A stretch of DNA of 24,000 nucleotides, from contig NZ_JBAVYV010000215.1 of NCBI RefSeq assembly GCF_049588435.1, positions 1-24,000 on the forward strand, in the 5' to 3' direction. This document shows, piece by piece, positions 1 through 24,000 of the stretch; position 1 is the first letter of the stretch, and every line of letters starts with the position of its first letter. The notes beneath the pieces are model-generated. The model was not told where the DNA came from, did no database searches, and saw only the letters and a program-made list of their open reading frames with translations. The translations under genes were made by a program, and so were the position numbers. The DNA comes from Ilumatobacter sp. Lineage in GTDB: Bacteria > Actinomycetota > Acidimicrobiia > Acidimicrobiales > Ilumatobacteraceae.

Positions 1-1
1 G

Positions 2-106
2 ATGTTCGCGAATCCGATGTTCGCGAATCCGGCCTATGCGAACCCGGTGTACACAAGCCCGGTCTACGCCAACCCGGTGTACGCGAATCCGACGTACGCA
101 GATGGC
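2..106 (+). repeat. Seven tandem 15-bp units encoding x-[YF]-[AT]-[NS]-P pentapeptides (MFANP MFANP AYANP VYTSP VYANP VYANP TYADG)
   Basis: Direct reading: units at 2-16, 17-31 (identical to the first), 32-46, 47-61, 62-76, 77-91 and 92-106. They are in frame with the S8 peptidase. The array may continue upstream of the window. Confidence 0.85.
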
Positions 107-1081
107 TACATCTGTGACGGTGTGCGCCCGAGCACCGCTCGTCCCGCGTCCGCACCCGCCCGGCCGTGGAAGGGCTACGGAAAGAAGCAGAAGTCGGGGC
201 GGAGCGTCGTCATCCTCGACACGGGCATCGCTGCTCGCGAGTTCATCGAGCCCGGCACCGGAGAGAAGGTCGACTTCTGCCCGAGGATGCTCACGGCGCT
301 CAGCGACGCATATCCGAACCGCTGGGAGGTTCCCGACAACGACAAGAATGCAGAGCCGGGGGAAGGCTTCGTCGACCCGGTCAGCGGCCACGGCACCTTC
401 ATCGCCGGCATCGTCCAGACCCTCGCACCGGGTACAGCGATCCTGCCGCTCAACATCGTCACCTCGTACGGTGATGTGGACGTCCTCACCGTGATGAAAC
501 AGGTCGTCGAACTCTGCGACAACGAGGAGCTCGGGCCGCACACCATCGTCAACATGTCGTTCGGCGGCTATGCGGACGAGAAGATGTCGACGCTGCAACG
601 TGCGATCCGCTGCATTCGCGACAAGAAGGCCGTCGTGGTGGCTTCGGCCGGCAACGACGCAACGGACCGCCCGGCGTTCCCGGCGTGTCTCCCACATGTC
701 GTGGGGGTCGGCGCTCTCGATCCGTACGGCCCCGCTCCGTATTCCAACTTCGGCGCCTGGGTGAATGCGTGCGCACCCGGCACCGACCTCGTGAGCGCGT
801 TCTACCGGAACTTCAACGGAAAGACCGAACTCCCAGAGTTGCCCGGAAGCTCGGATCCCGACAAGTACGAGTCATGGGTTCGCTGGACTGGGACGAGCTT
901 CGCCGCTCCAGTCGTGACAGCCGCGTTGCTCCGCGAGATGCGACTGACGAAGTGCGATGCCAACACCGCCGTCGAGCGGGTCATCGACGCTCCCGGACTC
1001 CTGCGAATCGCTGGGCTGGGCACCGTGGTCAACCTCGATCTGGGCGATTCGACGTGCCTGATGCCCTCAGGTCACTCGTGA
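2..1081 (+). CDS. Subtilisin-like (S8 family) serine peptidase, 5'-truncated by the window edge
   Basis: ORF is open to the window edge. Catalytic motifs occur in canonical order: D (VVILDTGI), H (SGHGTFIAG), N (ASAGND), S (GTSFAAPVV). Stop TGA at 1079-1081. No start codon or signal peptide is visible in the window. Confidence 0.9.
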   Translation: MFANPMFANPAYANPVYTSPVYANPVYANPTYADGYICDGVRPSTARPASAPARPWKGYGKKQKSGRSVVILDTGIAAREFIEPGTGEKVDFCPRMLTALSDAYPNRWEVPDNDKNAEPGEGFVDPVSGHGTFIAGIVQTLAPGTAILPLNIVTSYGDVDVLTVMKQVVELCDNEELGPHTIVNMSFGGYADEKMSTLQRAIRCIRDKKAVVVASAGNDATDRPAFPACLPHVVGVGALDPYGPAPYSNFGAWVNACAPGTDLVSAFYRNFNGKTELPELPGSSDPDKYESWVRWTGTSFAAPVVTAALLREMRLTKCDANTAVERVIDAPGLLRIAGLGTVVNLDLGDSTCLMPSGHS

Positions 1082-1083
1082 CT

Positions 1084-1099
1084 CGCTCGGTTCCGAGCG
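1084..1099. terminator. Short GC-rich inverted repeat between convergent genes (possible bidirectional terminator)
   Basis: CGCTCGG-TT-CCGAGCG lies between the S8 stop (1081) and the SDR stop (1155). No U-tract and a very small loop, so this is weak. Confidence 0.25.
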
Positions 1100-1154
1100 C
1101 GAATCGAGCCGTCTCACGCTGCCGGGGTCGGGGCGATGCGATCGGTCGTGGGTG

Positions 1155-2030
1155 TCAGCCGGGAAGCGCGTTGACCTGAACGCCTGTCATGTCACTGATC
1201 CAGGCGCGATGGCGATCATCGTCGGGATCCGACTGCCCAGCGATCCATTCCTCGTCGGTGAGATCGAGTCGACGCCCGACGAGACATACCGCGTCGTCAC
1301 CGACGACGTGGCGCAATTCCGGAGCGTCGGCGGTGATCGCTCGCCAGATCACCTCGGCCACCATGTCGGGAGTGCCCGGCGATCCCATCAAGGCGCTCGC
1401 GAAGAACTCGCCCAACCGTCGTCCACCGATGTAGGGCGTGTCGGGGTTCTCCGGGTCCTGCATGCCCTTCGCGAAGATCGGGGTCATGATCACGCCGGGC
1501 TCGATCAGCGTGACCCGGATGCCGAAGGGCTTCGTCTCGGCGGCCAGGACCTCGGTCAATGCCTCGGCCGCGAACTTCGAGGTGGCGTAGGCGCCGTGTC
1601 CGGCGATCGCGACTCTGCCGGCCAGCGATGTCACGTTGACGATGTGGCCGGCCGAGCGATCACGCATCGACGGCAGCACCGCGTGGATGCAACGCAGGGT
1701 TCCCCAGGTGTTGGTGTTCATCACGCGCTGGAATTCTGAAACCGACGTCTCCTCGATGGAGTGCCCAGCTGCGATTCCGGCGTTGTTGATCAGCACGTCG
1801 ATCGGTCCGTGTTCCGCCTGCAATCTGTCCAGCGCGACGGAGACCGAGTCGTCGTCGTCGACATCCATGACGACGAGTGCGAGATCCAGATCCGTGGAAG
1901 CGTCGAGCAACGCCTGACCGCTCTCGAGCGAACGCACCGACGCATGCACCTCGTGTCCCTCCGTGGCCAGGCGCAGCGCGGTGGCGAACCCGATTCCGGT
2001 TGATGCTCCAGTGACAAGCGATCGCGTCAT
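1155..2030 (-). CDS. Short-chain dehydrogenase/reductase (classical SDR)
   Basis: N-terminal TGASTGIG Rossmann motif, NNAG, and the catalytic S...YATSK motif. Length 291 aa. ATG at 2030-2028. Confidence 0.9.
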   Translation of the reverse strand: MTRSLVTGASTGIGFATALRLATEGHEVHASVRSLESGQALLDASTDLDLALVVMDVDDDDSVSVALDRLQAEHGPIDVLINNAGIAAGHSIEETSVSEFQRVMNTNTWGTLRCIHAVLPSMRDRSAGHIVNVTSLAGRVAIAGHGAYATSKFAAEALTEVLAAETKPFGIRVTLIEPGVIMTPIFAKGMQDPENPDTPYIGGRRLGEFFASALMGSPGTPDMVAEVIWRAITADAPELRHVVGDDAVCLVGRRLDLTDEEWIAGQSDPDDDRHRAWISDMTGVQVNALPG

Positions 2031-2284
2031 CAGGTTCCCTTTCGGTTGGCTCGGCTGAACAGCCCGAAAGAAGCTAACACGGCGACTCCGGGCGAAATTG
2101 CGGAGAGCCTCGAGTGGTCTGGCTTCGCCGAGTCATTGCTGACCTGAGCGACATTCTCGACCCCATTCCGTACCAACCTGTGACACCAGATGGGGCCGAG
2201 AAACGTGAACCGAACGGAATCGGTGGCCAACGTCGGGACAGTGGACAACGTCGGCGCAAGGGTCAACGGTCGACGACGAGCCGG

Positions 2285-3940
2285 TCAGGGAGTGGCGTTC
2301 GTGTCGCGGACTCCATCCCACCGCAGGACCAGGGCGATCGCGTCGTCTTCGAGCGGGCCCGAAGCCGATCGGAGGTCCATGATGTGAGCGACGAGTTCAT
2401 GCGCATCGAGATCAGATGCTGCCGCGAGCTGACGTCCCAACCGGTCGATTCCGAGGTCGATCGCCTCGCCTCGGTGCTCGACGAGACCATCGGAGAACAG
2501 AACGATCGAGGAGTTGGGTTCAATGGCCGTGTCGTGCTCTGTGCGATCGACGTGTCGGACGACCCCGACCGGCGGCGAGACGGCGCCGTCGAGCAGTCGC
2601 GTTCGCCCGTCGGCGTCGACGACGATTGCGGGCGGATGACCTGCGATCGAGTAGCGGACCGTGCCGGTGCTGGAATCGAGCACGACGCAGATTGCCGTCG
2701 CGAAGTCGACTCCGTTGACGCCGTGAGCGATCCGGTTGAGCGCGTCGAGGAGGGCTGCGGGCGACGGTCCGACCTCGGGTGCGAGCGCCGCGAGCGCCGC
2801 TCGCAGCCGGCCCATCTTCGCCGCAGACTCGACGTCGTGGCCGACGACGTCGCCGACGATCACGGCGACCTCCCCGGTCGGCCAGGCAAACGTGTCGTAC
2901 CAATCACCGCCGACCGTCATGAGGTTGGCGGCGGCACTCACCTGTGCGGCGATCGTGACGCCGGGGGCGTCGACGACGCTGTCGGGAAGAAGCGCTCGCT
3001 GGAGGCGCATCGCGATGTCGTGTTCTTGCTCACCGGCGCGTACCGCTTCCTCGAACAGCTGAGTCCGCTCGAGTGCCAGACCGGTTTGCACCGCCAGACC
3101 GCCGATCAATGACAGCACGTCGTCGTCGAACCACCGTTCCCCGCCTGCTCCGATCACGAGCGACCCGATGGCGGACTTGTCGGCTGCCCGCAATGGCATC
3201 GCGACGATCGATCCGATGCGAGCGTCGTACTCGTCGAAGATCGGGTATCGGTCGCGAACCGCGTCGAACGACTCCAGGTGGAACGACCGATTCGACACGG
3301 CCGCCTCGATCCCGGGGAGAGCAATCGACGCCGGCAGGTCCTCGACGACATTCGCGAGCCCGGATCCGAGACCCGGACCGGGAAGCAACACGAGTTGATC
3401 ACCGCGTCGCACTCGGATCGATGTCAATTCGAGCCCGAGCGCAGTCGTGAGTTCAGATGTCACGGATGCGGCGACCTCCTCGGCGGTCACCGCGCTGGCC
3501 AAGTGGGTTGCATTGCGCTCGAGGGTCTCGAGTTGTTGTCGCGCCCGGCGTTCGCTGTCGAGCAGTTCGGCGCGTTGATGCTCGGCGTCTCTCAAGGTCG
3601 TCGCATCAGCGAGAACGAGCATCACCTGGTTCTCGCCAACTCGCACGACCGAGCAGTCCACAACGATCGGTTGTGGACGCTCGCCGATGAGGTCGAATGA
3701 GTCGACGACGGTGCCGGACTCTGGGTGCCCCTCGACGAGGCCTCGGAGGCCCGGCCACGGTCGGGCGAGGCAGTCGAAGACGTTCTCGAACTCGGTGGCG
3801 TGACTTGCGTTGGTGATGAGCCGCACCGCGGCGGGGTTGATCTGATGGACGGTGCCGTCGTCCGCGAACGAGATCAGGCCCACCGGGCACTGATAGAAGA
3901 ACTCGAGCAGTTGCTGATAGCCGGTGATTCCGTCAGTCAC
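2285..3940 (-). CDS. PAS - coiled coil - GAF - PP2C (SpoIIE/RsbU-type) serine phosphatase
   Basis: 551 aa. N-terminal PAS-like segment (FYQCPVGLISFADDGTVHQINPAA). A helical linker and a GAF-like middle region follow. C-terminal PP2C motifs are GGDWYD, VGDVVGHD and FSDGLVE. The GTG start at 3940-3938 overlaps the stop of the upstream PYP gene. Confidence 0.9.
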   Translation of the reverse strand: MTDGITGYQQLLEFFYQCPVGLISFADDGTVHQINPAAVRLITNASHATEFENVFDCLARPWPGLRGLVEGHPESGTVVDSFDLIGERPQPIVVDCSVVRVGENQVMLVLADATTLRDAEHQRAELLDSERRARQQLETLERNATHLASAVTAEEVAASVTSELTTALGLELTSIRVRRGDQLVLLPGPGLGSGLANVVEDLPASIALPGIEAAVSNRSFHLESFDAVRDRYPIFDEYDARIGSIVAMPLRAADKSAIGSLVIGAGGERWFDDDVLSLIGGLAVQTGLALERTQLFEEAVRAGEQEHDIAMRLQRALLPDSVVDAPGVTIAAQVSAAANLMTVGGDWYDTFAWPTGEVAVIVGDVVGHDVESAAKMGRLRAALAALAPEVGPSPAALLDALNRIAHGVNGVDFATAICVVLDSSTGTVRYSIAGHPPAIVVDADGRTRLLDGAVSPPVGVVRHVDRTEHDTAIEPNSSIVLFSDGLVEHRGEAIDLGIDRLGRQLAAASDLDAHELVAHIMDLRSASGPLEDDAIALVLRWDGVRDTNATP

Positions 3941-4314
3941 CGTCGCAACACCACGAGATATTGGCGATCCGAACCGGCCCTCGCCAGCATGCGTAAGCGC
4001 ACCGGAGTCGGCGCCATGCGGAAGGTGAACACATAGTCGATCGTCTCATCGAGGTCTTCGCTGTCGGCAAACCGTTGCGCAACGAGGAAGTTGTTGGTGC
4101 AGGGACCGACTTCTTCGAAGAAGTTCCGCCCGACCACGCGTTCCCGGTCAAGACCCGAGAGCGCAGATTCGGCGCGGTTGTAGTGGATGACCAGCCCGGA
4201 TCGGTCCATGACCACGAGTCCGAACGAGAGGTCGTCGAAGCGGACGCGGTCTGCCTCGAGCACGTCGATGAGATCCGCCGACGCGAAGTCGACGCTCGCG
4301 TCCGATGTCGCCAT
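3937..4314 (-). CDS. pyp: Photoactive yellow protein (PYP) homologue, stand-alone PAS photoreceptor-type protein
   Basis: From ATG 4314-4312 the product is exactly 125 aa. It matches remembered Halorhodospira PYP along its whole length. Matching blocks are the N-cap F.S.D....L....D...LD.L.FG, HYNRAE (Tyr42/Glu46 equivalents), GRNFFEEVGPCT versus GKNFFKDVAPCT (Cys69 equivalent, codon 4099-4101), and IDYVFTFRMAPTPVRLRM versus FEYTFDYQMTPTKVKVHM. An alternative GTG start at 4347 would add 11 aa. Confidence 0.85.
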   Translation of the reverse strand: MATSDASVDFASADLIDVLEADRVRFDDLSFGLVVMDRSGLVIHYNRAESALSGLDRERVVGRNFFEEVGPCTNNFLVAQRFADSEDLDETIDYVFTFRMAPTPVRLRMLARAGSDRQYLVVLRR

Positions 4315-4449
4315 GCGCGGGAGGGTACTACCTCGCAGGGCGTGCACGAGAGGAGCAGTGTCCGCATGTGCTGTGGGTGCTGCTGCACCTGATCTCGCGC
4401 GTACGTGATGCGTTTCCGGGTGGTGGCTGGTCAGTCGGATCGGGCGTCG

Positions 4450-5067
4450 TCAACGGCTGCGGCGAAGCACGTACACGGTCGACTCCGACCCGCGAGACGC
4501 GATGTGCACCCCGCTCTCGGCGGCCAGTTGCTCGAAGTCGGCGTCGAGCAGCATGGCCAGTGTCGCCATGTAGTCGGGGTCGTCGAGCGTGTGGTCGTTG
4601 TACGAGAAGACCAACAGGTCGCCGGGTCCGGCCACCGAGGCGATGAGTGTCAACGTGTCCGCCGGAGCAGCGCCGACGCTGATCACACCGCACGCGACGA
4701 CCGCACGATAGGCACCCGGGGCGACATCGATTTCCCCCGCAGTCAGCTGCCACGACCGTCGATAGATCCCTGATCGGTCTGCTTGCTTCAGCATCCCGCT
4801 CGACAGGTCGGCTCCGTCGATCGTTGTGAACCCGGCGGCCGCGAGCGCTCGGCCGCACATCCCGGAACCACATCCGAAGTCGAGGATCGGCGCGCCGCGA
4901 TCGTCGAGGTGCTCGTCGAGCATCTCGGCGACCCGCACGGGTGTCGCGTAGCCACTCACTTCGAGGTCGTGGTCGTAGGACTCCGCCCAACCGTCGTAGA
5001 GCTTCTGTTGGGACTCAGCGTCCGGTGCCGAGGCATAGACGCGGTCGAGTGCTTCTTCGGCGCTCAT
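4450..5067 (-). CDS. Class I SAM-dependent methyltransferase
   Basis: 205 aa from ATG 5067-5065, preceded by a GGAGAG Shine-Dalgarno-like sequence. SAM-binding motif I is ILDFGCGSGMCG. The remainder of track ORF 4450..5688 is a low-complexity extension overlapping the next gene. Confidence 0.85.
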   Translation of the reverse strand: MSAEEALDRVYASAPDAESQQKLYDGWAESYDHDLEVSGYATPVRVAEMLDEHLDDRGAPILDFGCGSGMCGRALAAAGFTTIDGADLSSGMLKQADRSGIYRRSWQLTAGEIDVAPGAYRAVVACGVISVGAAPADTLTLIASVAGPGDLLVFSYNDHTLDDPDYMATLAMLLDADFEQLAAESGVHIASRGSESTVYVLRRSR

Positions 5068-5125
5068 CTCTCCAAACGTAGAGGGTGGAACCGGCCCGAT
5101 GGGACGCGCCGCTCCGGGCGCGGGA

Positions 5126-6478
5126 TCAGTCGGCGCGCGTGATGGTGAGACCTGCGTTGGCGGCGTTGTCGAAGTCGTCGTCGATGAGGACGACGTCGTG
5201 CCCAGCGCGGTCGAGGAGCGATGCAGCGATGCTGGCTCGGTAGCCGCTCTGGCAGTGCACGTGCACCGGCTCGTCGGGAACTTCGAGCAGGCGTCCGAGG
5301 AGTTCGTGCAACGGGATGTGCGTCGAGCCGTCGATGTGCCCGTCGGCGTACTCGTTGTTGCGGCGGGTGTCGATGATCCGTGGGTCGACCTCGCCGGCAA
5401 GATCGCCGAACGTCGCGACGGCATAACTGCTGCGATCGGCATCGTGCGCCCACGCGTCGAGACCTCCGTGGGCTGCGCCGGTCGGCCGGTCGACGCCGAT
5501 CCGCGCGAGCTGGCGTTGAGCCTCGGCAATCTCGTCGCGGCTGTCGGCGAGGAGCGTGACGGGCATGCCCCACGGGAGCAGCCACCCGAGATAGGTCGAG
5601 AAACCATCGGCGAGTTCGATGCCGATCGTGCCCGCAATGTGTGACGAGGCGAACTCGCGTCGCTTGCGCATGTCGACGACCCATTCACCGCGATGGATGC
5701 GACGGGCGAGTTCGACCGGGTCGACCTCAGCCGGTGGTGACAGGTCGACCGCCGTGGCTCCGGCGGTGTTGAGCGGACCCATCTGTGCGTAGTACTTCGG
5801 GAACGCGTCGAGGCCGGCGATGAGTTCGTTCACGAACGTGCTCTCGTCGGTGGCCGTGAGCGCGAGGTTGGCGCGTCGTTCGGTGGCGAGGGTTCCGTCG
5901 GATTCCATGTCGCTCGACGCCGATGCGCAGAAGCTTCCGAACCCGTGTGTCGGGTAGACGAGCGTGTCGTCGGGGAGCGCGTCTGCGAGTGCATGAACCG
6001 AGCGGTACTGGGCGTGAGTGAGTTCGTCGGTGGCGTCGGCGCTGATCAGGTCGGTTCTGCCGACGGTGCCGTACAGCATCGATCCGCCGGTGAACACCGC
6101 GGGTGGCTCGCCTTCGGCGACCACGACGTACGAAAGGTGGTGCGGCGTGTGCCCGGGGGTGTGGCGCACTTCAACACGCATCTTGCCGATCTCGACGGTG
6201 TCGCCGTCGCGGACAGCGTGGTAGTCGAAGCACAATGGTTCGTCGGCTGCGTGGAGATACGTCGCCCCGGTGATCCTCGCGAGGGAGAGACCGCCGCTGA
6301 CGTAGTCGTTGTGGACGTGTGTTTCGGCCACGTGGCTGATCGCGATGCCGACCTCCTCGGCCCGCTCGATGAGTCGTTCGATGTCGCGCTGGGGATCGAT
6401 GACGAGCCCGACTGTTCCATCGTGGACGATGTACGACCGGTCCCCGAGCGATGGTGTCTCGATGGTGATGACCTGCAT
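5126..6478 (-). CDS. MBL-fold metallo-hydrolase (persulfide-dioxygenase-like) fused to two rhodanese-like domains
   Basis: 450 aa from ATG 6478-6476, preceded by GAGGAGG. The MBL motif is THVHNDYVSGG, followed by HTPGHTPHH. The C-terminal rhodanese active-site loop is HCQSGYRAS. The first rhodanese-like domain lacks the Cys. Confidence 0.9.
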   Translation of the reverse strand: MQVITIETPSLGDRSYIVHDGTVGLVIDPQRDIERLIERAEEVGIAISHVAETHVHNDYVSGGLSLARITGATYLHAADEPLCFDYHAVRDGDTVEIGKMRVEVRHTPGHTPHHLSYVVVAEGEPPAVFTGGSMLYGTVGRTDLISADATDELTHAQYRSVHALADALPDDTLVYPTHGFGSFCASASSDMESDGTLATERRANLALTATDESTFVNELIAGLDAFPKYYAQMGPLNTAGATAVDLSPPAEVDPVELARRIHRGEWVVDMRKRREFASSHIAGTIGIELADGFSTYLGWLLPWGMPVTLLADSRDEIAEAQRQLARIGVDRPTGAAHGGLDAWAHDADRSSYAVATFGDLAGEVDPRIIDTRRNNEYADGHIDGSTHIPLHELLGRLLEVPDEPVHVHCQSGYRASIAASLLDRAGHDVVLIDDDFDNAANAGLTITRAD

Positions 6479-6696
6479 GGCTGCCTCCTCGATTGGTGTG
6501 CACGAATCGTAGGTACTGCCGCGACCCGACCGAGTTCGACGTGGGCCGAAGTTTGCCTGACAACCCGACTCCGGCCTGCGGCTGACGCCTCCGGTCGGCC
6601 ACGTGCCATCCGCCGGTACCCGGTCAGGCGACAGAAGCTGAGCCACGCCGGTGGACTTCTCTGCGTCCACTACGGTCGGGGCGGGAAGTTCATTCG

Positions 6697-6985
6697 ATGG
6701 CCGAGCAGATTTCCGAGCGTCCACTCCGCTTGGTTGACGTCGCCGGCGAGGTCGACCGGGTCGTCCTGTGCCTGGAACAGACCGACCCGGATGTCGCCAT
6801 CGATGAGTTGAAGCTGTTCGCATGCCGCGTCCGCGAAGCGATCGGGCGCGAGACCTACCGCGTCCGGATGTCGAGTTCTCTGGAGGCGATGGAGGCCGAC
6901 ATCGTGGCGCTCGTCGATGAGCTCGAGGACGCGGTGGCGAGTATTCGCAACATCCTGATCCCCGCAGCGGAGCGGTCGGGTCCGG
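6697..6985 (+). CDS. Hypothetical acidic protein (about 96 aa of convincing coding signal); 3' end unresolved
   Basis: ATG at 6697. Codon-position-3 GC is high only up to about 6985. The track ORF (6697..7401) has no stop until 7401, but its codon usage collapses after about 6985, where frame +1 takes over. No recognisable family. Confidence 0.35.
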
Positions 6986-7342
6986 GTGTCGCCAGATGCT
7001 CGCCGCGGAGCCGAGAACGTGCTCTACTCGATCGCTGCCGGTTTCGCGATGGCGTTCGCGATCGCCGCCGCGCTGATCTACGGCACGCCGAATGGCGCCA
7101 CCGACCTGTGGGTGTGTGGGGCGGCCTCGCTGTGCTGGCGTACATCGGCAAGGACCGGATCAAGGCCGGTGACCCTGGCCGACCCGGACTCCGGGATCCT
7201 GGTCAAGTCGTCATTGCCGCGGGCGTACGACGTGACGATCCTGCACCCACTCGCTCCGCCCGGCACCGAGACGGCGTGGAGCGCGGCGCGGGTCGTGAGC
7301 AGCCGCAAGGGCATCCGTCGGGACGACCAACACGAGGCCTGA
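6986..7342 (+). CDS. Small membrane protein (TM helix VLYSIAAGFAMAFAIAAALIYG) with a soluble C-terminal domain; weakly reminiscent of actinobacterial 2-TM/PH-like proteins
   Basis: GTG at 6986 with GGAGCGG upstream. Good codon bias except for 7139-7165, a run of rare codons (cgt aca tcg gca agg acc gga tca agg). There the other frame reads a plausible second TM helix (WGGLAVLAYIGKDRIKAG). Stop at 7340-7342. Confidence 0.45.
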   Translation: MSPDARRGAENVLYSIAAGFAMAFAIAAALIYGTPNGATDLWVCGAASLCWRTSARTGSRPVTLADPDSGILVKSSLPRAYDVTILHPLAPPGTETAWSAARVVSSRKGIRRDDQHEA

Positions 7343-7397
7343 GCGCCACCGAGCGTGGCACGGAACCGGCCTGGCGACAACCAGTACTGTCTTGGTC

Positions 7398-7592
7398 ATG
7401 AGCATCTCCGATGACGACATCAATGAACAACCTGCCGACGACGGGCTCGCACCGACCGCGGGCGGTGGCGCCGATGATTCTGACGGGACCGACGGTGATT
7501 CCGATGGGACCGACGGCGGTCATTCCGATGGAACCGACGGCGGAGACTCGGACGGAACCGACGGCGGAGACTCGGACGGCGCCGACTCCTGA
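7398..7592 (+). CDS. Small, highly acidic peptide (64 aa) ending in about five DSDGTDGG octapeptide repeats
   Basis: ATG at 7398 (the track ORF starts at TTG 7392). Sequence is MSISDDDINEQPADDGLAPTAGGGADDSDGTDG DSDGTDGG HSDGTDGG DSDGTDGG DSDGADS. Differences between repeat units fall mostly on third positions of this frame (gat/gac, tcc/tcg/tct, ggg/gga/ggc). That pattern supports translation in this frame. No clear Shine-Dalgarno sequence. Confidence 0.5.
   Translation: MSISDDDINEQPADDGLAPTAGGGADDSDGTDGDSDGTDGGHSDGTDGGDSDGTDGGDSDGADS
7476..7589 (+). repeat. Imperfect 24-bp tandem repeat (about 4.75 units)
   Basis: Units at 7476-7496 (21 bp), 7497-7520, 7521-7544, 7545-7568 and 7569-7589. 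The consensus is gaY tcN gaY ggN acc gac ggc ggN. Confidence 0.85.
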
Positions 7593-7690
7593 ACACTGGA
7601 TCGAGGTGGCTGGTCCGGCGCGTTCCGCATCCCGACGCGCCCGGCCTCGCCGACCTGGTCGGTGACGTCGACATCTTTCGGCGCGACGTC

Positions 7691-8812
7691 GTGTACCAAC
7701 GACCCCTGCACACGCGTGTGCAGGGGTCGGTCGATCGGTTTGCCGACAGCGAGACGCTCTGGCACACACTGCTGCGGGGCGGTACCCGCGCACCGGCGTT
7801 CCGGCTGGTCCGTGCCGGTTCCACCGTGCACCGCTCCGGCGTCACCCGGCGGGCGGGGATCGGCAACCGCAGCCTCGACGACGTGGTCGATCCGAATCGC
7901 GTCGTCGATCGGTATCGCAGCGGTGACACCGTGGTGTTGCAGGGGCTGCATCACACCGACCCGGCCCTCGCCGAGTTGGCGAACAACCTGGCGCTCGCTC
8001 TCGACCAGCCGATCCAGATCAACGCGTACCTCTCGCCGCCGGGGGAGCGCGGGCTCGATGTGCACTTCGACTATCACGACGTGTTCGTCGTCCAACTTGC
8101 TGGCGCCAAGCGGTGGCGCATCTGGGAGCCATTGGAGCGGACGCGCAATCCCGTCAAAGGCCGTCACACGATCGCCGGACCGAGCCTCGACGAGTTGGGC
8201 GATCCGCTGCTCGACCTGACGCTGCGTGCCGGCGATGTGCTGTATCTGCCACGTGGCTATCCGCACGTGGCCGAGTCGCTCGACGAGCTCTCCGACCATC
8301 TCACGATCGGCTTGGTCGCGGTGACCTGGCATCGGGTCGTCCGCACAGCCGTCGATGCCGAGGTCGCGGCCGGTCGGATGTCCGCACCCCTCCCGGTCGG
8401 GTTGCTCGATCCGAGCGCCGACGTCGCCGGCGACGTCGACACCTCGCTCGGACTCGACGCCCTTCGTGAACAGTTGTCTCCCGACGTCCTCCGACACTGG
8501 CTCGCACGCGAGATCTGGCGCCGACAGCCCGCGACGAGGCTCCGACCCCGGTGTCGTCTCGAACTCGGATCCGCCGCACTGGGCTTCGCGCCGGGGCCGT
8601 TGCTGTGGCTGACGTCGGTTGGCGACCGAGTTGTGCTCGGCCTCGGTGACCGACTGCTGGACCTGCCGATCGAGGCCTACGACTTCCTGGCGGGGATGCT
8701 CGAATCCGACGCCACCTTCCGTCCGGACGAGCTCGAGGGTCTCGACGAGGCATCGCGTGACGTCGTCCTCCGACGACTGTTGAACGAGGGCGTGATCGTC
8801 CATGCCGACTGA
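7691..8812 (+). CDS. JmjC/cupin-4 family Fe(II)/2-oxoglutarate oxygenase (YcfD/RoxA-like); true start probably upstream of 7691
   Basis: Facial triad HxD...H: VHFD (His 8063-8065, Asp 8069-8071) and GYPH (His 8264-8266). Surrounding motifs DVFVVQLAGAKRWRIW and GDVLYLPRGYPH parallel E. coli YcfD. The in-frame sequence 7610-7690 encodes LADLVGDVDIFRRDVVYQRPL, which resembles the conserved N-terminus of this family. That stretch has no ATG, GTG or TTG. Confidence 0.85.
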   Translation: MYQRPLHTRVQGSVDRFADSETLWHTLLRGGTRAPAFRLVRAGSTVHRSGVTRRAGIGNRSLDDVVDPNRVVDRYRSGDTVVLQGLHHTDPALAELANNLALALDQPIQINAYLSPPGERGLDVHFDYHDVFVVQLAGAKRWRIWEPLERTRNPVKGRHTIAGPSLDELGDPLLDLTLRAGDVLYLPRGYPHVAESLDELSDHLTIGLVAVTWHRVVRTAVDAEVAAGRMSAPLPVGLLDPSADVAGDVDTSLGLDALREQLSPDVLRHWLAREIWRRQPATRLRPRCRLELGSAALGFAPGPLLWLTSVGDRVVLGLGDRLLDLPIEAYDFLAGMLESDATFRPDELEGLDEASRDVVLRRLLNEGVIVHAD

Positions 8813-9695
8813 CTTCCAGTGCGCCGTCGTCGCCGCCGATCGAGGCGAGCCGTTGTTCGCCACGGCATCGCGGGTGAGGGGCTGGCTGCTGGTCGAGGTG
8901 CGCGGGTCGTGGGGCGACGATGCCGTGCACGAGAGCAAGCTCGGTGAGCACGTCCCACAGCATTGGAAGGAACAACTCAAACGGCGCGGTCTCAGAGTCG
9001 TGTGCATCCGCACGCATGCCCGCCGCGAGATGGACGGGGTGCACCTCTTCACGTGTCCGGCGCCGCTTCCCGGAGGGGATCCCCCCGTGCTCTGGCACCG
9101 CGAGGTCGGTTCGCTCGCCGACGTCGTCGACGCGACGGAGGGGATCGGAGCCGATACCGATCCCGGAACCGACTGGACCCGACACGCGTCGCCGATCTTT
9201 CTGGTGTGCACCAACGGTCGCCACGACCAGTGCTGTGCGAACCTGGGACGACCATTGGTGCGGGCCCTGCGGGAGTCGCGGTGGGCCGAGCACGTCTGGG
9301 AGTCTTCGCACGTCGGTGGTGACCGTTTTGCCGCCAACATCGTGGCGCTGCCCCGGAGTCTCTACTTCGGACGGGTCGATCCCGTCACTGCTCCGGCACT
9401 TCTCGATGCATTGGACGAGGGCCACCTTGATCTCGAGCGGTTCCGCGGGCGGACGTCGTTGTCGATCGCCGAGCAAGCGGTCGAACACTTCGTGCGCGTG
9501 GAGTTCGGCATCGACGACATCGACGGCGTCGCGGTCGGCCGACGCAACTCCGATGGCTCGTTCCCGGTGGACCTCGGGGACCGCTCGGTCGCGGTGCGCA
9601 TCCGGCGTCGCATGACCCTCGTTGACGAACCGCTCACCTGCAGCGGACCGGCGAACCAGCAAGTGCCCACGTTTTCGCTGCGCTCGATCGAGTGA
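8802..9695 (+). CDS. Sucrase/ferredoxin-like (thioredoxin-fold, putative Fe-S binding) family protein
   Basis: Motifs IFLVCTNGRHDQCCANLG and SSHVGGDRFAANIVALP..LYFGRV are typical of the Suc_Fer-like family. ATG at 8802 overlaps the JmjC stop (8810-8812) by 11 nt. Confidence 0.85.
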   Translation: MPTDFQCAVVAADRGEPLFATASRVRGWLLVEVRGSWGDDAVHESKLGEHVPQHWKEQLKRRGLRVVCIRTHARREMDGVHLFTCPAPLPGGDPPVLWHREVGSLADVVDATEGIGADTDPGTDWTRHASPIFLVCTNGRHDQCCANLGRPLVRALRESRWAEHVWESSHVGGDRFAANIVALPRSLYFGRVDPVTAPALLDALDEGHLDLERFRGRTSLSIAEQAVEHFVRVEFGIDDIDGVAVGRRNSDGSFPVDLGDRSVAVRIRRRMTLVDEPLTCSGPANQQVPTFSLRSIE

Positions 9696-9731
9696 TGCGA
9701 CGCGAGCGCGTGTGGGGCGGTCGTGTGAACG

Positions 9732-10904
9732 TCATCTCATCGCGGTGACGACGCGTCCGACGCTGTCCATCCCGCGGCCGACGATGCGTCGATACGCGCA
9801 GGGGTCGGTGGCGCCTTCGGTGACGATGATGAGCGCTGTCGCGTTGCCCTTGTCGGGGAGATCGTCGATCGCCGATGTGTCCGAAAGGAGCGCTCGCAGC
9901 CCGGCAAGCGATGCCGCACCGGTTTCTCCCGCGACGACCGCCGCATCCGCCAGATCACGCATGGCCTGACGCGCTGCGTCGTCGTCGACGGACACGAACC
10001 AGTCGACACCAGCGGCAAGTCGGGGCCACGCGATCGGCGAGGGCATCCCGCAATTGAGACCGACCATGATCGATTCGTGCGGGCCGGGTACCTGAGTCGG
10101 GGCGCCTGCAAGTGCCGATGTCTGCACACAGTTCGCATCGAGTGGTTCGACCCCGGCGATGACGGTCGGTCCGCGGTGATCATCGCGGTAGTGCGTGACG
10201 GCAGCGGCCATGAACGCACCCACACCCATCGGCACGACTACCACATCCGGGTGGCTCAGCCCGGTCGCATCGATTGCGTGGTCGACCTCGGCGAAGATCG
10301 TGGAGTACCCGTCGATGACGTGCGCCGGTGTGGCTTCGTATCCGGGCCACGAGGTGTCGGAGACGACCAGACACCGCTCGTTCGCTTCCTGGCTGGAACG
10401 GGCGACCGCATCGTCGTAGTCACCGTCCACGACCGTGACCGTTGCGCCTTCGCTCTCCATCGCCTCGATTCGGGCCTGTGCCATTCCCGTCGGCACGAAG
10501 ATCTCTGCCTGGAACCCGAGCAGCCGGGCCATGAACGCGACGGCGCGCCCGTGGTTTCCGTCGGTCGCGGTCGCGAGCTCGAACGGCTTGAGGTGTGCGA
10601 ATTCGGCTGCGAGATCGTTGATGTTCTCCCACGGGCCGGGTTCACGGCCCATGTGTGCGCAGATGGCCTGATATGTCGCCCACGACGCACCCAGGATCTT
10701 GAACGACGGCAGTCCCATCCGTCGCGTCTCGGTCTTGATCAGCAGCCGGCCGATTCCGAGATCGGCGGCGAGGTCCGGTGCGTCGAACAGCAGGCTCGGG
10801 TCGTAGGCCGGCATGCGGCGGTGGAAGTCGGCGACAGCGGTCGGGGCGGGTGGCCAGGATCGCGCCTCGCGCATCGGGTTGCGCGTCACGGTTGCGGTTG
10901 TCAC
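9732..10904 (-). CDS. PLP-dependent enzyme of the diaminopropionate ammonia-lyase family (fold type II)
   Basis: 390 aa. The N-terminal part parallels E. coli YgeX/DpaL (FH..., then TETRRMGLPSFKILGASWA with the PLP lysine). GTG at 10904-10902 is preceded by GGGAGAG. Confidence 0.85.
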   Translation of the reverse strand: MTTATVTRNPMREARSWPPAPTAVADFHRRMPAYDPSLLFDAPDLAADLGIGRLLIKTETRRMGLPSFKILGASWATYQAICAHMGREPGPWENINDLAAEFAHLKPFELATATDGNHGRAVAFMARLLGFQAEIFVPTGMAQARIEAMESEGATVTVVDGDYDDAVARSSQEANERCLVVSDTSWPGYEATPAHVIDGYSTIFAEVDHAIDATGLSHPDVVVVPMGVGAFMAAAVTHYRDDHRGPTVIAGVEPLDANCVQTSALAGAPTQVPGPHESIMVGLNCGMPSPIAWPRLAAGVDWFVSVDDDAARQAMRDLADAAVVAGETGAASLAGLRALLSDTSAIDDLPDKGNATALIIVTEGATDPCAYRRIVGRGMDSVGRVVTAMR

Positions 10905-11050
10905 TGTGCTCTCCCGAGCGCGTCCATGGTCATGCGGATCACTGTACGTGGGGTGTCTCGACCACTCGACGAACAGGTCGTATCGGTCTCCCTGCCTAGG
11001 TTTCGATCACGACCCTGCTGGCCATGATCGCTGCCGCTCCCGAGATTCTT

Positions 11051-11111
11051 GTCGCGCATTTCGTCGCCGGTCGCACGGTTTCGCGACGAGAACGCTGGAT
11101 CACCGGGTGAA
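11051..11111 (+). repeat. Copy 1 of a 59-61 nt near-identical direct repeat (second copy at 20637-20697)
   Basis: gtcgcgcatttcgtcgccggTcgcacggtttcgcgacgagaacgctggatcaccgggtgAa. There is 58/59 identity over the core and 59/61 when extended. It contains a potential hairpin, TCGTCGC-N15-GCGACGA. A shared CCGCTC lies immediately 5' in copy 2 and 11 nt further 5' in copy 1. Confidence 0.9.
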
Positions 11112-11320
11112 ACTGTCGACCGGCGAGGTGAGCAGCTGCATCCCTCCGGACATCGCGTTCCTGGTCTCGTTCCCCGCCACCAGCAACAGGACGAGGAACC
11201 TGATCAGCTCGTCGGTGGCATCTCGGTGACCGCAATCCCGTCACCGTCCGGTGCATCGTCGGTTGCATCCACGCGCTCGATCAGCGTGCCGGCATCCGTG
11301 CCGCCGACGAGGATGCTCAC
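11100..11320 (-). pseudogene. Cytochrome P450 relic (I-helix region), frameshifted and truncated at both ends
   Basis: Minus-strand frame 11219-11100 reads ATDELIRFLVLLLVAGNETRNAMSGGMQLL. This is the P450 I-helix signature AGxETT with one Thr missing. A different frame at 11320-11204 reads (D)LVSILVGG..., like the segment preceding the I-helix. There is no N-terminal part and no heme-binding FxxGxHxCxG. Flanking genes leave no room for a full P450. Confidence 0.5.
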
Positions 11321-11428
11321 GAGGTCGCTGCGCGGACCGGACGGTAGCCCGGAACATCCGAAGGCACCTTCGGCGCTTGAGGTTTCATCGGGACAGCCGG
11401 CGACAGCCGATCGTCCAGCGGTTGTCGG

Positions 11429-12346
11429 TCAGACGAGGGGTGCGAAGCCCGTCTCGGCGAGTAGCTGAGCGATGAGTTCGTTGCCCTTGTCCGATGGGTG
11501 CGTGTAGTCCTCTGCGAGTAGATCGCTCGACGGTGCGGATCCGTCGGGGCCATTGAAGGCGTGGTACACGTCGACACAGGTGAATCCGTTCGAGCTGGCC
11601 GCGTCGCACAGCATCGTGTTCCAGGCGTCGAGAAAGCTGACGGTCGTCGCTTCCTGGTCGGGGGTCAAGTTGGCGTCGCTCCAGCCGAGCCAGTCGCTGT
11701 AGCGGTTGATCGTGAGGAGCACCGTTGGTTCGCCCGCCCGCCAGTTCGCGATCGTCGAGAACAGTTCCTCGTACTGCGTCCGATAGCTCTCCGCGGACGC
11801 AGTGGCGCAGTCGTCGGTCAGTTTGGTCCAGTCGTCGAACGTGTTGTTGGCGTCGACCCAGTTGCTCCCGCACGGATGGTCCTCGTTGAGTGCGATCGAG
11901 TTGTGGGCGATCCCGACGATGATCGCGTCGGCGTCGCGGAGGTCATCCTCGAAGGTGTTCAGTTCACCGATCAACATTGGCAGCGTCAGTCCGTCGTGCT
12001 GCGACCGGTTGTCTGCATCGACGGTTCGCCCGGTGGCCGTCGCGAGTGCGTCGGCATATCGATCGACGAAGCCATCGCAGCCCGGACAGTCCTCGGGGCT
12101 GTTGTACGGGATCGAGTCCCCGATCACCACGAGATGCACACCTGCGTCGGGGTCGGCATCGCCATTGCTGGCGTTTGTCGAGGTGGCGTCGACGGTCGGC
12201 TCGGTCGGGGCTGCACCGTCCGATGGGGCCGTAGCGGTGTCCGCCTCGGTCGGAGTTGACGTCTTTCCGGCTTCGGTGCCGCATCCGCAGACGATCAACG
12301 TTGCGGTTGCAACGGCAGCGCCGAGGCGGATCGTTCGTTGGCCCAT
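11429..12346 (-). CDS. SGNH/GDSL-family hydrolase, probable lipoprotein
   Basis: 305 aa from ATG 12346-12344. Signal peptide with a Cys-containing lipobox-like LIVCGC. Block I is VVIGDSIP and block V is DYTHPSDKGNELIA. The upstream part of track ORF 11429..12628 is a low-complexity extension. Confidence 0.85.
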   Translation of the reverse strand: MGQRTIRLGAAVATATLIVCGCGTEAGKTSTPTEADTATAPSDGAAPTEPTVDATSTNASNGDADPDAGVHLVVIGDSIPYNSPEDCPGCDGFVDRYADALATATGRTVDADNRSQHDGLTLPMLIGELNTFEDDLRDADAIIVGIAHNSIALNEDHPCGSNWVDANNTFDDWTKLTDDCATASAESYRTQYEELFSTIANWRAGEPTVLLTINRYSDWLGWSDANLTPDQEATTVSFLDAWNTMLCDAASSNGFTCVDVYHAFNGPDGSAPSSDLLAEDYTHPSDKGNELIAQLLAETGFAPLV

Positions 12347-12435
12347 GATCTGGTCCCATTCTCGAGTCGGCGGTTGGGTCGGGAGGCGTACGGCCTGTGG
12401 CTGGATCGTCGGACGGTGGAGGGCGTTGCGACTCG

Positions 12436-12897
12436 CTACGCCTGGTCGGTGTGTGAGATGACGCGTCGCCCATAGCCGGATCGGTTGCTCTGGTCGAGGC
12501 CGTGGTGCTCGCGGCTGTAGAGGTGGATCTCGAAGCCATCGGGATCGGTGACGATGACCATCCGTCCGATGGTGGCGTCGATCTTCGGTGAGTGAGCGAC
12601 CATCAGATCGTCGAGACGAGTCACCCACCGGTCGAGTTCGTCGTCGTCGCTCACACCGAGGTTGAAGAGATTCGACCCGCGGAGTTGCTCGGCGAGCGCC
12701 GGGTCGGCACGAAGTGCGAGGAATGTTTCATCGACGCCGACGAGGTGTCCTGCGATCCCACGTACCACACCATCGTCGTCGGGGAACTCGACGTCGACGA
12801 CGTACCCGAACGTGCGTTGGTACCAGGTTCGGCTGCGCTCGACGTCACGTACCGGCACCTTGATCGAGTAGATCCCGCTCAGTCGAAGCTCATTCAT
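12436..12897 (-). CDS. VOC (glyoxalase/bleomycin-resistance/dioxygenase) superfamily protein
   Basis: 153 aa. Paired beta-alpha-beta-beta-beta-type sequence (IYSIKVPVRDVERSRTWY...FGY; MVIVTDPDGFEIHLY). ATG at 12897-12895. Confidence 0.8.
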   Translation of the reverse strand: MNELRLSGIYSIKVPVRDVERSRTWYQRTFGYVVDVEFPDDDGVVRGIAGHLVGVDETFLALRADPALAEQLRGSNLFNLGVSDDDELDRWVTRLDDLMVAHSPKIDATIGRMVIVTDPDGFEIHLYSREHHGLDQSNRSGYGRRVISHTDQA

Positions 12898-12922
12898 CGA
12901 ATCACGACCTCATCAACTTTGT

Positions 12923-12939
12923 CCGCAGTGTGACTGCGG
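12923..12939. promoter_or_regulatory. Perfect 7-bp inverted repeat CCGCAGT-gtg-ACTGCGG, candidate TetR operator, followed by a TAGAAT -10-like hexamer (12940-12945)
   Basis: It lies in the 57-bp divergent intergenic region between the VOC (-) and TetR (+) genes. The -10-like box sits 9 nt before ATG 12955, so the TetR mRNA would be leaderless or nearly so. Confidence 0.5.
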
Positions 12940-12954
12940 TAGAATGGTTTCATC

Positions 12955-13599
12955 ATGAACGACGACATCGGTCCCGTCAAGAGGCAGTACCGCCAGAGCG
13001 AACGAGCCGAGCGCACTGCCGAGACACGAGCGAGGATCAGGACTGCCGCCGCTTCGTTGTTCCTCGACCGTGGGTTCGTCGCCGCGTCGATGAAACAGAT
13101 TGCCAAGAGCGCAGGAGTCGGTGAACGAACCCTGTACGACGCCTTCCCGACCAAGACCGCGCTCTTCGAACATGTCGTCGGTGTTGCGATCGCCGGTGAC
13201 GAACGACCGATCCCCGTCGCCGAGCGACCGGAGTTCGCGAAGGCGCTCGCAGAACACGACCTCGGCGCTGCCATCGCCGAATTCGCGAACTACGCCACGG
13301 AGATTCTCGAACGATCCGGTGCGCTCATCATGGTCGCCGTCGAATCCGCCGGTGCCGACCCGACGATGTGTCACTTCGCCGACCGCGGGGCGGCGGCGAC
13401 TCGAGACAACGCCGCCCGCTTCGTCGAACACCTCTCGAGTGACGGTCCGCTGTCGCCCGATGCCGCTGACACCGTCTTCGCACTGGTGTCCCCGCACGTG
13501 CACCAGCTCCTCCGTCACGGTTCCGGGTTCACCGCCGACGAATACCGCTGCTGGCTCACTCGCTCCATCGCTGCGCTGATCATCCTCGACAACGATTGA
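12955..13599 (+). CDS. TetR/AcrR family transcriptional regulator
   Basis: N-terminal HTH region: TRARIRTAAASLFLDRGFVAASMKQIAKSAGVGERTLYDAFPTKTALF. Length 214 aa. Confidence 0.9.
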   Translation: MNDDIGPVKRQYRQSERAERTAETRARIRTAAASLFLDRGFVAASMKQIAKSAGVGERTLYDAFPTKTALFEHVVGVAIAGDERPIPVAERPEFAKALAEHDLGAAIAEFANYATEILERSGALIMVAVESAGADPTMCHFADRGAAATRDNAARFVEHLSSDGPLSPDAADTVFALVSPHVHQLLRHGSGFTADEYRCWLTRSIAALIILDND

Positions 13600-13603
13600 C
13601 CCG

Positions 13604-13623
13604 CTCTCGTCCCATCACGAGAG
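13604..13623 (+). terminator. Hairpin CTCTCGT-cccatc-ACGAGAG 5 nt after the TetR stop
   Basis: 7-bp stem and 6-nt loop between convergent genes. No U-tract. Confidence 0.3.
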
Positions 13624-13675
13624 GCCTGGCTGGTAGGGCTCGGTTGAGCAGCAGCGGGTCCGCATGAGCCCAGTG

Positions 13676-15223
13676 TCATGTCGGAAGGTCGAATCGTTGG
13701 ACGACGTTGAAGGTCTCGTGGGTGACCCAGAGTGACCCGTCCTCGACGGCGACACCGTTGACGTCGAGGGGTGTGATCGTGTCGACCACTTCGTACGTGG
13801 TCGCATCGACGACCAGGACATCGTTCGGAAATCCATCCTTCGTGGGGATGAAGATCGACGATCCGTCGGTCGCGATTCCTCCGCCGTGGGCGATCCGACC
13901 GAGGTCGTGGGTCGAGGCGACGGTCCACCCGTCACGATCGACGACCACCGCGGTTGAGTTGAAGTTGCCGGCGAAGAACACGACGTCGTCGAAGATCGCA
14001 GGTGCCAGGACGTCGACCGGCAGTGCCAACGTCGCGAGCAACTCGTTGGTCGTGGGATCGATGAAGGCGGCCATCGGTTCCCTCGTAGCGCCGGGCGCGT
14101 CGTCGTAGACCCAGGCGACCACGAGGTCCTCGGTCGCGGAGACGACGTCGCAGTCGATTCCGATGTCGACCGTGGCGACCCGTTCGACCGTGGTCGGGTC
14201 GTAGCGGTGGAGTAGTTGTCCGTCGCAGACCCACATTGCGCCATCGGTTGCCCAGTTGCGATTCGCGAACGCTCCGACGTCGGATTTGGCGAGCGTTGCA
14301 TCGATCGTGTTCGTCGCCGGGTCGATGCGAACGAACGCGTCGCGTGTGCGTGCCCAGATGCGTTCGTCAGCCCGTTGCACTTTGAGCAGCCCCTCTCCCA
14401 CGTTGATCCTGGCGAGTACCTCGCCGGTCCTTGGGTCGAGCCGGACGACGTCGCCCGTGGCGAACTCGCTGACCCAGACGGAACCGAGCCCGGTCGCGAT
14501 CTGCGCGGCCTGCCCCTCGAGCACCACACTGAGGTCAGCAGATGCCCCGCGGTCGGAATCGGCGGTGGCACAGGTGGCCCCCATCAGTGCGAATCGTGCG
14601 GCATTGCCGGTCAGCACACCGATATGTGTGTCGATCGCAGCCTCGGCGGTGGCCACGTCGCCCGACGCGATCGCTTCCTCGGCATCGGCGAGCGCAGATT
14701 CCGCAAGTCCACCCATCCGAACGACCTCGTCGAACTGTGAGTGCAGGTCGTCGGGCGGCTTGATCTGAGTGACCGCGAGGTCGTCGGCTGTCGAGCGCAG
14801 GACGTCGACTTGCACGCGAGCGGTTTCGATGGTGCCATCATTCGCCGGCAGGCTGCCCACCGATGCACCGTAGGGACCGCAATAGGCGTCGACAGCGGTC
14901 CGGAACTGTTGCATCGTGACGCCAGTCGCGGCCGCCACCTGGTCGCCAACTGTGCCCGACGGTTCGGTGGCCGAGGGTTCCGGGCGGGTCGGTTCCGAGG
15001 TGACCGATTCGGCCGTGGTCGGTTCGGTCGCAACGGGTTGCGTCGTCGACGGCCTCGCCACGGCTGACTGACTCGTGGCGGCACCGGTCTCCGGCGAGGC
15101 ATCGTCGTCGCTCGCGCACGCTCCGACGACGACCGCGATCGTGCAGGCCACGACCATGATTCCGAGGGCGTCGGGTCCGCTGAACAGACGGCGGGTTCGG
15201 GGAAGGGTTCGGTTCCTGTGCAT
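13676..15223 (-). CDS. Secreted lipoprotein (Tat-like RTRRLF motif, lipobox VVGAC) with a helical middle region and a C-terminal beta-propeller (Vgb/NHL/YVTN-like repeats)
   Basis: ATG at 15223-15221 is preceded by AAGGAG at optimal spacing. There is a Pro/Thr/Ser/Glu-rich (PTSE) linker. Recurrent blades have the form V.R.DP.TGEV / F.RIDPATN / FIDPTTNEL / VVDATTYEV. Confidence 0.8.
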   Translation of the reverse strand: MHRNRTLPRTRRLFSGPDALGIMVVACTIAVVVGACASDDDASPETGAATSQSAVARPSTTQPVATEPTTAESVTSEPTRPEPSATEPSGTVGDQVAAATGVTMQQFRTAVDAYCGPYGASVGSLPANDGTIETARVQVDVLRSTADDLAVTQIKPPDDLHSQFDEVVRMGGLAESALADAEEAIASGDVATAEAAIDTHIGVLTGNAARFALMGATCATADSDRGASADLSVVLEGQAAQIATGLGSVWVSEFATGDVVRLDPRTGEVLARINVGEGLLKVQRADERIWARTRDAFVRIDPATNTIDATLAKSDVGAFANRNWATDGAMWVCDGQLLHRYDPTTVERVATVDIGIDCDVVSATEDLVVAWVYDDAPGATREPMAAFIDPTTNELLATLALPVDVLAPAIFDDVVFFAGNFNSTAVVVDRDGWTVASTHDLGRIAHGGGIATDGSSIFIPTKDGFPNDVLVVDATTYEVVDTITPLDVNGVAVEDGSLWVTHETFNVVQRFDLPT

Positions 15224-15289
15224 GAGTGGCTCCTTGTGAGATCACGGCGGGAGCGCCGGTCGCAGCATCGAATGCACGGGCCCGTTGTC

Positions 15290-15321
15290 GTTCTGCAACA
15301 GCTGTCTCGTTGTTGCAGAAC
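15290..15321. promoter_or_regulatory. Perfect 11-bp inverted repeat GTTCTGCAACA-N10-TGTTGCAGAAC, with a third CTGCAAC at 15321-15327
   Basis: It lies in the 156-bp divergent region between the lipoprotein gene (start 15223) and the SARP-kinase-STAND gene (start 15380). The arms extend imperfectly (CGTTGTC / TGCAACCG). Confidence 0.5.
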
Positions 15322-15379
15322 TGCAACCGACTCCAAGTTCGATCTGACGTATCGTTCGACGACCCGGAGGAAGCGCTCC

Positions 15380-18300
15380 ATGTACGTCAGAGTCCTGGGT
15401 CCCGTCGAGGTCGAACGGGACGGTGAAGTCGTCAGAGTTGGTGGCTCCCAGCAACGCCGCCTGCTTGCGTGCCTCGTCGTGCATCGCGGCCAACTCGTGT
15501 CGACGGACCGCTTGGTCGAAGCTCTGTGGCCCGATGGTCTCGCTCCGGAAGGTGCCACGCGATCGATGCGGACCTACCTGTCACGCCTCCGCACGGTGCT
15601 CCCCGAGGGTTCGCTCGTTCATCGCTCGGCGGGCTACCAGCTCGATCTCGATACGATCACCCTCGACCTCGTTGAGTTCGACTCGTTGTTGGATGACTCG
15701 GGTTCGTCGATGCCCGACCAGCAGGTCGATCGGTTCGACGAGGCGCTCGCACTGTGGCGCGGAGCGCCATTCGGTGAGTTCACCGACGAGTGGTGGGCGT
15801 TGTCGGAATCGACCCGGCTCATCGAGCGACGCGCCAGCGCACGAGAGGACCGAGCCGCTGCGTTGATGGCGATGGGCCACCACGGACGGGCGATCGTCGA
15901 CCTCGAGCAGATCGTCTCAGCGTCCCCGATGAGGGAGCAACCCGTACGACTGTTGATGCAGGCTCTCGCCGTCACCGGGCGACGCTCCGACGCACTGCGC
16001 GCCGCCCGCGCCTTCCGGACCCGCCTGGCCGAGGAAACCGGCTTGGATCCGTCCCACGATCTGATCGACCTGGAGGGGGTCATCCTCTTCGATGATGCGG
16101 GCGCGGCACGGTCCGAAGGTCGCCCGCTCCGCGGCTACACGCTTCATGATGCGATCGGTGAGGGTGCGCACGGTCGGGTGTACACGGCGACCCAACCGGG
16201 GACAGACCGGTTGGTGGCCATCAAGGTGATTCGACCCGATCTCGCCGATTCGACCGAGTACGTGCGCCGCTTCGACACCGAGGCGCGACTCGTCGCGCGG
16301 CTGGAGCACCCGCACATCGTTCCCCTCTACGACTACTGGCGCGAACCGGGCGGTGCATTCCTGGTGTTTCGGCTGCTCACGGGTGGAACCGCCCGCGATT
16401 CGGTGGTCACGGGCGGCCCGTGGTCGATGCCGAGAGTCGCGCGGCTCGTCGAGGAAGTCGGTGGAGCGTTGATGGCGGCACACTCGCGCGGAGTCGCGCA
16501 CAACGATGTCAAGGCATCCAATGTGCTCCTCGACGACCAGGGAGCGGCGTACCTCACCGATTTCGGTATCGCGGTGGATGCACTCGCCCACGAGTGCGGC
16601 GATCGCACCGATGACGACCGGAAATCCCAACAACTCGACGTCGAAGGCCTCGCGTGGCTGGTGTGGGAACTGCTCACCGGAGAGCACCCGTCCGGCATCG
16701 GCCCGACGTCCGCCCCGTTCGTATCGTCTCGACACGCCGCACATGTCCCGAGCCTGATCGACCGTGCGACAGCGGTGCCGGATGGGCTCGACGCATTGTT
16801 GAGGTTGGCCGGAGCCCCGGGGGCGGGGGGCTTGACGGTCGCCGAGTTCGTCCTCGGCTGGCGTGCCGCGACGGGTACCGTCGATGGCCGCGCCAGCCCG
16901 ATCACGTCGAGCGACCGCCTCGCTGCCAACTCGGCACGCAGGCGCGCCGCGCACGCACTCACGCTCGCAACTGCCGCGGGAGTCAACCCCTACCGCGGCC
17001 TCCGTCCGTTCGACGTGGCCGATGCCGCCGGGTTCCACGGCCGCTCGAAGGCGGTGGACGACCTCGTCGAACTCGTCACGGTGCGTCGCCTGGTCACGGT
17101 GGTCGGCGCGTCGGGCTCGGGAAAGAGCTCGCTGGTTCGTGCCGGCCTCGTCCCTCGCCTTCAGGCTGAGGGCGTCGTCACCGTCACCACGGTCCCCGGC
17201 GACGACCCGATGGGTGCATTGGATCACGCACTGCGAGAGCTCTCCAGCGCCACTGATGTCGATGCCGCCGACGGACTCGAACGCACCGATGCGCTCGTCG
17301 GTGTCGCCCACCGTTTCGGACGAATCGTCGTCGTGGTCGACCAGTTCGAGGAGTGCTGGACCCGAGCGCGGTCCGATGATCGTGACCGATTCATCGACAT
17401 GGTGGTCGACGCGACACGAAACGATTCGCTCGACGTCTCGTTCGTGCTGACCGTCCGCGCCGATCTGTTGGACGCGCCGCTCGGGCATCCCCGTCTCGGG
17501 CGACTCCTGGGTGACGGCAACTATCTCGTTGCGCCGATGTCGCCGGCGGAACTCGACGAAGCGATCGTGCTGCCGGCAGCGGATGCCGGTGTCTCCTTCG
17601 GCGAGGGTGTCGTCGCGGAGCTGGTCGCGGGTGCCGCACATCGACCTGGGTCGCTGCCGCTGCTGCAGTTCGCCCTGACCGAACTCTACGACCGGCGCAT
17701 CGACGGCGAGATCGGACGAGCGGCCGTCGAATCGATCGGCGGGGTGGCCGGCGCGATCGGGCGTCGTGCCGAAGCGCTGTACCTCGAGAGCGACGACACC
17801 CAACGATCCGCCGCCAGGAGCCTGTTCGATCGTCTGGTCACTCCGGGTGATGGATCCCCCGACACCCGCCGGCGGGCGGCAGTCGGCGAACTCTCCAGCG
17901 ACATGAGCGCAGCGGCCGATCGATTCGTCGCAGCACGATTGCTCGTCACGGATCGCGATCCGGCGACGCGCGAGCCGACCGTCGAGGTGGCTCACGAGGC
18001 GCTGCTCGAACGGTGGCACCGCCTCGCCAAGTGGATCGACGAGGATCGTCGGTGGCTCGAGCAACTTCGACACCTGTCAGCGGCGACGCGTGCATGGGAC
18101 GGCGGTGGGCGTCACGACACCGAGCTGTACAGCGGCGCTCGTCTGGAAGCGGCAATCGACGCAATCGACCTCGACGATCGTCAAGTGTCGGGACTCGAGC
18201 GCGACTTCATCGAATCCGCCCGCGCGGCGCGAGACGCAGAGGTCGTTGCCGCTCGTAGGACGACCCGGCGACTTCGTCGGCGCCTCACTGCGACCGCAGT

Positions 18301-20557
18301 AGCGCTGGTCATCGCGCTGGTGGCCGGAACCGTGGCGATTGTGCAGCGACGCGACGCACTGGACGCCTCGGACCGTTCCATCGCAGCGGATCGCTCCGCA
18401 CAGATCGAGGCGCTGGTCGGTCGCGCCGAGTCGCTGCGGCCGACACAGCGCGACACCGCCGCCCTCCTCGCGGTCGAAGCCCATCGCCTCGCCGACACTC
18501 CCCGGACTCGGTCGGCGCTCTTCGCAACGTTCACCGACGACGAGCGGTTTCTCGACGCCCGCCGGCTCGATGGCGACCGCGGCACGGGTGGCCTCGTGAT
18601 GCCCGATGGAGAGTCGGCCTACCTCACCGGACAGGACGGGGTCCTGCGCCCCTACGACCTTGAAACCGGACAGCTCGGCGCAGCACTGCCGAACGTCGGT
18701 GACGGAGATCCGTTTCCCGTCCTTGTCGCAGCCCCCGACGGACACCTTGCGATCGGGTCGAGGTCCGACACCCGAATCGGACCGACGACCGTCGGAGTCC
18801 TCGACCCAGCGACCGGCGCATTCGCGTTCGAGCCCGTCGTCATCGACGGCGTCGTGACGTCGATGCAGTTCCTCGATGGGCGTCTCGCTCTCGCGATCGG
18901 CGAGAAAGGCAGCCTCGTGTCGATCGACACCGAAACGGGGGAGGAGACCGGATCCGTCCCGGGGGTGGAACTCGCGGACGACGACATCATCTGGACGGTG
19001 GACCGACTCCTCCGTCGACCGTCGGCGGTCGCCACTGCGGATGGGCAGGTGGTACTCGGCTCCGGTGACGGCTCACTGCGCATCCTTCAGCCAGACACGT
19101 TGGCGACGACCAGGACGATCGCACTCGCGCCGGAGACGGTGTCGAGACTCTGGCCGCTCGACGACGGGACGATCGTGACGTCCGGTCGCCTCGGCGTGTC
19201 ACGGGTCGACCTGGTCACCGGAGAGGCGATGTGGTTCGACACCGAGTTCGAACGTTGCGTCAACCTCACCGTTGCTGAGGAGGCAGGAGTGCTCTTTTGC
19301 GGTGACCCGTACGGACGACTCGAAGAACGCGATCTGACCACCGGTGCCGTTCGGCGGCGTCTCGATGCGCAGAACGGAAACAGCGGATCGCTCTGGATCG
19401 CCAACGACGGCACCGAACTCGTCAGCTTCGGAAACAACGAGCCGGTGGTTTCGCGATGGCGTCTCGATCGCTCCGGCCCGATCACCCGGGTCGTGGCTCC
19501 AGGCTGGACCCCCTCCGACTTCGACCACAGCGGCGGTCGTCTCCTCGTCGATCGCGGTGACCCGCTCTCACTGACTTATCAGGCGAAGGTCGTGAACACA
19601 CAGGATGGGTCCGACGTCGCCACGATCGCCGACCAGTTCGATCCCGACCGGGTGGAACGCGACTTGCTGGTGCCCGGGTGGTCGGGCCCTGACGAACTGG
19701 TGGGCATCGCGCTGACCCCTGAGGGAGGCGTCGAACACGGTCGAGTCGACGTCTCCGCCGCGGCCGGACCTCAAACGAACGGATCGGACGTGCGATGGCA
19801 GGCACCGTTCGAGATCCGTGACAATCGCCTCGACACCGGCAAGGACCGAATCCTGTATCGGTATGCAGACGATTCGCTCGCCGCCCTCGACACCGATGGG
19901 CTGGAGTACGGAGCCACGATTCCGATCGACGGGCTCGTGTCGTGGACGATCGATCGGTCCGGTGACCGGATCGCCGCCGGAACGAGTAGCGGAGTCCGGA
20001 TCTTCGATGCCGACACCGGCCAACAGGTGGGCGCGATCCTGCGCGACGACCTGCGCGGCGCCTTCTACACGGCGACCGATCAGTTCTTCGTCAGCTCACT
20101 CGGTGGACAGCTGACCCAGTACGACGCGTCGACGCTCGAGCCGATTCGCACGTTCAACGGCAGTCGCGGACTGATCTTCGGAGTCGTCGGAACCGCTGAT
20201 GGCGGTGTCATCGCGATCAACGGAGGTGACCGCAACGTCGCCCTGTTCGACGTCGCGACCAGCACGCAGATCGGCGGACCGATCTCACTCCGGCCCGACG
20301 AGCGCAATATCGCCCGATTGTCCCTCGACGGCCGGTGGCTGGCCGTCGGTGGGCTGGCGAACGAGAACGACGGTCTCCGCTCCGACCAGGTCGACCGTGC
20401 CCGCGGTACTCAGATCTGGGATCTCGACCCGGGAGTCTGGGAATCCGCGGCCTGCCGGCTCGCAGGTCGCAACCTCACCCCGGACGAGTGGGACTCCAAC
20501 ATCGGCGAGCTCGCGCCCTACCGGGCGACGTGTTCGGACGAAGTGGTCAAGAGCTGA
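15380..20557 (+). CDS. 1725-aa multidomain regulator: SARP (OmpR-type wHTH + BTAD) - atypical Ser/Thr kinase - STAND P-loop NTPase - hydrophobic helix - degenerate WD40-like beta-propeller
   Basis: GGAGG at 15366-15370, then ATG at 15380. The wHTH and BTAD regions run to about 16080. Kinase motifs: GEGAHG 16157-16174, VAIK 16214-16225, HNDVKASN 16499-16522, DFG 16559-16567. NTPase motifs: NPYRGLRPF 16985-17011, Walker A GASGSGKS 17105-17128, Walker B IVVVVDQFEE 17324-17353. The hydrophobic helix is at 18286-18345. Propeller-like repeats run to about 20430. The C-terminal tail AACRLAGRNLTPDEW is typical of actinobacterial WD40-STAND proteins. Confidence 0.9.
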   Translation: MYVRVLGPVEVERDGEVVRVGGSQQRRLLACLVVHRGQLVSTDRLVEALWPDGLAPEGATRSMRTYLSRLRTVLPEGSLVHRSAGYQLDLDTITLDLVEFDSLLDDSGSSMPDQQVDRFDEALALWRGAPFGEFTDEWWALSESTRLIERRASAREDRAAALMAMGHHGRAIVDLEQIVSASPMREQPVRLLMQALAVTGRRSDALRAARAFRTRLAEETGLDPSHDLIDLEGVILFDDAGAARSEGRPLRGYTLHDAIGEGAHGRVYTATQPGTDRLVAIKVIRPDLADSTEYVRRFDTEARLVARLEHPHIVPLYDYWREPGGAFLVFRLLTGGTARDSVVTGGPWSMPRVARLVEEVGGALMAAHSRGVAHNDVKASNVLLDDQGAAYLTDFGIAVDALAHECGDRTDDDRKSQQLDVEGLAWLVWELLTGEHPSGIGPTSAPFVSSRHAAHVPSLIDRATAVPDGLDALLRLAGAPGAGGLTVAEFVLGWRAATGTVDGRASPITSSDRLAANSARRRAAHALTLATAAGVNPYRGLRPFDVADAAGFHGRSKAVDDLVELVTVRRLVTVVGASGSGKSSLVRAGLVPRLQAEGVVTVTTVPGDDPMGALDHALRELSSATDVDAADGLERTDALVGVAHRFGRIVVVVDQFEECWTRARSDDRDRFIDMVVDATRNDSLDVSFVLTVRADLLDAPLGHPRLGRLLGDGNYLVAPMSPAELDEAIVLPAADAGVSFGEGVVAELVAGAAHRPGSLPLLQFALTELYDRRIDGEIGRAAVESIGGVAGAIGRRAEALYLESDDTQRSAARSLFDRLVTPGDGSPDTRRRAAVGELSSDMSAAADRFVAARLLVTDRDPATREPTVEVAHEALLERWHRLAKWIDEDRRWLEQLRHLSAATRAWDGGGRHDTELYSGARLEAAIDAIDLDDRQVSGLERDFIESARAARDAEVVAARRTTRRLRRRLTATAVALVIALVAGTVAIVQRRDALDASDRSIAADRSAQIEALVGRAESLRPTQRDTAALLAVEAHRLADTPRTRSALFATFTDDERFLDARRLDGDRGTGGLVMPDGESAYLTGQDGVLRPYDLETGQLGAALPNVGDGDPFPVLVAAPDGHLAIGSRSDTRIGPTTVGVLDPATGAFAFEPVVIDGVVTSMQFLDGRLALAIGEKGSLVSIDTETGEETGSVPGVELADDDIIWTVDRLLRRPSAVATADGQVVLGSGDGSLRILQPDTLATTRTIALAPETVSRLWPLDDGTIVTSGRLGVSRVDLVTGEAMWFDTEFERCVNLTVAEEAGVLFCGDPYGRLEERDLTTGAVRRRLDAQNGNSGSLWIANDGTELVSFGNNEPVVSRWRLDRSGPITRVVAPGWTPSDFDHSGGRLLVDRGDPLSLTYQAKVVNTQDGSDVATIADQFDPDRVERDLLVPGWSGPDELVGIALTPEGGVEHGRVDVSAAAGPQTNGSDVRWQAPFEIRDNRLDTGKDRILYRYADDSLAALDTDGLEYGATIPIDGLVSWTIDRSGDRIAAGTSSGVRIFDADTGQQVGAILRDDLRGAFYTATDQFFVSSLGGQLTQYDASTLEPIRTFNGSRGLIFGVVGTADGGVIAINGGDRNVALFDVATSTQIGGPISLRPDERNIARLSLDGRWLAVGGLANENDGLRSDQVDRARGTQIWDLDPGVWESAACRLAGRNLTPDEWDSNIGELAPYRATCSDEVVKS

Positions 20558-20636
20558 GCGGGCATGGACGATCGCAGGCCGGTTCGGTATCGAGCAGATA
20601 TCTGGGACAGTGCCCGGTGGGATCACCACACCGCTC

Positions 20637-20697
20637 GTCGCGCATTTCGTCGCCGGCCGCACGGTTTCGCGACGAGAACGCTGGATCACCGGGTGGA
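20637..20697 (+). repeat. Copy 2 of the 59-61 nt direct repeat (first copy at 11051-11111)
   Basis: gtcgcgcatttcgtcgccggCcgcacggtttcgcgacgagaacgctggatcaccgggtgGa. It lies in the roughly 250-bp gap between the SARP-kinase-STAND stop (20557) and the cyclase-STAND start. Confidence 0.9.
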
Positions 20698-20812
20698 CGG
20701 GAAGTCAGCGAGCCCGGAACGTCATCTCTCCGGTGTTGATCGCCTTCGCGATGGGTTTCCCGGTTGTCCGGCGTCGGGACGAGCTCCGATTCGGATGTGG
20801 CAGGGTGTCGCG

Positions 20813-23545
20813 GTGGGGGAACTCCCGACCGGCACCGTGACATTCCTGTTCACCGATGTCGTCGCGAGCACTCGGCGGTGGCAAGAGCAGCCGGAGACGA
20901 TGGCGGCCGCGTTGGCCGCGCACGATGGCATCCTTCGCTCAGCGATTGCCGACCTCGGTGGATACGTGTTCTCCACGGCCGGCGATGCATTCGCGGCTGC
21001 GTTCTCGACAGCGTCCGATGCCATTGCCGCCGCCGTCGCTGCGCAGCGCGGACTCGCCGACGCCGAATGGCCAGGCGAGCTACGACTCGAGGTTCGGATG
21101 GGTATCAATACCGGTGAGTCCGTCGAGCGCGGTGGCGACTATTTCGGACCCACTTTGAACGTCGCAGCTCGGGCGATGTCGGTCGCTCACGGCGGCCAGA
21201 TCGTTTCGACCGATGCCTCAGCCCGTCTCGTCGGTCGACCCGCGCACGGTATCGATCTCGTCGAACTCGGTGCCCACGCGCTCCGCGACATCGAGGGTTC
21301 GGTCGTCCTGCACCAAGTCGTGGCCGACGGCATCCGCCAGGACTTCCCACCGTTGCGGACCACCGATGCCACTCGCGTGTCGCTTCCATCCACGCGAAGC
21401 AGTTTTGTCGGGCGGATCGACGACATCGCCCGCGTCCGTCATGCTCTCGAGACACACCGTCTCGTCACCCTGACCGGCGCCGGTGGTTGTGGGAAAACGA
21501 GACTGGCGGTCGAGGTCGCCTCGCGTGTCGTCGTTCGATTCGACGACGGCGTTCGCTTCGTCGACCTCGCTCGTGTCGGTGAGAACGCCGGTGTCGCCGA
21601 AGCGCTCGCCGTGGCCATCGACTTCATCCCCAGCTCGGCTGGGAAGATCGGGTCTCAAATTCGCCGACGGCTCGGCTCCGGGAGGCAGCTCCTCGTGGTC
21701 GACAACTGCGAGCACGTGATCGACGAAGTCGTCGAACAGGTCGACGCGATCCTCGTTGAATGCCCGAACGTCCGGGTCTTGGCGACCAGCCGCGAACCGC
21801 TCGATCTCGATGGCGAGCGCGTCGTGCGAGTTCCTCCGCTCGATCTCGACGGTGGCGGCGGGCGTCCGGCGGCGGAGATGCTCTTCATCGAGCGAATGGT
21901 CGATCTCGGGGTGACGGCCGACGGAGAAGTCGGGGCGTCCTCCGATGACGAGGCGATTGGCGCGATCTGTCGGCGCTTGGACGGGCTTCCGTTGGCGATC
22001 GAGCTTGCGGCGGCCCGGACTGCCGTGTTGTCGCCGGCGCAGATCGTTGAGCGTCTCGATGACCGGTTCTCGTTGCTCACTGGTGGTCGCCGCCGTACCA
22101 GGGGTCGACACCACACTCTGGAGGCGACGATCGGTTGGAGTTTCGATCTGCTCGATGACGGCGAGCGCGATGTGCTCCGGCGGATCTCGGTGATGCCCGG
22201 TGCCTTCGACCTCGAGATGGCGACCGCGGTGCTCGATGGTTCGCCGGCAGCGACGCTGGATCTTCTCGATGCGCTCGTCGCTCGCTCGTTGCTGCAATCC
22301 GTACGTGACGAGGGCGGCTCCCGGTTTCGGCTTCTCGAGACGATTCGGTCGTATGCGTACGACCGACTCGCCGAGCGCGGTGATGTCGAGGCAACGCGCG
22401 ATCGGCACAGCCGCCATGTGGCCGAGCGTCTCGACGGGATCGGACTCTTCTTTCACTCGATGCGCCCCGTTCAGGACCCGATCGCCGACGACGTTCTCGC
22501 TGCAATCGACTGGGCGAGGTCGCGTGGAGATCGCGCGCTCGCGGCGGACCTGCTCGCCGGTGGGCTCGGGGTCCCGATCGCCCGCGGTGCGTACGAGCGA
22601 GCGCTCGACGTCGCGGCGTGGGCGACGGCTGCAGATGATCCGTTGGTGCGCAGCCGAGCCAATCTGGCGCGCGGCTATCTGGCGATGGTCGCCGACAGCG
22701 AAGACACTTCTCCGTCGCGGTGTGCCGACGCTGCATTGGGAGAGGCCGGCGACGAATGGGTGCGCTGGCGGGGGAACGCCCACGTCTTGGCCATGGTGTA
22801 TTCGGTACTCAGCAATCGGGTTGTCTTTGCGGAGCACGTGCGCCTCGCCCGCGCGGCGATCGAGACCGGTGAATGCATGCCCGACACCGCAGCGCAGGTT
22901 GATTGGCTCGAGACGCTGGGGGAGCTGTGGCGGAGTGAGACCGTCGACGCCACCCGCCTTGCACGACCTGATCCGAACGTCCCCGTCGACGAGCTCGCGC
23001 TCGTGAATCTCTACGGTGTACGCCTGCTGGCACCGTTGTTCAACGGTGATGTCGCAGCGATCGAACGAGAACTGATCGACGCCGAGGCTGCCGCCGCGCG
23101 CAGGAGGTTCCTCGATGCAGGTGCCCGTGGCGAGCACTGGAGGCTGAGCTACGAAGCCATCCGGGGCGCTGCGATGTCCGTGATCGGTCGTGTCGACGAA
23201 GCCCGACATGACCTCGCCTCGGCTCTCCGATTGATCGGGCCGGACCCGATGCCAGGGATTGCCGAGGACTTCCTCGGGGCACTCGCCTGGACCTCCATCG
23301 CTGCGGGAGAACCCGCGCACGCAGCCGAACTCCTCGACGACACGTGGGTGATCGCGAGGTCACCGAGCACGATCGTGATGAACACCGTCGCCCAGGAACG
23401 AGCATTGGGACTCCCGGCGGATCCTGAACGTCGCACGTCGGAGCTCCTCCGCCGAATCCACCTCCGAGATGTCATCCGCCGCGAGAACCGGACGCGCCGC
23501 GCCCTCGAAGGCGAACTGGCGCGGCTCGGGCTCAGCTCGCGTTGA
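20813..23545 (+). CDS. Class III adenylate/guanylate cyclase - STAND (AAA/NB-ARC-like) NTPase - TPR-like C-terminal region; no C-terminal HTH detected
   Basis: Cyclase motifs: GTVTFLFTDVVAST, TAGDAFAAAF, RMGINTGE and GPTLNVAARAM. Walker A GAGGCGKT at 21476-21499 and Walker B LLVVDNCEHV. A long helical repeat region follows. The start is taken at GTG 20813 (M-GELPTGTVTFLFTD), which is a family-typical N-terminus. ATG 20795 is an alternative start. Track ORF start 20564 is rejected because of poor codon bias. Confidence 0.88.
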   Translation: MGELPTGTVTFLFTDVVASTRRWQEQPETMAAALAAHDGILRSAIADLGGYVFSTAGDAFAAAFSTASDAIAAAVAAQRGLADAEWPGELRLEVRMGINTGESVERGGDYFGPTLNVAARAMSVAHGGQIVSTDASARLVGRPAHGIDLVELGAHALRDIEGSVVLHQVVADGIRQDFPPLRTTDATRVSLPSTRSSFVGRIDDIARVRHALETHRLVTLTGAGGCGKTRLAVEVASRVVVRFDDGVRFVDLARVGENAGVAEALAVAIDFIPSSAGKIGSQIRRRLGSGRQLLVVDNCEHVIDEVVEQVDAILVECPNVRVLATSREPLDLDGERVVRVPPLDLDGGGGRPAAEMLFIERMVDLGVTADGEVGASSDDEAIGAICRRLDGLPLAIELAAARTAVLSPAQIVERLDDRFSLLTGGRRRTRGRHHTLEATIGWSFDLLDDGERDVLRRISVMPGAFDLEMATAVLDGSPAATLDLLDALVARSLLQSVRDEGGSRFRLLETIRSYAYDRLAERGDVEATRDRHSRHVAERLDGIGLFFHSMRPVQDPIADDVLAAIDWARSRGDRALAADLLAGGLGVPIARGAYERALDVAAWATAADDPLVRSRANLARGYLAMVADSEDTSPSRCADAALGEAGDEWVRWRGNAHVLAMVYSVLSNRVVFAEHVRLARAAIETGECMPDTAAQVDWLETLGELWRSETVDATRLARPDPNVPVDELALVNLYGVRLLAPLFNGDVAAIERELIDAEAAAARRRFLDAGARGEHWRLSYEAIRGAAMSVIGRVDEARHDLASALRLIGPDPMPGIAEDFLGALAWTSIAAGEPAHAAELLDDTWVIARSPSTIVMNTVAQERALGLPADPERRTSELLRRIHLRDVIRRENRTRRALEGELARLGLSSR

Positions 23546-23873
23546 GTGGGCTCGTGGCGGGGTCGCGGAGCGGCAGGAGCGCGTCCATCAGGTTGACCGG
23601 TTCCGAAGATCCAGCGCAGCGAGGTCGGCCAACGCTTCTTGCTTGGTCGTGAATGCGTCGTGCACGACGCTCATGGGCCCGGGCTCGAGAGACATCGGAC
23701 CCGACGGTAGTGCGTCGGCCGGATCGACCAGCGGTCGTGGCGGAGCTGCTCGGTGCACGTTCGTCCGCCCCGCAGCGGGCGTTCTTCCGGGGTTGGGCTG
23801 GTCTACGGTGGCCCTCGTGGCAGGCAACTGAGTTTTCCGTCCCCGACCCGAACCGACGAAGGAACTCACCACC

Positions 23874-24000
23874 ATGCCCAAGCCACTGTCCAACGTGACC
23901 GCACTCGTCACCGGAGCGAACCACGGCATCGGTGCCGCCACCGCTCTTGCGCTCGCCGAGCGAGGCGCCGACGTCGCGGTCACCTATCTGCGAACCGGCG
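23874..24000 (+). CDS. Short-chain dehydrogenase/reductase, 3'-truncated by the window edge
   Basis: ATG at 23874 is preceded by AAGGA. The product begins MPKPLSNVTALVTGANHGIGAATALALAERGADVAVTY, with the TGxxxGIG Rossmann motif. Confidence 0.75.
   Translation, partial: MPKPLSNVTALVTGANHGIGAATALALAERGADVAVTYLRTG

Follow-up and report, generated by a model that had tools for sequence, protein, structure and literature searches.

A stand-alone photoactive yellow protein homologue overlapping a PAS-GAF-PP2C phosphatase gene in Ilumatobacter sp., and the PAS-like domain encoded next to its relatives

Organisation of the locus

The window analysed here is a 24 kb stretch of DNA (24,000 nucleotides, GCF_049588435.1, NZ_JBAVYV010000215.1:1-24000) from Ilumatobacter sp., an actinobacterium of the class Acidimicrobiia. 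Its minus strand carries pyp, a small gene for a photoactive yellow protein (PYP) homologue, followed by an effector gene coding for a multidomain phosphatase (Table 1). The pyp reading frame translates into MATSDASVDFASADL...YLVVLRR and ends with the sense codon CGG (3942-3940) and a TGA stop. As the original prediction had it, this stop overlaps the GTG start of the 551-aa effector gene, the two sharing the four nucleotides GTGA, an arrangement which is a signature of translational coupling. The same kind of 4-nt overlap (ATGA or GTGA) was found at 28 out of 55 PYP-effector junctions, while six more overlap by 1-10 nt, so that the PYP stop runs into the next start in 34/55 cases.

Table 1. 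Coordinates of the genes, domains and sites described in the text (numbered from the first nucleotide of the window).
Feature	Position	Strand	Description	Accession or evidence
pyp	3937..4314	-	125-aa stand-alone photoactive yellow protein homologue, clade C type	WP_423980825.1
Y45 and E49 codons	4168..4182 (Y45 4182-4180; E49 4170-4168)	-	Tyr42/Glu46 equivalents in HYNRAE	
C72 codon	4099..4101	-	Cys69 equivalent, thioester site for p-coumaric acid	
Intergenic region upstream of pyp, 135 nt	4315..4449	-	May hold the module's own promoter	
GTGA overlap, 4 nt	3937..3940	-	Effector GTG 3940-3938 over pyp TGA 3939-3937	
Effector gene	2285..3940	-	551-aa X(PAS-like)-GAF-PP2C phosphatase	WP_423980824.1, 'SpoIIE family protein phosphatase' (NCBI)
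Domain X, residues ~5-121	3578..3928	-	Cofactor-less PAS fold, motif LLEFFYQCPVGL...NPAA	HMM, AF2
Long helix after X, residues 113 to ~150	3491..3604	-	Resembles the linker helix joining PAS sensors to outputs	
GAF, residues 152-291	3068..3487	-		Pfam GAF_2, 29.6 bits (cut-off 28.6)
PP2C/SpoIIE-type (RsbU-like) domain, residues 355-541	2318..2878	-		Pfam SpoIIE, 143.5 bits (cut-off 25), E 1e-41

The PAS-GAF-PP2C layout proposed earlier for the effector holds as far as GAF_2 and SpoIIE are called by Pfam and a PAS fold of the N-terminal domain (X hereafter) is indicated by AF2 and Foldseek, but the PAS assignment itself has no counterpart in Pfam, where X of the window matches no family at E<=1. 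In the AF2 model of the X fragment, the helix comprising residues 113-133 reaches the fragment end and is taken to continue past residue 134. The PP2C domain contains the motifs GGDWYD, GDVVGHD, FSDGL and EDDAIAL. Its nearest solved relative is Rv1364c of Mycobacterium tuberculosis (E 9.8e-23), with GGDW[YF]D, GDVVGH and DGL aligned. The acidic metal-binding motifs of a SpoIIE/PP2C catalytic domain are thus in place, and the phosphatase is RsbU-like in nature.

Two genes located upstream on the same strand, coding for a methyltransferase and an MBL-rhodanese protein, had been considered as possibly co-transcribed with pyp. Their spacing was described correctly (135 nt between pyp and the methyltransferase gene and 58 nt between the latter and the MBL-rhodanese gene), but neither of them recurs at any related locus. 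We therefore see no tie between these genes and the module and have rejected them as its parts. Scanning of the window for consensus promoters and terminators has found nothing usable, including the region upstream of pyp.

Identity of the pyp product

The name given to the pyp product by NCBI and UniRef is 'PAS domain-containing protein' and nothing more, and its only Pfam matches are PAS and PAS_4. The PYP-specific NCBIfam model TIGR02373 ('photo_yellow') matches it at E 4.2e-27, the match covering positions 3-122 of the 124 in the model, in agreement with the predicted end-to-end alignment with PYP. With 94.7 bits, the score does not reach the equivalog cut-off of 143.05. This cut-off is a weak criterion because no more than about 20% of PYP homologues are picked up by the model (Xing et al., 2022, PMC9664959).

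A sequence comparison with PDB gives 33 matches (E 6.6e-22 to 1e-9), every one of them to PYP, Ppr-PYP or PYP-derived FAST. The AF2 model of the pyp product (pLDDT 87.5) shows the PYP fold including the N-terminal cap, with TM 0.80-0.85 to PYP crystal structures over 122 aligned columns. Its top 39 Foldseek matches are again exclusively PYP, Ppr-PYP or FAST (TM 0.66-0.85), and the best non-PYP PAS domain has TM 0.64. By profile, PDB and structural comparison alike, the pyp product falls with PYPs; it is a homologue of PYP of the stand-alone kind, distinct from generic PAS domains.

The residues of the chromophore pocket can be read directly from the sequence and are those named in the original prediction: Y45, E49 and C72 are the equivalents of Tyr42, Glu46 and Cys69. 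Tyr42 and Glu46 of Halorhodospira halophila PYP form hydrogen bonds to the chromophore, and Cys69 is the residue by which functional family members have been defined (Xing et al., 2022, PMC9664959). Among 120 close homologues of the pyp product, the Tyr42 and Glu46 equivalents are present in every one and that of Cys69 in 119. The substitutions T50S and R52L pointed out before are also seen in the homologue alignment and are typical for the whole clade, where Arg52 is replaced by Leu or Ile and Thr50 by Ser or Ala.

The pyp product has the same length, fold and Tyr42/Glu46/Cys69 set as H. halophila PYP (31-33% identity) and Rhodospirillum centenum Ppr-PYP (44-48% identity). In addition to R52L and T50S, it is distinguished by lacking 3-4 residues after helix alpha5, and its host, unlike those of the two reference proteins, is an actinobacterium. 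Retention of Met100 and loss of Trp119 and Phe92 are clade C traits, and the protein belongs to the clade C PYPs, which are widespread in Actinomycetota. Phe96 is retained in 120/120 homologues, whereas the published description of clade C reports its conservation as lost (Xing et al., 2022, PMC9664959). The Geodermatophilus PYP, an actinobacterial query, was assigned to clade C in the same work (Xing, Gumerov and Zhulin, 2022, PMC9664959), and one SpoIIE neighbour from Geodermatophilus is listed in its supplementary table without discussion.

Fewer than five actinobacterial genomes with PYP were reported in 2022 (Xing et al., 2022, PMC9664959). Among the 54 PYP loci retrieved from species-representative genomes, 37 come from Actinomycetota, so PYP is far commoner in actinobacteria than reported.

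Domain X and its family

AF2 predicts X of the window with good confidence (pLDDT 89.8) to have the PAS order of strands and helices, and Foldseek matches the model to generic PAS folds, the best ones being the PAS domains of WalK, FixL, short LOV proteins and PYP. X domains of relatives give PAS_8 and PAS_4 matches in Pfam, all of them below the threshold. The HMM constructed from the X alignment (A2) recognises the window at 3919-3578 with E 8e-37. Invariance in X is limited to L8, P16 and G18, with neither Cys nor any other residue of a cofactor type among them. The possibility that X is a decayed second copy of PYP was rejected because hhalign of X against PYP gives a probability of just 49% over 27 columns.

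The family is easily missed. A search of a 5.8-billion-protein index with X of the window alone returned no match, and all that a profile search brought up were short proteins consisting of X alone. The whole family, a small one with 577 representatives at E<=1e-10, became visible only in an exhaustive search of 1.84 billion representatives. Nearly all of the best 150 matches have X at their very N-terminus, and X is followed by PP2C/SpoIIE, GGDEF, GGDEF-EAL, HisKA-HATPase(-REC), MarR or no further domain. In 98 multidomain representatives, GGDEF was found 51 times, HATPase 12, SpoIIE 8, EAL 5 and MarR 3 times, and many of the X effectors contain further PAS or GAF domains. X is thus a module with exchangeable outputs. 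Among cultured carriers, Geodermatophilus poikilotrophus has the SpoIIE neighbour, Actinomycetospora chlora JCM 17979 and Pseudonocardia spirodelae DW16-2 have X-MarR, and Nocardioides rubriscoriae has X as a stand-alone protein.

Linkage of PYP and X across genomes

In species-representative genomes, the gene 3' of PYP opens with X, located at most 450 nt downstream, at 52 of 53 PYP loci. Only L018 departs from this, and its pyp is a remnant truncated at the C-terminus. The reciprocal test gave the same picture: a PYP gene lies at most 450 nt upstream of X at 66/66 metagenome loci picked by the X motif alone, a sample defined by a single narrow motif, [QE][FL][FLM]Y[QVA]CPVG. In genome and metagenome loci taken together, X is directly next to PYP at 118 of 119 places. 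The genes for stand-alone X proteins belong to operons of the order HK - PYP - X - AMP-binding ligase. A single sequence (P0258) represents a PYP-X fusion, which could also be a sequencing error in the stop codon.

The predicted coupling of pyp to the effector gene is borne out by these counts together with the overlapping junctions. X is a dedicated, previously unnamed PYP-linked domain forming a near-obligate gene pair with pyp. As for the adjacency of PYP to PP2C phosphatases, it does recur in Actinomycetota, but the outputs differ elsewhere. Because these other outputs accompany X, the conserved partner of PYP is the N-terminal PAS-like domain of the phosphatase and not PP2C itself.

Chromophore supply and partner-switching genes

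No gene for an aromatic ammonia-lyase (TAL/HAL-type), AMP-binding/coumarate-CoA ligase, STAS protein or anti-sigma factor was found among the ORFs of the 24 kb window, which upholds the absences noted earlier. Of the 135 related loci that were scanned in addition to the window, no more than 8 have a lyase or ligase motif nearby.

A STAS gene is located directly upstream of pyp at three loci (L003, L008 and L021), all from one sublineage. The effector of L003 also has a C-terminal RsbW-type HATPase_c_2 domain, giving the layout X-PAS-GAF-PP2C-HATPase_c_2. Apart from these STAS genes and from synteny among close relatives, no neighbour recurs at the loci of PP2C-type modules. Judging by gene content, the STAS gene and the fused RsbW-like kinase of some relatives point to sigma-factor partner switching as the probable process downstream of the phosphatase.

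Proposed mechanism and alternative explanations

We estimate at roughly 0.6 the probability that pyp and the effector gene constitute a translationally coupled two-gene sensory module, in which a signal passes from PYP through X to the RsbU-type phosphatase. The clade C PYP would most likely carry p-coumaric acid on Cys72 and respond to blue or near-UV light. One photostate of this PYP would bind X, which is probably a dimer held together by the N-terminal cap helix and the C-terminal linker helix. The resulting change could travel along the linker helix and through GAF to the PP2C domain, raising or lowering phosphatase activity. The most likely substrate would be a phosphorylated STAS anti-anti-sigma factor whose gene lies elsewhere in the genome, and a sigma factor would then come under light-dependent control by partner switching. 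In more general terms, the odds are slightly in favour of stand-alone clade C PYPs having X as their dedicated receiver. X would then act as a portable PAS 'socket' devoid of cofactor which serves at least five kinds of output (PP2C phosphatase, MarR-type regulator, diguanylate cyclase, phosphodiesterase and histidine kinase).

The pocket of the PYP homologue might instead sense a small molecule, e.g., hydroxycinnamates from plants or peat, or the redox state, and relay this to X and the phosphatase with no photoreceptor involved. This would fit the lack of chromophore synthesis genes in the window and their scarcity at related loci, as well as the clade-wide replacement of R52 and T50. Moreover, clade C PYPs are biochemically uncharacterised, and redox neofunctionalisation was proposed for some PYP homologues (Xing et al., 2022, PMC9664959). 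However, the homologues presumed in that survey to have changed function have lost Cys69 or Tyr42 (Xing et al., 2022, PMC9664959), both of which are kept here. In the 121 PYPs adjoining X, which come from three phyla, Cys69 and Glu46 are present without exception (121/121 each) and Tyr42 in 120/121, as a covalently attached and hydrogen-bonded chromophore would require. According to the PDB alignment, the characterised and photoactive Ppr-PYP likewise has Ser at position 50, and the mutants R52Q and T50V of PYP, for which PDB contains crystal structures, are both still photoactive. As to the supply of chromophore, some relatives have an AMP-binding ligase gene within the pyp operon, and TAL is rare near pyp genes even in the literature (about 5-10%, compared to about 30% for pCL; Xing et al., 2022, PMC9664959; Dohmen et al., 2025, PMC12826048). 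We regard a non-photoreceptor role as unlikely.

It is also conceivable that the two genes are co-expressed without any contact mediated by X, the latter being an ordinary PAS domain with its own ligand and PYP acting elsewhere or in parallel. The fold of X is indeed that of a generic PAS domain, the additional PAS and GAF domains of many effectors could take other inputs, and the binding of PYP to X is something we infer from sequence. Yet nothing would confine a PAS domain that has a ligand of its own to the place directly after pyp (66/66 and 52/53 loci in the two tests). The position of X stays constant while the outputs span six classes, X is also found as a stand-alone protein within pyp operons, and just three of its residues are invariant, none of them Cys or of a cofactor type. 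Mere co-expression seems more doubtful still.

Finally, a chance adjacency with one of the many generic PAS proteins, as the database name and the Pfam matches of the small ORF would allow, is effectively refuted by the PYP-specific evidence and the reciprocal linkage counts and has a negligible probability.

Comparison with known systems

A close published parallel to the proposed PYP-X-phosphatase module is the adjacency of clade C PYPs to GGDEF/EAL proteins, including the PYP-GGDEF proposal for Idiomarina loihiensis, and the idea that PYP binds the neighbouring protein has been put forward (Xing et al., 2022, PMC9664959; Dohmen et al., 2025, PMC12826048). As in the window, the gene that follows the stand-alone PYP gene there lies on the same strand and codes for a signalling enzyme. 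What differs is the output, an RsbU-type PP2C in the window, and the recognition of X as the element common to all outputs. The neighbours named in these surveys are GGDEF/EAL, HisKA/HATPase, pCL, TAL and BLUF. The words 'phosphatase', 'SpoIIE' and 'PP2C' are absent from the main texts of PMC9664959 and PMC12826048, and MarR from that of PMC12826048; in the available parts of the two papers we found no shared N-terminal domain described for the proteins encoded downstream of PYP.

A protein partner of PYP has been described in Rhodobacter capsulatus, where PBP (RCAP_rcc01067), a 142-aa dimer encoded beside pyp, binds photoactivated PYP (Kim et al., 10.1101/2021.06.01.446672). PBP is similar in size to stand-alone X proteins (140-150 aa), and N-terminal helices are followed by beta-strands in both. 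On the other hand, R. capsulatus PYP belongs to clade A while PYP of the window belongs to clade C, and PBP lacks an output domain, unlike the window effector. None of the X proteins retrieved fits PBP in size, pI (3.9) and extinction coefficient, the comparison with PBP being one by description only.

PAS-PP2C phosphatases are known components of partner switching. In the RsbQ-RsbP pair of Bacillus subtilis, the phosphatase is activated via its PAS domain, for which a small protein from the same operon is required, and Rv1364c has the arrangement PAS-PP2C-RsbW-STAS. Both RsbP and Rv1364c share with the window effector the PAS domain located N-terminally to PP2C. RsbQ, though, is a hydrolase, whereas the small partner in the window is a PAS protein of the photoreceptor type. 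Unlike Rv1364c, the window effector contains GAF and has neither a fused kinase nor STAS, with no STAS gene within 24 kb. The L003 locus (STAS gene, pyp and the X-PAS-GAF-PP2C-HATPase_c_2 effector) mirrors the Rv1364c layout.

The LOV-STAS protein YtvA acting on sigma-B in Bacillus and the CetB/CetA pair resemble the proposed module in that light or redox input borne by a PAS domain feeds into stress-sigma or other signalling. The analogy with a separate PAS-only sensor acting on an effector, as in CetB/CetA, was drawn by Xing et al. (2022, PMC9664959). The two systems differ from the proposed module by their flavin chromophore, by their stressosome or chemoreceptor architecture and by the absence of a dedicated receiver PAS domain.

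Significance

The standing of PYP as a textbook photoreceptor goes back to 1985. According to both surveys, the route from single-domain PYPs to the partners that lie downstream is not yet known (PMC9664959; PMC12826048). Being encoded next to pyp whatever the output, X is a concrete candidate for the element through which stand-alone PYPs transfer their signal, and PP2C phosphatases and MarR regulators now join the list of probable PYP outputs. The gene pair also suggests that PYP and X may be of use in optogenetics, as modular binding partners under the control of light.

If the proposed reading is true, the Ilumatobacter module would be the first light-regulated input of an RsbU-type phosphatase into sigma-factor partner switching in Actinomycetota, and X would provide, for clade C, a general answer to the decades-old question of the partner of single-domain PYPs.

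Gene pair and identity of the PYP

The pyp gene ends with the codons CGA CGG TGA, and its stop codon has three bases in common with the GTG of the phosphatase gene (see table). The original prediction had described this overlap and the chromophore-pocket residues, along with Ser at the position of Thr50 and Leu at that of Arg52 (H. halophila PYP numbering); the sequence, codon reading and alignment confirm all of these. The database records of the products, both from a 34-kb contig of Ilumatobacter sp., are WP_423980825.1 (“PAS domain-containing protein”) and WP_423980824.1 (“SpoIIE family protein phosphatase”). The stretch with the gene pair was also found in a Logan assembly. G+C content of the window is 66%.

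Features of the window and of related loci (L-numbers)
Feature	Positions	Strand	Remarks
pyp ORF, 125 aa	window 3937-4314	minus	
pyp stop codon, TGA	window 3939-3937	minus	
Phosphatase ORF, 551 aa	window; GTG at 3940-3938, end at 2285	minus	
Y45 codon	window 4182-4180	minus	in HYNRAE; Tyr42 equivalent
E49 codon	window 4170-4168	minus	in HYNRAE; Glu46 equivalent
C72 codon	window 4101-4099	minus	in GPCT; Cys69 equivalent
Tandem 15/30-nt repeat	window 1-100	plus	(F/Y)ANP-type pentapeptide repeats (MFANPMFANPAYANPVYTSPVYANP...)
MBL-rhodanese gene	window 5126-6478	minus	metallo-beta-lactamase domain fused to two rhodanese domains; class I methyltransferase downstream
Tandem 24-nt repeat, ~3 copies	window 7475-7586		between MBL-rhodanese and JmjC/cupin genes; plus strand reads DGTDGGDS repeats; no gene called
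1779-aa gene	window 15218-20557	plus	winged-helix/BTAD, Ser/Thr kinase, nSTAND1 NTPase, beta-propeller repeats
993-aa gene	window 20564-23545	plus	directly after the 1779-aa gene; adenylate/guanylate cyclase-AAA/NB-ARC protein
STAS, pyp, 972-aa effector	L003:4429-8120		effector X-PAS-GAF-GAF-PP2C with C-terminal RsbW-type HATPase_c_2
pyp without X	L018:3616-4110		last strand swapped for unrelated sequence
Hybrid histidine kinase (P0157)	L031:6428-8443		Rhodospirillales; two tandem X after one pyp
Two complete PYP-X-PAS-GGDEF modules	L043:4308-7598		head to tail, one Actinomycetota MAG
Histidine kinase - PYP - stand-alone X (148-150 aa) - AMP-binding ligase operon	L136:340-4688; L139:435-4090		proteobacterial metagenome

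The predicted PYP identity holds in profile, alignment and structure comparisons. The NCBIfam photo_yellow model matches the protein end to end (E 4.2e-27) with 94.7 bits, which is below its strict equivalog cut-off of 143; this model retrieves just about a fifth of PYP homologues (Xing et al., 2022; PMC9664959). Solved structures gave 33 sequence matches, every one of them a PYP, the Ppr PYP domain or an engineered derivative of PYP. The AlphaFold2 model (alignment of 24 relatives, pLDDT 87.5) has PYP-type proteins as its best 39 Foldseek matches in PDB (39/39) and covers full-length PYPs including the N-terminal cap (TM 0.80-0.85, 122 aligned columns), while the top unrelated PAS domain reaches TM 0.64. 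A generic PAS domain was therefore rejected, as the photo_yellow match, the PDB matches and the Foldseek ranking all indicate PYP.

The 120 closest database sequences (59-73% identity) are mainly metagenomic, and JGI has given many of them the name “photoactive yellow protein”. All 120 retain Tyr42 and Glu46, and 119 retain Cys69; Met100 is also kept, while Thr50 is replaced by Ser or Ala, Arg52 by Leu or Ile, Trp119 by Tyr and Phe92 by Leu or Ile. We establish here that the window protein is a true PYP-family member with a strictly conserved chromophore triad. Because of the residue profile of its relatives and the clade C label of the Geodermatophilus PYP (Data Set S3, PMC9664959), it can be placed on sequence grounds in clade C, described as uncharacterised (Xing et al., 2022).

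Linkage of PYP and domain X

Scanning one genome per species for relatives of the window PYP has found 54 loci. Actinomycetota account for 37 of them (Streptosporangiaceae, Acidimicrobiia, Solirubrobacteraceae, Pseudonocardiales and others), the rest being from Burkholderiales, Alphaproteobacteria and Schleiferiaceae; PYP had been reported in fewer than five actinobacterial genomes (Xing et al., 2022). In nearly all 54 loci the gene after pyp encodes, in its first 120 or so residues, a homologue of residues 5-125 of the window phosphatase (domain X), and this homology persists where the remainder of the downstream protein is unrelated. The conserved partner of PYP is thus domain X rather than the phosphatase as a whole.

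Six-frame translations of the loci were searched with profile HMMs built for each of the two, PYP and X. Of 53 PYP genes followed by enough sequence, 52 have X within 450 nt downstream. The sole exception, in L018, abuts a putative MFS-transporter-like ORF on the opposite strand and is probably a decaying remnant. For the reverse test, 80 metagenome loci were chosen solely by the X motif [QE][FL][FLM]Y[QVA]CPVG; the 66 that have 450 nt or more of upstream sequence all show a PYP within 450 nt upstream of X. PYPs adjoining X keep Cys69 and Glu46 in 121/121 cases and Tyr42 in 120/121. The stop codon of pyp and the start of the gene after it overlap at 34 of 55 junctions; in 28 of these the overlap is 4 nt, as it is in the window.

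In the L136 and L139 operons X stands alone as a small protein, and the PYP-X junctions are 4-nt overlaps. The AMP-binding ligase of these operons is likely a chromophore-activating enzyme, so X is tied there both to PYP and to this likely enzyme.

Several unusual arrangements were noted besides the tandem X and head-to-tail modules listed in the table. Among the representative proteins containing X, P0258 (558 aa) is a PYP-X-PAS fusion with a Trp codon at the would-be pyp stop; as a single sequence whose junction resembles a lost stop codon, it could be an error. P0182 and P0203, which span the same PYP-X junction, appear to be artefacts of a frameshift or of gene calling. The bacteriophytochrome-like P0213 (1216 aa) carries X internally (residues 839-967). 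L010 and L012 are two modules of one MAG, on separate contigs.

Domain X and its outputs

X is followed by SpoIIE/PP2C in the majority of actinobacterial loci, so PYP-PP2C adjacency does recur in Actinomycetota. These proteins are short X-PP2C, X-GAF-PP2C (the window type) or long X-PAS-GAF-PP2C. X precedes MarR in Pseudonocardiales, GGDEF or GGDEF-EAL in Burkholderiales and others, and HisKA-HATPase with or without a receiver domain in a further class; stand-alone X proteins of 140-200 aa have no output. When 1.84 billion representative proteins were searched exhaustively with the X profile, only 577 X-containing clusters emerged at E<=1e-10 and 1076 at E<=1e-3; of the best 150 matches listed, nearly all have X at the very N-terminus. 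Outputs among 98 multidomain representatives were GGDEF (51), HATPase_c (12), SpoIIE (8), EAL (5), MarR (3) and PHY (1). PYP-X is established here as a near-obligate gene pair with exchangeable outputs.

Pfam gave no match to the window X at E<=1, and its relatives match PAS_8/PAS_4 below threshold and nothing else. In the AlphaFold2 model of X (pLDDT 89.8) a PAS core of five strands lies between an N-terminal helix and a long C-terminal one; Foldseek finds generic PAS domains with like flanking helices (WalK, FixL, short LOV proteins; TM 0.5-0.65). A decayed PYP as the origin of X was rejected (hhalign of X against PYP, 49% probability over 27 columns). Aligned members share no invariant cofactor-type residue, and Cys of the YxCPVGL motif is substituted in many.

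Phosphatase and proposed partner switching

The catalytic domain of the window phosphatase is a clear SpoIIE/PP2C domain in Pfam. Among solved structures it is closest to M. tuberculosis Rv1364c, a PAS-PP2C-RsbW-STAS partner-switching fusion (E 9.8e-23, acidic motifs aligned). The output in this actinobacterial host is established here as an RsbU-like phosphatase; its target would be a phospho-STAS protein. Loci L003, L008 and L021 form one actinobacterial sublineage in which a STAS gene immediately precedes pyp; together with the effector (see table), this makes a nearly complete partner-switching set around PYP. These STAS genes and HATPase_c_2 of the L003 effector support a partner-switching role of the PP2C class. 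Conserved neighbours of PP2C-type modules besides the sublineage STAS were not found.

Chromophore supply and other window genes

All sizeable window ORFs were assigned, and there is no aromatic ammonia-lyase, AMP-binding ligase, STAS or anti-sigma gene among them, as had been noted originally. Motif scans of related loci found an MIO-type lyase motif in three Schleiferiaceae loci only and AMP-binding enzymes in five others. Such scarcity fits published surveys, where TAL is near pyp in ~5-10% and pCL in ~30% of loci (PMC9664959; PMC12826048), and therefore neither supports nor refutes chromophore binding. We infer that the window PYP would attach p-coumarate and that light would be its signal.

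Upstream of pyp, the genes for the methyltransferase and the MBL-rhodanese protein lie on its strand, as had been noted originally, but they are not conserved beside pyp and recur in no related locus. The MBL-rhodanese product may be persulfide-dioxygenase-like. The 1779-aa and 993-aa genes code for large signalling proteins of the STAND type, which have no relation to the pyp finding. The pentapeptide repeats open an ORF with a subtilase S8 domain, the start of which may precede the window.

Relation to published work

Neither PYP nor PP2C partner switching is a new kind of system. Clade C PYPs often adjoin GGDEF proteins, and partners of single-domain PYPs were stated to be unknown (Xing et al., 2022). 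“Phosphatase” and “SpoIIE” are absent from the main text of that paper; its supplementary table gives a SpoIIE neighbour for Geodermatophilus without comment. An analysis of 113 pyp operons lists GGDEF/EAL, HisKA/HATPase, pCL, TAL and BLUF; a term search of its text found no mention of phosphatase or MarR, and no shared partner domain is described in the sections consulted (Dohmen et al., 2025; PMC12826048). Full-text searches combining “photoactive yellow protein” with either PP2C or SpoIIE yielded nothing but an unrelated paper.

The nearest functional precedent, compared by description, is R. capsulatus PBP, a 142-aa dimer encoded beside pyp which binds photoactivated Rc-PYP (10.1101/2021.06.01.446672). 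X may likewise bind PYP physically. For Rhodopila globiformis (clade A PYP), the genes listed directly beside pyp are those for an MCP, an anti-sigma-factor antagonist, an ATP-binding protein, a PAS-PAS-SpoIIE protein and a response regulator (Data Set S3, PMC9664959); such a neighbourhood would link PYP to partner switching a second time, and independently.

Overall, the original observation is confirmed and its reading supported and sharpened: the finding of a candidate receiver domain bears on the long-standing question of the partners of single-domain PYPs.

What the first reader, a model, noticed from the sequence alone, without database searches (positions are those of the whole stretch)
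7398..9695. Acidic DSDGTDGG-repeat peptide encoded directly upstream of a JmjC/cupin-4 oxygenase and a ferredoxin-like protein
Seen in sequence: a 64-aa ORF ends in about five DSDGTDGG octapeptide repeats (24-bp DNA repeat, 7476-7589). Variation between repeat units is mostly synonymous in that frame, which suggests selection on the peptide. About 20-100 nt downstream begins a JmjC oxygenase with an intact HxD...H triad. Its stop overlaps by 11 nt the start of a sucrase/ferredoxin-like (thioredoxin-fold, Cys-rich) protein.
Established knowledge: JmjC/cupin-4 enzymes (YcfD/RoxA, FIH) hydroxylate protein side chains, including Arg, Asn, Asp and His. DxDGxD-type acidic repeats resemble Ca2+/metal-binding loops such as thrombospondin type 3. 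Beta-hydroxy-Asp is a metal ligand in siderophores.
Inference: the peptide could be a dedicated substrate of the oxygenase, a ribosomally made, hydroxylated, metal-binding peptide. The ferredoxin-like protein could act as a redox partner. No protease or exporter is visible, so this is speculative. The two upstream genes (6697-7342) may belong to the same operon.
Basis: partly seen in the sequence, partly recalled or inferred. Interest (0 to 1): 0.65.

Follow-up and report, generated by a model that had tools for sequence, protein, structure and literature searches.

The report
Acidic repeat peptide with JmjC oxygenase
A tiny, unnamed gene for a very aspartate-rich repeat peptide is the first gene of a three-gene unit (peptide, NO66-like iron oxygenase, iron-sulfur-type protein) conserved across Actinomycetota; no description was found, and the peptide is probably the enzyme's own substrate, which has not been tested.

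Summary
ORF 7398-7592 encodes a 64-aa peptide (net charge -21) with five DSDGTDGG-type units. A JmjC_2 oxygenase and a Suc_Fer-like protein follow, and the last two genes overlap by 11 nt.

- **The small ORF is a real gene.** It is intact in 53 of 56 related Acidimicrobiia loci and visible in all 60 sampled loci from the rest of the phylum, whatever its frame relative to the oxygenase. pN/pS on its N-terminal block is 0.11, against 2.2-3.3 in the other two frames.
- **It has its own initiation signals.** A -10 box (TACTGT 7385-7390) sits 7 nt before the ATG, which points to a leaderless mRNA. Other actinobacterial classes have a GGAGG Shine-Dalgarno there instead.
- **The conserved unit is exactly three genes.** The upstream genes 6697-7342 are not part of it, and there is no protease or exporter.
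- **The oxygenase start is unusual.** Its conserved N-terminus starts upstream of the first canonical start, most likely at CTG 7589, which overlaps the peptide's TGA.
- **Both enzymes look functional.** The oxygenase has the full NO66/MINA53/YcfD architecture with intact catalytic residues. The third protein has a thioredoxin-like [2Fe-2S] ferredoxin core with CX8C...HX3D.
- **A second pair exists in this genome.** A paralogous peptide-oxygenase pair shares the N-terminal SISNDDI motif but has a different repeat.

That the peptide is the substrate (hydroxylated Asp) is inferred, not shown. An AlphaFold read-through fusion gave no docking signal. The scan has noted this cassette on other DNA at least 20 times. 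I found no paper describing it.

The parts
7385..7390 (+). -10-type promoter hexamer TACTGT, 7 nt before the ATG of the small ORF (leaderless mRNA signature)
   Evidence: TANNNT ends 6-8 nt before the start codon in 48 of 96 loci, with a sharp peak at 7. At most 4 hits occur at any other position within 40 nt. Essentially all 48 are Acidimicrobiia. No transcription start site data are available.
7398..7475 (+). Small ORF, conserved N-terminal block plus spacer (MSISDDDINEQPADDGLAPTAGGGAD)
   Evidence: The motif MSI(S/T)(D/N)DDI(N/K) is conserved in the class, and L-x-D-(E/D)-(D/E)-I-x-T-x-W in the rest of the phylum. pN/pS is 0.11 against 3.25 and 2.21 in the other frames.
7476..7592 (+). Small ORF, five DSDGTDGG-type repeat units and the TGA stop
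   Evidence: Repeat number varies between relatives (peptides of 38-151 aa), always in steps of whole codons.
7589..7592 (+). Stop-start overlap C-TGA: CTG in the oxygenase frame overlaps the peptide's TGA
   Evidence: GACTCCTGA is invariant in 13 of 13 loci of the window's clade. Over 97 loci the overlap is CTGA in 38, GTGA in 7 and TTGA in 1. L011 has an in-frame stop directly before this CTG.
7589..8812 (+). ROX-type JmjC Fe(II)/2-oxoglutarate oxygenase (407 aa if started at CTG 7589; the first canonical start, GTG 7691, would remove the conserved N-terminus)
   Evidence: PF08007 at 2e-24. PDB by sequence: NO66 3e-16, MINA53, YcfD. Foldseek on the model of the L014 orthologue: NO66 1.9e-20 over about 435 columns. 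H152, D154, H219 and K167 are conserved in 106-107 of 107.
8802..9695 (+). Suc_Fer-like protein with a thioredoxin-like ferredoxin core; candidate cluster ligands C136 (9207-9209), C145 (9234-9236), H170 (9309-9311), D174 (9321-9323)
   Evidence: PF06999 at 68.5 bits. It lies directly downstream of the oxygenase in 53 of 57 and about 50 of 60 loci. Invariant residues are C7, C136, C144, C145, H170 and D174. The AF2 model has pLDDT 93.3. Foldseek top hits are Aquifex and Azotobacter thioredoxin-like [2Fe-2S] ferredoxins, probability 1.0, target TM 0.62-0.71.

Best explanation
**Shown here**
- ORF 7398-7592 is a genuine, selected protein-coding gene. It is the first gene of a compact three-gene unit: acidic repeat peptide, then a NO66/MINA53/YcfD-type JmjC oxygenase, then a thioredoxin-like-ferredoxin-fold protein.
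- The unit is conserved across Actinomycetota.
- The peptide has a conserved N-terminal block and a variable number of Asp/Gly/Thr/Ser repeats.
- The oxygenase has all its catalytic residues.
- The third protein keeps a CX8C...HX3D metal or cluster site.

**Inferred from sequence signals**
- In this window the unit is transcribed from its own promoter as a leaderless mRNA.
- Ribosomes that finish the peptide restart at the overlapping CTG to make a smaller amount of oxygenase. The ferredoxin-like gene is coupled in turn through its 11-nt overlap.

**Inferred, not shown (mechanism)**
- The peptide is the oxygenase's dedicated substrate. The N-terminal block acts as the docking or leader element.
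- The enzyme hydroxylates side chains repeatedly within the Gly-flanked repeats. Asp C-3 in the recurring D-G context is the most likely target.
- The product would be an O2-dependent, hydroxylated polyanionic peptide that stays in the cytoplasm, since there is no signal peptide, protease or exporter.
- The Fe-S-type protein serves as redox partner or sensor for the reaction.
For: **Gene reality**
- The ORF is intact in 53 of 56 Acidimicrobiia loci. The other three are one contig edge, one frameshift and one degraded locus.
- It is visible in all 60 loci sampled from 401 Actinomycetota genomes.
- Its frame relative to the oxygenase is +1, +2 or 0. In the 12 same-frame cases a stop always separates the two genes.
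- pN/pS is 0.11. Differences between repeat units are 31 synonymous to 12 non-synonymous.
- It has its own -10 box or Shine-Dalgarno sequence.
- A profile of the peptides finds 687 database proteins, all unnamed or 'hypothetical'.

**Dedicated partnership**
- Only these three genes are shared across neighbourhoods.
- Both JmjC_2 genes of this genome have an acidic repeat ORF upstream. The two ORFs share the SISNDDI motif but have unrelated repeats, as expected if that motif is what the enzyme recognises.

**Active enzyme**
- The triad and the 2OG-binding Lys are conserved in 106-107 of 107 sequences. The fold is the ROX fold.

**Precedent**
- JmjC hydroxylases that act on co-encoded precursor peptides are known: CzlI (PMC11575548) and BipG (PMC12707348).
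- From my own knowledge, known ROX targets lie in Gly-rich loops. The only feature common to all repeat subtypes here is D-G (median 9 per peptide).

**Coupling**
- CTGA, GTGA or TTGA overlaps occur in 46 of 97 loci. There is no canonical start for the conserved N-terminus in the window's clade.
Against:
- AlphaFold2 on a natural read-through fusion of peptide and oxygenase (L014) left the whole peptide at pLDDT 29-35. It predicted no ordered docking of the N-terminal block. The alignment was shallow, the model mean was only 63, and no PAE or contact output is available.
- The oxygenase is not basic overall (pI 5.8), so there is no obvious electrostatic match to a peptide of charge -21.
- All characterised ROX enzymes hydroxylate Arg or His of ribosomal proteins, not Asp.
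- There is no RRE-type leader-binding domain, protease or exporter.
- The target residue is a guess. His occurs in some repeat subtypes (17 of 97 peptides) and could be the target there.
Confidence: 0.5

Rival explanations
1. The peptide is a real, dedicated partner but not the substrate. It could be a pseudo-substrate or inhibitor, an Fe(II)/Ca(II)-binding buffer or metallochaperone, or an RNA-mimicking adaptor. The oxygenase would then hydroxylate something else, such as a ribosomal protein as YcfD, NO66 and MINA53 do.
For: - The enzyme has the full ROX architecture and is nearest to NO66, MINA53 and YcfD.
- This genome has no other JmjC_2 gene that could serve as its ribosomal oxygenase.
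- AF2 gave no docking signal.
- The peptide is an extreme polyanion (30% Asp, median net charge -22), a composition typical of metal binders and nucleic-acid mimics (my own knowledge).
Against: - The module occurs in only about 19% of sampled Actinomycetota genomes (76 of 401), and congeners of this organism lack the window's copy. This is odd for a ribosome-modifying function.
- The conserved N-terminal motif shared by paralogous systems with different repeats fits a leader-plus-core layout better than a generic polyanion.
- The weak CTG restart implies more peptide than enzyme. That suits a substrate but is also compatible with a buffer.
Confidence: 0.27
2. The small ORF works mainly as a translated leader (uORF). 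Translating its acidic nascent chain would gate the coupled, start-codon-less oxygenase gene, for example through intrinsic ribosome destabilisation by N-terminal acidic runs that respond to Mg2+ or ribosome state. The released peptide itself would be unimportant.
For: - The oxygenase lacks its own canonical start and Shine-Dalgarno sequence in the window's clade and overlaps the ORF's stop.
- An acidic cluster (DDD, residues 5-7) sits at the N-terminus of a leaderless ORF.
- Acidic nascent chains near the N-terminus are known to abort translation in bacteria (PMC9718836, PMC11162784).
Against: - In 45 of 97 loci the oxygenase has a canonical start separated from the ORF, yet the ORF is kept.
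- Non-acidic positions of the motif (I, T, W) are conserved at the amino-acid level.
- Repeat arrays of up to 151 aa maintained in frame are unnecessary for a sensor.
- The repeats have Asp at about 3 of every 8 positions, not in consecutive runs.
Confidence: 0.1
3. The repeat is not a separate gene. It would be either a non-coding variable tandem repeat, or the N-terminal Pro/Thr/Ala-rich extension of the oxygenase as public annotations of Aquihabitans show, with a frameshift in this assembly.
For: - Public gene calls for Aquihabitans-type homologues begin MATPTAPTAETPTAPTAD..., which is the same DNA read one base over.
- The oxygenase frame is open through the repeat in many loci (column open_frame_aa).
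Against: - Only the acidic frame is preserved across loci, whichever frame the oxygenase uses.
- Only that frame starts with a conserved ATG-led motif behind a -10 box or Shine-Dalgarno sequence.
- Only that frame shows purifying selection.
- In loci where both genes share a frame, a stop codon and a separate ATG intervene (L014, L016, L036, L051, L053).
Confidence: 0.02

Closest known systems
Ribosomal oxygenases (ROX, Pfam JmjC_2/Cupin_4): human NO66/RIOX1 and MINA53/RIOX2, E. coli and Rhodothermus YcfD/RoxA
   Same: - The catalytic domain has the same HxD...H triad and 2OG-binding Lys.
- The three-domain layout is the same. Foldseek aligns about 435 columns to NO66.
- Both are protein or peptide side-chain hydroxylases whose known targets sit in Gly-rich loops.
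   Different: - Known ROX enzymes are stand-alone genes that act on basic ribosomal proteins (Arg or His).
- This clade is always preceded by its own acidic repeat peptide gene and usually followed by an Fe-S-type protein.
- It carries an extra invariant H156-D157 after the HxD and a conserved N-terminal W-x-V-R-R-x-P-H-x-D-A-P segment.
- Identity to NO66 is only about 20%.
JmjC hydroxylases in RiPP gene clusters: CzlI (curacozole, Phe to Tyr) and BipG (biphenomycin, ornithine hydroxylase)
   Same: Both are Fe/2OG JmjC-type enzymes encoded next to a small ribosomal precursor peptide that they modify, with activity depending on flanking (leader) sequence (PMC11575548, PMC12707348).
   Different: - Those are tailoring steps inside large clusters with cyclases, proteases and transporters, acting on single sites in short cores.
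- Here the enzyme is ROX-type (CzlI is nearest to YxbC) and is the only obvious modifying enzyme.
- The peptide is a long polyanionic repeat.
- There is no protease or exporter.
Apd1/Aim32-type thioredoxin-like [2Fe-2S] ferredoxins (Pfam Suc_Fer-like)
   Same: - It hits the same Pfam family.
- It has a thioredoxin-like ferredoxin core fold.
- The CX8C pair is present (C136, C145).
   Different: - The yeast proteins use CX8C...HX3H (PMC8482512). Here the second His is Asp in 99% of sequences (HX3D).
- Three further Cys are invariant or nearly so (C7, C144, C280).
- About 200 residues of flanking domains have no solved relatives.
Asp/Asn beta-hydroxylation by 2OG oxygenases (FIH on ankyrin repeats, AspH on EGF domains), from my own knowledge
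   Same: This is the chemistry proposed here: C-3 hydroxylation of Asp in repeated protein motifs, which in EGF domains lies at Ca2+-binding sites.
   Different: - FIH is a more distant structural match (Foldseek 1.6e-8 against 1.9e-20 for NO66). AspH is not a JmjC enzyme.
- No evidence here says that Asp is the target.

Membership tests
Ribosomal oxygenases (ROX; JmjC_2 PF08007) | JmjC double-stranded beta-helix with the Fe(II) triad HxD...H and a 2OG-binding Lys | tested here: met
   PF08007 at 2e-24. H152, D154, H219 and K167 are conserved in 106-107 of 107 sequences. They align to the NO66 motifs.
Ribosomal oxygenases (ROX; JmjC_2 PF08007) | Three-domain architecture: JmjC, helical dimerisation domain and C-terminal winged helix | tested here: met
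   Foldseek on the AF2 model of the L014 orthologue gives NO66 1.9e-20 over about 435 aligned columns, then MINA53, then YcfD. The model is of moderate quality (mean pLDDT 63, C-terminal domain 86-95).
Ribosomal oxygenases (ROX; JmjC_2 PF08007) | The substrate is a ribosomal protein (uL16 Arg81, uL2/Rpl8 His216 or Rpl27a His39) | not testable with these tools
   This needs biochemistry. The context (a dedicated acidic peptide, patchy distribution in 76 of 401 genomes) argues against it but does not test it.
RiPP-type system (ribosomal precursor peptide plus modifying enzyme) | A small precursor gene adjacent to and co-conserved with the modifying enzyme | tested here: met
   It is present in essentially every locus of the oxygenase clade.
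RiPP-type system (ribosomal precursor peptide plus modifying enzyme) | Leader/core layout: a conserved recognition segment plus a variable core | tested here: inconclusive
   The sequence pattern fits. The N-terminal block is conserved and is shared even by the paralogous system with a different repeat. AF2 gave no docking signal.
RiPP-type system (ribosomal precursor peptide plus modifying enzyme) | Leader-binding RRE domain, leader protease and/or exporter in the cluster | tested here: not met
   Pfam finds only JmjC_2 (with a sub-threshold Cupin_8 hit) in the enzyme. No other gene family is shared by more than 16 of 45 neighbourhoods.
RiPP-type system (ribosomal precursor peptide plus modifying enzyme) | A demonstrated post-translational modification of the peptide | not testable with these tools
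   This needs mass spectrometry.
Apd1/Aim32-type thioredoxin-like [2Fe-2S] ferredoxin (Suc_Fer-like PF06999) | Pfam family membership and the thioredoxin-like ferredoxin fold | tested here: met
   68.5 bits against a cut-off of 34.9. The AF2 model has pLDDT 93.3. Foldseek gives 1M2A, 1F37 and 5ABR at probability 1.0 and target TM 0.62-0.71.
Apd1/Aim32-type thioredoxin-like [2Fe-2S] ferredoxin (Suc_Fer-like PF06999) | Bis-histidinyl ligand motif CX8C...HX3H | tested here: not met
   CX8C is present (C136, C145). The motif here is HX3D: H170 in 79 of 79 sequences and D174 in 99%. The reference motif comes from PMC8482512.
Thrombospondin type-3 / DxDxDG Ca2+-binding repeats | A profile match to the repeat family | tested here: not met
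   No Pfam family at E<=0.01 for the window peptide or at E<=1 for nine diverse members. The spacing D-x-D-G-x-D-G-G differs from D-x-D-x-D-G.
Leaderless actinobacterial mRNA | A -10 hexamer TANNNT ending about 6-8 nt before the start codon, with no Shine-Dalgarno sequence | tested here: met
   The window has TACTGT at 7385-7390. 48 of 96 loci peak sharply at 6-8 nt. The transcription start itself is not mapped.

The most novel reading that the evidence does not exclude
The cassette makes a ribosomally encoded, repeatedly beta-hydroxylated poly-Asp peptide. This would be the first ROX-family oxygenase with its own co-encoded substrate, working with an unusual Cys/His/Asp-ligated thioredoxin-like Fe-S partner. 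The product would be an O2- and redox-dependent cytoplasmic polyanion for metal binding or signalling. It would define a new family of modified peptides widespread in Actinomycetota that gene finders have overlooked.
Probability: 0.3. Interest if true: 0.85.

Novelty: new variant of a known kind. Interest (0 to 1): 0.72.

Why it matters
- Bacterial ROX-type JmjC oxygenases are known only as ribosomal-protein hydroxylases. A large actinobacterial clade that always comes with its own unannotated polyanionic peptide suggests a second, unexplored role for this enzyme family.
- It gives a directly testable enzyme-substrate pair: co-express and look for +16 Da steps.
- It exposes systematic annotation errors. 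The peptide gene is missed or read in the wrong frame as a fake Pro/Thr/Ala-rich N-terminus of the enzyme, and the enzyme's start is miscalled because it uses a CTG stop-start overlap.
- If the product is a hydroxy-Asp-rich peptide, it would bear on metal handling and oxygen or redox sensing in soil and water Actinomycetota.

Tried and rejected
1. **Pro/Thr/Ala-rich N-terminal extension of the oxygenase.** This reading, suggested by public Aquihabitans annotations, is rejected. Only the acidic frame is conserved and selected.
2. **Upstream genes 6697-7342 as part of the operon.** Rejected. They have no homologue in 57 related loci, and the small ORF has its own -10 box.
3. **AlphaFold2 docking trick.** I folded a natural read-through fusion from L014, where peptide and oxygenase share a frame and one TGA is read as Gly. 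The peptide stayed disordered (pLDDT 29-35), so the result is not informative.
RNAalifold on 12 clade members gave -12.2 kcal/mol with an unfavourable covariation term (+0.96) and only 3 compensated pairs. It is not supported in this clade.
5. **Sigma-70 promoter and intrinsic terminator scan of 6500-9900.** Nothing found. The scan is not designed for actinobacterial promoters.
6. **Pfam and NCBIfam on the peptide and nine diverse relatives.** No family. NCBIfam also has no model for the oxygenase or the ferredoxin-like protein.
8. **Named control genomes.** None carries both PF08007 and PF06999 together in an actinobacterium (C. glutamicum has only Suc_Fer-like), so there was no route to model-organism data.
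9. **Literature.** Five searches and the comparative-genomics paper on bacterial JmjC neighbourhoods (PMC2938197) found no description of this cassette.
10. **Overall charge complementarity.** The oxygenase has pI 5.8, so it is not basic overall.


Full report
**Observation.** The window comes from an Acidimicrobiales/Ilumatobacter-like metagenome-assembled genome. ORF 7398-7592 encodes MSISDDDINEQPADDGLAPTAGGGAD followed by the units DSDGTDG, DSDGTDGG, HSDGTDGG, DSDGTDGG and DSDGADS. Tandem Repeats Finder reports a 24-nt period with 86-87% matches. Codon differences between units are 31 synonymous to 12 non-synonymous in this frame. The other two frames give 4/37 and 0/41. The next gene is a JmjC_2 oxygenase (PF08007, 2e-24). 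The one after it is Suc_Fer-like (PF06999, 68.5 bits), and its ATG 8802 overlaps the oxygenase stop by 11 nt.

**A trap in the junction.** Homologues of the oxygenase carry a conserved N-terminus, (H)W-x-V-R/K-R-x-P-H-P-D-A-P-x-L-x-x-L-V-x-D. In the window this lies at 7607-7690. That is upstream of the first canonical start (GTG 7691) and in a frame with no ATG, GTG or TTG after the stop at 7496. Public annotations of Aquihabitans-type homologues begin MATPTAPTAETPTAPTAD. This is the repeat DNA read one base over. Three readings therefore had to be separated: a separate acidic ORF, a Pro/Thr/Ala-rich extension of the enzyme with a frameshift here, or non-coding repeat.

**Comparative test within the class.** I fetched 59 loci from GTDB species genomes using a profile of the oxygenase. 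I translated all three frames upstream of the conserved motif and extracted the ORFs.
- In 53 of 56 evaluable Acidimicrobiia loci one frame reads an intact small ORF. It starts MSI(S/T)(D/N)DDI(N/K), continues with D/G/T/S repeats (38-151 aa in total) and ends ...DG(T/S/G/Q)D(S/A).
- Of the other three, L043 is cut by the contig end but shows the ORF's 3' part, L061 has a frameshift in the ORF, and L056 is degraded in both the ORF and the enzyme's N-terminus.
- The ORF's frame relative to the enzyme is +1, +2 or 0. In the same-frame loci a stop and a separate ATG intervene.
- In the window's clade the first 16 codons give pS 0.56 and pN 0.064 (ratio 0.11). The alternative frames give ratios of 3.25 and 2.21.

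The Pro/Thr/Ala-extension and non-coding readings are refuted.

**Extent of the unit.** tblastn with the window's proteins shows the Suc_Fer-like gene directly downstream in 53 of 57 loci. No other window gene is conserved there, including the two upstream ORFs 6697-7342, the MBL-rhodanese gene and the diaminopropionate ammonia-lyase gene. Clustering of all flanking ORFs in 45 loci finds nothing else shared by more than 16 loci. In particular there is no protease or exporter.

**Phylum-wide picture.** The oxygenase profile hits 76 of 401 evenly sampled Actinomycetota genomes, in 47 of 248 genera. I fetched 60 of these loci.
- About 50 have the Suc_Fer-like gene directly downstream.
- All 60 show an upstream acidic ORF; one has a frameshift and one is cut by a contig end.
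- The N-terminal motif generalises to L-x-D-(E/D)-(D/E)-I-x-T-x-W.
- The repeats fall into subtypes such as DADGTDGD..., GEGPADGGSNPGGHDGGADGTA and TEDDENLDAPGEHSKDTGDE.
- Over 97 peptides the composition is 30% Asp, 20% Gly and 13% Thr. None has Cys, the median net charge is -22, and there is a median of 9 D-G dipeptides per peptide.
- A profile of the peptides finds 687 database proteins. All are unnamed or 'hypothetical protein', and none has a Pfam domain. Pfam and NCBIfam have no model for them.

**A second system in the same genome.** The genome has only two JmjC_2 genes. The second lies on contig C225. It is preceded by a 59-aa ORF, MSNDKASISNDDISSGPTEDDENLDAPGEHSKDTGDEPTEDDENLDAPGEHSKDTGDEA, and is not followed by a ferredoxin-like gene. 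Three congeneric genomes carry only this type. The two systems share the SISNDDI motif but have unrelated repeats. I would expect this if the N-terminal block is the element the oxygenase recognises.

**Expression signals.** A TANNNT hexamer ends 6-8 nt before the ORF's start codon in 48 of 96 loci. The peak at 7 is sharp, and no other position within 40 nt has more than 4 hits. Essentially all 48 are Acidimicrobiia. The window has TACTGT at 7385-7390. The other classes instead have GGAGG-type Shine-Dalgarno sequences. The ORF is therefore the promoter-proximal gene, probably on a leaderless mRNA here.

At the other end, GACTCC-TGA is invariant in all 13 loci of the window's clade. The CTG that overlaps the TGA lies in the oxygenase frame, and L011 has a stop directly before it. 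Over 97 loci the overlap is CTGA in 38, GTGA in 7 and TTGA in 1, while 45 have a canonical start nearby. The canonical GTGA and TTGA equivalents support reading CTG 7589 as the oxygenase start by termination-reinitiation. C before TGA is common in high-GC DNA, so the tetranucleotide alone proves nothing. RNAalifold gave no support for a conserved hairpin at the junction in this clade.

**The enzymes.**
- By sequence, the oxygenase's nearest solved relatives are NO66 (3e-16), MINA53 and YcfD. The AF2 model of the L014 orthologue matches NO66 at 1.9e-20 over about 435 columns, then MINA53 and YcfD. YxbC, FIH and TYW5 are far weaker. H152, D154, H219 and K167 are conserved in 106-107 of 107 sequences. 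H156-D157 is invariant and specific to this clade.
- The third protein folds with pLDDT 93.3. Its core matches thioredoxin-like [2Fe-2S] ferredoxins from Aquifex and Azotobacter (probability 1.0, target TM 0.62-0.71, E about 3e-3). Its N- and C-terminal domains have no solved relatives. Invariant residues are C7, C136, C144, C145, H170 and D174, with C280 in most. This gives CX8C...HX3D where yeast Aim32/Apd1 have CX8C...HX3H (PMC8482512).

**Mechanism.** The gene, the three-gene unit and intact catalytic and ligand residues are shown. The leaderless transcription and the CTG restart are inferred from strong sequence patterns. The enzyme-substrate relation is inferred from three things: obligate co-occurrence, the leader-plus-repeat layout, and published cases of JmjC enzymes that modify co-encoded precursor peptides (CzlI, PMC11575548; BipG, PMC12707348).

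My attempt to obtain structural support failed. I folded a natural read-through fusion from L014 with an alignment of 42 rows, and the whole peptide stayed at pLDDT 29-35. The tool returns no PAE, so this is weak negative evidence. Asp in the D-G context is my best guess for the target because it is the only feature shared by all repeat subtypes. His, present in 17 of 97 peptides, is an alternative in some.

The rivals are a non-substrate partner (regulator, metal buffer or adaptor, with a ribosomal-protein substrate) and a translated leader that gates the coupled oxygenase through acidic nascent-chain effects (PMC9718836, PMC11162784). Neither is excluded.

**Comparison and novelty.** The enzyme meets the sequence and fold criteria of the ROX family, but its context is unlike any characterised member. 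The system works like a minimal RiPP pathway but lacks an RRE, a protease and an exporter. The ferredoxin-like protein belongs to the Suc_Fer-like family by profile and fold but fails the bis-His ligand criterion. I found no description in five literature searches or in the main comparative study of bacterial JmjC neighbourhoods.

Earlier agents of this scan noted the same cassette in at least 20 other genomes. I reached the core result independently before reading those notes, and I tested the CTG-restart lead and the hairpin lead myself. New in this report, as far as I can see from those notes:
- the leaderless -10 box versus Shine-Dalgarno split between classes;
- the paralogous ferredoxin-less system with a shared N-terminal motif in one genome;
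- the HX3D ligand variant, with fold confirmation;
- the negative AF2 fusion test.

Noticed in passing
G000 contig C225, about 40361-41675 (locus L002: oxygenase 886..1980 minus strand, small ORF 2042..2221 minus strand): A second, paralogous pair in the same genome. It consists of a 59-aa acidic ORF with the same SISNDDI motif but a 22-aa TEDDENLDAPGEHSKDTGDE repeat (two copies), followed by a 364-aa JmjC_2 oxygenase. No ferredoxin-like gene follows; convergent STAS and anti-sigma-like genes lie downstream. Three congeneric genomes carry only this type.
   Followed up: partly
L017-L025 and L043 (Aquihabitans clade); proteins P0095, P0097, P0101, P0105, P0109: Public gene calls give these oxygenases a false Pro/Thr/Ala-rich N-terminus (MATPTAPTAETPTAPTAD...). 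This is the acidic peptide gene read in the wrong frame, and the peptide gene itself is then not called.
   Followed up: yes
L061, L097 and L056: In L061 and L097 the small ORF has a frameshift in mid-repeat. In L056 both the small ORF and the oxygenase N-terminus are disrupted. These could be assembly errors in repeat DNA or decaying copies.
   Followed up: no
window 8802-9695: Only about 100 residues of the Suc_Fer-like protein (the core) have solved structural relatives. The confidently modelled N-terminal (1-125) and C-terminal (205-297) domains have none. C7, C144 and C280 (P-L-T-C) are invariant or nearly so, which hints at a second metal site or a disulfide.
   Followed up: partly
window 6697-7342: The two ORFs upstream of the cassette have no Pfam or NCBIfam hit and no homologue in any of 57 related loci. 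The first frame stays open to 7401 although its later translation is Arg-rich and looks out of frame. Another first-stage note on this window (e1-2473336) reports frame hops here.
   Followed up: partly
window 5126-6460 (minus strand) and 9732-10904 (minus strand): The flanking genes are an MBL-fold (glyoxalase II / persulfide-dioxygenase-like) protein fused to a rhodanese domain, and a diaminopropionate ammonia-lyase (NF006058, 313 bits). Neither is conserved next to the cassette elsewhere.
   Followed up: no
all loci L004-L122, upstream of the small ORF: There is a clean split in initiation signals for the same gene family. Acidimicrobiia have a leaderless-type -10 box 6-8 nt before the ATG. 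The other actinobacterial classes have a strong GGAGG Shine-Dalgarno sequence, with TANNNT about 29-39 nt upstream.
   Followed up: partly
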